Assembly (NCBI GenBank): GCA_963771355.1
Contig: CAVYTA010000003.1
Location: 8,785 to 72,784, forward strand
Source of the DNA: an uncultured Candidatus Rokubacteria bacterium
GTDB taxonomy: Bacteria > Methylomirabilota > Methylomirabilia > Rokubacteriales > CSP1-6
Length of the DNA: 64,000 bases
Direction of reading: 5' to 3'
Below, one piece after another: positions 1 through 64,000 of the stretch. A program made the position numbers and the translations under genes. The notes under the pieces were generated by a model. The model was not told the DNA's origin. It worked only from the letters and a program-made list of their open reading frames with translations, and ran no database searches. Numbering within the stretch: the first letter of the stretch is position 1; each line of letters begins with the position of its first letter.

Positions 1-2
1 CC

Positions 3-233
3 ACCGACGAGCTGAACGCCTACTCGACGGCCAAGATGAAGGAGTTCGGTATCGTCGACTCCGGCGACGCGGTCACGCTTGGCATCGGGGCCATGACCGA
101 CGCGCGCATGCGCACGTTCTTCGACGCGATGGTCAAGGCCGGGGTGATGAAGCCCACCGTCGACATCCGGAAGTCCTACACCACCCAGTTCGTCAACAAG
201 AAGGTGGGGCTCGAGCTGAGGCCGCGGCCGTGA
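3..233 (+). CDS. ABC transporter substrate-binding protein (NMT1/THI5-like), 3' part only, truncated by window start
   Basis: Open frame from window edge; C-terminus MKEFGIVDSGDA...GIGAMTDAR...YTTQFVNK; stop overlaps the ATPase start (GTGA). Confidence 0.8.
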   Translation, partial: TDELNAYSTAKMKEFGIVDSGDAVTLGIGAMTDARMRTFFDAMVKAGVMKPTVDIRKSYTTQFVNKKVGLELRPRP

Positions 234-1000
234 GCGAGGTGGCCGTCGTCACCCTGCGCGGCGTCGGCAAGATGTTCCGCAACGGCACCCTGGCCCTCGA
301 CGGGCTCGACCTCGAGGTGCGGCGGGGCGAGTTTCTGACCCTGCTCGGGCCCTCGGGCTGCGGCAAGTCGAGCGCGCTTCGCATCATCGCGGGACTGAGC
401 GACCCGACGACCGGCATCGTGGAGTGGTCGGAGGGGCCGACCGAACCCTCGCGACGGATCGGGTTCGTGTTTCAGGAGCCCACACTGATGCCGTGGGCGA
501 CCGTGGCCGACAACGTGCGGCTGCCCCTCCGGCTCGGCGGGCTGCCGACCGAGCAGACCGAGGCGCGGGTGGCGCGGGTGCTCGAGCACGTGGGCCTGGA
601 GCGCTTCGGCGACGTGTACCCACGCGAGCTGTCGGGCGGGATGAAGATGCGGGTCTCGATCGCCCGGGCTCTGGTGACGGAGCCGGAGCTCCTGCTCATG
701 GACGAGCCCTTTGCCGCCCTGGACGAGATCACCCGGTTCCGTCTCGACAACGACCTCCTGGCGGTGTCTCACACGCTGGGCCAGACCGTGGTGTTCGTGA
801 CCCACTCCGTGTTCGAGTCCGTGTACCTGGCCAGCCGCGTGGTGGTGATGACGGCGCGGCCCGGGCGGATCTTCGCCGAGCTGACCATCGACGCGCCGTA
901 TCCGCGCGACGAGCCCTTCCGCACGTCCGCCGAGTACGCAGCCGCGTGCCGGCGCGTGTCGGAGGCCCTGGCCCGCGCGATGGCGACGAGGGCGCGATGA
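230..1000 (+). CDS. ABC transporter ATP-binding protein (nitrate/sulfonate/taurine type)
   Basis: Walker A GPSGCGKS, signature LSGGM, Walker B LLLMDEPF, H-loop VTH. Confidence 0.95.
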   Translation: MSEVAVVTLRGVGKMFRNGTLALDGLDLEVRRGEFLTLLGPSGCGKSSALRIIAGLSDPTTGIVEWSEGPTEPSRRIGFVFQEPTLMPWATVADNVRLPLRLGGLPTEQTEARVARVLEHVGLERFGDVYPRELSGGMKMRVSIARALVTEPELLLMDEPFAALDEITRFRLDNDLLAVSHTLGQTVVFVTHSVFESVYLASRVVVMTARPGRIFAELTIDAPYPRDEPFRTSAEYAAACRRVSEALARAMATRAR

Positions 1001-1869
1001 GCGTGCCCGGCGCTCGGCCGGGAGGCGTGGTGCGCCCGGGAGGGCCGCGACCCACCGTACGGCGCGCGCAGCCCCCCGAGCACGAGCGCGCGGACCGCGT
1101 ATGGCGCGTGGCGCTGCCCATCGCGGTGCTGCTTCTGGGTCTCCTGGCCTGGGAGCTGATCGTCCGCATCCGCGGCATTCCCCCGTACGTGCTGCCGGCC
1201 CCGGAACTGGTCTTCCGCACGCTGGTGTCCGACTGGGCGATCCTGGGGGCGTCGCTGGCCCGCACGCTGGTCACCACCTTCGAGGGGTTCGCGCTGGCCG
1301 CCGTGGGTGGCGTGGGGCTCGCCGTGATCTTCAACCAGTCACGGCTGGCCGAGTACTGTCTGTACCCGTACGCGGTGATCCTGCAGGTCACGCCGATCGT
1401 GGCCATTGCGCCGCTGCTCCTGGTCTACCTGCCCCAGGAGGCGGCGGTGCTGACCTGCGCCTGGCTGGTGGCGTTCTTCCCCGTGCTCGCCAACACCACG
1501 CTCGGCCTGCACTCGGTCGACCGCAACCTTGCCGACATGTTCGCGCTGTACCGGGCCTCGCGGGTGCAGACCCTGCGCTACCTGAAGCTGCCGGCGGCCA
1601 TGCCCTTCATCCTGGGCGGGCTGCGCATTGCGGGCGGCCTGGCGCTGATCGGGGCCGTGGTGGCCGAGATCGCGGCGGGCTCGGCGGGGGCCGGCTCCGG
1701 TCTCGCGTACCGGATCGCCGAGTCGGGCTACCGCCTGAACACCCCGCGGATGTTCGCGGCCCTCTTCCTGCTGTCGGTCACCGGCATCGTGATCTTCTAC
1801 GGCCTCTCGCTGGTCACCGATCGCGCCCTCCGGCGCTGGCATGAGAGCGCAGTGACCTCGGAGCGCTGA
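997..1869 (+). CDS. ABC transporter permease (SsuC/TauC type)
   Basis: ATG at 997 overlaps the ATPase stop (ATGA); multiple TM segments; LQVTPIVAIAPLL and KLPAAMPFI motifs. Confidence 0.9.
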   Translation: MSVPGARPGGVVRPGGPRPTVRRAQPPEHERADRVWRVALPIAVLLLGLLAWELIVRIRGIPPYVLPAPELVFRTLVSDWAILGASLARTLVTTFEGFALAAVGGVGLAVIFNQSRLAEYCLYPYAVILQVTPIVAIAPLLLVYLPQEAAVLTCAWLVAFFPVLANTTLGLHSVDRNLADMFALYRASRVQTLRYLKLPAAMPFILGGLRIAGGLALIGAVVAEIAAGSAGAGSGLAYRIAESGYRLNTPRMFAALFLLSVTGIVIFYGLSLVTDRALRRWHESAVTSER

Positions 1870-1940
1870 CTCGGCGGGGCCTTCGGCTCCGACGCCCGGG
1901 CTTCTCGCCCCGCCGCCGCGTCGCCGGTGATCGGCGCCTG

Positions 1941-2184
1941 TCATCGCGCGGGGCCTGACCCCGTTGGGCCCGTCGGCACCAGCGCTCCGGTCATGATCGC
2001 CACCGCCTCGCTCATGCTGACCGCGCGTGGGTCCAGCAACGCCACGCGTTTCCCCAGCCGCGCCACGTGAATCCGGTCCGCGATCTCGAACACGTGCGGC
2101 ATGTCGTTTGAGATCAGCACCACCGACAGTCCCCGGTCGCGAACTCTCCGGATCAGGTCGAGCACCGTGGCGCTCTGCTTGGCC
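1941..2184 (-). pseudogene. 3' remnant of a sugar ABC transporter ATP-binding gene
   Basis: KQSATVLDLIRRVRDRGLSVVLISNDMPHVFEIADRIHVARLG is a sugar-ATPase C-terminus; no Walker A or signature upstream; the H-loop reads SND rather than SHN. Confidence 0.75.
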
Positions 2185-2371
2185 GGTGAAATCGCTCGGG
2201 GTGTACATCAAGAGCACCGCCAGTCTCTTCCAGACGCGGCAAGGCTGGTCGGCGATCCTGGTTGCGTGTGCGCTGGGACTCCTGTTCTACTTCGCGGTGG
2301 CGTTGGCCGAGCACCTGGCCATGCCGTGGGCGAGGGAAAGGGTGAACAGAGGAGGGACTACCCGATGGTGA
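2183..2371 (+). pseudogene. 3' remnant of an ABC permease gene
   Basis: SLGVYIKSTASLFQTRQGWSAILVACALGLLFYFAVALAEHLAMPW is the last TM region of an SsuC-type permease; no 5' part. Confidence 0.7.
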
Positions 2372-3369
2372 AACGATGGCTCCTGTGGATCATGACTGCC
2401 CTGCTCGTTCTCACCCTGCGACCCGATCAGGGGCTGAGTCAGGCTGCCGATAAGGTGACGCTCCAGCTCAAGTGGGTCACCCAGGCTCAGTTTGCTGGCT
2501 ACTACGCGGCGAAGGCCAAAGGCCTCTATGCTGCCGAGAAGCTCGACGTGACCATCCGCCCCGGTGGTCCGGACATCGTGCCCGAGCAGGTCGTGGCTGG
2601 TGGCGGTGCTCAGTTCGGGATCGACTGGCTGCCCAGCCTGCTATCCGCTCGTGACCAGGGCGCGCCACTCGTCAATATCGCCCAGGTGTTCGCCTACAGT
2701 GGTATGCGCGAGATCGCCTTCAAGGCGTCTGGCATCAAAGGCGCTGCTGATCTGAGAGGCCGTCGGGTCGCGGTGTGGTTCGGCGGCAACGAGTTCGAGC
2801 TGCTCGCCACACTCGAGAAGCACAAGATCGACCGGAACAAGGACGTCACCCTGGTGCAGCAGCCGTTCGACATGAACCTGCTGCTCCAGAAGCAGGTCGA
2901 CGCCGCGGCGGCCATGACCTACAACGAGTACAAGCAGGTGCTGGACGCCGGCGTGAAGCCGGACGACCTCGTGGTCATCGACTTCAACAAGGAAGGTACG
3001 GCGATGCTGGAAGACGGGATCTTCGTCAAGGCCGACTGGATCCTCGATGCCAAGAACAAGCAGGTCGCCGCTCGCTTCCTGCGCGCGTCCCTCAAGGGCT
3101 GGGAGCTTTGCAAGGACAAGCCCGGTGAGTGCGTGGAGATCGTTCTGAAGGAGAGCCCCGTGCTCGGCCGCGAGCATCAGACCTGGATGATGACCGAGAT
3201 CAACAAGCTCATCTGGGGGCCGCCGGCGCCCCGGAGCCCGCTCGGCAAGATGGACCCCGCCTCGTTCAAGCAGACGGCCGACATCGCGCTGAAATTCGGC
3301 GTGATCAAGAAGCCCGCCGGCGACGGCGCCTCCACGCACGAGATCTGGGACCTGGCCCAGAAGAAGTAG
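2365..3369 (+). CDS. ABC transporter substrate-binding protein (NMT1/THI5 family)
   Basis: RBS GGAGGG; signal peptide; LQLKWVTQAQFAGYYAA motif. Confidence 0.9.
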   Translation: MVKRWLLWIMTALLVLTLRPDQGLSQAADKVTLQLKWVTQAQFAGYYAAKAKGLYAAEKLDVTIRPGGPDIVPEQVVAGGGAQFGIDWLPSLLSARDQGAPLVNIAQVFAYSGMREIAFKASGIKGAADLRGRRVAVWFGGNEFELLATLEKHKIDRNKDVTLVQQPFDMNLLLQKQVDAAAAMTYNEYKQVLDAGVKPDDLVVIDFNKEGTAMLEDGIFVKADWILDAKNKQVAARFLRASLKGWELCKDKPGECVEIVLKESPVLGREHQTWMMTEINKLIWGPPAPRSPLGKMDPASFKQTADIALKFGVIKKPAGDGASTHEIWDLAQKK

Positions 3370-3411
3370 CCCCCTCGCGGCGAGCGATGACCGCGCTCAC
3401 GACCCTGCGGA

Positions 3412-3750
3412 GTGCCTTTCCTTCAGGATGGAATGGTCTATTTCAAGCGTGGGCAAGGTTACGAAGAGATCGGTGAATTCAGCAAGGCCCAGACCGGCTA
3501 TGGGCACGCCGCGGATCTCATGCCGATGCAAGAGTGGAAGAAACTCGCGGCGCTTGGTGTCAAACGCCTTCACGGAGAAGTGGAAAAGGGCGATCACCGA
3601 GCAGTTGAAGCTCGCGATTGCCTGTTTCCTGGACCGGCTCGCGGGCCCGAAGGCGAAGCGAGTGAGAACTCTAAAGGCAGAACCACGAACGAGCACGCCG
3701 TGGCGTGGGCACCAATTGGGCACCAAACGCAATTCGGGCGCTTCCACTGA
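3412..3750 (+). CDS. hypothetical protein or decayed fragment
   Basis: 112-aa ORF in a lower-GC stretch next to the tRNA-Lys 3' end; no recognisable motif. Confidence 0.3.
   Translation: MPFLQDGMVYFKRGQGYEEIGEFSKAQTGYGHAADLMPMQEWKKLAALGVKRLHGEVEKGDHRAVEARDCLFPGPARGPEGEASENSKGRTTNEHAVAWAPIGHQTQFGRFH
3706..3726. repeat. tandem direct repeat TGGGCACCAA-T-TGGGCACCAA, possible integrase arm-type sites
   Basis: Two exact 10-mers at 3706-3715 and 3717-3726, ~45 bp beyond the tRNA-Lys 3' end. Confidence 0.55.
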
Positions 3751-3766
3751 TCTGGAAGCGCCCGAA
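3733..3766 (-). terminator. intrinsic terminator-like hairpin after the tRNA-His/Arg/Lys cluster
   Basis: Perfect 14-bp stem TTCGGGCGCTTCCA / TGGAAGCGCCCGAA, 6-nt loop, followed by TTGCGTTT on the minus strand. Confidence 0.7.
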
Positions 3767-3771
3767 AGGAT

Positions 3772-3847
<76 letters not shown>

Positions 3848-3949
3848 GTCTCAGTCCCACCAGCGCCGCACGACCACTGCTCACCGCCATGACCGCCGCA
3901 CGACACACCACGAACCGCGGCCGCCGAGTCACCCCGGCGGCCGGAGATT

Positions 3950-4026
3950 TGGTGCGCCCAAGAGGATTCGAACCTCTGACCTTTAGCTCCGGAGGCTAAC
4001 GCTCTATCCAACTGAGCTATGGGCGC
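3950..4026 (-). tRNA. tRNA-Arg(CCG)
   Basis: Anticodon arm TTAGC-CTCCGGA-GCTAA; GTTCGAAT; CCA. Confidence 0.97.
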
Positions 4027-4087
4027 CCGTGCGTTCCTTCTGAACCACGCTTGGCTGATCCGCTCTTGGCTGACCCGTCACCGGGAT

Positions 4088-4165
4088 TGGGGTGACCGAA
4101 GGGAATCGAACCCTCAACCCCTGGCGCCACAGGCCAGTGCTCTAACCAATTGAGCTACGGTCACC
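4088..4165 (-). tRNA. tRNA-His(GTG)
   Basis: Anticodon arm CTGGC-CTGTGGC-GCCAG; G-1; CCA. Confidence 0.96.
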
Positions 4166-4290
4166 ATCCCCGGACGACAGCCGAGACGTCATCTTAGCGT
4201 AGGCCCCAGGGGGAAGCAACCGGGGCGGCCGTGGTACGGTTATATCGTTGGTAGCTCAAGGCGAAATTTACTCAAGGAGGAGTAGCAGTC

Positions 4291-4557
4291 ATGAAGCGCG
4301 AAGGGGTCTCGAGACGGGCGGTGCTGGGGGCGGGCGTGGCGGCGGTGGCGGCGGTGATCGTGCCGGCCCTGGCCCCCCACCCGGCAGTGGCGCAGCAGAA
4401 GGTCAAGCCCGCCATGGTGCAGTACCAGCTGACGCCCAAGAACAAGCAGCAGTGCGACACGTGTCTGCACTGGGTGGCACCGGACCAGTGCAAGATGGTC
4501 GAAGGCAAGATCGTCCCGAAGGGCTGGTGCTCTCTCTACGCGGTGAAGCCCAAGTAA
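4291..4557 (+). CDS. high-potential iron-sulfur protein (HiPIP), Tat-exported
   Basis: RBS AAGGAGGAG; twin-arginine SRRAVL signal ending AVA; YQ..P...QCxxC...C..V.G.I...GWC four-Cys pattern. Confidence 0.9.
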   Translation: MKREGVSRRAVLGAGVAAVAAVIVPALAPHPAVAQQKVKPAMVQYQLTPKNKQQCDTCLHWVAPDQCKMVEGKIVPKGWCSLYAVKPK

Positions 4558-5409
4558 AACGCGCGGAGGCCCTCGGCCGCGCCGCGCAGCGGTGTCGCGA
4601 GCGCGGCCTGGGCCTTTCCTACCCTTAGCCCCCCCTCCAGCGGGCGGGCGGCCTTCTGGGTGAGCTCGGCGGTCTTGACGGGGGTGAGGTGGCTCCCGTC
4701 CAGCCCGAACGTCTCCACCACCAGCTGCGTGAAGGCCCAGCGGTCCAGCGTGTCGGCGCCGGCCACGTGGTAGAGCCCCGTGAGGCCCTGCTCGCAGGCC
4801 TCCACGCTGGCCGCCGCCAGATCGGGCCCATAGGTCGGGACTGGCGCGCTGATCCACGGCGGGGCGGAAGGGGCGCCCCTCGCGGCAGGCGCGGATGAGC
4901 TGGTAGACGAAGTTCTTCTGCTGGGTCTCGGGGCCGTACACCACGCTGGTGCGCAGCACGAGCGCGCGGGGGATGGCGCCGAGGATGGCGCGCTCGGCCT
5001 CGAGCTTGCTCTTCCCGTAGACGTTCAGCGGCCGGGCCTCGTCCTCCTCCCCGAAGGGCCCGCCCTTGCCATCGAAGACATAGTCGCTCGAGTAGTAGAC
5101 GAAGGCCGCGCCCGCCCGCTGGGCCATGCGTCCGAGGAAGAGCGGGGCGTCCCGGTTGAGCGCGAAGGCCTCCTCCGCGTGATCCTCGCAGTAGTCCACG
5201 TGGCTGATGGCCGCCGGGCAGAAGATCCAGTCGGGCTTGACGAAGTGGACGGCGTGCTCCACCGCGTCCGTGTTGCGGATGTCCAGCGGCCAGGCGTCGG
5301 GCACGGCATGGGCCGTGTAGGTGCCGGTGGCCTCGTGCCCGCGGGCGCGCAGCACCTGCATGAGCGCGCCGCCCACCTGGCCCGAGGCGCCGACGACGAG
5401 GGCGCGCAC
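4536..5409 (-). CDS. rmlD: dTDP-4-dehydrorhamnose reductase family SDR, single-base frameshift near 4838
   Basis: GASGQVG, YSSDYVFDG, YGKSK; removing one base restores DQRASPTYGPDLA and joins the 4536..4805 ORF. Confidence 0.8.
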
Positions 5410-5482
5410 TAGCGGCGGCCCTTCACGCGAGCGGCGCTCCCTTGCGTCATGATAGGCGCCAGTTTACACTGCCCCTCGCCCC

Positions 5483-6439
5483 ATGGCCGCCCCCCTCGTC
5501 CTCCTCTGGCACAGCAATGACGGGCCCTACCGTACGGCCATCTCGGACGCGGGCCTCGCGGGCGAGGTGCAGGTGCTGGCGGTGCCGGGCAATGCGGAGC
5601 CGTCGGCCGATGCCTGGGGGCGCGCCGAGGCGCTCCTGGCCTTTCGCGCCACGCCGGGCATGCTGCCCAAGGCCCCGCGCCTCCGCTGGATCCAGGCGCT
5701 GACGGCGGGCGTCGAGGGCTGGCTGGCGCTGCCGGATCTGCCGCCCGCGGTCGCCCTGACCTGCGCGCGCGGCACCCATCGCGTGCAGATGCCGGAGAAC
5801 ATCCTGGGCGCGCTCTTCCACCTCACCAAGCCCTATGCCGGCATCGTCGCGGACCAGAAGGAGCACAAGTGGACGCGGCGGGTGTCGGAGACCCTGGCCG
5901 GGAAGACGCTGGGCATTCTCGGCCTGGGCGCCATCGGCGTGGAAGTGGCGCGCAAGGCCGCCGCGCTCGAGATGCGCGTCATCGGGACGAAGCGCGACCC
6001 GGGCCCCCTGCCCCACGCGGAGCGCGTCTACACGCCCGACGCCACGGACGAGGTGCTGGCGCAGTCCGACTTCGTGCTGCTCCTCCTGCCGGTGACGCCC
6101 GAGACCCGCAATGTCGTCAACGCGCGCTTCCTCGCCAAGATGAAGCCCACCGCGCAGCTGCTCAACTTCGGCCGGGGCGAGCTGATCGACGACGGCGCGC
6201 TCGTGGACGCGGTGACGCGCAAGGTGATCGCGGGCGCGGTGCTGGACGTGTTCCGCCAGGAGCCCTTGCCCGCCGAGCATCCCTTCTGGGGCACGCCGGG
6301 CATCACGGTGCTGCCGCATATCGGCGGGCTGCATCCGCAGCGGGACACCGTGGTGGCCGAGCTCTTCGTGGAGAACCTGCGGCGCTTCCTGGCGGGCACG
6401 CCCCTCCTTCACGCGGTGGATCGCGCGCGCGGCTACTAG
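5483..6439 (+). CDS. D-2-hydroxyacid dehydrogenase
   Basis: GLGAIG NAD-binding motif, NFGRG, LDVFRQEPL, PHIGG. Confidence 0.92.
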   Translation: MAAPLVLLWHSNDGPYRTAISDAGLAGEVQVLAVPGNAEPSADAWGRAEALLAFRATPGMLPKAPRLRWIQALTAGVEGWLALPDLPPAVALTCARGTHRVQMPENILGALFHLTKPYAGIVADQKEHKWTRRVSETLAGKTLGILGLGAIGVEVARKAAALEMRVIGTKRDPGPLPHAERVYTPDATDEVLAQSDFVLLLLPVTPETRNVVNARFLAKMKPTAQLLNFGRGELIDDGALVDAVTRKVIAGAVLDVFRQEPLPAEHPFWGTPGITVLPHIGGLHPQRDTVVAELFVENLRRFLAGTPLLHAVDRARGY

Positions 6440-6440
6440 C

Positions 6441-6989
6441 ATGGGCCCGGCGGTGCGCCTGGCCCCGGTCGCGCGGCTGACCCCGCTTCTCGCCCTGCTT
6501 CTAGGCCTGCTTCTGACCGTAGTCGTCGCCGGCGCCTCTCGGGTGGACGCGGCCTGGCCGGGCCTCCGCGGGGTCAAGCGCGTGGCCATCGAGGTGGTGT
6601 TCGCTCCGGATCATCCGCAGCTCGCGCCCGAGGTCGTGGAAAAGCGCCTCGAGGACGCGCTCCTGGCCAACCCCGCCGCCCCCAAGCCCGATCCGCGCAG
6701 CGCGGACCGCCTGCGCCTGGTGGTGGCGGTGCGCCAGGTGACGACCAGCGACCTCCGCGGCTATTACCTGCCGTGGTCCGGCTATTACGGCGTCGGCACG
6801 GTGCGCCTCGCGGTGGAGCGCCAGATGATTCTCCCCGGCTCGCCGCCCGCCGCCGCCATCCCCGCCATCGTCTGGCAGGTGGACCGCCACGCGCTGGGTC
6901 CCTGGCGGCGCTCACGGGAGGAGATCATGGCCCTGATCGACGACCTCGTCGCCACGCTGATCGCGGACATGGGCGGGGACGGGAGCTAG
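6441..6989 (+). CDS. hypothetical exported protein
   Basis: Hydrophobic N-terminal signal; 1 nt after the upstream stop; operonic position. Confidence 0.65.
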   Translation: MGPAVRLAPVARLTPLLALLLGLLLTVVVAGASRVDAAWPGLRGVKRVAIEVVFAPDHPQLAPEVVEKRLEDALLANPAAPKPDPRSADRLRLVVAVRQVTTSDLRGYYLPWSGYYGVGTVRLAVERQMILPGSPPAAAIPAIVWQVDRHALGPWRRSREEIMALIDDLVATLIADMGGDGS

Positions 6990-7009
6990 CGCGCGGCGCG
7001 CGGCCGGCC

Positions 7010-7483
7010 ATGTCACGCTCGCTCGGGCCCGCGCTGCCGGCCGATCTCCTGGACCGGCTGTCCCAGCGCGACCTGGCGCCGCTGCTGGGACGCGGGATCC
7101 CCCTCGTCACGCTGGGAGCGGACGGGCGGCCGCATCCCATGCTCTGCTCCTACCTGGAGCTTCTGGCCGTGAGCGCGACCACGCTGCGCCTGGCCATCGC
7201 CATGCGAAGCCGCAGCGCGGCCAATCTCCAGTCCCAGCGGGTAGGAACCTTCCTCTTGATCGAGCCGGAGCGGAGCGTGTATCTCAAGTGCCGGGCGGGC
7301 GGGGCGCCGCGCGTCTTCGGGGAGCTGGCGCGCTTCGACCTCACGGTGGAGGACGTGCTGGAGGACGCGCCCACGGAAGCCGAGGGGGCGGCGCGCATCA
7401 CGAGCGGCATCACGTATGCGCCCGCGCCGGACCCTGGCGCCCCGTGGGTGCGGGCGCTCCTCGACGCATTGCGGGCCGTCTGA
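7010..7483 (+). CDS. pyridoxamine 5'-phosphate oxidase-like FMN-binding protein
   Basis: LVTLGADGRPH and SRSAANL split-barrel motifs. Confidence 0.8.
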   Translation: MSRSLGPALPADLLDRLSQRDLAPLLGRGIPLVTLGADGRPHPMLCSYLELLAVSATTLRLAIAMRSRSAANLQSQRVGTFLLIEPERSVYLKCRAGGAPRVFGELARFDLTVEDVLEDAPTEAEGAARITSGITYAPAPDPGAPWVRALLDALRAV

Positions 7484-8230
7484 GTGGCCGAGCCCGCTCT
7501 GCCCGTCCTCGCGGCGCTGGCCGCGGCGGCGGCGCTCGTGCTGGGCTTTCTCAAGACCAGCGTGGGAGGCGGGATCGGGCTCATGCTGACCCCGCTGCTC
7601 ACGTTGATCCTGCCGCCCTCGGCGGTGCTGGGCTTCATCGGGTGCCTGATGGTGCTGTCCGACCCGATCTCTCTACGGCTGTACTGGCGCCAGTGGCATC
7701 CGGGGCTCTTGCGCCGGCTCATCCCCTCTTCGCTCGTGGGCATTGTCCTGGGCGCCTGGCTCCTCGCGGGGCTGTCCGAGGCCGGGCTGCGACGGCTGAT
7801 CGGCGCCGCCGCGCTCCTGATGGCGGGCGTGAGCCTCGTGGGCCTGCTGCGCGCGCACCGGCCGCGCCCCCACTCCTCGCCCGTGGTCAGCGCGGGGGTG
7901 GGCATCGCCGTGGGAGTGGCCTCCGTCGTGGCCAACTCGGGCGGCATCATCCTCGGCCCCTATCTGGCCGGGCTCGGGCTCTCCAATGCCGCGGTGGTCG
8001 GCACGGGCCAGGGCGTGGTGTCCGCGGCCAACGCGCTCAAGCTCGGCGCCTACTGGGCCATCGGCTTCGTGACCCTGAAGCTGGCGCTGCTGGCCATCGT
8101 CATGACCCCGCTCGTCTACCTGGGAAGCCTCGTCGGCTACCGCCTCAATGCGCGGCTGCCGCGGCGGGCGCTGGCGCTGACCCTCATCGCGATCGCCATC
8201 GCGGGCGGCGCGAAGCTCCTGCTGAGCTGA
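7484..8230 (+). CDS. TauE/SafE (TSUP) family membrane exporter
   Basis: About 8 TM helices; GFLKTSVGGGIG and NSGG motifs. Confidence 0.85.
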   Translation: MAEPALPVLAALAAAAALVLGFLKTSVGGGIGLMLTPLLTLILPPSAVLGFIGCLMVLSDPISLRLYWRQWHPGLLRRLIPSSLVGIVLGAWLLAGLSEAGLRRLIGAAALLMAGVSLVGLLRAHRPRPHSSPVVSAGVGIAVGVASVVANSGGIILGPYLAGLGLSNAAVVGTGQGVVSAANALKLGAYWAIGFVTLKLALLAIVMTPLVYLGSLVGYRLNARLPRRALALTLIAIAIAGGAKLLLS

Positions 8231-8344
8231 CCGCGATACATCTGGTCGGCCGCGCGCGCCGATACCATACAACGCGCACGCAAAATCGACGCTTGACGGC
8301 CATGCGCTCCGCCGCGATCCTCACCCTCACGGAGGATACAGACC

Positions 8345-8714
8345 ATGGTGACGATCAAGGACCTCGAGGCATTCGGCGACGGCTGGAACCGGCACGACGT
8401 GGACGCGCTGATGACGTTCATGTCGCCGGACTGCGTGTTCGAGACCAGCGCCGGCCCGGAGGCATGCGGCAAGCGCTATCACGGGCCGCGAGCAGGTGCG
8501 GGAGGCGTTCGCCGGCGTGTTCAAGCGGTTCCCGGACGCGCACTTCGGCAACGCGCGGCACTTCGTGGCCGGTGATCGCGGCGTGTCGGAGTGGCTCTTC
8601 ACCGCCACCACCGCCGACGGCAAGAAGATGGAGGTGAACGGCTGCGACGTGTTCACCTTCGCCGGGGACAAGATCGCGCTGAAGTGCTCTTACTTCAAGA
8701 ACCGGACGGCCTAG
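8345..8714 (+). CDS. SnoaL/NTF2-like protein, single-base frameshift near 8484
   Basis: RBS GGAGGA; WNRHDVDALM...DCVF then EQVREAFAGVF..FPDAHF...GCDVFTF split over two frames. Confidence 0.85.
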
Positions 8715-9402
8715 CGATCTCCGCGAGCAGGTCGGCGAGCGCCTCGGGCGCGGTGACGTTCGGGCTGTGGCTGGCGTCCAGCTCGAAATAGCGCCAGCCC
8801 TCCCGCTTCGCGCGCTCGGCGAATTGCCGGAAGGGGTCGCCGGGCGGCGCGAGCCGGCAGTAGATGTAGCTGCGCGGCAGCGACGTCTCGCCGCGCTTGA
8901 GGCGGAGCGGCTGCTGGAAGGTGCGGAGCGGCTGCGTCATGCGCCGCGGCTCGATCCACGCCACGTCCTCCGGCGCGGTGTCCGGTGGAATGGGATTGGC
9001 CGGCACCCGCCAGCCGTCGGCCGCGTTCTCGACCATGTGCTTGCGGACGCCCTCCGGCATGTAGTCGAGCAGGCAGCGGCCCTCCGCGGGGACGAAGGCG
9101 TCGAGATAGACGACCTGGCGCAGGCGCTCGGGCACGCGGTCGGCCACGCCGGTCGCCACCATGCCGCCGTACGAGTGGCCGATCAGGACGACGTCGCGGA
9201 GGTCCTCATAGTCCAGCATCGCGACCACGTCGCTGACATGCGTCTCGAGGTCCACCGCCGGGCTCGCATGATGCCCGCGATCGCCGAGCCCGGTGAGGGT
9301 CGGCGTATAGAGCTCGTGGCCGCGCGCGCGCAGCAACGGCCGAACTTTTTTCCACGCCCAGGCCGCCGACCACGCACCGTGCGCCAATACGAAGGTCGCC
9401 AC
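8695..9402 (-). CDS. alpha/beta hydrolase (esterase)
   Basis: GGAGG RBS and GTG start; HGAW, nucleophile GHSYGG, LDASH catalytic His. Confidence 0.92.
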   Translation of the reverse strand: MATFVLAHGAWSAAWAWKKVRPLLRARGHELYTPTLTGLGDRGHHASPAVDLETHVSDVVAMLDYEDLRDVVLIGHSYGGMVATGVADRVPERLRQVVYLDAFVPAEGRCLLDYMPEGVRKHMVENAADGWRVPANPIPPDTAPEDVAWIEPRRMTQPLRTFQQPLRLKRGETSLPRSYIYCRLAPPGDPFRQFAERAKREGWRYFELDASHSPNVTAPEALADLLAEIARPSGS

Positions 9403-9493
9403 CCGCTCACCTCCAGTGGATGATCCTCCGTTTGTCGCGTCCCCCTCTCGACAAGTCAAGGGAATCATTGAGAAGCTGGAAGCGGAGGAAGCC

Positions 9494-11380
9494 ATGAAAA
9501 ACGCCAAGCGTCCAATGGATGCGGTGGCCGCGCTGCCCGCCCAGCGCCACGTGACCGTCATCGCCCAGGATCCCAGCGTCCGCGAGAACGGCCCCAACGG
9601 GCCCATCCTCATGGCGAAGATCGCGGTGCCCGCGGAGGATCTCATCCCCGGGCCCATCGGCTACCGCGTGCAGGTCGTGGACTACGACTCCACGACGCGG
9701 CGCTTCAACGGAGCTCACGACCTCCCCGAGAGCCTCAAGGACGAGCCGCCCGGATGGGCGAAGGGCGACGCGAGAATCCTCACCGACTTCCGCTTCCATG
9801 CCCAGAACGTGTACGCGCTGGTCATGAAGACGCTGGCCCGCTTCGAGTTCGCGCTGGGCCGGCGCGTGGGGTGGTCCTTCCACACCCACCAGCTCAAGGT
9901 CTCGCCGCACGGGATGCTGGACGCCAACGCCTTCTATACCCGGCGTGAGGAAGGGCTCGTCTTCGGGTACTTCGCGGGCGAGAGCGGCGAGACCGTGTAC
10001 ACCTGTCTCTCGCACGACATCGTGGTGCACGAGACCACCCATGCCCTGGTCGACGGGCTCCGCGAGCGCTACCTCGACCCGTCCAGCCCCGACCAGGCCG
10101 CCTTTCACGAGGGATTCGCCGACGTCATCGCGATCCTGTCGGTGTTCTCGCAGCCCGAGATGGTGCGCATGCTCCTGGCGCCGCCCACCAAGAAGGGGGG
10201 CGACGCGGCGCTCATCGACCGGGCCGACGTGACGGTGCCCGCGCTCCAGCAAAGCGCGCTGTTCGGGCTGGCGGCACAGATGGGTCAGGAGATCCAGGGC
10301 TCGCGGGGCGGCCCGCTTCGCCAGAGCGCGCAGCTCGTGGCGACACCCCAGCTCCTCGACTCCCCCGAGTTCCAGGAGCCGCACCGGAGAGGCGAGGTGC
10401 TCGTGGCCGCGGTGCTCAATGGCTTCATCAACGTGTGGGCCGCGCGTATCCAGGACCTGGGCGTGCCCGGCCAGCAGTCCTATGCGGTGGCGCGGGTGGC
10501 CGAGCAGGGGGCGGACATCGCCGACACCCTGGCCACGATGTGGATCCGGGCGCTCGACTACATGCCGCCGGTACACCTCGAGTTCGGCGACGCGCTGAGC
10601 GCCGCCTTGACCGCGGACACCGAGGTGCGCCCCGACGACTCCCGCTACGACCTGCGCGAGCACATGCGCAAGGCGTTTCTGATCTATGGCATCGCGCCGC
10701 CGAAATCGGCCGACGCCGCGACGGGCACGTGGGAGCATGCGCCCGGCGGGCTCAACTATGACCGGGTGCGCTTCGAGTCCATGCGGAGCGACAAGGACGA
10801 GGTCTTCCGCTTCCTCTGGGAAAACCGCAAGGATCTCGAGGTCGAGCTGCGGAAGGGGGCGTACACGGAGGTGCTCTCGGTGCGCCCCTGCGTGCGCGTG
10901 GGCCCGGACGGCTTCACCCTCCGCGAGACGGTGGCCGAGTACTATCAGGTCGCCCGCCTCACACCTCCCGAGCTCGAGCGGGCCGGCATCACGGTGCCGA
11001 AGAACTACCTGGTGGCCCTCGCGGAGGCGCGCCGCGCCGCCGCCGAGCGGCAGGCGAAGGCCCGGGAGCGCGCCGACGATGGCGACGCGCCGCCGGCCGG
11101 CGCCGACGACGGGCGCGACGCGGACGACGACGAGAGCCTGGCCACCACCCCCATCTACGGGGGCGGCGTCCTCATCTTCGACGAGTACGGGCGCCTGAAA
11201 TACCACATCCACAACGACGTGTTCCATGCGCGGCGCCAGGCCCGACGGCTGAAATACCTCTGGGAGACGGGCCAGCTCGAGCCGGGGCTGCGCCAGGCGC
11301 GGCTACAGGCGGGCCGCCTCTCGACCCTGCACCGCCTCCGCGCGCTCGACGCGCGGAGAGTTCCCGCGGAAGGCTGGTAG
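9494..11380 (+). CDS. thermolysin-like (M4/gluzincin) zinc metallopeptidase with no signal peptide
   Basis: RBS GGAGG at 9484; NAFY, HETTH (HExxH), HEGFAD (ExxxD third ligand), EPH; long C-terminal extension. Confidence 0.85.
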   Translation: MKNAKRPMDAVAALPAQRHVTVIAQDPSVRENGPNGPILMAKIAVPAEDLIPGPIGYRVQVVDYDSTTRRFNGAHDLPESLKDEPPGWAKGDARILTDFRFHAQNVYALVMKTLARFEFALGRRVGWSFHTHQLKVSPHGMLDANAFYTRREEGLVFGYFAGESGETVYTCLSHDIVVHETTHALVDGLRERYLDPSSPDQAAFHEGFADVIAILSVFSQPEMVRMLLAPPTKKGGDAALIDRADVTVPALQQSALFGLAAQMGQEIQGSRGGPLRQSAQLVATPQLLDSPEFQEPHRRGEVLVAAVLNGFINVWAARIQDLGVPGQQSYAVARVAEQGADIADTLATMWIRALDYMPPVHLEFGDALSAALTADTEVRPDDSRYDLREHMRKAFLIYGIAPPKSADAATGTWEHAPGGLNYDRVRFESMRSDKDEVFRFLWENRKDLEVELRKGAYTEVLSVRPCVRVGPDGFTLRETVAEYYQVARLTPPELERAGITVPKNYLVALAEARRAAAERQAKARERADDGDAPPAGADDGRDADDDESLATTPIYGGGVLIFDEYGRLKYHIHNDVFHARRQARRLKYLWETGQLEPGLRQARLQAGRLSTLHRLRALDARRVPAEGW

Positions 11381-11382
11381 CC

Positions 11383-12720
11383 ATGGCCACCTCGCCGAAG
11401 TCGGTGGAGATCCGCGGCTACCAGGTGGGATTCGGGGACTGCTTCCTGCTCTCGTTCGTCTACTCGGCCACGGACAAGCGCCACGTGCTCATCGACTTCG
11501 GGACCATGGAGCTGCCGACCCGCGGGACGCCGCGCAAGGCGGCCAAGGCCTCCGAGCACATGCCCCAGGTCGCGAGCCACATCGCCAAGGTGTGTGGCGG
11601 CAACCTCACCGCCGTGGTCGCCACCCACCGCCACGCCGATCACATCAGCGGCTTCGGCACGGACGGCAAGACCGGGAAGTCCGGGGAGACGATCCGGGCG
11701 TTGAATCCCAAGGTCGTGCTCCAGCCATGGACGGAGGATCCGCGGGCGGCCAAGAACGCGACCAAGGCCACCAAGGACTCCCTGCGCTCGCCCAAGAGCT
11801 TCGCCGCGGGGCTGACCGCCATGCACAATATCGCCGAGTCCATCTTCCAGCTCGCGCAGAGCCGCCCCGCCTGGATGAGCCCCGCGCTCCAGAAGGAGCT
11901 CCGCTTCCTCGGCATGGACAATATCCACAACAAGTCCGCGGTCGACAATCTGATCGCCATGGGCGAGGCCAAGGGCGCGACGGCGGTGTGGGCGCACCAC
12001 GGCTCGGACTCCGGGCTGGAGAAGCTCCTGCCCGGGGTCAAGGTCCACGTCCTGGGGCCGCCCGATCTCACCCAGACCGAGAAGATCCGGAAGATGCGGC
12101 AAACGGACCCGGATCAGTTCTGGCATCTCCTGGCCGGCCCGAAGTCGCTCCAGACCGCCGAGCCCCTCGCCAAGGGTCTGGCGAGCGGCCGGGCCGCCGA
12201 CCGCCACAGCGTGCCACCCGAGGCCCGCTGGTTCCGCGACCGGCTCGAGCGCCTGCGCGCCGAGCAGCTCCTCCAGATCGTGCGGACGCTGGACGACCAG
12301 ATGAACAATACGAGCCTGATCCTGCTCTTCGAGGTGTTCGGGAAGAAGCTGCTCTTCCCCGGCGACGCCCAGATCGAGAACTGGAGCTACGCGCTGGAGG
12401 ACGCGCCGGACGCCGCCAAGACGCGCGCGCTGCTGGCGGACGTGGACGTCTACAAGGTCGGCCACCACGGGAGCCTCAACGCCACGCCCAAGACGCTCCT
12501 GTGGGAAGACTTCAAGCACCGCAACAAGGCGGGGGCGCAGCGGCTGGTCACCCTGCTCTCGACCATGCCGGGCAAGCACGGGAAGGTGGCGAACAAGACG
12601 GAAGTGCCGCGCCGGCCGCTGCTCGCCGCGCTCAAAGCCGAGACGACGCTGTCGAACACCGTCGATTTGCCCTTCGGGAAGAATCCGACCTTCTGCTATC
12701 AGGTGGACGTCAAGCCCTGA
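11383..12720 (+). CDS. MBL-fold metallo-hydrolase, ComEC/Rec2-like putative nuclease
   Basis: VGFGDC, LIDFG, THRHADH, NNTS, FPGDAQ, KVGHHGS motifs; 2 nt after the peptidase stop. Confidence 0.88.
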   Translation: MATSPKSVEIRGYQVGFGDCFLLSFVYSATDKRHVLIDFGTMELPTRGTPRKAAKASEHMPQVASHIAKVCGGNLTAVVATHRHADHISGFGTDGKTGKSGETIRALNPKVVLQPWTEDPRAAKNATKATKDSLRSPKSFAAGLTAMHNIAESIFQLAQSRPAWMSPALQKELRFLGMDNIHNKSAVDNLIAMGEAKGATAVWAHHGSDSGLEKLLPGVKVHVLGPPDLTQTEKIRKMRQTDPDQFWHLLAGPKSLQTAEPLAKGLASGRAADRHSVPPEARWFRDRLERLRAEQLLQIVRTLDDQMNNTSLILLFEVFGKKLLFPGDAQIENWSYALEDAPDAAKTRALLADVDVYKVGHHGSLNATPKTLLWEDFKHRNKAGAQRLVTLLSTMPGKHGKVANKTEVPRRPLLAALKAETTLSNTVDLPFGKNPTFCYQVDVKP

Positions 12721-12739
12721 GCCGCGGGCCGAGCTCGCC

Positions 12740-13561
12740 CTAGACTTCCAGCAGGTCCTCGCCGATGACGACGGGCCCCGCGTAGTCGCGGGCGGCGGCG
12801 GCGCGGAGCTCCTCGGGCACGGAGCCGGGCATGAGGTGACTGACCACCAGGCGGCGGGCCTGGGCGCCGGCGGCCACGCGGCCGAGCTCGGCGGGCGGCG
12901 TGTGATAGGACTGGAGGTCGCGGATCTTCTCCTCCAGCGTGGGCCAGCCGCAGCCGGGAAACCACCCGGTCTTCGTCATCTCGCAGCACTCGTGGATGAG
13001 CACGTCCACCCCGCGGCTCCACTTCATGAGGTTCTCGCAGGGCTTCGTGTCGCCGGACACGACCACGCTGCGCCCGCCGCCCTCGAAGCGATAGCCGAAG
13101 GCGGGCCGCACCGGGTCGTGCTCGACCACGAAGGCGCTCACGGTCACCCCGCCCGTCTCGAGGACCCGGCCCTCCTCGATCTCGGTGACGCGCACCTCGG
13201 GCGGCCGGCGGTCGTGCATGTGGGCGCGGCGGATGTCGATGTCCCAGGCGAGGTAGTCCAGCAGGAGGTCCATCTGACGCCGCGTGCCGGCGGGCCCGTA
13301 CACCTCGAAGGGCGCGTTCTGTCCCACGATCCAGCGCGTGATGAGGAGGTGGCCGAGGTCGATCACGTGGTCGGAGTGGTGATGCGTGATGAACACGGGC
13401 GGCCAGTCATAGGCGCGCACGCCCGCCTGGATGAGCTGGACGCCGACACCCGAGCCCGCGTCCACCAGGAAGCGCCGCTCGCCCAGTGCCAAGAGTGTCG
13501 CCGGCCCGCGGCGCCGGGGATTGGGCGGCGGCGAGCCGGTGCCGAGCAGGACGGCGCGCAA
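12740..13561 (-). CDS. MBL-fold hydrolase (RNase Z/BN, arylsulfatase-like)
   Basis: TTG start with GAGG RBS; LLGTGS, LVDAG, THHHSDH, SGDT, IHE, YHT, SHL. Confidence 0.9.
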   Translation of the reverse strand: MRAVLLGTGSPPPNPRRRGPATLLALGERRFLVDAGSGVGVQLIQAGVRAYDWPPVFITHHHSDHVIDLGHLLITRWIVGQNAPFEVYGPAGTRRQMDLLLDYLAWDIDIRRAHMHDRRPPEVRVTEIEEGRVLETGGVTVSAFVVEHDPVRPAFGYRFEGGGRSVVVSGDTKPCENLMKWSRGVDVLIHECCEMTKTGWFPGCGWPTLEEKIRDLQSYHTPPAELGRVAAGAQARRLVVSHLMPGSVPEELRAAAARDYAGPVVIGEDLLEV

Positions 13562-13568
13562 CCGGGCG

Positions 13569-15647
13569 CTACCTCGTCCCCGCGCCCGGCCCGGGCCGGC
13601 GCGGCTGCGGCTCGAAGCGCTGATCCACCTGCTCGATCCGCTTGCCGCCGGAGAGAAAGAAGCGCGCCACCTGCTCCTGCGCGGCACGCCCGATGTCGGC
13701 GACCTCGGGGAAGGCGGTCCAGGTGAGGAAGCCGTGGGGGTTGCGGAACCGCTCGGGCAGCTTCCCCGCCATCAGCTCGTGGTGGTACACGCTGCTCCAG
13801 AGATAGAGGTCGCCGGCGCGAACCAGGCTGTCCGTGGTCGGGTTGGGCACGGTGCGATCGCCGAGGGCCCACTGCACGAGCACGGCGCGCGGCGGCCCCA
13901 GCGGCGCCTGGACCAGATAGGGCGCGAAGGCCACGGGGTTCGCCGACTGGTTCAGCCATTCCACGCGGTCGAAGAACTCCTGGATCTCCAGCGCGCCCGT
14001 CGCCGGCTGCTTGACCGGAGGCTCGCCGGACAGCGGGATGGACTCGGTGAAGTCCTTCTCGCCGTTCATGAGCGAGGGGTTCCGCAAAGACAGGGCTCTG
14101 ATGACGCCGGGCCGGAAGGCCGGCGCCTGGCGCGCGATCTCGACGATGGGCCCGCCCGGGACGTTCAGGACGCCGATACGGACGCGCGGCTCCACCACCA
14201 TGAGCAAGGTGCCGTAGATGCCGCCGAAGGACTGTCCGAAGTAGTAGATCTGCTCGCGGTCCAGGTCCGGCTGGCGGTCGCCGTCCACGTCGATGCCACG
14301 CCGGATCGCGCGGACGAGCTGCATGAGATCCGCCACCGTCTGCTTGAGCCCATCGCGCGCGGCGACCGTGGCCAGCGGAGTGCCCGGGAGCGTGCTCACG
14401 CCCTCGGCGAGCTCGATCTTACCGTCCTCGTTCCGGTCGATGCCGCGCCCCCCGGAGGGCAGGGTCACCGGCGGCCCGTCCGTGCGCACGAGCGTGAGGG
14501 TGCCTTCCGGCCCGGCGCCGTGGCCCACCACGTTGATCGCGATCGTGGCGAATCCGTTCCGGGCCAGCGTGCCCGCCACCATGGGCGGAATGACGTGCCG
14601 GTCATTGGTGAAGCCGTGGCCGAAGATCGCCACCGGCCAGCCTCCGGGGGGTTTCTGGCCTTCAGGGAGGAAGAGCGTGACGTGGATCTCGTCCTCCGTT
14701 GCCGGCGCGGCCAGCGGCTTCGCCGTGGCCACCGCGGGAATGTGCCCCTCCGCGGAGAGAAAGGACGGGCTCCGGTAGCGGCCGAAGGCGATGGCCTTCA
14801 CCTCGGTGGGCGGCAGCAGATTCAGCGCCAGCGGCACCGACTCGCCCAGGAGCATGCCGCTGGTGGCAACGTGGCGGCGGAGCTCGATCGACTGGAGCCC
14901 GGCGCGCGGATACACCGACGCGCCGCGTCCCGGGGCGAGATCGAAGGTCACCGCGGGCTCCGGCTTCGCCTCCAGCACCGCGCGCATCCGCTCGAGATCC
15001 GCCGTCACCGACTGCGTGGTGAAGAGCGCGAGGGCGGCGATGTCGGCGCGCTTCACGCCGGCGCCCAGCAGGGCGCGCGTGATCCTCGCGTTCACCGCGT
15101 ACGGGTGATCGGTCTCGTCGAGCGGCTTGAGGAGATCCGGCGAGACCCGGAGGCGGCGGCGCTCCGCGTCGGTGACCTTGGTGGTGACCACGAGCACGTA
15201 GAGGCGGCCCTGGAGAAGCGCGCGCTCGGGGCGCGCGTAGAGCACCCGGTGCTCCCCGTTCCAGACGAGCTGCCCCAGCGCGATCGGGGACGTCAGGGGC
15301 TCGGGGACGAGCGGCAGGATGAAGGCCGCCTCGCGGGTGACGCTCTCGACGGTGATGGGCTCGTCGAAGGTGAGCGCGAGGCGGGGGTGCACGGAGAAGC
15401 CGTCGAGCTGGTTGAGCAGGGCGACCTCGTCACAGCCGGAGGGATCCACCGGGCAGCTCGGCTCGGGCAGCACCACGCGGCGGCCCGTGCGCTGGGCGGG
15501 ATCCGCGACGGTGTAGCGGTCGCTGGGAAAGATCGCGATGACCTGAGCGGCCCAGACGGGCGCCCCGGCCGCCGCTTCGATCAGCGCGCAGGCGGCAAGA
15601 GCGAGCCACCGGACGGAGCGACGCCGGAGGAGCGCCCGGAGCGCCAT
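13569..15647 (-). CDS. exported lipase/esterase with Ig-like N-terminal region (Pla-1/VolA-like)
   Basis: Signal peptide; LNQLDGFS; FGHG; GQSFGG nucleophile elbow; GDRTVPN; NPH. Confidence 0.8.
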   Translation of the reverse strand: MALRALLRRRSVRWLALAACALIEAAAGAPVWAAQVIAIFPSDRYTVADPAQRTGRRVVLPEPSCPVDPSGCDEVALLNQLDGFSVHPRLALTFDEPITVESVTREAAFILPLVPEPLTSPIALGQLVWNGEHRVLYARPERALLQGRLYVLVVTTKVTDAERRRLRVSPDLLKPLDETDHPYAVNARITRALLGAGVKRADIAALALFTTQSVTADLERMRAVLEAKPEPAVTFDLAPGRGASVYPRAGLQSIELRRHVATSGMLLGESVPLALNLLPPTEVKAIAFGRYRSPSFLSAEGHIPAVATAKPLAAPATEDEIHVTLFLPEGQKPPGGWPVAIFGHGFTNDRHVIPPMVAGTLARNGFATIAINVVGHGAGPEGTLTLVRTDGPPVTLPSGGRGIDRNEDGKIELAEGVSTLPGTPLATVAARDGLKQTVADLMQLVRAIRRGIDVDGDRQPDLDREQIYYFGQSFGGIYGTLLMVVEPRVRIGVLNVPGGPIVEIARQAPAFRPGVIRALSLRNPSLMNGEKDFTESIPLSGEPPVKQPATGALEIQEFFDRVEWLNQSANPVAFAPYLVQAPLGPPRAVLVQWALGDRTVPNPTTDSLVRAGDLYLWSSVYHHELMAGKLPERFRNPHGFLTWTAFPEVADIGRAAQEQVARFFLSGGKRIEQVDQRFEPQPRRPGPGAGTR

Positions 15648-15659
15648 TGCCCCCCGCCC

Positions 15660-16830
15660 CTACTTGGGGGGCTGTTGCGGTGAGGGCGGCTCCTGCGGTC
15701 CGGGAGGCGGCGTCTGCGGCGTGCGCCGCGGCGGGCGGGTCGCGCCCTGGTAGGCGCCGACCACCACGTCCAGCTCCGTCGGCTTGCCCTCGCGCCACAC
15801 CTTGAGCTTCACCGTGCGCCCCACCGGCGTGCTCGAGATGATGCGCTGCAGATCGCGGGGACCCTGGAGCGAGGTGCCGTCGACGGCCAGGACCACGTCG
15901 TTCGCCTTCACCCCGCCCTGGTCCGCGGGCTGGCCCACCACTACCTGGCGGATCAGCACGCCCTTGGCCTCGGACAGGCCGAACTTCGGCGCCTCGTCCT
16001 CGCCGATCTCGGCGATGGAGACGCCCAGCCACCCCCACTCCACCTTGCCGTTCTGGGCGAGCTGCGGCAGGAGGCCCTTCACCAGATTGATGGGGATCGC
16101 GAACCCGATGGTCCCGTTGCGCGCGGCCATGCTGTTCACGCCCACGATCTCGCCCGCCATGTTCACCAGCGGCCCGCCGGAATTACCCGGATTCACCGCC
16201 GCGTCGGTCTGGATGAAGTCGAAGCCGGGCGCGGCCACGTCGAGCGGCGCGCCCTTGCGGCTCACGATGCCGAAGGACACGGTCTGCTCGAGCCCGAAGG
16301 GATGACCGAGCGCCAGGACGAACTCGCCCACCCGGAGCCGGTTCGAGTCGCCGAGCACCGCCACCGGGAGCGCGGTCGCGTCGATCTTCACCAGGGCCAG
16401 GTCCACGCGGTTGTCGAAGCCGACCACGCGACCGGCGAAGCGGCGGCCGTCGTAGAGCTGGATCTGGATGCGCTCGGCCTCTTCCACCACATGCGCATTG
16501 GTCACGAGATAGCCGTCCTGGCGAATGATGAAGCCCGAGCCCGAGGCGCGGCGCTCATCGGGATTCGGCTGCCCGGGGATGGGCACGCTCGGCGTGGAGT
16601 CGGGGTCCGTGCCGCGGCGCACCCGCACCTGCACCAGTGCCGGCTTCATCCGCTCGGCCAGACCGTTCATGAAGTCGTTGAGACGCTGGATATCGGCCGG
16701 CGCGCTGGCGCCCGTGGCTCTCCGTCCAGTACGGGGGCTGCTGGGCCGCGGCCGGGCCGGGAAGGCCGGGGGCGACGAGCAGGGCGAAGGCAAGGGTGAC
16801 GAGCAGGGCGCGCCGGGGACTGAATGCCAT
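15660..16830 (-). CDS. HtrA/DegP-family serine protease with PDZ domain, frameshift near 16720
   Basis: TNAHVV, DLAL, NPGNSGG; PDZ WLGV; the signal peptide MAFSPRRALLV... is in the adjacent frame. Confidence 0.9.
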
Positions 16831-16869
16831 GGAGGACCTCCTCACTACCGATCAGTATACCGTAGGGTG

Positions 16870-18384
16870 CTAATTGCCGTCCGCGCGACTAGGGAGCAGC
16901 CGCTGCGCGGCCAGGGCCAGCGTGGCGCCCGCCGGCGAGCGCGCCGCCTGGGCGGACAGCGAGGCGATGGCCTGGGCGGCGAGGGCACGCCAGGCGTCCG
17001 GCTTCGCATCCCGGGGCGGCGCGTCCCCGGGCGCGTCTCCGGGCATCGCGTCTCCGGGCGGCGCGTGATCGGCCAGCGCGAGCAGGGCCTGCGCCATCTC
17101 GCCATTGCCCGTGATCGGCGTGAACGCCCCCTGCCCCAGCCCGCTCTCCCGCGCGGGGGCGAGAGGCTCCGAGTCGAGGAAGGCGCCCGCGGCGGCGTCC
17201 CAGCGATGCGCGATGGTCCAGTCGGCGGCACGCGCGGCCCAGTCGCGCAGCGCGGGGTCACCGGCCGCGCGATACGCGTCGAGGGCGGCGGTGATGGCCA
17301 GCGCCTGATCGCGCAGCAGCCCGCGCGGCCCGGGCTCCCCCTCGGGGGCGTCGAGGCGATGGGGCACGGCCCCGTCCGGCGCGGCGGTGACGAATTCCAG
17401 CGGCGGCAGGGATGGCGGCGGCAGAGATCCGGGGCCCGCGGCCCCGGGCGCCGCTTCGCTGGGTGCCGCGGTGGCACGCAGGACAGCCGAGGCCAGGGCC
17501 GCGCCCGCGTCGGCGAAGCGGCGGGTGTCCACCTCCGCATCGGGCTGGGCGGCGATGCTCGCGTAGGCGCGACCGGTCGCGTCCACCAGGCGCTCCCGCG
17601 CATGCGCCAGCGCCCGCCGGGCGACCGCCTCATACTCCGGCGCGCCGAGCGTGGCCGCCGCCTCGAGGAAGAGCCGGATCAGCGCGGCCTGATCGAGCGT
17701 CACCTTCTCGGTGTGGGGCCCCGTCCAGTCGGCGGCGGCGCCATAGCGGAAGAAGGCGCCGTCCTCGGGATCCACCAGGTGTTGCGCGATGGCGTCCAGC
17801 GCCTCGCGGGCGATGGCCGCGAGCGCCGGGTCGGGCCGCCGCCGCGCCTCGCGCAGGAGGAGCGTCACCGCGTCGGGCTCGGGGTGCTTGGGCGCTCCGC
17901 CGAAGCCGCCGTGCTCGCGATCGGCGCGGCGGACGAGGCGCGCGACGACCTCGTGCACCAAGGCGCCCGGGGACGCCCCTGCAGGCGGCGCGCCCGGCGG
18001 CAGGGACGCGGGGCGCGGGCGCGGCGCGGGACGCCGCCCTTCGCGCAGGTCGGCGGTCGCCGCGTCGAGCAGGCCGAAGAGCTGGGTCGGCGAGAGAAAG
18101 GTCCCGCCACGAAGGAAGTCGCCCTCGGCGGTGAGCAGCGCCGTGGTGGGCAGGCCGCCGAGATGGTAGCGGCCGTAGACGTCGGGCCGCGCGTCGGCGT
18201 CCACCCGCACCGGCACCGCGACGGCGGCCACCCGCGCCGCCACGCCGGGATCGTCCCAGGTCTCCTCGTCCATGCGATGGCAGGCGCCGCACCAGCGCGC
18301 GGTGAGGGAGAGCAGGAGCGGCCGGCCCGTCGCGCGCGCGCGCGCGAAGGCGGCGTCCCCCCAGTCCTCCCAGCGCAGGGCCAC
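16870..18384 (-). CDS. DUF255/YyaL-like thioredoxin-domain protein
   Basis: WEDWG..AF.RA, WCGACHRMD, VDADARPD, GGFGGAPK, EKVTLDQA. Confidence 0.85.
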   Translation of the reverse strand: MALRWEDWGDAAFARARATGRPLLLSLTARWCGACHRMDEETWDDPGVAARVAAVAVPVRVDADARPDVYGRYHLGGLPTTALLTAEGDFLRGGTFLSPTQLFGLLDAATADLREGRRPAPRPRPASLPPGAPPAGASPGALVHEVVARLVRRADREHGGFGGAPKHPEPDAVTLLLREARRRPDPALAAIAREALDAIAQHLVDPEDGAFFRYGAAADWTGPHTEKVTLDQAALIRLFLEAAATLGAPEYEAVARRALAHARERLVDATGRAYASIAAQPDAEVDTRRFADAGAALASAVLRATAAPSEAAPGAAGPGSLPPPSLPPLEFVTAAPDGAVPHRLDAPEGEPGPRGLLRDQALAITAALDAYRAAGDPALRDWAARAADWTIAHRWDAAAGAFLDSEPLAPARESGLGQGAFTPITGNGEMAQALLALADHAPPGDAMPGDAPGDAPPRDAKPDAWRALAAQAIASLSAQAARSPAGATLALAAQRLLPSRADGN

Positions 18385-18400
18385 GGCGCGGGACCGCTGC

Positions 18401-18925
18401 CTAGCGGTTGACTTCGCGGAGCAGATGCGCCAGCTCGGGGATGATCAGCTTCTCCAGCGCCAGCCGGCAGGCATGCGGCGAGCCGGGGAGCGAGAAGACC
18501 AGCCGGCCCTGGACCACGCCGGCCTGCGCGCGCGACATCATGGCGGCGGCGCCCACCTCCTGATACGAGAGCATGCGGAAGAGCTCCCCGAAGCCCGTGA
18601 TGCGCTTGGTCAGCAGGGACTCGACCGCCTCGAAGGTGGAGTCGCGCGAGGTGATGCCGGTGCCCCCGGTGAGGATGAACACCTGGTGATCGGGCTTGGC
18701 GAGCCCCTCGCGGATCACCGCCACCACCTGGGCGGGCTCGTCGCGCACGATGGCCTGGCCGACCACGGTCTGCCCCGCGGCGGTGAGCAGCTCGCGGATG
18801 AGCTGGCCGCTGGTGTCGTCCTTGGGCGTCTTGGAGTCGGAGATCGTGAGGACGAAGCAGCCGGCCTGCCGGGGGCCGGTGCTGCGATGCTCCTGCGCGA
18901 CCTGATCGGGCTTCACGTCGGCCAT
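18401..18925 (-). CDS. moaB: molybdenum cofactor biosynthesis protein B (MoaB/MogA family)
   Basis: LTISD, DTSG, TGGTG..RD, GFGELFR, SRA, LPGSP. Confidence 0.92.
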
Positions 18926-18944
18926 GGGATCGCCGGGGGCGCCG

Positions 18945-19250
18945 TCACTCCACCGGCTCGAGATAGATGGCGCCGCTTTCCACGCTGACCGTGTACCGGG
19001 GCACGCGCTCGCCGGGGATGGTCATGCAGACGCCCGAGCGAAGGTCGAACTCCCAGCCGTGCAGGGGGCAGCTGAGGATATCGCCCTCGATCCAGCCATC
19101 GCAGAGATTGCCGCCCTGATGCGGGCACTCGTTGCCGATCGCGAAGATCTCGTCCAGGCGCCGGTAGAGGACCACGTCCTCACCGTTCACCGTCACGAGG
19201 GTCGGCGTGAGGAGCGGGAGGGCGGCGACGTCGAGGACCTTGGTCTTCAC
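18945..19250 (-). CDS. Rieske [2Fe-2S] ferredoxin
   Basis: CPHQG...CPLHGWEFD; GTG start overlaps the glcF stop. Confidence 0.9.
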   Translation of the reverse strand: MKTKVLDVAALPLLTPTLVTVNGEDVVLYRRLDEIFAIGNECPHQGGNLCDGWIEGDILSCPLHGWEFDLRSGVCMTIPGERVPRYTVSVESGAIYLEPVE

Positions 19251-20560
19251 CGGCGGTAGGCCTCGTCCAGCAGCTCGACGATGTGGAGCACCCGGATGGG
19301 GCGGGCGCCGCCTTCGAGGCCCTGCTGGATCTGGATGATGCAGCCCGGATTGGCGGTGACCACCGCGTCGGCCCCCGTGGCGCGGATGTTCTCCACTTTG
19401 CGGCGCTGCAGCTGCCCGGCCATCTCCGGCTGGGTCAGGTTGTAGGTGCCCGCGGAGCCGCAGCACCAGTCCGCCTCGTGGAGCTCCCGCACGGTGAGCC
19501 CGGGGATCTGCGCGAGCAGCGCCCGGGGCTCCTTGCGGATCTTCTGGCCGTGGGCGACATGGCAGGGATCGTGGTAGGTGACGGTGCGCGACACGGGCCG
19601 CAGCGGGCCGCGCAGGGGCTCCCGGGCGAGAAACTCGGAGATGTCGCTCACCCGCGTCGCGAAGCGCCGCGCGCGCTCGGCCCAGACGGGGTCGCCCGCC
19701 AGGAGCGTCCCGTAGGCCTTCATGTGGGCGCCGCATCCCGAGGTGTTCACCACCACCGGCTCTACCCCCGCGGACTCGAAGGCGATGATCGTGCTCTTCG
19801 CGAGCTCGAGCGCGGTGGCGTGCTCGCCGGCATGGGCGTGCAGCGCGCCGCAACAGGTCTGCGTGCGCGGCGCGATGACCTCCACGCCGTTCCGCGCCAG
19901 CACGCGGGCGGTCGCACGGTTGTGCGGCCCGAAGGCGACCTGCTGGATGCACCCGGTCAGGAGCCCCACCGTCGCGCGCTTCGCGCCTTCGGCCGGGGTG
20001 ACCTCGGGGAGCGGCGCGCGGGCGGCGGCCGGCGGGATGACGGGCAGAAGCGGCTCCCAGCTGGCCAGGGGTCCCGGCACCAGGCGGAGGAGCCCGGAGG
20101 CGCGCACGAGGCGCTGGAGCCCGCTCACCTGGTAGAAGCGCAGCCCCGCGGCGGCCAGCGAGAGCAGGCGCGGGTGCGGCAGCAGCACGTCGAAATTCAC
20201 CCAGCGAAAGAATCGACGGAGGACGCCGCCGGGACGCTGTCGCTCGATGTCGGCGCGCGCGGCTTCGATCAGCTGGCCATAGGGCACGGCGGAGGGGCAC
20301 ACCGTCTCGCAGGCCCGGCAGCCGAGGCAGAGATCCAGATGGGCGGCGGCGGAGTCGGTCAGGCCGATGCGGCCCTCCGCCATGGACTTGATGAGGAAGA
20401 TCCGGCCGCGCGGCGAATCCATCTCGGTGCCGAGAATGGAGAAGGTCGGGCAATAGGCGAGGCAGAGGCCACAGTGTACGCAGCGGTTGACGCCCTCGAC
20501 GTCGTGCCCGTGCAGCCGGAGCGGCCCCGCGAGGGGCGCCGTCTCCGTGTCATGCGCCAT
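19247..20560 (-). CDS. glcF: glycolate oxidase iron-sulfur subunit
   Basis: CVHCGLC..CP, CLGCRACETVCP, two CCG domains. Confidence 0.9.
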   Translation of the reverse strand: MAHDTETAPLAGPLRLHGHDVEGVNRCVHCGLCLAYCPTFSILGTEMDSPRGRIFLIKSMAEGRIGLTDSAAAHLDLCLGCRACETVCPSAVPYGQLIEAARADIERQRPGGVLRRFFRWVNFDVLLPHPRLLSLAAAGLRFYQVSGLQRLVRASGLLRLVPGPLASWEPLLPVIPPAAARAPLPEVTPAEGAKRATVGLLTGCIQQVAFGPHNRATARVLARNGVEVIAPRTQTCCGALHAHAGEHATALELAKSTIIAFESAGVEPVVVNTSGCGAHMKAYGTLLAGDPVWAERARRFATRVSDISEFLAREPLRGPLRPVSRTVTYHDPCHVAHGQKIRKEPRALLAQIPGLTVRELHEADWCCGSAGTYNLTQPEMAGQLQRRKVENIRATGADAVVTANPGCIIQIQQGLEGGARPIRVLHIVELLDEAYRR

Positions 20561-20564
20561 GCGC

Positions 20565-21917
20565 TCAGATTCCTCCCACGAAGCGGCCCGGGTTGAGAAT
20601 GCCGCGCGGGTCCAGCTCGGCCTTGAGCCGGGCCATGATCCGGTGCGGAGCGCCGGGCGGGTCCCAGACCGGCACCCGCTCCTTCACCGCCAGCGGCGCC
20701 CACTCGAGCATCGCATGCCCGCCCGCGGCCTGCACCAGCGCGCGCCAGTCGCCCAGCGCCGACGCCACCGTGGTGGCCGCCACCGCCCCGCCGCCGCCCG
20801 AGCCGACAATGCCCGCGCCGAGAATGGCGGTCACGATGCCCATCCCGGCATGGGCGCTGAAGGCGGCGGTGAGGCCATGGCGCCGCGCCACGTCGCCGCC
20901 CGACTCCACCACCTCGGCCACCTGGGTGGGCAAGACGCCCCACTTCATCACCGCGGTGACCTCGGGGAACACGGCGCGCGGCAGCGCGCCGGCGGCCTGC
21001 CAGAGGGCGTCCCGCTCGGCGCCGTCCAGCACGCGCGTGTCCACGCGGGCGCCGGTACCGAGTATCCGCGGGAGCTCGGCGCACTGCCACTCCACCTGCT
21101 CCCGGATCCCGTCGAGGCCGATGAGCAGCGCGGCGCCCTCGCGCCCGCCGGGCTCGAGCGCGCGCAGCGCTTCCGGATCCACGAGGTCGAGCGCGGACGG
21201 AATGAGGTCCGACGCCATCAGGGCCCGCGCCGCCGCGCCCGCGTCCTTCACGCGCTCGAAGCGCGCCAGCGCGAGCCGGTCCGTGTCGGGGCGGGGGCGC
21301 AGCTTGAAGGTGGCCTCGACGAGGACCCCGAGGGTGCCGAAGGAGCCGATGGCGAGCTTGGGGAGATCGTAGCCCGCCACGTTCTTCACGACCTTGCCGC
21401 CGCCGCGCACGATGGAGCCGTCGGCCAGGACCATGGTGAGGCCGATGAGGAGATCGCGCATGGTGCCGTAGAGGTGCCGGCGCGGCCCCGACGCATTGCT
21501 GGCGAGGATACCGCCCAGCGTGCCCTGGCGCGCATTGGGCGGATCCAGCGAGAGCCACTGGCCGCGCCGGCCCAGCGCCTCCTGGAAGGCGCCGAACGTC
21601 AGCCCGGCCTCGGCGGTGGCGGTGAGGTCACCCGGCTCATGCTCGAGCAGCCGGTCGAGGCGCTTGAGGGAGAGCACGAGGCCCGGGCGCGCCGGCGTCA
21701 TGCCCACCGACATGCGGGTGCCGCCGCCCCAGGGCGTGACCGGCAGCCCGTCCTCCCCGGCGAGGACGAGCAGCGCGGCGACCTCCTCCCGCGTGCCGGG
21801 AAAGGCCACCGCCTCGGGGGTGCGGCCCTCGAGCACATACGGCGAGCACTCGATGCCGGTGAGCACGTGGCGCTCGCCGACGATGGCGGCCAGCCGTCGC
21901 GCGAGATCGGGATCCAC
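20565..21917 (-). CDS. glcE: glycolate oxidase FAD-binding subunit
   Basis: GGKVVKNVAGYDL, GSFGTLG, DPRGILNPG. Confidence 0.88.
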   Translation of the reverse strand: MDPDLARRLAAIVGERHVLTGIECSPYVLEGRTPEAVAFPGTREEVAALLVLAGEDGLPVTPWGGGTRMSVGMTPARPGLVLSLKRLDRLLEHEPGDLTATAEAGLTFGAFQEALGRRGQWLSLDPPNARQGTLGGILASNASGPRRHLYGTMRDLLIGLTMVLADGSIVRGGGKVVKNVAGYDLPKLAIGSFGTLGVLVEATFKLRPRPDTDRLALARFERVKDAGAAARALMASDLIPSALDLVDPEALRALEPGGREGAALLIGLDGIREQVEWQCAELPRILGTGARVDTRVLDGAERDALWQAAGALPRAVFPEVTAVMKWGVLPTQVAEVVESGGDVARRHGLTAAFSAHAGMGIVTAILGAGIVGSGGGGAVAATTVASALGDWRALVQAAGGHAMLEWAPLAVKERVPVWDPPGAPHRIMARLKAELDPRGILNPGRFVGGI

Positions 21918-21942
21918 GAGAGGGATTCGCCACGCCCCCGCG

Positions 21943-23416
21943 CTAGAAGCGCTGGGCGAGGCCTTTCTCTTCGATGGGGTGCGGGCGATACGCGATGCCG
22001 GCCTCGCCGCAGGCCTTGCGGCTGGGGAAGATCTTGCCGGGATTGCAGAGACCGGTGGGATTGAAGGCGCGCCGGAGCCGGTACATGCAGTCGATGATCG
22101 GCCTCGGAGAAGATCAGCGGCATGTAGTCGGCCTTCTCGAGCCCGATGCCGTGCTCGCCCGAGATGGAGCCGCCCACCTCCGCGCAGACCTTGAGGATCT
22201 CGCCGCCCGCCGCCACCACCCGTGCCTCCGCGCCCGGCACGCGGGGATCGTAGAGGAGGTTCGGGTGCAGGTTGCCGTCGCCGGCATGGAAGACATTGCC
22301 CACGCGCAGGCCGTACGCCGCCGCGATCTCGTTCACCCGCCGGAGCACGTAGGGCAGCTTGGTGCGCGGGATGACGCCGTCCATCACCATGTAGGCGGGC
22401 GAGATGTGCCCATAGGCGCCGAAGGCGGACTTGCGGCCCTTCCAGAGCAGGTCGCGCTCCGCCGCGTCCCGCGCCACGCGCACCTCGCGCGCGCCGGCCT
22501 CGCGGCAGGCCTGGGAGATGCGCTCGGCCTGCTCGTCCATGCCGGCGGCGAGCCCATCCACCTCGATGAGGAGCGCGGCGGCGGCATCGCGCGGGTAGCC
22601 GCAGCCGAAGGCATCCTCCACCGCCCCGATGGTGAGCTGATCGATCATCTCCATCGCGGCGGGCACCAGCCCGCGGCCGATGATGGCGGACACCGCCTCC
22701 GAGGCCTGATCCACCACGTCGAAGACCGCGAGCACGGTCTTCACCGCCTGCGGCTTCTTCATGATGCGGACGATGATCTTGGTGGCGATGCCGAAGGTGC
22801 CCTCGGAGCCGACGAAGAGCCCGGTGAGGTCATAGCCCTGCGCATCGCGCGTCTTGCCGCCGATCCAGGTCAGCTCGCCATCCGGGAGCACCACTTCCAG
22901 GCCCAGCACGTGGTTGGTGGTGACGCCGTACTTGAGGGTGTGCGGGCCGCCCGAGTTGTTGGCGATGTTGCCGCCGATGGTGCAGGCCTGCTGGCTGGAG
23001 GGATCCGGCGCGTAGTAGAAGCCCTGCGGGCCGACGGCCCAGGAGAGGTGCAGGTTGACCAGCCCCGGCTCCACCACCGCGATCTGGTTCGCATAGTCCA
23101 CTTCCAGCACGCGATTCATCCGCATCAGCGAGATGACGAGGCCGCCCTCGGCGGGAAGGCAGCCGCCGGAGAGCCCGGTGCCGGCGCCGCGGGCCACGAA
23201 GGGCATCTCCTCGCGCTGGGCCAGCTTGACGAGGGCGGAGACGTGCTCGGCGGATTGGGGGAAGACGACGAAGTCGGCCAGCGCGCGGAAGAGGGTGAGG
23301 CCGTCGGACTCGTACACCAGCAATTCCTCGGGGTCGGAGAGCACGGCCCCCTTGCCGAGGAGGGCCTCCATCTCCCGGCGCAGGGTCAGCTTCCGCGCGT
23401 CGGTCAGCGGGGCCAT
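21943..23416 (-). CDS. glcD: glycolate oxidase subunit D, single-base frameshift near 22096
   Basis: RGAGTGLSGG, PDPSS, GSEGT, HAGDGNLHP, GEHGIG; the C-terminus FNPTGLCNPGK...QRF* is in the next frame. Confidence 0.9.
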
Positions 23417-23423
23417 GTGGTGA

Positions 23424-25043
23424 TTATAGCTCCCACGGAGGGGTGATGGCGACGGGCAGCTCCAGCACCGTGGGCCCCCCGTGGGTGAGGGCCTTCTCGA
23501 GCGCGTCCCCCAGGTCGTCAACGGTTTCGACCCTCCGGCCCTCCAGGCCGAAGGCCCGGGCCAGCGCGGGGAAGTCCGGGTTGGCCAGGTCCGTCTCGCC
23601 CCAGCGTCCCGCGAACATCTCCTCCTGGAGGTACTTGATCGCGCCATAGCGGTTGTCGTTGAGGACGAGGAAGACGATCGGCAGCGAGTACTTTGCGGCC
23701 GTGGCCAGCTCGTTCACCGAGAAGAGGAAGCCGCCGTCGCCCACCACCGCCACCACCTGGCGCCCCGGCTCGGCCACCGCCGCGCCGATGGCCGCGGGCA
23801 CGGCATAGCCCAGCGTGGCGGAGCCCACCGGATAGAGGAAGGTCCGCGGTGCCAGCACCGGGTAGTGCCACTCCATCCAGTAGTTCAGCCCGGTCTGGTC
23901 GTTCACCACGATGGCATCCGGCGCCAGCCCATCGCGCAGGATGCGGATGAGGCGGTCGTCCGTCTCCGTCCAGCGCGTCCCGCGCGCGTCGCGCGCGTGC
24001 GCCAGCGCCACCCAGTCCCACTGGGAGACCGCCGCCTCCTTGCCGAGCGCGCCGAGAAGGCGCCCCAGCCCGTCCCGCGCGTCGCCGACGATGCCGATGG
24101 CGGCCGCGTGCTGGCGGCCGATCTCCTCGGGGTCCAGGTCGAGGTGAATCAGCGCCTGCTCGGGGCGGAAGCTCAGATTGAGCAGGAGGCCTTTCGTGGA
24201 CCGGTGCGCGAAGCGGCAGCCCACCGCGAGGACCACGTCGGCCGCCTCCAGAGCCGCCTGACTGGCGAGGCGATTGGGCAGCACGCCCAGCCACAGCGGA
24301 TCCGTCTCCGGCAGCGTCCCACGGCCCATGACCGTGGTGAGGATGGGCGCGTGGAGCCGGCGCGCCAGCGTGCGGACGTCATCGCCCGCGCCCGCCGCGA
24401 TCACGCCGCCGCCCGCGATGAGAAGGGGCCGCCGCGCGCCGCGGAGGAGCTCGGCCGCGCGCGCGACCAGCACTGGATCGCAGCCCGGGCGGGCGCCGCG
24501 CGGCGGGTGGAGCGCGCCCGCAGTGGGCGCCATGAGGAGATCGGTGGGGATGGACAGCGCCACCGGACCCGGCCGCGCGCTGCGGAAGAGCTCGAACGCG
24601 CGCTGGACGGCCGGGGCGATGGCGGCCCCCTCGCGCACGGTCTCAGCCCAGCGCGTGACGGGGCGGAAGCAGTCGATCTGGTTCGACACCTCATGGAGCG
24701 CGCCCAGGTGCCGGCCGATGAGGGCCGCCGGGATATCGGACATGACGGCGAGCACCGGCACCGAGGTCGCGAAGGACTCCACCAGCGGCGTGAGCGCGTT
24801 GGTCGCGCCGGGGCCGGTGGTGACGGCCAGCACCCCGGGCCGGCCGGAGGCGCGCGCATAGCCATCGGCCATGAAGGCCGCGCCTTGCTCGTGACGGGCG
24901 AGGATGTGGGTGATCGCGGACTGCCGGATGAGGGCGTCGTAGATCGCGAGATTGTGGACGCCGGGGATGCCGAAGACGTGGCGCACGCCTTCGGCCGCGA
25001 GCGCGTCTACCACCCACTGGCCGCCGGTGCGGAGGTCAGTCAC
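23424..25043 (-). CDS. thiamine pyrophosphate-dependent enzyme (acetolactate synthase superfamily)
   Basis: FGIPG, RHEQGA, GPGATN, GDGG...NDN TPP-binding motif. Confidence 0.92.
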   Translation of the reverse strand: MTDLRTGGQWVVDALAAEGVRHVFGIPGVHNLAIYDALIRQSAITHILARHEQGAAFMADGYARASGRPGVLAVTTGPGATNALTPLVESFATSVPVLAVMSDIPAALIGRHLGALHEVSNQIDCFRPVTRWAETVREGAAIAPAVQRAFELFRSARPGPVALSIPTDLLMAPTAGALHPPRGARPGCDPVLVARAAELLRGARRPLLIAGGGVIAAGAGDDVRTLARRLHAPILTTVMGRGTLPETDPLWLGVLPNRLASQAALEAADVVLAVGCRFAHRSTKGLLLNLSFRPEQALIHLDLDPEEIGRQHAAAIGIVGDARDGLGRLLGALGKEAAVSQWDWVALAHARDARGTRWTETDDRLIRILRDGLAPDAIVVNDQTGLNYWMEWHYPVLAPRTFLYPVGSATLGYAVPAAIGAAVAEPGRQVVAVVGDGGFLFSVNELATAAKYSLPIVFLVLNDNRYGAIKYLQEEMFAGRWGETDLANPDFPALARAFGLEGRRVETVDDLGDALEKALTHGGPTVLELPVAITPPWEL

Positions 25044-25050
25044 CGGAGGT

Positions 25051-25125
25051 TGGCTCCCCGAGTAGGACTCGAACCTACAACCCTCCGGTTAACAGCCGGA
25101 TGCTCTACCATTGAGCTATCGGGGA
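25051..25125 (-). tRNA. tRNA-Asn(GTT)
   Basis: Anticodon arm TCCGG-CTGTTAA-CCGGA; GTTCGAGT; CCA. Confidence 0.97.
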
Positions 25126-25208
25126 GTGACCACCGCCGGATTGAACCGGGACCTTTGATATATCATATGCTTGCGCTCCGGCCAAGCCGCGCGCGCTAGC
25201 GTGTCCGT

Positions 25209-25436
25209 CTAGAGTGACCGCCCGCCGTCCGGATCTTCGCCGGCCACCGCGGCCTGCAGCCGCATCCGCTCTTCCCACGCCGACTGCGCGGGCTGCTCGT
25301 CGAGGCCCAGCCGGGCCCGCGCCGCGGTATGGAGCCGGTAGTGATCCCACGCGTTCAGCAGCTCGATGGCGAGCCAGGAGCCCACCGCCAGCAGCCCTGC
25401 CCAGAAGAACACGCTCTGAATGACCTGGGTGTACAT
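25209..25436 (-). CDS. small hypothetical membrane protein
   Basis: One TM helix; starts 8 nt after the recR stop. Confidence 0.6.
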   Translation of the reverse strand: MYTQVIQSVFFWAGLLAVGSWLAIELLNAWDHYRLHTAARARLGLDEQPAQSAWEERMRLQAAVAGEDPDGGRSL

Positions 25437-25444
25437 GACTCGGG

Positions 25445-26047
25445 CTACCCCATTTCCTTCCGGCCCTCGAGGGCCTTGCTCAGCGTCACCTCGTCGGCGT
25501 ACTCGAGATCGCCGCCCACCGGCAGACCGCGCGCGATGCGCGTGACGCGCAGCCCCAGCGGCTTGAGGAGCTTGGCGAGATAGATGGCGGTGGCCTCGCC
25601 CTCCACGCTCGGGTTGGTGGCGAGGATCACCTCGTCCACCGCCTCGCCGTCGAGCCGGTGGAGCAGCTCGCGCACCCGGATGTCCTCCGGCCCGACCCCG
25701 TCGAGCGGCGACAGCGCCCCCATCAGCACGTGGTAGCGGCCCTTGAACTCGCCGGTGCGCTCCACCGCGAGCAAGTCGTTCGGCTCCTCCACCACGCAGA
25801 GGCTCCGGGCGTCACGCGCGGGATCGCCGCAGATGCGGCAGGGGTCCTCCTCCGTCACGTTGAAGCATCGCGAGCAGTGCACGATGCGGGTCTTGAGCGC
25901 GGTGAGCGCGGCGGAGAGCTCGCCCACCTCGTCGGCCGGCCGCTTGAGCAGAAAGAAGGTCATCCGCTGGGCGCTCTTCGGCCCGACGCCGGGGAGCTTC
26001 TGCAGCGCCTCGATGAGGCGGGCCACCGGCTCGGGAAAGTACGCCAT
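25445..26047 (-). CDS. recR: recombination mediator RecR
   Basis: LPGVGPKSA HhH motif, CxxC..CxxC zinc finger, Toprim EGEATA. Confidence 0.98.
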   Translation of the reverse strand: MAYFPEPVARLIEALQKLPGVGPKSAQRMTFFLLKRPADEVGELSAALTALKTRIVHCSRCFNVTEEDPCRICGDPARDARSLCVVEEPNDLLAVERTGEFKGRYHVLMGALSPLDGVGPEDIRVRELLHRLDGEAVDEVILATNPSVEGEATAIYLAKLLKPLGLRVTRIARGLPVGGDLEYADEVTLSKALEGRKEMG

Positions 26048-26361
26048 CACATCCCGAGGCCGGGGATCTTGAGCCCGCCGGTGAGCTTGCCCAGCTCGGC
26101 CTGCATCATGTCCCGCGACTTGCGCAGGGCCTCGTTGCAGGCGGCGAGGACGAGATCCTCGAGCATCTGGCCGTCCTCGGGATTGATGACTTCCCGATCG
26201 ATCTTGATGGACACGATCTCCTGCTTGCCGTTGGCGACGACGGTGACCATGCCCCCGCCGGCGGTGGCGTCGACCAGCTTCTTGGCCGCCTCCGCCTGCA
26301 TCGCCTCCATCTGCGCCTGCAGCTTCTGCGCTTCCTTCATGATATTGCCGAAGCCTTTCAC
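26047..26361 (-). CDS. ybaB: YbaB/EbfC nucleoid-associated protein
   Basis: AGGGMVTV, EDLVLAACNEA; lies between dnaX and recR. Confidence 0.96.
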   Translation of the reverse strand: MKGFGNIMKEAQKLQAQMEAMQAEAAKKLVDATAGGGMVTVVANGKQEIVSIKIDREVINPEDGQMLEDLVLAACNEALRKSRDMMQAELGKLTGGLKIPGLGM

Positions 26362-28121
26362 TGACCGTCTCCTTCCTGGGGCGTGGGCTCGTCGGGGATC
26401 CGCGGCCGTACCGCCACCACCTCGCCGCCGAATGCGGCCAGCGCGGCCCGCACCGCGGGATGCGCGAGGGCGCCCGCGCCGGGCGTCGCCTCCGCGCTCA
26501 GTTCCATGCGCCGCGCGCCGGCGACGTGCTGCTCGATGGCCTGATTGATGAGGTCGCGATTGGCGCGGTCGGCGAGCATCTCCTTGTGAAACGCGCTGGC
26601 CACCATGCTCACGGCCAGCGCGCCGTCGCGCACGGCGACGGGCGTGGCGTGCTGGAGCACCGAGCCCAGCAGCGCCTTGCGGGCCAGCACGGCGGCCACC
26701 ACGCGTTGCCAGGCCTCGCCCAGCTCGCCGCCGGGGCCGGCCGGCGCGGCGGGCGCGGGGGCCTGCCCTCGTCCCCGCTCGGCGGCGAGCTCACGCGGCG
26801 GCGGCTCGTCGCTCTCCTGGCTGCGGGGAGGCGCGCCGGCGCCGACTGGCGGCGCGGCCGGGCGCGAAGGCGCGGCGGCGGGCGCGCCACCGCCCGCACC
26901 CGGGGACCGCGGGTCGGCGCCGAGGAGGCTGCCCTGCGCGGACGCGGGGCGCGCGGGGACCACGCCGGTTCCGCCGGCGCGCAGCCGCCGCTCGGCTTCC
27001 TCCACTCTGTTGATCAACGCGTCCAGGGCCTGGAGCTGGGGTCGGCGTGCGGCGCGCACGGCGCCCACTTCCAGCTCCACCCGCGGATAGGGGGAGCGGC
27101 GCATCTCCGCCTGGCTCTCCAGCAGCACGCGAAGGAGATAGACGAGATCGTCCACGGAGGCGGGCTCGGCGACGGCGGCCAGCTCCTGCGCCTCCGCGGG
27201 CGTGAGCTCGGCGGGCGGGTTGGCCGGCGCCACCTTCACCACGAGGAGCCGGCGCAGCATCTCCACCACATCGCGGCAATAGCCCTCGAGGTCTTCCCCC
27301 TGGCGCGCGGCGCGATCGATGGCTTCCAGCGCCGCCGCGCTGTCGCGCCCGAGCAGCGCGGCCGCGAGGGCCCGCACCTGGACCGGCGAGGAGGCGCCCA
27401 GGAGCCGGGCCACGCTGCCCTCCTCGAGCCGGCCCTCGCCATAGGCGATGGCGGCGTCCAGCAGCGAGAGCGCGTCCCGCAGGCTGCCCTCCGCGGCCCG
27501 CACGAGGAGCGGCAGGGCGGCCGCGTCGAAGGTCACGCCCTCCTGGGTGAGGATGTCGGTGAGCTGGCGCGTGAGGAGATCCGCCGGGATGGGGCGGAAG
27601 TCGAAGCGCTGGCAGCGCGAGAGCACGGTGGCGGGGATCTTCTTCGGGTCCGTGGTGGCCAGGATGAAGACCACGTGCGGCGGCGGCTCCTCCAGCGTCT
27701 TGAGGAAGGCATTGAAGGCCGGGCCCGAGAGCATGTGGACCTCGTCCACGATGTAGACCTTGAAGCGGCCGCGCGCGGGAGAATACTTCACGTTCTCCCG
27801 CAGCGTCCGGATCTCCTCCACGCCGTTGTTGCTGGCGGCGTCGATCTCGAGCACGTCCACCGGCGCCCCCGAGACGAAGTCGAGGCAGGAGGGGCACTTG
27901 CCGCAGGCCTCGGGCTCGGTGGTGCGCGCGGTGCAGGCCAGCGCCTTGGCGAGCAGCCGCGCGGTGGTGGTCTTGCCGACGCCCCGCGGGCCGGTGAAGA
28001 GATAGGCGTGGGCGACGCGCCCGCTCGCCAGCGCATTGCGCAGCGTGCGGGTGACCGCCTCCTGACCGACCACGGCGTCGAAGACCTGCGGCCGCCACTT
28101 CCGGGCGAGGACCTGGTACAT
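26358..28121 (-). CDS. dnaX: DNA polymerase III subunit gamma/tau
   Basis: YQVLARKWRP, GPRGVGKT, DEVHML, SRC. Confidence 0.98.
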   Translation of the reverse strand: MYQVLARKWRPQVFDAVVGQEAVTRTLRNALASGRVAHAYLFTGPRGVGKTTTARLLAKALACTARTTEPEACGKCPSCLDFVSGAPVDVLEIDAASNNGVEEIRTLRENVKYSPARGRFKVYIVDEVHMLSGPAFNAFLKTLEEPPPHVVFILATTDPKKIPATVLSRCQRFDFRPIPADLLTRQLTDILTQEGVTFDAAALPLLVRAAEGSLRDALSLLDAAIAYGEGRLEEGSVARLLGASSPVQVRALAAALLGRDSAAALEAIDRAARQGEDLEGYCRDVVEMLRRLLVVKVAPANPPAELTPAEAQELAAVAEPASVDDLVYLLRVLLESQAEMRRSPYPRVELEVGAVRAARRPQLQALDALINRVEEAERRLRAGGTGVVPARPASAQGSLLGADPRSPGAGGGAPAAAPSRPAAPPVGAGAPPRSQESDEPPPRELAAERGRGQAPAPAAPAGPGGELGEAWQRVVAAVLARKALLGSVLQHATPVAVRDGALAVSMVASAFHKEMLADRANRDLINQAIEQHVAGARRMELSAEATPGAGALAHPAVRAALAAFGGEVVAVRPRIPDEPTPQEGDGQ

Positions 28122-28126
28122 CAAAA

Positions 28127-28395
28127 GACCGTGCACCCCCCATCGAAACGTCCGTACCGCGATCTCCGGATGGAACCTGCTCCGGCCAGGTACTCCCACG
28201 GCACTCGGGAGGGATGCCTTACCGTTGCTCCCTTCCGGGCCTGGCGGGGTTCGGCAGTTCCCGTCGCGTGGGGCCCAGCCCTCAACGCCGCCCCATCCGG
28301 CTCATTCGACACGAGCGCCCCTCAAGGGGGAATTCAACCCCGCTATAGCGGATTGCGGGTTACAGGGCACCGCTACCTCCCCGTCTAGCACGGCC
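28127..28395 (-). ncRNA. ffs: signal recognition particle RNA, large (Alu-containing) bacterial type
   Basis: Helix 8 CCAGGCCCGGAAGGGAGCAACGG; 5' Alu GGGGAGGTAGCGGTGCCCTGT; 5'/3' closing helix GGCCGTGC/GCACGGTC; ~270 nt; upstream of dnaX. Confidence 0.95.
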
Positions 28396-28406
28396 AAGTC
28401 GAAAAA

Positions 28407-28496
28407 TGGCGGAGGGGGTGGGATTCGAACCCACGGTACAGTTGCCCGTACACGGCATTTCCAGTGCCGCACCTTCGGCCACTCGGCCACCCCTCC
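28407..28496 (-). tRNA. tRNA-Ser(GGA)
   Basis: Anticodon arm CGGCA-CTGGAAA-TGCCG; long variable arm; CCA. Confidence 0.97.
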
Positions 28497-28539
28497 ACGC
28501 GATTCCGGCCACCACGACGCGACTCTGGTCAGACGAAAA

Positions 28540-28631
28540 TGGCGGAGGGGAGAGGATTTGAACCCCCGAGGGACTTACGCCCCTATCCGATTTCGAGTCG
28601 GACGCCTTCAACCGGGCTCGGCCACCCCTCC
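28540..28631 (-). tRNA. tRNA-Ser(CGA)
   Basis: Anticodon arm TCCGA-CTCGAAA-TCGGA; long variable arm; CCA. Confidence 0.97.
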
Positions 28632-28717
28632 GCGAGCTTTTGCGTAAGCGCGCGACGACTGAGGGCCAAGTATACCCGCTCGGCTGTTCGGCGTGCCGCC
28701 CTTCGTTGGGGCGGCGG

Positions 28718-29170
28718 TCAGGGCTGCTTGCGAATCGCGGCGGCGGGGTCGAATGAAGGGGTACCGACCCAGCCCGTCTCCGACACATCGACGGTGACCC
28801 CGTCCGGGCCCGTGTACTTCACCTCGACGTTCGCGAAGCGCCCGGCCCCACCCACACCGAGGGCCTCGTTGATGTCGTCGCGCCGCTCGGAGCCGACGGC
28901 GGTGAGCTTCTCGGCGATGCTCTCGAGGCTCTCCACCTGGAAGCCAAAGTGATGGATGCCGGTCCAGTCCTTGCCGCGCTCCACCCCCGCTACCACGTCG
29001 TTCTTGAACTTGAGGATGGCCAGGTTGAGATCGCCATCGGTGAGGAAGAACCCGCTGAGGTTCGGATTGTCGAGCCGGCCGATCTCCTTCATCCCGAACA
29101 CGTCCACGTAGAACTTGGCGGTGGCCTCGGGATTCGCGGTGGACAGCGCGATGTGCTTGATCTTTGCCAT
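28718..29170 (-). CDS. VOC/glyoxalase family protein
   Basis: KIKHIAL...FY..VFG, LTDGDLNLA, HHFGFQV, PDGVTVD. Confidence 0.9.
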   Translation of the reverse strand: MAKIKHIALSTANPEATAKFYVDVFGMKEIGRLDNPNLSGFFLTDGDLNLAILKFKNDVVAGVERGKDWTGIHHFGFQVESLESIAEKLTAVGSERRDDINEALGVGGAGRFANVEVKYTGPDGVTVDVSETGWVGTPSFDPAAAIRKQP

Positions 29171-29193
29171 GGCGGGCTCTCTCCCCTGGGGCG

Positions 29194-29652
29194 CTATTGC
29201 CGCTTGGTCTGGAAGAACTCGCGGAGGAGCGCGGCGCTCTCCTCGCCGCGCACGTCCCCGCGCACCGCTGCCTGGTGATTCAACCGCGCGTCCTCGAGGA
29301 GGCGGTACAGCGTGCGCGCCGCACCCGCCTTCGGATCGGGCGCCCCGTAAACCACACGCGTGACCCGCGCCAGCACCGCGGCGCCGCAGCACATGGCACA
29401 GGGCTCAACGGTGACGTACAGGGCCGCAGCGCCAAGCCGGTAGTTCCCCATCACCTGCGCGGCCGCCCGGAGCGCCAGCACCTCCGCGTGCGCCGTGGGA
29501 TCCTTCAGGCCGATGGGCTGGTTGTGACCGCGGCCGATCACCCGGCCGTCGAGCACCACCACCGCGCCGACCGGCACCTCGCCCGCGGCCAGCGCGGTCC
29601 GGGCCTCGTCCAGCGCCAGCCCCATGTACCGCTCGTCGTCGGGCTCGCCCAT
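29194..29652 (-). CDS. tadA: tRNA adenosine(34) deaminase
   Basis: GEVPVGA, DPTAHAE, EPCAMC, LREFF. Confidence 0.97.
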   Translation of the reverse strand: MGEPDDERYMGLALDEARTALAAGEVPVGAVVVLDGRVIGRGHNQPIGLKDPTAHAEVLALRAAAQVMGNYRLGAAALYVTVEPCAMCCGAAVLARVTRVVYGAPDPKAGAARTLYRLLEDARLNHQAAVRGDVRGEESAALLREFFQTKRQ

Positions 29653-29684
29653 CTCCTGCTTTCGCCCGCCCTCCTGCCCTCGAA

Positions 29685-29731
29685 TGGTGCGCCCTAGAGG
29701 AGTCGACCCTCTGGTCTTCGGATTCGTAGTC
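29685..29731 (-). repeat. att site: duplicated 3' 47 bp of tRNA-Arg(ACG)
   Basis: Matches 45509-45555 with 2 mismatches; covers the anticodon loop through CCA. Confidence 0.92.
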
Positions 29732-29792
29732 TGGAACAGGCGCGACAGACCCCAACGCTAGCCCATAAGTGCCCGATGCGGCAAGCACTCGT

Positions 29793-29845
29793 CTTCAACT
29801 GGCTCGACGCCACCTTCGCAGCGCCGCGGTCACAAAAGGACACCA
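29793..29845 (+). pseudogene. collapsed remnant of treS
   Basis: 29793-29830 equals 33234-33271 at 37/38 nt (FNWLD[A/P]TFAAPR), followed in frame by a KDT piece resembling 33700-33712. Confidence 0.7.
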
Positions 29846-29905
29846 TTACGGCGTGTCGAGCTCGTGCCGCGCGCCCCGGACCAGCGTCTTCAGGCGAACA
29901 GTCGG

Positions 29906-30580
29906 TCACGCCGCGGTCCCGCGCTTCCGGCGGCGACCCGCCCGGCGCTTGCCGGCGTCTCGCCAGCCACGGGGTGGCTCCACGACGGCCGGATCCGACA
30001 TCGAGACGCGAACGCCGGGCTTGTTCACCACCTGGACGGTGCTGGCTTGCGGGCCTTCCTCGCCTTCCTCCTCCTCGAAGCGCACTTCGGTGCCGACAGC
30101 GAGCCGCTCGAAGTCCTCGTGCAGGACGCTGTTACGGTGGAAGTACAGCTCGCGGCCATCCGGTGTCATCAGGAACCCATAGCCCTCGTTTCCCGCCGGG
30201 CCCGGGTACAGGCGCACGACCAGCGCCCGCGGCTCCTGCGGTCTCTTCGTCTCACCCCGCCGGCGGTCGCTCCTGGACTGCAGCTGGCGGCGGGCCGCGC
30301 GGAAGGCGCCGAGGACGATCGTCTGCAGGCTCTCGTGCATGTCGCTATCGCCCGGCTCGCGCGTGACCACGATCGGCTCCTGCAATCCGGCGCCGATGGT
30401 GAGGCGCACCCGGAAGCGGTTGCCGTCTCGCTGGTGTCGCTGCGGCTGCTCGATGGTCATGCGGCACGACACGAGCTTCCGCCCGTAGCGCTCCAGCTTG
30501 GCGGCCTCGCGCTGTACGACCGATTCGATATCTGGATCCGGCGACGCATTGCGAAACGTGATATTGACCTGGGTTTCCAT
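29906..30580 (-). CDS. HPF/RaiA-like domain fused to a cold-shock domain
   Basis: ITFRN...CRMTIEQP..H N-domain; YGFL...ELYFHRNSV...GPQASTV CSD. Confidence 0.88.
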   Translation of the reverse strand: METQVNITFRNASPDPDIESVVQREAAKLERYGRKLVSCRMTIEQPQRHQRDGNRFRVRLTIGAGLQEPIVVTREPGDSDMHESLQTIVLGAFRAARRQLQSRSDRRRGETKRPQEPRALVVRLYPGPAGNEGYGFLMTPDGRELYFHRNSVLHEDFERLAVGTEVRFEEEEGEEGPQASTVQVVNKPGVRVSMSDPAVVEPPRGWRDAGKRRAGRRRKRGTAA

Positions 30581-30784
30581 GTCCCATTTTCCAGCATCAT
30601 CCATGCCATGCGCCGAGAGCGCGATGTTCCGCGTAAACCGCAACCAGGCAGTCGTTACCCACTCCGGATTCGCGGCCTGCTGCCTTTGGCCGCTATGTCG
30701 CTCACTTTCATTCCGATCTGTCGTGGTACACGCCTTGCTGGCTACGTGGTATCCGCGGATGCTAGCTGCACAAGGAGGACAACG

Positions 30785-31042
30785 ATGGCTAGAGCGGTGA
30801 AGCGGCAGCAGGCCACCCATGCAACCGGCATTTCGAACCATCCACTCGACGAAGAGATCCGTCGACAGGAGAAGGTCCCGGCGCGCGGCCGCCGGAAGTC
30901 CCCGGGAGGCACCGATCGCCCCACCGAGCCAGCACCCGCTCGCCGTCGCGGCCGCGATGAAGGCCCGGATCAGGAGGTTCCGGTGACGCCGGGCACGAAA
31001 ACCTCGGCGCGGAAGCACAATCGCAGATTGAGGTCACGTTGA
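30785..31042 (+). CDS. small basic hypothetical protein
   Basis: Strong RBS AAGGAGGA; GISNHPLDEE..RQEKVP motif. Confidence 0.65.
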   Translation: MARAVKRQQATHATGISNHPLDEEIRRQEKVPARGRRKSPGGTDRPTEPAPARRRGRDEGPDQEVPVTPGTKTSARKHNRRLRSR

Positions 31043-31183
31043 ACCCTGCTGTCGCGATCGGATAGAGGTCGGCGGGCGGATCAGACTTCGTCGGGCTCGT
31101 CGACGCGGACGCGCGACTCGGCATTGCTGCTCAGCTCATGCTCCAGACGCTGCCGGATCTCATTCACGTCCAGCCGTCTCGGG

Positions 31184-31336
31184 TCAGCCGCCGCGCTTGA
31201 AGAACTGCACCGCCCGTTCATGCCGCTCGGCGGCCGCGCGCGTCTTGAACGTTCCCAGGTTGCGGCGGCGTCCGGTGCGCGGATTCTTCTTGCGGGAATA
31301 GAGCCGGTATCCTCCTCCAGGAAGCCGGCGGATCAT
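31184..31336 (-). CDS. conserved 50-aa basic hypothetical protein
   Basis: MIRRLPGGGYRLYSRKKNPRTGRRRNLGTF...HERAVQFFK, a small-protein family recognised from memory. Confidence 0.75.
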   Translation of the reverse strand: MIRRLPGGGYRLYSRKKNPRTGRRRNLGTFKTRAAAERHERAVQFFKRGG

Positions 31337-31652
31337 GCGGGCAGCCCGGAGAGGAGCTTCTCGAGGGTGATGAACATCGTCGAGAGAGCCAGGATCGTCC
31401 TCATGGCGAGGAGGTTCAGCAAGCTCGGTGCCAGGCGGTGGACGGCCTTCGAGCGTGGAAAACGGGATAAGCTCCTGGGATGACAGCGGCAAGAAAGTAC
31501 GCCGGTGAGAACCTACCGGGTAAGAACGTAGCGTTAGTCGAGCCTCACGACTCTGGACTGAACGCCTCGTCCTCGGACAGACCACACCGATCACACCCGG
31601 TGATCGGCACTTCGTCCTGCCCGACCGTGAATGGTTGACTCATCGCTATGCC

Positions 31653-32156
31653 TCAACGGCCCGAGCGAGCGCGTGTCCGCGCCGCCTTTCGTGCCGCCGC
31701 AGAGCGACGGCGCGGGCCCTTGGTTCGGACGGCCTTGCCGGCCGCCACCGAGCGTGCACGAGGGCCACGCCGGCGCGCGGCGGAACGCGCCTGGCGCCCC
31801 ACCGCCGCTCTCGAGGCGGCCGAGTGTCCTTCGCGCTTCAGCGCGGTAAGGGCGGCGCGCGACCGCTTCGGCGAAGGCTTCTTCTTTCGTGACCGAGCGC
31901 GCTTCAGCGCAAGCTTTGCGTTGCGGCGCGTCTTCGCGGACGCCTTCCCCTTCCTCGGCGCCCGGAGCTTCACGCCGGCGCTCCGCGCCTTCGAGAGGCC
32001 GATCGCGATCGCCTGCTCGGGGGACCGCGCCCCATGCTTGCCCTCGCGAACGTGATGCATCTCCTCGCGCACGAACTCGCCCGCCTGCGTCGACGGGGCC
32101 TTCCCCTCGCGCTTGTCCTTTTCAGCTCGCTCCACTGTGCTCTTCTCCGGCATCAT
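31653..32156 (-). CDS. DUF6496-like basic putative DNA-binding protein
   Basis: RBS AAGGAGG; STQAGEFVREE..H.REGKHGARS..QAIAIGLSKAR followed by a K/R/A-rich tail. Confidence 0.8.
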   Translation of the reverse strand: MMPEKSTVERAEKDKREGKAPSTQAGEFVREEMHHVREGKHGARSPEQAIAIGLSKARSAGVKLRAPRKGKASAKTRRNAKLALKRARSRKKKPSPKRSRAALTALKREGHSAASRAAVGRQARSAARRRGPRARSVAAGKAVRTKGPRRRSAAARKAARTRARSGR

Positions 32157-32274
32157 GACCTTTTCCTCCTTTGGTCAAGCTGGGACACAACTGTAATGTC
32201 CGGAGAGCAACTGTGATGCCAGCAGCTCAGGGGCCCGCCCTTGACCGCCGGGGCCGCTTCTGTTCTCGTGCTCC

Positions 32275-34503
32275 ATGATGGCAGCCGCAGCCACGACCCG
32301 CCTGCGCGGCGTCCTCCTCGTCCTGGCTACGCTCCTCGGAGCGTTTGGGCCCGCCTGCCAGCCGCTGCCCACACCCAGGCCCGCCCCAGCCCCCAGCGCC
32401 GCGCCCGCCCCCGCCGCGCCCGCTCCGTCGGCGCCGTCGGTGCCAGCGCCGGAGGTCGTCTCCGGCGAGACCTACATCCGTTGGCTCGTGGAGCGCTCGA
32501 TGCTCCACCAGGCGGAGCTGGCCGCGCGGCGCTTCGCGGGCCAGGGACAGATGTGGCAGCATCCCTACGCCACGCCGCAGCCGCGCGCCGCCTCGGCGTT
32601 GGCCTCAGTGTGGTTCACCGCGTACCCGCCGTCTCAGATCACGGGGCCGGGCGAGTCGGTGCTGGAAAGCCTGGGCGACCCAGAGCTCTGGCGCGTCTTT
32701 CATGACATCGGGATCGGCGGCATGCACACCGGCCCCATGAAGCGCGCCGGCGGCATCCGCGAGCGCGAGTACACGCCCACCGTGGACGGCAACTTCGACC
32801 GCATCAGCAGCGAGATCGACCCGGGCTTCGGCACCGAGGCGCAGTACCAGGCCATGGTCCGGCACGCGCGCGACCACGGTGCCGTGCTCATCGGCGACGT
32901 CATCCCCGGCCACAGCGGCAAGGGCGCCGACTTCCGTCTCGCCGAGCGGGGCTACGGCGACTACCCGGGCCTCTACCACCTGGTGGAGATCCGGCCGGCG
33001 GACTGGAGCCTCCTCCCCGCGGTGCCGGCCGGCAAGGACTCGATCAACCTCGGGCCCGCGGCGGTGGACGCCCTCAAGGCGGGCGGGTACATCGTCGGGC
33101 AGCTGCCGCGCACCATCTTCTACGAGCCGGGCGTCAAGGAGACGGACTGGTCGGCCACCGACGTCGTGGTCGGCGCCGACGGCAAGCGCCGCCGGTGGGT
33201 ATACCTGCACTACTTCAAGGATGGGCAGCCCAGCTTCAACTGGCTCGACCCCACCTTCGCAGCGCCGCGGTTGGTGGCGGGCGACGCCATCCACTCGCTG
33301 GCCACCCTGGGCGAGCGCATGCTGCGCCTGGACGCCAACGGCTTCCTCGGCATCGAGGTCGGCCGGAGCAACAGCCGCGCCTGGTCCGAGGGCCATCCGC
33401 TCTCGGTCACCGCCAACCAGCTCATCGCCGGCCTGGTGCGCAAGCTCGGAGGCTTCACCTTCCAGGAGCTCAACCTCACGCTCGAGGATATCCAGGCGAT
33501 GTCCCAGGGGGGCGCGGATCTCTCCTACGATTTCGTCACGCGCCCCGCCTACCAGCACGCCCTCGTCACCGGCGACGCCGGGTTCCTCCGTCTCATGCTC
33601 GGCCTGCAGCGAGCCTACCAGGTCGACCCGGCCGCCCTCATCCACGCGCTCCAGAACCACGACGAGCTCACGCTCGAGCTGGTGCATTTCTGGACCCGAC
33701 ACAAGGACACCACGTTCACCTTCCGCGGCAAACCGGTGAAGGGCGGCACGCTGCGCGAGACCATCCGGGCCGAGATGCACGGCCGCCTGCTGGGCCCGGC
33801 GGCCCCCTACAACCTCAAAGCCGCCAACGGCGTCTCCTGCACCACCGCCACCGTGGCCGCCGCCGCCCTCGGCATCCGCGATATCGGGCATCTCACCGAG
33901 GCGCAGCGGCGCGACATCCAGCGCGCTCATCTGCTCCTGGCCCTGTACAACGCCATGCAACCGGGCGTCTTCGCCCTCTCCGGCTGGGATCTGGTGGGCG
34001 CCCTGACGCTGCCGGGCGAGTCCGTGAAACCCTTGATCGCCGAGGGCGACACGCGCTGGATCAACCGGGGCGCCTATGACCTGCTGGGCAAGCACTCCGG
34101 CGTGGCGAAGTCGAGCAGCGATCTACCGCGGGCCCAGGCCCTCTACGGCCCGCTCCCCGAGCAGCTCAAGCGCCCGGACTCGTTCGCCTCCGAGCTCCGC
34201 AAGATGCTGCGCGTGCGCGCGCAATACCGCATCAACGAGAGCGAGCAGGTCGAGCTGCCGGCGGTGCAGGCCCAGAGTCTGGTCGTCATGGTCCACCGAC
34301 TTCCCGGCGGCGCGGGCACCCAGGTCACTGCCGTCAACTTCGGCCGCGCGGCCGTCCGCGAGGCCGTGACGCTCAAGACGGCGCCGCCGGGCGGGGCGGT
34401 CGCCGACCTCCTCGCTGAGAAGACGCTCGGGAAGCTGGGCCCGGACGGGCGGCTGCCGCTCGCGCTCGGTCCGCACGAGGGGCAGGTCCTGCTCATCAAG
34501 TAG
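32275..34503 (+). CDS. treS: maltose alpha-D-glucosyltransferase (trehalose synthase, Pseudomonas-type GH13) with N-terminal signal and Pro/Ala linker
   Basis: [26 protein letters not shown] (nucleophile), [23 protein letters not shown]. Confidence 0.9.
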
Positions 34504-34521
34504 TCCCGCGGAGGATCGGAG

Positions 34522-35949
34522 ATGACCGGAGAGGGCTCGCGACCACGCCTGAGCTTCTGGCAGATCTGGAACATGAGCTTCGGCTTCCTGGGCATCCAGT
34601 TCGGCTGGGCGCTGCAGATGGCCAACATGAGCGCGATCTACGAGTACCTCGGCGCCGATGCCCACCAGATCCCCATCCTGTGGCTCGCCGCCCCGCTGAC
34701 CGGCTTGCTCGTGCAGCCTGTCATCGGCCACATGAGCGACCGCACCTGGAATCGCCTGGGCCGGCGCCGCCCCTACTTTCTCACGGGCGCGCTGCTCGCC
34801 TCCTTCGCGCTGATCGCCATGCCCAGCTCGGGCACGCTCTGGATGGCGGCCGGGCTGCTGTGGGTGATGGACGCCTCCATCAACATCAGCATGGAGCCCT
34901 TCCGCGCCTTCGTCGCCGACCTGCTCCCGCCGGAGCAGCGCACGCGCGGCTACGCCATGCAGGCGTTCTTCATCGGGCTGGGGGCGGTCATCGCCTCGAT
35001 GCTTCCCTGGCTGCTCTACGACATCTTCCCGGCCGGCGGTGACGGCGGAACGCCCGGGAAATCCATTCCGTTCGGGGTGAGGCTGGCCTTCTATCTCGGC
35101 GCGTTCACTTTCCTGGCGGCCGTGCTCTGGACCATCTTCACGACCCGGGAGCATCCGCCGGAGGACCTGGAGGCCTTCCGGCGGATGAAGGCCGAGAAGG
35201 CCAGTTTCGGCGCCGCCGTCGCCGAGATCTTCCACGACGTGCTGGCCATGCCGCCGACCATGCGGCGTCTGGCTTGGGTGCAGATCTTCACCTGGCTGGG
35301 TTTCTTCTGCATGTGGCTCTACTTCGGGGTGGCGGTGGCCCGGAACATCTTCGGCGGCACCCCCGGCACGCCGGCCTACGAGCAGGGCATCGCCTGGGCG
35401 GGTAACTGCTTCGCCATGTACTCCGCCGTCTGCTTCGCCTTCTCGTTCGCCTTGCCCGCCGTGGCCGGGTGGCTGGGCCGCCGGCTCACCCACGGCCTGT
35501 GCCTGCTGATGGGGGCCATCGGCCTGGTCTCGGTGGCCGTCATCGATGACAAGTACCTGCTCCTCCTGCCCATGGTGGGCGTGGGTGTGGCCTGGGCCAG
35601 CACCCTCACCATGCCGTATGCCATCCTGGCCGGCGCCCTGCCCGCCGGGAAGACCGGCATCTACATGGGCATCTTCAACTTCTTCATCGTCATTCCTGAG
35701 ATCCTGGCCGCGCTCGGCTTCGGCACGATCATGGAGCGCCTCCTCACCAACGAGAGCGCGCTGGTATTGTTGTTGGGCGGCGACAACCGGCTCGCCGTTG
35801 TCGTCATCGGCGGCCTCTCGCTGGCCGTGGCGGCGGCTCTCTGCGCCATCGTTACCGACCCCGAGGCCGATCGGGGCGCCCCGCCGTCGCCCCCGGACCC
35901 CGCGCGACTGATCGAGCACCCTGTCCCCTCCGGGGAGAGGGCAAGATGA
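34522..35949 (+). CDS. MFS sugar transporter (maltose/sucrose MalT-like)
   Basis: [47 protein letters not shown]. Confidence 0.92.
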
Positions 35950-36024
35950 GGGGCCCCGGCGTCTCCATTCCACCTCGGGATGTTGCGGGCACCGGCGCAC
36001 AAGCGCGGGACGGCTGTCTGACCG

Positions 36025-36339
36025 TCAGAACAGGCCGAGCTGGAGCCTCGCCGCCTCCGACATCCGGCTCTGGTCCCAGGGCGGATCGAACACGACGTCG
36101 ACCTTCACGTCGCTGACGCCGGGGACCGCGCGGATCCGCTCCTCGACCTCCCGGGGCAGCGTTTGGGCGGCCGGGCACCCCGCGGCGGTCAAGGTCATCC
36201 GGACGGTGACCGCCCCGGATGCGTCGATCGCGATCCCGTAGATCAGCCCCAGCTCATGGATGTTCACCGGGATCTCCGGGTCGTAGACCGTCTGCAGGGC
36301 CTCCACGACGAGCTTCTCGATCTCTGCCTGCTCGGCCAT
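36025..36339 (-). CDS. DUF59/MIP18 Fe-S assembly protein (SufT-like)
   Basis: DPEIPVNIHELGLIY, TLTAAGCP, PPW....MSEAA. Confidence 0.92.
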   Translation of the reverse strand: MAEQAEIEKLVVEALQTVYDPEIPVNIHELGLIYGIAIDASGAVTVRMTLTAAGCPAAQTLPREVEERIRAVPGVSDVKVDVVFDPPWDQSRMSEAARLQLGLF

Positions 36340-36360
36340 GACGGCCTCCTATGACCTTCT

Positions 36361-36804
36361 CTATTCTGTAGTCACGGGCTCGGCCTTGCCCGCCAGCGCC
36401 GCGTGCACCGTGTGCCAGGCCAGCGTCGCGCACTTGATGCGGCTCGGGAACTCCCGCACGCCGGCAAAGACGCCGAGCTTGCCCAGCTCCGCGTCGGGGC
36501 CGTTCTCGGTCAGCATGGCGCGGAACCGCTCGAAGGCCTCCTCGGCTTCGGTCACCGTCTTGCCCTTGAGGTCGGCGGTCATCATCGACGCGGACGCCTT
36601 GGAGATGGCGCAGCCCGAGCCCTGGAAGCCGATGTCGCGGATCACCTCGCCCTCGAGCGCGATCTCCACCGTCAGCCGGTCGCCGCAGAGCGGGTTGTAG
36701 CCCTCGGCCGCCCGGCTCGGGTGCACGAGCGTCCGGAAGTTCCGCGGCTTCCGGTTATGATCGAGGATGACCTGCTGGTAGAGATCGCGCAGCTCGGACG
36801 TCAT
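36361..36804 (-). other. sufU: SUF system NifU-like sulfur transfer protein
   Basis: NPLCGD, GSGCAIS, RIKCATL. Confidence 0.95.
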
Positions 36805-38036
36805 CCGAAGACCTCCCGGACCTTGGCGAGCCCCTCGACCAGCGCGTCGATGTCTTCACGCGTGTTGTAGACGCCCAGGGAGGCTCGCGCGGTGGCCGCG
36901 ATGCCGAACCGCGTCATGACCGGCATCGCGCAGTGGTGCCCCGTCCGCACCGCGATGCCCTCGCGGTCGAGGATGCTGCCCACGTCGTGGGCGTGCACTC
37001 CGTCGACCAGGAACGACAGCACCGAGGCTTTCTCGCGCGCGGTGCCGACGAGGCGCAGGCCGGGGAGCGCCGAGAGCCGCTTCGTGCCATGGACGAGCAG
37101 CGCGTGCTCGTGAGCCGCGACCCGGTCGAGCCCGAGGCCCTCCAGGTACTCGAGGGCGGCGCCGAGGCCGATGGCGCCCGCGATGTCCGGCGTGCCCGCC
37201 TCGAACTTGTACGGCAGGTCGTTGTAGACGGTCTTCTCGAAGCTGACCGACTTGATCATGTCGCCCCCGCCCTGGTAGGGCGGCATCGCCTCGAGGAGCG
37301 CGGTCTTGCCATAGAGGACGCCGATGCCGGTCGGTCCGTACGTCTTGTGCCCGGAGAACGTGTAGAAGTCGCAGTCGAGATCCTGGACGTCGATCCGCAG
37401 GTGCGGCGCGGCCTGGGCGCCGTCCACCAGCACCGCGATGCCGCGACGGTGGGCCGCCTCGATCATCCGCTTGACTGGTACGATGGTGCCGAGCGCGTTG
37501 GAGACGTGGGCCACCCCGACCAGCCGGGTCCGTTCGCCGAGCAGCCGCTCGTAGGCGTCGACGTCCACCTCGCCCGCGTCGTCGATGGGGACCACGCGCA
37601 GCGTCGCGCCCGTCTCCTCGCAGAGCATCTGCCACGGCACGATGTTCGAGTGGTGCTCGAGCGCGGTGATGATCACCTCGTCACCCGCCCCCACCGTCCG
37701 CCGGCCGTAGGTCTGCGCCACCAGGTTGATGCCCTCGGTCGTCCCCCGGACGAAGACGATCTCCCGCGAATGGGCCGCGTTGAGGAAGCGCTGGATGCGC
37801 CCGCGCGCGCCCTCGTACGCCTCGGTGGCGCGCTCGCTCAGCTGGTGCACGCCCCGGTGCACATTGGCGTTGTCGCGCGCGTAGTAGTCCGCGAGTGCGT
37901 CGAGCACGACCTGCGGCTTCTGGGACGTCGCCGCGCTATCCAGGTAGACCAGCGGCCGCCCGTGCACCTCCTGGTGGAGGATCGGGAAGTCTTTCCGGAT
38001 CCGTTCCACGTCCAGGGCCATCGTTGATTCCTTCAT
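36801..38036 (-). CDS. sufS: cysteine desulfurase
   Basis: YLDSAATSQKP, SGHK, RTGHHCA. Confidence 0.97.
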   Translation of the reverse strand: MKESTMALDVERIRKDFPILHQEVHGRPLVYLDSAATSQKPQVVLDALADYYARDNANVHRGVHQLSERATEAYEGARGRIQRFLNAAHSREIVFVRGTTEGINLVAQTYGRRTVGAGDEVIITALEHHSNIVPWQMLCEETGATLRVVPIDDAGEVDVDAYERLLGERTRLVGVAHVSNALGTIVPVKRMIEAAHRRGIAVLVDGAQAAPHLRIDVQDLDCDFYTFSGHKTYGPTGIGVLYGKTALLEAMPPYQGGGDMIKSVSFEKTVYNDLPYKFEAGTPDIAGAIGLGAALEYLEGLGLDRVAAHEHALLVHGTKRLSALPGLRLVGTAREKASVLSFLVDGVHAHDVGSILDREGIAVRTGHHCAMPVMTRFGIAATARASLGVYNTREDIDALVEGLAKVREVFG

Positions 38037-39381
38037 GCCGCCTCCTCGGGGACCCGGCCGCCGCGCAGCCGGCGCCGCAGCAGCTCCTCGCACCAGACCC
38101 GCACCGGCTCCACGCGGATCCGGCCGAGCACCTCGTTGGCGAACCCGTGGGTGAGCAGGGAGCGGGCGGCTACCTCGTCGAGCCCGCGGCTCTCGAGGTA
38201 GAAGATCGCGTCCTCCGCGAGCTGGCCGTCGGCCGCGCCGTGGCTGCACTTGACGTCGTCCGCGAAGATCTCGAGCTGCGGCTTGCTGTCCACCTCTACC
38301 CCGTCCGACAGGATGAGGTTCTTGTTCGTCTGATGGGCGTCGGTCCCGTTGGCCCTCGGCCGGACGACAACCCGCCCGTTGAATACGCCCCGCGCCCGAC
38401 CGTCGAGCACACCCTTGTAGAGCTGGCGGCTCGTGGTCCGCGGCTGGGCGTGATCCACCACCGTGTGGGTATCCACGTGCTGGACACCCCCGACCACAAA
38501 GAGTCCGTTCAACGTGCACTCCGCCCCTTCGGCATCAAGCCGCGCGTCGACGTCGTTCCGGACGAGCCGCCCGCCGAGGGTCACGGCGCATGAGGCAAAC
38601 CGGCTGTCCGCCCCCTGGCGCACCCGGGTGCGGCCCACGTGAATGCCCTGGCGGCCCTCCAGCACGACGCGGTGATGGTCGAGGACGGCACCCGGGCCGA
38701 GGGCGATCTCGGTGGACACATTGGTCAGATAGGCCTCGTCGGCCAGGGCGACGTAGCTTTCCACCAGCACCGCCCGGCTCTCCGGCTCGAGCACGATCAG
38801 GCTCCTCGGATGGTCGGCGCGCCCCCCTGACGCGGTGGCCACGAACAGGAGCTGAATGGGCTCCTCGAGGCTGACCCCGGCCGGCACATGCAGGAACGCG
38901 CCATCCGCCCAGAAGGCCGCGTTGAGCGCGCTGAAGGCGTCACCGGACTCAGCGGCGGGGGGCTCCGCGGCGCCGGCGAGGTGGGGGCGCACCGTCGGCT
39001 CGTCGGTGATCAGGGCCTCCGCGAGGCTGCCGAGACGGCCGCCCGGCGGCAACGGCTGGATAGTCGAGAGCTTGGCCACGTACCGCCCGTCGACGAACAC
39101 GAGGCGGCTCCACGAGTCCGGCCCCATCGAGAAGCGCGCCAGGTCTTCCTCGGACGGCATCTCCCGCGCCGCATCGGCGGCCAGGTCGAGTGGCGCCGCC
39201 ACCAGCGGCGCGAGGCTCGTGTACTTCCACTCCTCGTCGCGGGTGGTGGGCAGGCCACGCTCGGCGAAGCGGTCGATCGCGGCCCGGCGCGCCTCGCGCA
39301 GCCAGGCCGATCCGTCGACGGCGCCTCGCCGCTCGCGCTCGCCGTACGCCGCGAGGAAGGTTTCCTTAGTGGTCCGGTCCG

Positions 39382-39385
<4 letters not shown>
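38033..39385 (-). CDS. sufD: Fe-S cluster assembly protein SufD
   Basis: EEWKYT, PQLEIFADDVKCSHGA, FYLESRG. Confidence 0.96.
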
Positions 39386-40149
<764 letters not shown>

Positions 40150-40159
40150 TCCTCTCCCT

Positions 40160-41620
<1,461 letters not shown>

Positions 41621-41673
41621 TCGCTTGTCCCCCTCCCCGTCTACATAGCTCAGCGTACCCCCATCCTGTGGAG

Positions 41674-41696
41674 ATGGCGACTAGAAAGGTCGTATT
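41674..41696. promoter_or_regulatory. Rrf2/IscR-type operator candidate upstream of sufB
   Basis: CGAC-N7-GTCG inverted repeat in an AT-rich patch; spacing like IscR type-1 boxes. Confidence 0.5.
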
Positions 41697-41716
41697 TATA
41701 ACTCGAATAGAAACAG

Positions 41717-43270
41717 CTACTTGTTCTCGATCGCGAGTAGGGCCTTTTCGACGGCCCCCTCCACCTCGCCGGCAGTGTCGAGGCGGACCACCCCCGGCTC
41801 GTGAGCCGGTGACTCGTAACGGGCGCGGTGCTCGGCCAGCAGTTCCTCCCGCCCATCGGAGACCTCGTGCCGGTCCTTGCTCCGGCTCCGGAGCCGCTCC
41901 ACGAGAGCCTCGTCGGGGGCGTCGCACCAGAGCACGCCGAACGGAAGGCCATGGCGGTCGGCCACCGCGCGGGCCTCGGCCCGCTCCGCGGCGTGCGAGA
42001 AACTGCCGTCCACGATCACGGGCCAGCCGGCCCGGAGCAGCTCGTCGGCCAGTCGCGCGGCCCCCACGTACGTCCGCCGACCCATCTCGGGGGTGTAGAG
42101 CCCTTCCCCGAAGGCGGGCGCCACCCGCTCCCGCAGCGGCACGCCGCCGAGCCGCTTCCGCACCGCGTCGGTCCGTACCACGATGGCGCCCAGCCGGGCC
42201 GCGGCGTGCCGCGCGGCGGTGCTCTTGCCGGTGCCCATCACGCCGGTGGTTATGACCAGGCGCGGGCGCCGATGAGGCGCCACGAAGCGCCCGGCCAGCT
42301 CGAACAGAGTCCGGGCCTCGCCCGCCCGCTCCGGGTGATCGGCAACCTGGAAGGCCGTCACCTTGGCCCGCACCCACGCCCGGTAGGCGCGGTAGAAGTC
42401 GAGCAGCGGCACCGCCTCGTAGTCGCCGTTCTCCTCGAGATAGGCATTCAGGAAGCGGATCGCCAGGTCCGGGCGGCCCAGCCGCTCCAGGTCCATGGCG
42501 AGAAAGGCGATCTCTCCCGTCACGTCGCCGAAGCGGAAGCGATGATTGAACTCGATGCAGTCGAAGATCTGCACGGGCTCCACGCAGCAGACGTGCTGAG
42601 CCTGCAGGTCCCCGTGGCAGTCGCGGCTGCGCCCGGCGGCGACCCGCGCCGCGAAGCGCGCGGCCTCGCGCTCGAGGAAGGCCCCCACGTACTCGCGCAC
42701 GCGCCGGCGCGTGTCGTCCGGCAGCAGCTCCGGGCCCACCGCGTCGGTCTGGGCGAAGTTCTCCTCCCAGTTCCGTCGTATCGTCTCGAGGCCGCCGAGC
42801 TCGTCGACCTCGCCCCCGGTGTCGGCGGCCGCATGGAACCGCGCCACCGTCGTCCCGATCCCGTCGAGCAGCGCGGGCGGGGCGGCGTTCTCACGCACGA
42901 GCCGATCGAGCATGCGCTCGGCGGGAAGCCGCCGCATCACCACCGCGACCTCGAGCGTGCGGCCCCGGCCCTCGAAGCGCGGCGCCTCCGCGCTGCCCTT
43001 GATCTCCACGACGCCGAGATAGACGTCGGAGGCAAGGCGCCGGTTGAGCCGCACCTCGTCCTGGCAGAATCGCCGCCGCAGGGCGAGCGTGGTGAAGTCG
43101 AGGAATCCGAGGTTCACCGGCTTCTTGATCTTGTATACGCGGTCCCCGGCGAGCAGAACCCAGGAGATGTGTGTCTCGATCAGCTCCACGCGGTCCGCCG
43201 GATGTGGATAGAGCGCCGGATCGAGGAGCCGCTCGACGAGGCGGGGCCGCCGGCTCGAGCGTTCGGTCAC
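41717..43270 (-). CDS. bifunctional APH-like kinase / AAA_33 P-loop protein (Rv2004c-like)
   Basis: IETHIS, YKIKKPV, DCHGDL, FDCIEFN; Walker A GVMGTGKST. Confidence 0.92.
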   Translation of the reverse strand: MTERSSRRPRLVERLLDPALYPHPADRVELIETHISWVLLAGDRVYKIKKPVNLGFLDFTTLALRRRFCQDEVRLNRRLASDVYLGVVEIKGSAEAPRFEGRGRTLEVAVVMRRLPAERMLDRLVRENAAPPALLDGIGTTVARFHAAADTGGEVDELGGLETIRRNWEENFAQTDAVGPELLPDDTRRRVREYVGAFLEREAARFAARVAAGRSRDCHGDLQAQHVCCVEPVQIFDCIEFNHRFRFGDVTGEIAFLAMDLERLGRPDLAIRFLNAYLEENGDYEAVPLLDFYRAYRAWVRAKVTAFQVADHPERAGEARTLFELAGRFVAPHRRPRLVITTGVMGTGKSTAARHAAARLGAIVVRTDAVRKRLGGVPLRERVAPAFGEGLYTPEMGRRTYVGAARLADELLRAGWPVIVDGSFSHAAERAEARAVADRHGLPFGVLWCDAPDEALVERLRSRSKDRHEVSDGREELLAEHRARYESPAHEPGVVRLDTAGEVEGAVEKALLAIENK

Positions 43271-43358
43271 GCGAGCCGCTCCGCCCGGGCCAACTCCTCC
43301 GCGGTCTGCCCGACCCGGGCGTCCATAGCTTCCGAGGGTACTCCTCAACCTCCCCCGC

Positions 43359-43471
43359 CGATCTACGTCAACGCGTTGACATTGATCGTCGTGCCACGAT
43401 TCCCAGAACTATGCGAGCCACGCGATTTCTCGAGGAAATCCCGCGCCAAATCCCTGGCCTAGGACGTGCAT
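43359..43471 (+). promoter_or_regulatory. candidate sigma-54 promoter with upstream palindrome
   Basis: TGG-CCTAGGACGT-GCA (GG-N10-GC) at 43455-43470; perfect 14-bp palindrome GTCAACGCGTTGAC at 43367-43380. Confidence 0.45.
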
Positions 43472-43485
43472 AGCACTCCCCAGTT

Positions 43486-45057
43486 GTGAAGACACTCCGC
43501 GCCTCCATCGTTCTCGCGTCGCTCGCTCGCATCGCCTCGGCCTTCTCGATCCCCCAACCCGGCGAGCTGCTCCCCGGCTCCAGCCCCGCCCTCACGGGCG
43601 CTCCGCGATCGGATCGGGCGGCCGCCCAGGCGCCGGCGCCGGCCCGGCCGCTGCGCCGCTCGCTCAATGCCGCCGTCGCCGAGGGAGCCTCAGCGGAGGT
43701 CTTTGCCGCCTGCGCCAGCGGGGCCGTGATCATCGGCTGGGCGCTCTACCTCGGGGCGAGCGCAGCGGTGATCGGCTTCCTGGGCGCTCTGCCACTGGGC
43801 GCCCAGGTCGTGAGCCTGCCCGCCGCCTGGCTCACCAGCGCACGCAGCCGCAAGGCCGTCACGCTCTGGGCCATCGGCATCTCGCGGCTCACCTTCCTGC
43901 CTCTGCTCGCGCTCCCGACGCTCAACGTGGATGCGTCCACGAAGCTCCACCTGTTCCTGGCCATCGTGGCGGTCAGCACGATCTTCAGCGTGGTCGGCAA
44001 CAGCGCCTGGGTGGCCTGGATGGGCGACCTGGTGCCGGACCGCATCCGCGGCCGCTTCGTCGGTCGCCGGACCATCGTCATCAGCATCGCGGGCACGCTG
44101 ACCTCGCTCGGGGCCGCGGTCCTGCTCGACCGGCTCGCGCCGATCGGCTGGACCGGCACCGCCCTGTGCGCGCTCACCCTCGTCGCCTGCCTGGCCGGCG
44201 TGGCCAGCGTGGTGCTGATGCTGCGCCAGCACGAGCCCCCCGCTGCCGCCGAGCCCGGTGTGTCCGCCTGGCGGGCGCTCCGGCTCGCGCTCGGCGACCT
44301 GCAGGCCCGGCCGTTCCTCGGCTATCTCTTCGCCTGGAACGCGGCGGTGGGCATCTCGGCCAGCTTCTTCGCCTACCACATGTTGACGAACCTTCACACC
44401 GGCTTCCTGGTGGTGGCCGCCCACGGCGTCGGCGTGGCCGCGGTGCGCATCGCCTCGGCCCGCCTCTGGGGCCACGCGGTGGACCGGATCGGCGCGGGGC
44501 CCGTGCTGGTCTTTTGCTCCTTCGGCATCGCGGCGGTGCCGCTCACCTGGTTATTCATCACGCCCGACCGCCTGTGGCCGATCGCCTTCGATGCGGTGTT
44601 CGCCGGCTTTCTGTGGGCGGGCCACGGCATCGCCGCCTTCGACCTGACCATCGGCCTCGCTCCGCGGGTGTCGCGGCCCTTCTACCTGGGCGCCTTCGCG
44701 ACTGCCGGCGGCCTCGGCTTCGGCGCGGCCTCGATGCTGGCCGGCCAGCTCGTCGCTCTCTTCCCCGCCCACTTCGAGCTGGCCGGGGAGACGTGGACCA
44801 ACCTCCACGTCCTGTTCCTGATCTCCGCGGTGGGGCGCCTGGCCTCCGCCGGCCTCTCGCTGCGGCTGCACGATCCGGGCGCCCACGGCGACGTGCGCGA
44901 GCTGGTCCGCGCCCTGACCGAGCGCACCGGTCTCACGGCCCTCAAACCCTCGATACCCTGGGGAGAGGGCCGGGTGAGGGGCTGGCTGGTGAGGCTCAGC
45001 GAGGCGCCCCGCCCCTTGAGGTCAAGGATCTACTCGAGCATAGCCCGCTCGCGATGA
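43486..45057 (+). CDS. MFS transporter
   Basis: About 12 TM helices; W.AWMGDLVP..IRGRF, WG.AVDRIG; start uncertain. Confidence 0.85.
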   Translation: MKTLRASIVLASLARIASAFSIPQPGELLPGSSPALTGAPRSDRAAAQAPAPARPLRRSLNAAVAEGASAEVFAACASGAVIIGWALYLGASAAVIGFLGALPLGAQVVSLPAAWLTSARSRKAVTLWAIGISRLTFLPLLALPTLNVDASTKLHLFLAIVAVSTIFSVVGNSAWVAWMGDLVPDRIRGRFVGRRTIVISIAGTLTSLGAAVLLDRLAPIGWTGTALCALTLVACLAGVASVVLMLRQHEPPAAAEPGVSAWRALRLALGDLQARPFLGYLFAWNAAVGISASFFAYHMLTNLHTGFLVVAAHGVGVAAVRIASARLWGHAVDRIGAGPVLVFCSFGIAAVPLTWLFITPDRLWPIAFDAVFAGFLWAGHGIAAFDLTIGLAPRVSRPFYLGAFATAGGLGFGAASMLAGQLVALFPAHFELAGETWTNLHVLFLISAVGRLASAGLSLRLHDPGAHGDVRELVRALTERTGLTALKPSIPWGEGRVRGWLVRLSEAPRPLRSRIYSSIARSR

Positions 45058-45351
45058 ACTCGATGCAGTCGAAGAAGATCTGCACGGGCTCCACGCAGCA
45101 GACGTGCTGAGCCTGCAGGTCCCCGTGGCAGTCGCGGCTGCGCCGGGCGGCGACCCACGCCGCGAAGCGCGTATCGTCTCGATGCCGCCGAGCTCGTCGA
45201 TCTCACCCCCGGTGTCGGCGGCCGCATGGAACCGCGCCACCGTCGTCCCAATCCCGTCGATCAGCTCCACGCGGTCCGCCGGATGTGGATAGAGAGCCGG
45301 ATCGAGGAGCCGCTCGACGAGGCGGGGCCGCTGGCTCGAGCGTTCGGTCAT
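45051..45351 (-). pseudogene. internally deleted duplicate of the kinase/AAA gene
   Basis: Three near-identical collinear blocks matching ~42539-42660, 42777-42867 and 43176-43269. Confidence 0.9.
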
Positions 45352-45508
45352 GGGCGTTCCGGGGTGGGCGGCATCACACTGCCATAGCGGTGCACGACGC
45401 GCGAGCCCGCCGGCTCGCGCAGATGGCCACGCAACTCGAAACGCCGCACACATCCCGCACAGCGCGAGGGGGCCACAATCCCGACCCCCTCGCAACTATG
45501 CGAGAAAA

Positions 45509-45585
45509 TGGTGCGCCCTAGAGGAGTCGAACCTCTGGCCTTCGGATTCGTAGTCCGACGCTCTATCCAACTGAGCTAAGGGCGC
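45509..45585 (-). tRNA. tRNA-Arg(ACG)
   Basis: Anticodon arm TCGGA-CTACGAA-TCCGA; GTTCGACT; CCA. Confidence 0.97.
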
Positions 45586-45588
45586 GTC

Positions 45589-45682
45589 TGGCGGAGAGGC
45601 CGGGATTCGAACCCGGGACAGAGGTTTTGCCCCTGTAACCGCTTAGCAGGCGGCTGCCTTCGGCCGACTCGGCCACCTCTCC
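45589..45682 (-). tRNA. tRNA-Ser(GCT)
   Basis: Anticodon loop CTGCTAA; long variable arm; CCA; 3 nt from tRNA-Arg. Confidence 0.97.
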
Positions 45683-45699
45683 AACAGTAAAGCCTGTTG

Positions 45700-45715
45700 A
45701 GTATAAGGCATTATA
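45700..45715 (-). promoter_or_regulatory. -10 elements for the tRNA-Ser/Arg operon
   Basis: Minus-strand TATAAT (45710-45715) and TATACT (45700-45705) in an AT-rich gap. Confidence 0.55.
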
Positions 45716-45733
45716 CCGGCGGGAGGATACCCC

Positions 45734-47476
45734 ATGAGTCGGATGCGCCAACTGTTCCGCGACGCCTGGGCCATCGCGCGGCCCTACTGGTTCTCCGAAG
45801 ACCGGTGGGCTGGCCGCGGGCTGCTCGTCGCGGTGATCGCCCTCAACCTGGGCATCGTCTTCATCAACGTGCTCCTGAACAAGTGGAACAATGCCTTCTA
45901 CAACTCGCTCCAGGACAAGGACTACGCCGCCTTCGTCAGCCAGCTCTTCAAGTTCACCTATCTCGCGGCCGCCTACATCGTGGCCGCGGTGTATCAGCTC
46001 TACCTCAACCAGATGCTTCAGATCCGCTGGCGGCGCTGGCTCACCGACCGCTATCTGACCGGCTGGCTGAAGGACACCGCCTACTACCGGATGCAGCTTC
46101 ATGCCACCGAGACGGACAACCCCGACCAGCGCATCGCGGAAGACCTCCGCCTCTTCGTCTCGACCACGCTGGGCCTGTCGCTCGGCTTCCTGCGCGCGAT
46201 CGTGACCCTGGTCTCCTTCATCGCCATCCTCTGGGTCCTCTCGGGCCCGTTCACCATCCCCTGGGTCAATGTGACGGTGCCGGGCTACATGGTCTGGACG
46301 GCCCTGCTCTACGCCATCGTGGGCACCTGGCTGACCAACCTCATCGGGCGGCCGCTCATCCAGCTCAACTTCAACCAGCAGCGCTACGAGGCCGACTTCC
46401 GATACTCGCTCGTGCGCTTCCGCGAGAACACGGAAGGGGTGGCGCTCTACCGCGGCGAGGCCGACGAGCTGCGCGGCTTCCGCGACCGGTTCGCGAACGT
46501 GGTGCGGAACTGGTGGGGCATCATGCGCCAGCAGAAGCGGCTCACCTCCTTCACCGCGGGCTACAGCCAGGTCGCGATCATCTTCCCCTTCGTGGTCGCC
46601 GCCCCCCGCTACTTCCGCGGCGAGTTCGCGCTGGGGGGGCTCATGCAGACCGCCTCGGCCTTCGGTCAGGTGCAGGACGCCCTGTCCTATATCATCTCCT
46701 CGTATACCGACATCGCCGAGTGGCGCGCCGTGGTGGCGCGACTCGTAGGCTTCAACAAGGCGCTCGACCAGGTGCGCACCGAGGCCGCCATCCAGGGCAT
46801 CCGGCACGAGGAGGCCCCCGCGGGCGGCCTCGGTCTGGAGCACGTGCACCTGGCCCTGCCCGACGGCCGCCCCCTCGTCGAGGACATCTCCGTCTCGCTA
46901 CGCCGCGGGGACAACGCGCTGATCAGCGGGCCCTCGGGCGCGGGAAAGAGCACGCTCTTCCGCGCCATCGCGGGCATCTGGCCGTTCGGACGGGGGCGGA
47001 TCACCATGCCGGCGGGGGACCGCGTCCTCTTCCTGCCGCAGAAGCCCTATCTCCCACTGGGCACCATCCGCGAGATCGTGAGCTATCCGACCCCCCCAGC
47101 CGGTCTCACGGACGCCACGCTGCGAGAGGGGCTGGAGGCGGTGGGGCTCCCCCAGCTGGGCGATAAGCTGGACGAGTCGGCCAACTGGGCGCTGCGCCTC
47201 TCGCCGGGCGAGCAGCAGCGCATCGCCTTCGCGCGGGCGCTGGTGCAGAAGCCCGACTGGCTGTTCCTCGACGAGGCGACCTCCGCGGTCGACGAAGCGT
47301 CGGAGGGGCCGCTCTATGCGCTGCTGCGGGAGCGGCTACCCGGCGCCACCGTCATCAGCGTGGGACACCGGAGCACGCTCCGGCCGTTCCATGCGCGCCG
47401 GCTCGTGATCAGGCCGAACGGGGCGGGCACCGGCGCGGGGCCGGCCACCCTGGAGGAGGTGGCGCAGTCGGCCTGA
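45734..47476 (+). CDS. fused ABC permease/ATPase (YddA/BacA-like, ABCD family)
   Basis: DNPDQRI, EADFRYSLVR, GPSGAGKS, LSPGEQQR, LDEATS. Confidence 0.93.
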   Translation: MSRMRQLFRDAWAIARPYWFSEDRWAGRGLLVAVIALNLGIVFINVLLNKWNNAFYNSLQDKDYAAFVSQLFKFTYLAAAYIVAAVYQLYLNQMLQIRWRRWLTDRYLTGWLKDTAYYRMQLHATETDNPDQRIAEDLRLFVSTTLGLSLGFLRAIVTLVSFIAILWVLSGPFTIPWVNVTVPGYMVWTALLYAIVGTWLTNLIGRPLIQLNFNQQRYEADFRYSLVRFRENTEGVALYRGEADELRGFRDRFANVVRNWWGIMRQQKRLTSFTAGYSQVAIIFPFVVAAPRYFRGEFALGGLMQTASAFGQVQDALSYIISSYTDIAEWRAVVARLVGFNKALDQVRTEAAIQGIRHEEAPAGGLGLEHVHLALPDGRPLVEDISVSLRRGDNALISGPSGAGKSTLFRAIAGIWPFGRGRITMPAGDRVLFLPQKPYLPLGTIREIVSYPTPPAGLTDATLREGLEAVGLPQLGDKLDESANWALRLSPGEQQRIAFARALVQKPDWLFLDEATSAVDEASEGPLYALLRERLPGATVISVGHRSTLRPFHARRLVIRPNGAGTGAGPATLEEVAQSA

Positions 47477-47490
47477 GCCCCGGGGGAGAG

Positions 47491-47580
47491 TGGCGGAGGG
47501 GGAGGGATTCGAACCCCCGATCCCTTGCGGGATTCCGGTTTTCAAGACCGGCGCCTTCAACCGGACTCGGCCACCCCTCC
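47491..47580 (-). tRNA. tRNA-Ser(TGA)
   Basis: Anticodon arm CCGGT-CTTGAAA-ACCGG; long variable arm; CCA. Confidence 0.97.
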
Positions 47581-47630
47581 GTCGCCCTAACTAGCCGCTG
47601 AATCTTAGCATTTCCGCGCGCGGGCTCTTG

Positions 47631-48614
47631 CTACTCGATCACCTGATCCGCCTGCAGCAAGAGTGACTGCGGGATCGTCAGCCCGATCGCCCTGGCCGTC
47701 TTCAGGTTGATGACCAGCTCGAACTTCGAAGGCCGCTCGACCGGCAGCTCGGACGGCTTGGCGCCCTTGAGGATTCTATCCACGTAGTCGGCTGCTCGTC
47801 GGTAAAGGTCTTCGGCGTTGGCTCCGTACGACATGAGTCCGCCGGACTTCGGAAAGACGCTGAACACGTGCATCCCAGGCAAGCGTCGCTGCCTCTCGTA
47901 GTCCGCGATGGCCAACCGATGATCTCTGAAGATTTCATCCTGCTGCACGATGAGTGCACCGACCTGAGCCGCCGCCATGCGTGCGAACGCCCCCTCGAGC
48001 TCGGAAGCAGTGCGCACCTCGGCGAGATGAAGTGTCAGTCCCAAGCTGCGGGCGGCGGCATTCATCTCGGTGAGTTGAGCTTGGTGGACCGCATAGCCGG
48101 GATTGGCCAGGTAGCCTACCCGAGCGAGACTGGGGATCGCCTGCTTGAGCACCTCCAAACGCTTGGACATGAGTTCCCGATTGATCGTGGTGAGCCCGGT
48201 GAAATTGCCACCTGGCCGCGCCAGACTTCCCACCAGCCCGGTCACGACCGGCTCACTCACCGTGGCGAAGACGACCGGGAGGGTCGTCCCCGTCCGCTTC
48301 ATCGCGAGGGCCGCGGGCGTGTTCACCGCAACGATGACGTCCAGGGGCAAGCGCGCCAGTTCGGCCGCGTGGGCGTCAAGCGTCTTCCCCATGTCCCCCC
48401 ATCGGTATTCGACCGCGATATTCGTTCCTTCGATCCATCCGTGATCCCGAAGCCCACCGGTGAACGCCTTGGTTACCCCAGCACTTGCCGTCGAGGTGCC
48501 GGAGGACAGATACCCGATCCGGGCCACCTTCCCCGCTTGCTGCGCCTCGACGACGAACGGCGCGGCGAGGAGACCGCCCGCGACTACTCCAAGGAACACG
48601 CGCCGCTCTATCAC
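47631..48614 (-). CDS. orphan ABC transporter substrate-binding protein
   Basis: RRVFL signal; SLARPGGNFTG; LPVERPSKFELVINLKTA. Confidence 0.9.
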   Translation of the reverse strand: MIERRVFLGVVAGGLLAAPFVVEAQQAGKVARIGYLSSGTSTASAGVTKAFTGGLRDHGWIEGTNIAVEYRWGDMGKTLDAHAAELARLPLDVIVAVNTPAALAMKRTGTTLPVVFATVSEPVVTGLVGSLARPGGNFTGLTTINRELMSKRLEVLKQAIPSLARVGYLANPGYAVHQAQLTEMNAAARSLGLTLHLAEVRTASELEGAFARMAAAQVGALIVQQDEIFRDHRLAIADYERQRRLPGMHVFSVFPKSGGLMSYGANAEDLYRRAADYVDRILKGAKPSELPVERPSKFELVINLKTARAIGLTIPQSLLLQADQVIE

Positions 48615-49021
48615 CGGGCCCTCCCCAAAAGTCGTCTGCGAATCAGGCGCGAAGGAATGCGGAGCCTGCGGTACGCGGGCCGGGTCCATCGGATATTGCC
48701 TCCCAGGCTGCGGGGGAGTCTACCAGAAGTGCGCGGCTCGCCGCCCTGAACTGCGTCTCGGGCTCTGTGCGCAAGGGGCTCTTGCTGGCGCCAGAGATTC
48801 CGGACGGGATCGACAGAGCTTCAGGGGCGTGCGGGCGGCCCTCCCTGCGCTACGTGGAGCGGCCAGGGGGCGGGGGGCCTAATGAGCCCCAGAGGTGGTG
48901 CGATGGGGCCCAGGGGGTCTGGACGGAGATGAAGGCAGACGTGACCGGGTGAGGGCCAGCGCCGAGCCAGCCGCGGCGGGGGGGCCGGGTAGGCGCCTTC
49001 GGCCAACCTCTCCCCGGAACT

Positions 49022-50368
49022 CTAGAGCGACTTGAGGTACTCGATCAGGTCCTGTGATTCTGCCGCCGTCAGCCCGAGGCTCATGACACGGTTGTAGTGG
49101 CTCACGACCTCCGCCAGCGTCGAGAACCGCCCGTCGTGGTAGAAGCCGCCCTTGTGGATCTTCTTCGTCTCCCAGAGCGCCCGGAGCGGCGTCGTGCGAT
49201 AGGCACGGTCCGGGGACCGGTCGGCCTGGAAGGAATCGATCCCGATCTCGTCGGCCTTGTGGAGATTCCAGCCCGGCTCCGTGAAGATGGGCGGCACATG
49301 GCAGGTTGCGCATCGCGCCTTCCCGGAGAAGGTCGCCTGGCCACGCGCGGCGCGCGCCTGGTCGAAGGTGTCCGCGGGCGGCTTTGGAACCGGCATGGCG
49401 AGCTGATAGAAATGGAGCGCGGCCAGCTTGGGGGTGATCCGATCGTCCGGCGTGCGCTTGTTCGCCAGTCCCGCGCGCGCCGCGACCGGATACTGCTCCC
49501 GATTGTTCAGCCGCGGGTCGAAGAAATTGCCTCGGCCATGCATCTCGAGGTTGGCCACGAATGCGTTCCAGTACGTCACCCCGCCCCAGGAGCCCGTCCA
49601 TGTATGCTGATTGACCCCCGCCAGACCGAACGCCGGCGGAATCAGCGTGGCGGCGGACTTGCCGTCGGGACGGAACGCCTTGCCATCGAGGGTGAGCTGG
49701 GCGTCAAACTTGCCCGGCCCCCAGCTTGCGAGCACCTTGCGAACCGTCGCCTCGTCGACCCCCAGCAGGTCGACATATGGCTTCAAGGTCGGGGCCAGCG
49801 ACACGATGGCGCCGATGTTCAGATCGCTGTTGGGCCACCCGTCGAGCCGGCGGCCAATGCCGGGCGCGAGGGCGTCGTCCACATGCGAATGGCAGAGCGC
49901 GCACTGGATACCCACGGACGTGATCCGGCCCTGCGGATCGAAGAACCCTGTCACGCCCACCACCGCATTGGCCTTGAGGAGGGCGAGCGTGCTGCTCGGG
50001 TCGTCGAGGTCCACCTTCCCCGCCTTGAGGGCGTCAACGAGCGACGACGGTAGCGCCGCCAGGTCGACCTTGAGGCCGGCGGCAAGGGCCTGCTTCGGCG
50101 AGACGCCGGCGCCGACGCCGCCGTTCTTCTGCCCCGCGATCCCCCGATGGAGCTGGAGCGCGCCTCCCCAGAACCCTTCGCTGCCGAAGGTGTCGTTGCG
50201 AAAGGCCGCCCGCCCTTCCTCCATCAGCCGGCGGGCATTCTCGCCGATGGCCCCATCGAAGCCCCTCGACATGTCACCGCCAGTCTCGGGCCCCCGCATC
50301 GACATGCACGCCGCCACCGCCAACCCGGCCAGGACCACGATGCTCCCGACCCGTGCGCCGATCTTCAT
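49022..50368 (-). CDS. diheme cytochrome c lipoprotein (peroxidase/MauG/RoxA-like superfamily)
   Basis: Lipobox VAAC; CALCH and CATCH heme motifs; YRTTPLR, FYHDG, DLIEYLKSL. Confidence 0.85.
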   Translation of the reverse strand: MKIGARVGSIVVLAGLAVAACMSMRGPETGGDMSRGFDGAIGENARRLMEEGRAAFRNDTFGSEGFWGGALQLHRGIAGQKNGGVGAGVSPKQALAAGLKVDLAALPSSLVDALKAGKVDLDDPSSTLALLKANAVVGVTGFFDPQGRITSVGIQCALCHSHVDDALAPGIGRRLDGWPNSDLNIGAIVSLAPTLKPYVDLLGVDEATVRKVLASWGPGKFDAQLTLDGKAFRPDGKSAATLIPPAFGLAGVNQHTWTGSWGGVTYWNAFVANLEMHGRGNFFDPRLNNREQYPVAARAGLANKRTPDDRITPKLAALHFYQLAMPVPKPPADTFDQARAARGQATFSGKARCATCHVPPIFTEPGWNLHKADEIGIDSFQADRSPDRAYRTTPLRALWETKKIHKGGFYHDGRFSTLAEVVSHYNRVMSLGLTAAESQDLIEYLKSL

Positions 50369-50427
50369 GGTCAGTCTCCTCGCGCAGCGCTGCCTGCTAA
50401 CGCTTAGATGCGCGAGAACGCCAGATC

Positions 50428-50661
50428 TTACTGCGGGGGGCGCGTGATCTGGAGGAGGGCCTGGTACTCCTCGCCACACTCCGAGCACTGGGCGCTATGC
50501 TGAGCCACCTGCGGGAACGCCGCCTGGGCGGCGGGCGCGCCGGAGCTCGCGGCCAGGTCGACGTAGGCGGGGAGCAGCTCGAAGAACTCCGAGCAGACGA
50601 TCTCGGACTCGCGCGCCTCGAAGACCGTGCCGAGGAACCGGATCAGCGCCGCGCGCTCCAT
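50428..50661 (-). CDS. soluble zf-HC2 zinc-binding anti-sigma factor
   Basis: C...HxxxCxxC (HSAQCSEC); 1 nt after the sigma gene. Confidence 0.8.
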   Translation of the reverse strand: MERAALIRFLGTVFEARESEIVCSEFFELLPAYVDLAASSGAPAAQAAFPQVAQHSAQCSECGEEYQALLQITRPPQ

Positions 50662-50662
50662 C

Positions 50663-51304
50663 CTAGGAGGACCCCCTTTCGAAGGCTTTCAGCGCATCCT
50701 CGAGGCTGACCCCGCCGGCCAGCAAGGCTGCGCGGAGCTTTCGCCGGGCGTCGTGGATGGCCTTGTACACCGCGTCGCGCGAGATGCCAAGGTCTGCGGC
50801 GAGGAGATCCAGTGGCTGCTGATGAAAGACGTGGGCGAGGAGCACGCGCCGCTGATGCGCGGTCAGCTCCGTCTCGATGATCTGCTTGATCCTCGCCCAC
50901 AGCTCCCGCTGAAGGGCGGCGCGGTCGGGGGCCGGGGACTCGTCGAGGGGCCAGTCGGGAACACCGCCATCGCGGGAATCGGGCAGTCTCGGGGTCCAGC
51001 GCTGCCGGCGCAGCTGCCCGAGCAGGACGTTGACCGCGATCCGATGGACCCAGGTGGTGAAGCGGCTCTCGTGCCGGAAGGTGTCGAGCTTGGCGCGCAC
51101 CGTGACCAGCGTGTCGTGGACGGCATCCTCGACGAAGGCTTCGACCTCGCCCTCGGCGATACCGGCCGGCCGATTCCGTCGCAGATAGACGACCAGGCTT
51201 CGCTGAACCTGTTGCCGGATCGCCGCCCACGCCGCCTCGCTGTCGGCGCGGAGGGACGTCACCCAGTCGAGGTTGCTTGGTTCCCCTTCGGGCGGCGTCG
51301 TCAT
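50663..51304 (-). CDS. ECF RNA polymerase sigma factor
   Basis: Region 2 EDAVHD...F...SRFTTWVHRIAVN; region 4 HTH with YKAIHDARRKLR. Confidence 0.92.
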   Translation of the reverse strand: MTTPPEGEPSNLDWVTSLRADSEAAWAAIRQQVQRSLVVYLRRNRPAGIAEGEVEAFVEDAVHDTLVTVRAKLDTFRHESRFTTWVHRIAVNVLLGQLRRQRWTPRLPDSRDGGVPDWPLDESPAPDRAALQRELWARIKQIIETELTAHQRRVLLAHVFHQQPLDLLAADLGISRDAVYKAIHDARRKLRAALLAGGVSLEDALKAFERGSS

Positions 51305-51334
51305 CGAGGAGCCGCGCGGGCGACCATCCGAGCG

Positions 51335-52627
51335 CTACTGCGCGCGATCGAGGCGCTCGAGCCCGCCCATGTACGGGCGGAGGACGGGCGGCACGGTGAC
51401 GCTGCCGTCGGCCTCCTGGTAGTTCTCGAGGACGGCGATGAGGGTGCGGCCCACCGCGAGGCCGGAGCCGTTGAGGGTGTGGCAGAATTCCGTCTTGCCG
51501 CCGCCGGCGGGCCGGAACTTGAGGTCGAGCCGGCGGGCCTGGAAGGCCTCGCAGTTCGAGCAGGACGAGATCTCTCGATATTTCCCCTGCCCCGGCAGCC
51601 ACACCTCGATGTCATAGCTCTTGGCCGCCGTGAAGCTCGCGTCCCCCGCGCAATGGAGCACCACGCGGTACGGGATCTCCAGGCGCTTCAGCACCTCTTC
51701 CGCCTCGACCACCATGGACTCCAGCTCGTCGTAGGACTGGGCGGGCGTGGTGACCTTCACCAGCTCCACCTTGTCGAACTGGTGCTGGCGGATCATGCCC
51801 TTCATGTCCTTGCCGTAGGTGCCTGCCTCGCGGCGATAGCAGGGCGTGAAGGCGGTGTAGCGGCGCGGCAGGGTCGCCTCGGCGAGGGTCTCGTCGGCGT
51901 GGAGCGCGGTGAGCGGCACCTCCGCGGTGGGGATCAGGTAGAGCAGCCGGTTCTCGTCCGCCTCGTGGGTCTTGAAGAGCCCGTCCTCGAACTTGGGCAG
52001 CTGCCCGGTCCGGAGCATGGTGCTCCCGTTCACGAGCTGCGGCACCCAGAGCTCGGTATAGCCATGCTCGCGCGTGTGGAGGTCGAGCATGAACTGGGTG
52101 AGCGCGCGCCCAAGCCGCGCCGCGGGGCCCCACATCACGGTGAAGCGCGACTTGGCGAGCTTGACCGCGCGGGCGAAGTCGAGCAGGCCCAGGGCCTCGC
52201 CGAGCACGTCGTGGGATTTGGGGTCGAAGCCGAACTGGCGGGGCTCGCCCCAGCGGCGGATCTCCACGTTCTCGTCTTCCGTGGTGCCGGGCGGGACGGA
52301 GGGGTGCGGGAGATTGGGTAGCTGGAGCAGCAGGGCCTCGACCTGCTCGTCGACCTGCTTGACCTGGGCGTCGAGATCCTTGATGCGGTCCCCGACCTCG
52401 CGCATCCGCGCCGTGACGGCCTCGGGATTTTCGCCGCGGCGCTTGGCCTGACCGATGGCTTCCGAGGCGCGGTTGCGCTCGGCCTTGAGGGCCTCCACCT
52501 CCGCGATGAGCCGGCGCCGCTCGGCGTCCTTGGCGACGATCTCGCGGACCAGCTCGGCGCCCCCCCGGTCCCGGAGCCCGCGCTCCACCGCCTCGGGATT
52601 CTCGCGGAGGAGGCGGATGTCCAGCAT
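51335..52627 (-). CDS. serS: serine--tRNA ligase
   Basis: LIPTAEVP, RQHQFDKVE, REISSCSN, TLNGSGLAVGR. Confidence 0.99.
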   Translation of the reverse strand: MLDIRLLRENPEAVERGLRDRGGAELVREIVAKDAERRRLIAEVEALKAERNRASEAIGQAKRRGENPEAVTARMREVGDRIKDLDAQVKQVDEQVEALLLQLPNLPHPSVPPGTTEDENVEIRRWGEPRQFGFDPKSHDVLGEALGLLDFARAVKLAKSRFTVMWGPAARLGRALTQFMLDLHTREHGYTELWVPQLVNGSTMLRTGQLPKFEDGLFKTHEADENRLLYLIPTAEVPLTALHADETLAEATLPRRYTAFTPCYRREAGTYGKDMKGMIRQHQFDKVELVKVTTPAQSYDELESMVVEAEEVLKRLEIPYRVVLHCAGDASFTAAKSYDIEVWLPGQGKYREISSCSNCEAFQARRLDLKFRPAGGGKTEFCHTLNGSGLAVGRTLIAVLENYQEADGSVTVPPVLRPYMGGLERLDRAQ

Positions 52628-52640
52628 GGCGGGGCCCCGG

Positions 52641-55079
52641 CTAGACGGTGGCGGCGGGCGTCTGCTCGGCGTCGACGCGGGCGAGGCTGCCGACCTTGTC
52701 GTCGGCGTCGAGGTCCACGATGCGGACGCCCATGGTATTGCGGCCCTGGAGCTTCACGTCGGTGGCGTGGAAGCGAATCATCTTGCCCTTGGTGGTGACG
52801 AGCAGCACATCGTCGTCGTCGCGCACCTGAAGCATGCCCACCACCGTTCCGTTCCGCCCCTCCGTCTTGATGTCGATGATGCCCTTGCCGGCGCGGCCCT
52901 GGAGCCGGTACTCCTCCAGCGGGGTGCGCTTGCCGTACCCGCGCTCGGTGACGGTGAGGATGCTCGCGCCCTCCTGCACCACGTCGGCGCAGATGACGGC
53001 GTCACCCTCGTCCACGTCGATGCCGCGGACGCCGGCGGCGGTGCGGCCCATGGGGCGCACCTCTTCCTCGCTGAAGCGGATGATCATCCCCGCCTTGGTA
53101 GCGAGGAGGACCTCACGCTGGCCGTCGGTGCGGCGGGCGGCCATCACCTCGTCGCCGTCCTCCAGCGTGATGGCCTGGATGCCGCCCGAGCGCGGATGCG
53201 AGAAGGCGGACAGCTCGGTCTTCTTCACCTTGCCCTGGCGGGTGGCGAAGATGACCCAGCCGCCGGTCTCGAAGTCGCGCACGGGCACGCAGGTCGCCAC
53301 CGACTCGCCCTCGGCGAGCGCCAGCACATTGGCCATGGCCTTGCCCTTGGCCTGCCGCCCGCCCTCGGGGATCTCGTGCACCTTGAGCCAGTGCACCTTG
53401 CCCTTGGTGGTGAAGAAGAGGAGGAAGGAGTGGGTGGACGCCACGAAGAGATCGTCGACGATGTCCTCTTCCTTGGTCTCCATGCCGGTCACGCCCTTGC
53501 CCCCCCGCTTCTGGCTGCGGTAGGACTCCACGTGCGTCCGCTTGATGTAGCCGGAGCGCGTGATGGTGACCACCATGTCGTCGTCGGCGAGGAGGTCCTC
53601 GATGGTGAGGTCGGTGGTCTCGGCGAGGATCTCGGTGCGGCGCGCGTCGCCGAAGGTCTCCTTCAGGGACAATAGCTCGTCCCGGATGATGCCCATCAGC
53701 CGGCGGTCGGACTCGAGGATGCCCTTGAGGTCGGCGATGAGGGCCAGGGTCTGCTCGTGCTCCTCCACGATCTTGTGCCGCTCCAGCTGGGTGAGGCGCT
53801 GGAGCCGCATGTCGAGGATGGCCTTGGCCTGGATCTCGGTGAGCTGGAGCCGCCGCATCAGGCCCTCGCGGGCGGCGTCGGGATTCTCCGCTCCGCGGAT
53901 GATGGCGATGACGAGGTCGAGCGCGTCCACCGCCTTGCGCAGGCCTTCGAGGATGTGCGCGCGCTCCTCGGCCCGGGCGAGGTCGTACTTCGTACGGCGG
54001 GTGACGATCTCGCGGCGGAAGGCGATGAACTCCTGCAGCATCTGCTTGAGGTTGACGATCTGCGGCCGCCGGCCCACCAGCGCCAGCATGATCACGCCGA
54101 ACGTCGTCTGCATCTGGGTGTGCTTGTAGAGCTGGTTGATGGCGATCTGCGGGATCTCGCCGCGCCCCAGCTCCAGCACCACCCGGATGCCTTCGCGGCT
54201 CGACTCGTCGCGGCGCTCCGAGATGCCCTCGATCTTCTTCTCGCGCATCAGCTCGCCGATCTTCTCGATGAGCGTGGCCTTGTTCACCTGGTACGGCAGC
54301 TCGGTGACGATGATGGCCTCGCGCCCGCCGCGGAGCTTCTCCACGTGCGCCTTGGCGCGCAGGGTGATGATGCCGCGCCCGGTGGTATAGGCCTCGCGGA
54401 TCCCGTTGCGGCCGTAGATGTAGCCGGCGGTGGGGAAGTCCGGCCCCGGGATCACCTTCATCAAGTCTTCGATCGACGTGTCCGGGTTGTCGATGAGCAG
54501 GACGAGGCCGTCCACGATCTCGCCCAGGTTGTGGGGCGGGATATTGGTGGCCATGCCGACCGCGATGCCCGAGGAGCCGTTGATGAGGAGGTTCGGCACC
54601 TTGGTGGGGAGGACGGTGGGCTCCTGGAGGGACTCGTCGAAATTGGGGAGAAAGTCGACGGTGTCCTTCTCGATGTCGGCGAGGAGCTCGTGCGCGATGC
54701 GGGACAGTCGCGCCTCGGTATAGCGCATGGCCGCGGGCGGATCGCCGTCGATGGAGCCGAAGTTCCCCTGCCCGTCCACCAGCGGGTAGCGGAGGGAGAA
54801 CTCCTGGACCATGCGGACCAGGGCTTCGTACACGGGCGAGTCGCCGTGCGGATGATATTTGCCCAGCACCTCGCCCACCACGCGCGCCGACTTCTTGTAG
54901 GGGCGGTTGAACACCAGGCCCAGCTCGGACATGGCGTACAGCACGCGGCGGTGCACGGGCTTGAGGCCGTCGCGGATGTCGGGCAGGGCGCGGCCGACGA
55001 TGACGGACATCGCATAGTCGAGATACGACCTGCGCATCTCCTCTTCGATGGGAACCGGCGTCTGACGTTCGGGGGACAT
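52641..55079 (-). CDS. gyrA: DNA gyrase subunit A
   Basis: HPHGDS, AAMRYTE, GyrA box QKRGGKG. Confidence 0.99.
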
Positions 55080-55103
55080 GAGGCTCCTTCGGACTGGTGC
55101 CGC

Positions 55104-58567
<3,464 letters not shown>

Positions 58568-58591
58568 CCGGGATTCGCTCCTCCCTGAATC

Positions 58592-59686
58592 CTAAATTCG
58601 CATGGGCATTATAACACACAGCGCTCCCTCCTCCTCAAAGCTCCTGACCACTCCCGGGCTCATTCCGTCCTTCATTTCGAGCACGATTTGCTCGCCGGTC
58701 TGGGCGGTGAGCGCGTCGAGGAGATAGCGCGAATTGAACCCGATGGTGATGTCCTCGCCCGCGTATTCCACCTCGAGACTCTCCTCCGCCTCGCCGAAAT
58801 CCGGATGGTAGGCGGCGAGCTTCAACGTCCCCGGAGAGAGCATGAGCTTCACCGGCTTGGTCCGCTCCTCCGAGAGAACCGAGACTCGACGCAGCGCGGC
58901 GCTCAGCGCGGCCTTGGCCACGGTGATCCGCCGCGGGTGCGCCTTCGGCACCACCTGCTCGTAGTTAGGGAACGTTCCTTCGATGAGGCGGGCCATGAGG
59001 AGGGTACTCGGCATCTGGAGCAGGAACTGATTGTCCGTGACCGAGACCTGCACTTCCTCACCGGAACCCACGATGCGGGCGATCTCCTGCACCGCCTTCC
59101 GCGGCACGATTCCCGAGACACCCCCGCCGCCGTTCACGAGGGGCCGCGTGGCCAGGGCGAGGCGATGGCCGTCGGTGGCCACCAGCCGGATCTCCTTCCC
59201 CTGGATGGTGAAGAGGACCCCGTTCAGCGCGTAGCGGCTCTCGTCATGCGACACCGCGAAGCTGGTCTGGGCGAGCATGTCCCGGAGCACCTTGCCGTCG
59301 AGGCTGATCCAGGACGCCGACTCCCCGACTCCCACCGCGGGGAAATCGTCCGGCGCCAGCCCGACCAGCTTGTACGAGGCGCCCCCGCAGCGCAGGGCCA
59401 CCCAGGCATTGTCCTGAACGCGGATGGCCAGTGGCGCGGCGGGCAACTCCTTCACGATCTCCATGAGCTTCCGGGCCGACATGGTGATGGATCCCGGCTT
59501 GGTCACCTTGGCCGGCACCGAGACACGGGCAGCGACCTCGAGATCGGTCGCCGTCAACCGCACCGCCTCCGTTCCCGCTTCCACCAGCACATTGGCCAGG
59601 ATCGGTAAGGTCTGCCGGGGTTCCACGATGTTGTGCACGAGCTGTAGTCCCCGGATGAAAGCGTCGCGATCCACATGCACTTCCAT
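58592..59686 (-). CDS. dnaN: DNA polymerase III beta sliding clamp
   Basis: ATDLE, ATDGHRL, FPNYEQV, IMPMRI. Confidence 0.99.
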   Translation of the reverse strand: MEVHVDRDAFIRGLQLVHNIVEPRQTLPILANVLVEAGTEAVRLTATDLEVAARVSVPAKVTKPGSITMSARKLMEIVKELPAAPLAIRVQDNAWVALRCGGASYKLVGLAPDDFPAVGVGESASWISLDGKVLRDMLAQTSFAVSHDESRYALNGVLFTIQGKEIRLVATDGHRLALATRPLVNGGGGVSGIVPRKAVQEIARIVGSGEEVQVSVTDNQFLLQMPSTLLMARLIEGTFPNYEQVVPKAHPRRITVAKAALSAALRRVSVLSEERTKPVKLMLSPGTLKLAAYHPDFGEAEESLEVEYAGEDITIGFNSRYLLDALTAQTGEQIVLEMKDGMSPGVVRSFEEEGALCVIMPMRI

Positions 59687-59850
59687 TAAGTTCTCCCTTG
59701 TTTCAGAGAAAGAAGAAAGATACTACCGTCGTCGTAGGAGACGTAGGACGTGTGGAGAACGAGCGGGACGCGAAAGCGCCGAGGGCGGCGGTGTTTGGGA
59801 GGCGCGATGCCTGTGGACGGGCGCGTGGACAGAGCGGGGGGCGCGGTGGG
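59687..59850. promoter_or_regulatory. oriC, dnaA-dnaN part: DnaA boxes, trio-like repeats and AT-rich tract
   Basis: TGTGGAGAA at 59751-59759; degenerate boxes at 59812 and 59824; minus-strand CTA-CGT-CTC-CTA-CGA-CGA next to the box; purine/AT tract ~59690-59725. Confidence 0.7.
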
Positions 59851-61170
59851 TCATAGCGAGATGTTCTGTATAAGCGAGTCGATGGTCTTCTTGAATTTGG
59901 GATCTTCCTGGAGCATCAAGTGGATCTTCTCGACACCGTGGAGCACGGTGGTATGGTCCTTGCCGCCGAAGGAACGTCCGATTTCACTGAGGGACGCGTG
60001 AGTGAGCTGGCGCGCCACGTACATCGCGACCTGGCGCGGGAACGCGATGGCCTTGGTGCGATTCTTGGCGCGTAGGTCCGAGAGCTTGATCCCGAAGAAT
60101 TCCGCGACCTTCCGCTGGATGTGATCGATCGTGATGATCCGCTCGTCCTCGCCCCACAGATCGGAGAGAACTTCCTGGGCCAGCTCCACCGTCATGTCTC
60201 GCCCGCTGAGCGCGCAGAAGGCGATCATGCGGGTGAGCGACCCCTCGATCTCACGGATGTTGGCCTTGATCCGGCTGGCGATGAGATAGGCGACGTCGTC
60301 GGGGAGCTGGACGCGCTCCACCTCGGCTTTCTTCTTGAGAATGGCCACGCGCGTCTCGAAGTCGGGGGGCTGGATGTCGGCGATCAGCCCCCACTCGAAG
60401 CGGGAGCGTAGCCGCTCCTCGAGCTCGGGGATCTCCTTGGGGGCGGCGTCGGACGAGAGCACGATCTGCTTCCGCGCCTCGTAGAGGTCGTTGAACGTGT
60501 GGAAGAACTCTTCCTGCGTCCGCTCCTTGCCCGAGATGAACTGGACGTCGTCGATGAGGAGGAGGTCGATGTTGCGGTACTTGGCGCGGAACTCCGCGGT
60601 CCGGTCGTAGCGGATGGCGTTGATGAGCTCGTTGGTGAAGCGCTCCGAGGAGAGGTACAGCACGTGGAGGTGGGGATACGCCTTGGCGACTTGATGGCCC
60701 ACCGCGTGGAGCAGATGGGTCTTGCCGAGGCCCACCCCGCCATAGATGAAGAGCGGGTTATACGCTCGCGAGGGCAGATCGGCCACCGCCTGGCAGGCGG
60801 CCTGAGCGAACTGGTTGGAGTTGCCGACGACGAACGATTCGAACGTGTAACGCGCCGAGAGCCCGGTGGCCGGCGCGGAGGCAGGATCGCTGGCGGGCTG
60901 CGGCTCGGCGAGATCCGGCGCGGGCGCTTCCCGATCCACCTCGATGGTGACGCGAGGATTGCCGCCGAGCACCTCGCGCACGACGCCCTGGATGACGTCG
61001 GTGTGGTGCTGCGCGAGCCAGTCACGGGTGAACTTGCTCGGCGCGGCGATGCGCAGGTGGTCGCCGTTGAGCGCCGAGATACGGCAAGGCCGCACCCAGT
61101 TCTCGATGGTGGTCGCCGGAAGCTTGCGTTCGAGGACAGTCAGAAGCCGGGTCCAGAGAGAATCAAGCAT
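59851..61170 (-). CDS. dnaA: chromosomal replication initiator DnaA
   Basis: YNPLFIYGGVGLGKTH, LLIDD, RLRSRF, GGKDHTTV. Confidence 0.99.
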   Translation of the reverse strand: MLDSLWTRLLTVLERKLPATTIENWVRPCRISALNGDHLRIAAPSKFTRDWLAQHHTDVIQGVVREVLGGNPRVTIEVDREAPAPDLAEPQPASDPASAPATGLSARYTFESFVVGNSNQFAQAACQAVADLPSRAYNPLFIYGGVGLGKTHLLHAVGHQVAKAYPHLHVLYLSSERFTNELINAIRYDRTAEFRAKYRNIDLLLIDDVQFISGKERTQEEFFHTFNDLYEARKQIVLSSDAAPKEIPELEERLRSRFEWGLIADIQPPDFETRVAILKKKAEVERVQLPDDVAYLIASRIKANIREIEGSLTRMIAFCALSGRDMTVELAQEVLSDLWGEDERIITIDHIQRKVAEFFGIKLSDLRAKNRTKAIAFPRQVAMYVARQLTHASLSEIGRSFGGKDHTTVLHGVEKIHLMLQEDPKFKKTIDSLIQNISL

Positions 61171-61206
61171 AGGGGAGACTCAACCCGAAACAGACAGTTG
61201 GAGGAG

Positions 61207-61238
61207 TTACGCACAGAGTTATCCACAGGGGTGGATAA
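61207..61238. promoter_or_regulatory. DnaA boxes upstream of dnaA
   Basis: TTACGCACA 61207, perfect TTATCCACA 61219-61227, inverted GGTGGATAA 61230-61238. Confidence 0.85.
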
Positions 61239-61423
61239 CTCAGGGGGCTTTCGTGATCAAGGGGTTGGCGACACGAAACACGGCCCACCAGGTCACTTCC
61301 CATCAGTCTGGTCGCTAAGCGGCCACGAGCCCTTCCTGCCCAGGCGCTGCGCTCGGGCTCTCGGAGGAGTGCGGTGGCGAACAGTACCACACGAAGAAAT
61401 CGGCCTGCAAGGGGTCCGTTGCC

Positions 61424-61452
61424 TTGACTTGGCCGAGGGGCTTCCGTACTCT
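61424..61452 (+). promoter_or_regulatory. sigma-70 promoter of the rpmH operon
   Basis: TTGACT-17 bp-TACTCT. Confidence 0.65.
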
Positions 61453-61483
61453 ACGGGGGTTATTCGACTGAAAGGATCTCACG

Positions 61484-61618
61484 ATGAAGAGGACGTATCA
61501 GCCCAACCGGCGTCGCCGAGCCAAGACGCACGGGTTCCGCGAGCGCATGAAGACCAAGGGCGGCCGCAAGGTCCTGAAGCGGCGGCGCGCCAAGGGGCGG
61601 AAGCGGCTCACGGTCTAG
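61484..61618 (+). CDS. rpmH: 50S ribosomal protein L34
   Basis: Manual translation [44 protein letters not shown] (below the ORF-track cutoff). Confidence 0.99.
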
Positions 61619-61625
61619 CGCGACC

Positions 61626-62030
61626 GTGACGGCCCGCGGTGCGAAGCTGTTCGCGCTGCCGCGCGAGACGCGGCTTCGCGGCGCGGGGGAATTTCAGGCG
61701 GTATTCGAGCGGGGCAAGCGGGTGGAGCGGCCCGCGTTCGTCGCCCTGTGGATCCCCACCCCGGGCAGACAAAAAGTGGGGTTCACCGTGAGCCGGCAGG
61801 TCCGAGGGGCCGTCAAGCGAAACCGAGCCAGGCGGCGGCTCCGGGCAGCGTTCCGGCAGGAGCGCGCGGCTCTTCCATCAGACATATCAGTGGTCTTCGT
61901 CGGCCGACCCCTGGTCCAGAGTGTGTCGTTCGACGTGCTTGTCCAGAGCTTGGGCGACGTGTTCACCATGCTGCGGCGGCAGGGGCGCGAGCCGGGCTCG
62001 CGAGCGGGCCGACCGTCCGAGGCAACGTAA
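61626..62030 (+). CDS. rnpA: ribonuclease P protein component
   Basis: GFTVSRQV.GAVKRNRARRRLR RNR motif; synteny. Confidence 0.96.
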   Translation: MTARGAKLFALPRETRLRGAGEFQAVFERGKRVERPAFVALWIPTPGRQKVGFTVSRQVRGAVKRNRARRRLRAAFRQERAALPSDISVVFVGRPLVQSVSFDVLVQSLGDVFTMLRRQGREPGSRAGRPSEAT

Positions 62031-62032
62031 TC

Positions 62033-62278
62033 TTGCTCGTCAGAATCGCGGATGGCCTGTTGCGCGGGTATCAACTCGCGATCCGCCCGCTGCTGCCGGC
62101 GGCCTGCCGCTTCGAGCCGAGCTGCTCGCAATACGCGCGGATGGCCTTGGCCGAGCACGGGCTCATGCGCGGCATGTGGCTGACGGTGAAGCGCATCGGC
62201 CGATGTCATCCCTTTCACGCGGGGGGCTATGATCCTCCACCGCCCCGGCTGCCCAACCTCAACCGACAAGGGAAGTGA
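62033..62278 (+). CDS. yidD: membrane protein insertion efficiency factor
   Basis: CRFEPSCSQY...RIGRCHPF..GGYDP; TTG start inferred. Confidence 0.93.
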   Translation: MLVRIADGLLRGYQLAIRPLLPAACRFEPSCSQYARMALAEHGLMRGMWLTVKRIGRCHPFHAGGYDPPPPRLPNLNRQGK

Positions 62279-64000
62279 TGGAGAAGCGAGTCGTCTTGGC
62301 CGCCATGCTGATGGCCGGCCTGTTGATGTTGTATCAGACGCTATTCCTGTCGCCACCGGCAGAGACGCCGCAGCCGCAAAAGACTGAAACACCAGCAAAA
62401 ACGCCAACTTCTTCAGCCCCCCCTACCCCGGGAGCTGCCCAGGCTCCCGCGTCCCCCGGCTCGACCTCGCCCGGGGCGCCCGTGCCCGCCGCTTCCGCCG
62501 CCACTCCGGCGCCCGCCGTGCCGGAGCACACCGCGTCCGTGGAGAGCCCGTTGTATCGGGCCAAGGTCATCAGTCGCGGCGGGGATCTGCAGGAGTGGGA
62601 GCTCATCTATCGCGGTCAGAAGCCGCTGGTCATGCCCGGTCTCTTGGGCCCCACCGGTCTCACCGTCGAGCGTCCGGGGGCGCCCGCCCAGATCGTGGAC
62701 TTCTCCCTCTCCGGGGATCGCCTCGTGCCCACTCCGGAAAAGCCCGACGGAGAATTGCGACTGGCGGGAGAGGCCGGGTCCGGGCTTCGGATCAGCGAGA
62801 CGCTGCGCTTCCGCGCCGACAACTACACCGTCGAGCGGGTGATCCGCGTCGAGAACCGGAGCGCAACGGCGCAAAGCGCAGACCTGTCGCTCGCCTGGCG
62901 GACGCCCGTGGAATGGCCCAAGGACAGAGCCGAGCAGTTCCAGGGCCAGCACCCGATCCGCATCGTGGGGCTCTTCCAGGAGGGGCTGCGGCGCGAGGAT
63001 CTCGCCCACACCGCGACCCGGCTCGCCGACGGCACCTGGATCGCGCTCGAGAGCGAGTGGTATCTGTCCGCGCTCATCCCCAAGAGCCCGGGCTTCAAGC
63101 TGGTCGAGGCCAAGGTCAACGGCACCGCTCAGGTGGGCGTCCGCGTGACCTTGCCGAAGCTCGAGCCGGGCCAGGCCTGGGAAGGCACCGTGCTGAGCTA
63201 CGTCGGGCCCAAGGAGTATGACCGACTCAAGGCGTTCGGGATCGGGCTCGAAAAGGCTATATATTTCGGCGGTTTCCCGCTGCCACAAAACTATGGTGGC
63301 CTGCCGATGGAGTGGGTGACGGTTCCCCTGCTCTGGCTCCTGCACCTGTTCTACACGTACACGCACAATTACGGCGTCGCGATCATCCTGCTCACGGTGA
63401 TCATGAAGGCGCTCTTCTTCCCGCTCACCGTGAAGAGCATGCGGTCGATGAAGGCGATGCAGGCCATCCAGCCGCAGGTGAACCAGCTCCGCTCGAAGTA
63501 CAAGAACGATACCGCCAAGCTCCAGCAGGAGACGATGGCGCTGTACCGCCAGCACGGCGTGAACCCGCTCGGCGGCTGCCTGCCGATGATCGTGCAGATC
63601 CCTGTGTTCTACGCGCTCTACGTGGCGCTGTCCGTCGCGGTTGAGATACAGAACGCGCCGTTCATCTGCTTCGGGCGGGCGTCCTCCTGGCTGCCATTGC
63701 TCGGCGGCAAGGAGCTCTGGATCTGTAATCTCGCCGACTACGATCCGACGTATATCCTCCCCTTGCTGATGGGCGCGTCCATGTTCGTGCAGCAGAAGAT
63801 GACGCCCGTGATGGGCGATCCGCGCCAGGCGAAGATCATGCTGCTGATGCCGGTGGTCTTCACCTTCATGTTCCTGAACCTCCCCTCGGGGCTCGTGCTC
63901 TACTGGACGCTCTCCAACGTGCTCCAGATCGCCCAGCAGCACTACATGGACAGCGGATTCAAGGTGGCGAAGACGCCGACGCGGGCAACGAAGAAGGCGT
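62278..64000 (+). CDS. yidC: membrane protein insertase YidC; stop lies at or just past the window edge
   Basis: YVGPK, NYGVAIILLT, NPLGGCLPM, GLVLYW motifs read from the DNA. Confidence 0.97.
   Translation, partial: MEKRVVLAAMLMAGLLMLYQTLFLSPPAETPQPQKTETPAKTPTSSAPPTPGAAQAPASPGSTSPGAPVPAASAATPAPAVPEHTASVESPLYRAKVISRGGDLQEWELIYRGQKPLVMPGLLGPTGLTVERPGAPAQIVDFSLSGDRLVPTPEKPDGELRLAGEAGSGLRISETLRFRADNYTVERVIRVENRSATAQSADLSLAWRTPVEWPKDRAEQFQGQHPIRIVGLFQEGLRREDLAHTATRLADGTWIALESEWYLSALIPKSPGFKLVEAKVNGTAQVGVRVTLPKLEPGQAWEGTVLSYVGPKEYDRLKAFGIGLEKAIYFGGFPLPQNYGGLPMEWVTVPLLWLLHLFYTYTHNYGVAIILLTVIMKALFFPLTVKSMRSMKAMQAIQPQVNQLRSKYKNDTAKLQQETMALYRQHGVNPLGGCLPMIVQIPVFYALYVALSVAVEIQNAPFICFGRASSWLPLLGGKELWICNLADYDPTYILPLLMGASMFVQQKMTPVMGDPRQAKIMLLMPVVFTFMFLNLPSGLVLYWTLSNVLQIAQQHYMDSGFKVAKTPTRATKKA

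Follow-up and report, generated by a model that had tools for sequence, protein, structure and literature searches.

Licensing of latent nucleases by proteolysis is a widespread logic of bacterial immunity that was demonstrated in late 2025, and it has been reported only for serine and cysteine proteases mounted on known sensors. Specifically, protease-gated nucleases of the MBL fold have been established experimentally with trypsin-like, caspase-like and S8 subtilisin-like partners (Tuck 2025, PMC12799240; Evans 2025, PMC12642450), and the characterised protease-MBL pairs all act by cleavage of the MBL, with published cut sites in the gated pro-nucleases HamM, Avs1a and VcMBL at I118/I218, I134/I234 and I133/I232. 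The second report also describes defence proteases that have no effector (PMC12642450).

A defence pairing of a metallopeptidase with an MBL was not found in the literature searched, which included the texts of PMC12799240 and its preprint, PMC12642450, 10.64898/2026.01.04.697583 and 10.64898/2026.10.19.760177. Here we analyse such a pair in the window, by which we mean the whole 64,000-nucleotide stretch of DNA examined, from an uncultured Candidatus Rokubacteria bacterium. The initial annotation of this DNA did not recognise the pairing as a named system, in agreement with our search, and supposed that the protease unlocks an MBL nuclease, a mechanism that is now experimentally established with other proteases (PMC12799240, PMC12642450).

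Results

The peptidase and MBL genes (Table 1) share the plus strand and are spaced 2 nt apart, as had been described, the letters at the junction reading a TAG stop (11378-11380), 'cc' and the ATG at 11383. The open frame of the peptidase as listed spans 9416..11380 (+) and offers an alternative GTG start at 9416; we favour the ATG at 9494 because of the GGAGGA Shine-Dalgarno-like stretch at 9484-9489. The corresponding GGAAGG of the MBL gene falls within the last codons of the peptidase gene, which makes translational coupling of the two likely. Promoter and terminator scans returned 0 sites each.

The pair had been portrayed as a cassette between minus-strand housekeeping genes. Both flanking genes are indeed on the minus strand, but the label 'housekeeping' is too strong for them because they are not conserved side by side in five genomes of the same genus that lack the pair. 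In an empty-site comparison with these five genomes the flanking genes lay apart or had no close orthologues, and no insertion site could be defined. The surroundings within ~15 kb of the pair in the window are metabolic or housekeeping genes, and no integrase, transposase or flanking repeats were found in that interval, nor tRNA genes beside the pair as marks of a mobile element.

Table 1 Features of the peptidase-MBL locus, in positions of the window.
Feature	Position	Strand	Description
Alpha/beta hydrolase gene	8695..9351	-	Flanking gene
Shine-Dalgarno-like GGAGGA	9484..9489	+	4 nt 5' of the peptidase ATG, read directly
Peptidase gene	9494..11380	+	628 aa from ATG at 9494
Peptidase catalytic domain	9542..10723	+	aa 17-410, complete two-lobed M4/M36 fold
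Peptidase zinc site	10028..10123	+	H179-E180-x-x-H183 plus E206-x-x-x-D210, gluzincin signature, invariant in the family
Peptidase C-terminal domain	10736..11377	+	aa 415-628, acidic disordered linker aa 529-549, C-terminal Trp W628
Shine-Dalgarno-like GGAAGG	11368..11373	+	9 nt 5' of the MBL ATG, within the peptidase gene end
MBL gene	11383..12720	+	445 aa, soluble, basic, ComEC-like MBL-fold hydrolase; predicted gated pro-DNase
MBL motif 2	11626..11643	+	H82-R-H84-A-D86-H87, metal ligands, invariant in alignment
MBL insertion loop 1	11752..11793	+	aa 124-137, low pLDDT, variable sequence
MBL insertion loop 2	12094..12207	+	aa 238-275, low pLDDT, indel-rich, semi-conserved L-[A/F]-x-G motif
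Helix after loop 2	12214..12267	+	aa 278-295, conserved; invariant P278, plus F284, R287, L288; predicted to dock on the peptidase
Lactamase_B_2 protein gene	12740..13687	-	Flanking gene

Structure comparison places the peptidase among the thermolysin-fold gluzincins, with the M4/M36 fold. The full catalytic set credited to it is there: NAFY (145-148), HETTH (179-183), EGFAD (206-210) and EPH (295-297) are present, with little or no variation in the family alignments, while the terminal W628 is invariant in the 20 sequences of alignment A1 and present in 24 of the 30 of alignment A4. Peptidases of the M4 and M36 families are normally secreted. This one is probably cytoplasmic, judging by its hydropathy (maximum over 19 residues 1.5), which reveals neither a TM segment nor a signal-like N-terminus, and no propeptide was found with Pfam either, where FTP and PepSY gave no match; nor did PF02868, and PF01447 scored 16.4 bits against a gathering score of 22.4, i.e. 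below threshold. Its likeness to thermolysin (M4) and fungalysin (M36) consists of HExxH with the downstream ExxxD ligand and the two-lobed fold; it differs from these secreted enzymes in its predicted location, in sequence identity of 12-17% and in carrying an extra C-terminal domain of ~210 aa instead of an N-terminal FTP/PepSY propeptide.

No curated family matched the peptidase in Pfam (default thresholds), PADLOC, NCBIfam or PHROGs, and a PDB sequence search gave chance matches only. The family to which it belongs, unnamed in all four collections, comprises 4,397 or more cluster representatives (E <= 0.001). Neither the window's peptidase nor the genes around it gave a profile match to an infection-sensor domain.

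All five ComEC-type motifs ascribed to the MBL are present and conserved, namely GDC (18-20), THRHADH (81-87), NNTS (308-311), GDA (327-329) and GHHGS (360-364), with D19, H82/H84/D86/H87, N308, D328 and H361/H362 invariant in the alignment. Its hydropathy (maximum over 19 residues 1.1) agrees with the earlier description in suggesting no TM segment and no signal-like N-terminus, and the protein is lysine-rich as stated (K 7.6%, net charge +14). Foldseek ranks the ComEC nuclease domain first (9ic4, TMt 0.70), with the choline esterase Pce, an MBL-fold phosphodiesterase, at ranks 2-4. The LmuA-type MBL model of PADLOC (PDLC03854) matches residues 8-373 at 2e-18, and further matches were obtained with the Avs1a (1e-8), RT-associated MBL, PDC-M48B and 6A-MBL defence models, suggesting, although the model matches are weak, that the protein groups with the defence-type ComEC-like MBL effectors. 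The NCBIfam Avs1a family NF041809 reaches 41.8 bits against a cut-off of 420 and covers only residues 292-373, TIGR00361 (ComEC/Rec2) reaches 13 bits against 190, and neither the peptidase nor the MBL attains any curated family cut-off.

ComEC/Rec2, which matches the MBL domain best in both structure and sequence, shares with it the GD, HxHxDH, NxxS, GD and HHGS motifs. It is however an integral membrane DNA-uptake channel, whereas the window's MBL is soluble, has no channel or OB domain and contains ~140 extra residues in two insertions, its residues 90-304 equating to only ~71 residues of ComEC. CHAT-associated MBLs have their insertions at these two positions as well, and the published cut sites are nearby. 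After the first insertion, the residue at F139 is aromatic in 25 of the 28 sequences (Phe in 23, Tyr in two). The MBLs of CHAT/Canu-type loci are only 19-23% identical to that of the window. A genuine Avs1a comparator was also sought in 400 gammaproteobacterial genomes, and the three matches obtained were rejected as sub-threshold and CHAT-associated or unclear.

Across 39 genome loci of many phyla, the MBL gene lies directly 3' of the peptidase gene in 37, as it does in the four plasmid loci inspected (4/4), and it adjoins the peptidase gene in every genome of the window's order that has a close full-length peptidase (9/9). The pairing is near-obligate, and the co-localisation of homologues that the initial annotation had proposed to count is borne out. 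One representative, P0143, is a natural peptidase-MBL fusion, and another, P0225, joins nSTAND1 to the peptidase catalytic domain and is the only one of the family to carry nSTAND1; other relatives carry an S8 subtilase fusion or lie next to a caspase. In 14 genomes of the order, distant peptidase paralogues are encoded with no MBL at all. The distance matrices of the two proteins correlate (r = 0.93, a value reached by 0 of 2000 permutations), although any two neighbours inherited together would show such a correlation.

The family is common in Methylomirabilota, Acidobacteriota, Gemmatimonadota and Planctomycetota and is also found on plasmids of cultured rhizobia. Matches were present in 24 of the 183 genomes of the window's order and in two of the seven other genomes of the genus, and several genomes hold broken copies, as expected for costly accessory genes. 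The search for a phage-borne version among 50,697 phage records gave a single partial match (34% identical) and hence no evidence for one. The pair behaves as an accessory, mobile unit that has spread jointly and horizontally across phyla and plasmids.

Carriage of the family by 37 plasmid records, 21 of them conjugative, would suit a toxin-antitoxin-like addiction module that stabilises plasmids or genomic islands and whose latent nuclease is freed when the element is lost, as would the HTH regulator that adjoins the pair on a 41-kb plasmid and the compactness of a two-gene unit with overlapping or abutting ORFs. We consider this explanation very improbable, since the sequence suggests no labile antitoxin and the majority of copies sit on chromosomes in non-mobile contexts; a role in addiction would, moreover, not exclude one in abortive infection.

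Complex modelling, which had been proposed together with the initial annotation, was applied to a cognate homologous pair (L021, 51% identical to that of the window). This pair passed its controls, with an ipSAE of 0.79 against 0.00 for the best control, a mark attained by 116 of 157 solved complexes and by 2 of 215 mismatched pairs; at least 56% of the contacts agreed between runs, and partner pLDDT was at least 78. In the predicted interface the second MBL insertion lies on the peptidase sheet beside the DANAFY (substrate-binding) strand. The two proteins are thus predicted to form a specific heterodimer, and it is binding only that the model supports.

The zinc ligands are absent from the confident contacts, so that the model puts no scissile bond into the active site. 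This would be compatible with a conflict module wired otherwise, where the peptidase attacks a phage or host protein or degrades an inhibitor, and the MBL is a parallel effector or a regulator rather than the substrate. The Lit protease, for instance, cuts EF-Tu. The distant paralogues that have no MBL and the effector-less defence proteases described elsewhere (PMC12642450) also speak for such wiring. We nonetheless judge it unlikely, because the MBL stands beside close orthologues of the peptidase so consistently in genomes and plasmids, because it is exactly the MBL insertion, with no role in catalysis, that the predicted interface engages, and because cleavage of the MBL is how all characterised pairs work (PMC12799240, PMC12642450).

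When all ORFs were clustered no third gene was common to the 39 loci, which have subclade-specific neighbours only. We scanned with PADLOC the nearest two ORFs per side of each locus (131 flanking ORFs, from 230 within ~4.5 kb of the 39 loci, without 17 fusion proteins) and found a known defence gene among the nearest four in a single MAG locus of the 39, L016, where a Septu PtuA/B gene adjoins the pair. HtrA-like proteases and a DEAD-box helicase were discarded as defence genes near the pair, their PADLOC matches being to generic models. On a Rhizobium phaseoli plasmid the pair adjoins a CBASS operon, a UvrD/ATPase pair and a SAV_2336-NTD protein, and on one of Agrobacterium vitis it adjoins PD-(D/E)XK/UvrD genes. 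On the rhizobial plasmids the defence-island context is clear, whereas most MAG loci and the window lack it.

The neighbours include a DUF2235 (Tle1-like) lipase in L016 and on the rhizobial plasmids, a patatin (L032, L036) and a phosphoesterase (L017, L026), while NlpC/P60 (L002, L010) and Amidase_2 (L024) are adjacent or fused partners, and Amidase_3 and Zn phospholipase C occur as fusions in the peptidase family. These are typical antibacterial effector activities and could, given that M4/M36 enzymes are ordinarily exported, belong to an arsenal against other bacteria, in which the pair and the neighbouring lipases and cell-wall hydrolases leave the cell non-classically (e.g. by type VI secretion or in vesicles) and hit competitors or prey. 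This is quite unlikely: both proteins lack a signal peptide and TM segment, and Hcp, VgrG, PAAR and immunity-like genes are absent among the 131 ORFs scanned. The two gating-type insertions of the MBL, the STAND-fused relative, the predicted specific heterodimer, and the recurrence of the DUF2235 and MBL arrangement with a CHAT protease in a Canu-like locus also count against export.

The mostly metabolic neighbours in the window and in most MAG loci, together with the scarcity of adjoining defence genes, would accord with a role in metabolism or turnover, the two hydrolases acting in sequence on a shared non-nucleic-acid substrate such as a peptide-phosphodiester compound or an envelope component. 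The MBL fold does include phosphodiesterases such as Pce, and sequence identity across phyla is >60%, which is unusually high for a defence gene and counts against the defence reading. We give this role little chance, since the pair is patchily distributed within the genus, carried by plasmids and broken in several genomes, as costly accessory genes are. The closest fold and profile matches of the MBL are, besides, the ComEC nuclease and defence effectors, its insertions are disordered, a protein-protein interface is predicted through one of them, and STAND and MBL fusions exist.

Discussion

We consider it probable on balance that the pair is a protease-effector module complete in itself, of the gated pro-nuclease type, acting as an anti-phage abortive-infection switch. 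The fold and intact catalytic sets, the two insertions, the linkage, joint spread and fusion of the genes, and the controlled complex model are what this work contributes; from them we infer cleavage of the MBL, DNase activity, a trigger and an anti-phage function. A conflict or abortive-infection module with a zinc metallopeptidase in place of trypsin had been put forward for this locus at the outset, and those parts of the idea that could be checked in silico all held.

In the mechanism we propose, the MBL would be a ComEC-like, zinc-dependent DNase held latent by its two inserted loops, to which the thermolysin-fold metallopeptidase would bind through the second. Once triggered, the peptidase would cut the loops, and the freed MBL would degrade DNA indiscriminately, so that the infected cell is killed or arrested. 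The most likely regulator is the peptidase's own C-terminal domain, because in the fused relative a STAND NTPase replaces that domain. The DUF2235/Tle1-like lipase, patatin or phosphoesterase encoded alongside in some loci may be licensed by the same peptidase.

A broader reading, possible but doubtful, is that the thermolysin-fold peptidase is at once sensor and executioner, a 'metallo-caspase' hub that licenses whichever latent death effectors adjoin it. The C-terminal domain would then keep the peptidase inactive, much as a propeptide, until a phage cue displaces or removes it; the latent effectors would comprise the gated MBL DNase, the DUF2235 lipase, patatin, phosphoesterase and cell-wall amidases, and relatives fused to S8 subtilases or neighbouring caspases would form protease cascades. 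If true, prokaryotic proteolytic immunity would gain a fourth protease class that is sensor-autonomous.

As a gated pro-nuclease module, the family would add a zinc metallopeptidase class to the proteolytic licensing of nucleases, in a minimal two-gene form without a recognisable sensor, and would raise the question of how a thermolysin-type enzyme is kept inactive in the cytoplasm and by what it is activated. Defence catalogues find little in the under-studied soil phyla where the family is common, and its presence on plasmids of cultured rhizobia, among them pRphaN671d of the non-pathogenic Rhizobium phaseoli N671 with a three-gene operon, makes it testable at the bench.

Among described systems, the trypsin-MBL modules of Hachiman HamMAB, AVAST (Avs1, Avs2/Avs4-MBL), Lamassu and DRT (PMC12799240, PMC12642450) resemble the pair in that a ComEC-like MBL bears two disordered insertions, equivalently placed, and is obligately linked to a protease with which it has evolved jointly and spread horizontally, and in that a contact between the two is predicted through an insertion. 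They use a serine protease, whereas the window has a thermolysin-fold zinc metallopeptidase; their MBL gene lies 5' of the protease gene and not 3'; and the window's MBL has longer insertions without the conserved isoleucine cut sites. The window's peptidase has no known sensor fusion, unlike the characterised relatives, which all have a sensor (STAND, HamAB, Lamassu, RT etc.). Regarding Lamassu, the MBL matches the LmuA-type model, yet no LmuB SMC-like ATPase adjoins the pair in the window and no SMC-like ATPase is conserved across the 39 loci. Canu (CanABC; Tuck et al. 2025) has a cysteine caspase/CHAT protease and not a metallopeptidase, and the window's pair lacks a CanB-like partner as well as Ig-like and TPR domains. 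What the two have in common is a nuclease gene 3' of a non-trypsin protease gene in small, variable loci with extra genes of unknown role, and a DUF2235 lipase neighbours the MBL both in the Canu-like CHAT-MBL locus L047 and in several of the M4-MBL loci.

Organisation of the gene pair

The pair, present as one copy in the window's genome, consists of the peptidase gene and the MBL gene, both on the plus strand and flanked on both sides by minus-strand genes. Since a GGAGGA motif lies ahead of it, the ATG at 9494 is favoured as the peptidase start, giving a protein of 628 aa, and GGAAGG precedes the MBL start in the window sequence. The initial annotation had placed the genes 2 nt apart, had seen no membrane or export signal and had called the MBL Lys-rich, and each point was borne out: the MBL ATG follows the peptidase TAG two bases further on, sequence analysis of both proteins revealed neither a TM segment nor a signal-like N-terminus, and the MBL is basic (7.6% Lys, net charge +14), whereas the peptidase is acidic (-11). 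The catalytic motifs listed for the two proteins are likewise all present, and in the family alignments invariant or nearly so. The ARAGORN call within the peptidase ORF, opposite the region coding for the acidic linker, is most likely a false positive.

Features of the window in and around the peptidase-MBL pair
Feature	Position	Strand	Basis
tRNA-Lys/Arg/His cluster	3772-4164	-	
ORF, N-terminal half of SnoaL_2	8345-8575	+	SnoaL_2 match
ORF, C-terminal half of SnoaL_2	8496-8714	+	SnoaL_2 match
Peptidase gene	9416/9494..11380	+	ORF call
GGAGGA	9484-9489	+	Read in window sequence
92-nt 'tRNA-Asp (atc)'	11026-11117	-	ARAGORN
TAG stop of peptidase gene	11378-11380	+	MBL start two bases on
MBL gene	11383..12720	+	ORF call
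Second MBL-fold gene	12740-13687	-	Lactamase_B_2, 5.9e-22

Linkage and distribution

We identified 39 related loci, all MAG-derived and assigned by label to Methylomirabilota/Rokubacteria, Acidobacteriota, Gemmatimonadota, Pseudomonadota, Planctomycetota, Myxococcota and Cytophagia. In line with the co-occurrence anticipated initially, an MBL homologue directly follows the peptidase in 37 of the 39, beginning ~5-170 nt downstream; of the two exceptions, L039 reaches the contig edge and L038 (36% identity) has no MBL. Comparison of the locus ORFs revealed no third gene common to all 39. Within the window's order, Rokubacteriales, the peptidase had matches in 24/183 genomes (13/77 high-quality genomes) and in two of the seven further genomes belonging to the window's genus, and the MBL in 12/183. 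All nine genomes of the order with a close full-length peptidase, the window's included, carry the MBL adjacent to it. An additional, distant pair occurs in genome G045, the MBL match of G058 sits at a contig start, G156 has a weak partial MBL match and no peptidase, and the other 14 peptidase-matching genomes hold distant catalytic-domain paralogues only, with no MBL. Pairwise distances of the two proteins were strongly correlated (r = 0.93, 28 loci; 0/2000 permutations as high), showing that inheritance and transfer involve both genes together, although this correlation alone is no proof of functional co-evolution.

Some copies were unusual. One Acidobacteriota MAG carries two pair copies ~3 kb apart (L026:1894-5014 and 8165-10628), separated by a phosphoesterase (PF04185) gene and another ORF. 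Broken copies, with in-frame TGA stops (G113:C19:423045-426308) or matching piecewise across frames (L003, L010, L034), reflect either decay or faulty MAG assembly. Locus L001 (DASRWT010000048.1) bears an archaeal Nitrosocosmicus MAG label, yet its GC content of 72%, its synteny with the window and the 90% identity of its proteins to both the peptidase and the MBL mark it as a probable mis-binned bacterial contig.

A large family of thermolysin-like peptidases

The peptidase had no match in Pfam (default thresholds), PADLOC, NCBIfam or PHROGs, its sole Pfam match at E <= 10 being a sub-threshold one to Peptidase_M4 (16.4 bits, cut-off 22.4). Its family is large: 5,395 of 8,000 candidates examined score E <= 0.001 against it, the best 120 family proteins, drawn from several phyla, are at least 61% identical to it, and searching 1.84 billion cluster representatives with a profile gave 4,397 at E <= 0.001, of which 1,208 reached E <= 1e-30. 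Members are 'hypothetical protein' where the source names them. Conserved across the family alignments are H179-E180-x-x-H183, E206-x-x-x-D210, the D143-A-N-A-F-Y148 strand and H297.

Fusions were also found among the cluster representatives. P0143 (1,271 aa) joins the peptidase and then the MBL in one chain, its MBL part being 48% identical to the window's, while P0225 has nSTAND1 followed by the peptidase catalytic domain only. Since this STAND-fused relative lacks the C-terminal domain, that domain is the obvious candidate regulator of the peptidase. In other fusions the leading part is Amidase_3 or Zn phospholipase C, and at least nine proteins of ~1,000-1,200 aa (P0170, P0172, P0181, P0185, P0186, P0189, P0198, P0212 and P0222) are tandem double peptidases, with the whole thermolysin-like module duplicated within one chain.

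Distant paralogues, 31-35% identical over the catalytic domain, lie in multi-protease settings (L056:3403-6954, L053:3973-8705, L054:3577-6710 and L055:4071-7224): one follows an S8 subtilase within a fusion protein, another lies beside an Amidase_2-caspase fusion protein and two beside M43 peptidases. Plasmid matches annotated 'S8 family serine peptidase' may be the same subtilase-peptidase fusion.

The MBL carries two insertions, one of them at the predicted interface

In Pfam the MBL yielded a marginal Lactamase_B match and nothing more. PADLOC matched it to the LmuA-type MBL model (2e-18, residues 8-373), and further to Avs1a, RT-associated MBL and PDC-M48B; the NCBIfam matches, Avs1a and 6A-MBL, were both far under the cut-offs. 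The best solved relative of the family profile is the nuclease domain of the competence protein ComEC (9ic4), also the top Foldseek match (TM 0.70 on target) of the predicted structure (pLDDT 73.8). MBL residues 16-90 and 304-363 align with 9-78 and 149-200 of the 9ic4 chain, so that ~214 MBL residues occupy the place of ~71 in ComEC. The long low-confidence segments of the model are loop 1 (124-137) and loop 2 (238-275), both variable in sequence and loop 2 also in length. An aromatic residue (F139) stands just after loop 1 in 25/28 sequences; loop 2 contains a semi-conserved L-[A/F]-x-G, and after it comes a conserved helix in which P278 is invariant. Two CHAT-associated MBLs (L046, L047; 19-23% identity) have insertions aligned at the same two positions.

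We modelled the cognate L021 pair, ~51% identical to the window's proteins (1,073 residues together), with family alignments. This homologous pair was predicted to bind, with a complex score (ipSAE) of 0.79 versus 0.00 for the best control, a value attained by 116/157 solved complexes and 2/215 mismatched pairs, counts that are only rough with custom alignments. Runs shared at least 56% of contacts, and partner pLDDT was at least 78. In window numbering, the MBL contributes to the predicted interface residues 256-260 and 272-295 (the last part of loop 2 and the conserved helix after it, with P278, F284, R287 and L288) together with K370 and L413, and the peptidase contributes its C-terminal Trp and the N-terminal sheet (Y64, D143, F160 and neighbours) beside the DANAFY substrate strand. 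No zinc ligand makes a confident contact. The model thereby favours peptidase-MBL binding via an insertion that has no catalytic role; it does not extend to cleavage.

Genomic context

Genes within ~15 kb of the pair in the window are metabolic or housekeeping (ABC transporter, TauE, a split SnoaL gene, alpha/beta hydrolase, a second MBL-fold gene, HtrA, RecR, DnaX), and no integrase or flanking repeats were found around it. By Pfam, the 131 ORFs flanking the 39 loci (the nearest two on either side) are also mostly metabolic, which speaks for a metabolic duo, a reading that we consider improbable. PADLOC recognised one genuine defence gene among the 131, a PtuA/B fusion of the Septu system that immediately follows the pair in L016. 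The enrichment near defence genes that the initial annotation proposed to count gave no defence-island signal in the MAG loci or the window; a defence-gene context is clear on two rhizobial plasmids.

The second MBL-fold protein, encoded directly downstream and unrelated to the first, has a homologue in the same position in L034 (10246-11010) and is not kept elsewhere among the loci, which makes it probably no more than a neighbour. Upstream, two overlapping ORFs in different frames look from their sequence like one frameshift-split SnoaL-like gene, intact 122-aa orthologues being encoded in L003:5875-6243 and L034:5852-6220. The tRNA cluster coincides with a GC dip at ~2-4.5 kb.

Degradative neighbours on the same strand include a Tle1-like DUF2235 lipase (L016), patatin (L032 and L036; homologues in L031, L037 and L009), phosphoesterase (L017, L026), NlpC/P60 (L002, L010), Amidase_2 (L024) and astacin (L030-32, L039), and Trypco1 lies upstream of the pair in L017. 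That the pair, alongside such neighbours and with both proteins free of signal-like N-termini, belongs to an exported antibacterial arsenal seems unlikely. The recurrent lipase/phospholipase neighbours, together with the DUF2235-MBL arrangement beside CHAT in L047, point to the possible licensing of additional effectors by the peptidase; a conflict module wired differently from the one proposed below has a small chance of being correct.

The peptidase was also found in 37 plasmid records, of which 21 are predicted to be conjugative, and the MBL follows it in 4/4 plasmids inspected; phages gave one partial match among 50,697 records. On Rhizobium phaseoli pRphaN671d, peptidase, MBL and DUF2235 form an overlapping operon adjoining a CBASS cyclase operon, a WYL protein, a UvrD-helicase/ATP-binding pair and a SAV_2336-NTD protein. 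The same triad on Agrobacterium vitis pAvCG78b has PD-(D/E)XK/UvrD genes on one side and a large DEAD/DEAH helicase on the other. An HTH regulator overlaps the peptidase gene start on a 41-kb Isosphaeraceae plasmid, and a Rhizobium gallicum plasmid holds two paralogous sets. A plasmid addiction module is very improbable, most copies being chromosomal and in non-mobile contexts.

Comparison with known protease-gated MBL systems

The window's pair is most economically, and probably correctly, explained as a protease-effector module built like the gated pro-nuclease systems, with a thermolysin-fold zinc peptidase that would fill the serine/cysteine protease role toward a predicted gated MBL pro-nuclease. 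Counting against a defence role are the absence of a defence-island signal in the MAG loci and the window, the lack of a recognisable sensor, and the high sequence conservation.

Tuck et al. (Science 2025, PMC12799240) showed that in Hachiman, AVAST, Lamassu and DRT systems the MBL nuclease is a 'gated' pro-enzyme with two disordered insertions cut by a partner trypsin-like protease (HamM I118/I218; Avs1a I134/I234), and that Caspase-nuclease (Canu) loci share this gating mode. Evans et al. (PMC12642450) divided the MBLs associated with proteases into a trypsin-like, a caspase-like and an S8 subtilisin-like clade, mapped cuts at I133 and I232, showed Zn-dependent dsDNA cleavage and also described an alpha/beta-hydrolase zymogen. 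The Tuck et al. main text contains no metallopeptidase or thermolysin term, zinc appearing solely in a reference title; in its preprint 'metallo' occurs solely inside metallo-beta-lactamase, the plasmid-table supplement is likewise free of metallopeptidase terms, and the Evans et al. text does not mention metallopeptidases. The initial view that the pairing is not a named system agrees with the literature searched, in which we found no description of a metallopeptidase-MBL pairing, though the figures of Tuck et al. might mark such a clade.

The gating mechanism class is already established; what is new, within that literature, is the metallopeptidase partner and the minimal form with no recognisable sensor. 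Three consecutive genes of a Canu-like gammaproteobacterial locus (L047:2-3719, minus strand) encode a Tle1-like DUF2235 lipase, an Avs1a-like MBL and a CHAT protease, mirroring the M4 peptidase-MBL-DUF2235 operons of the rhizobial plasmids. Whereas the known gated modules use a serine or cysteine protease, the window's pair has a thermolysin-fold zinc peptidase.
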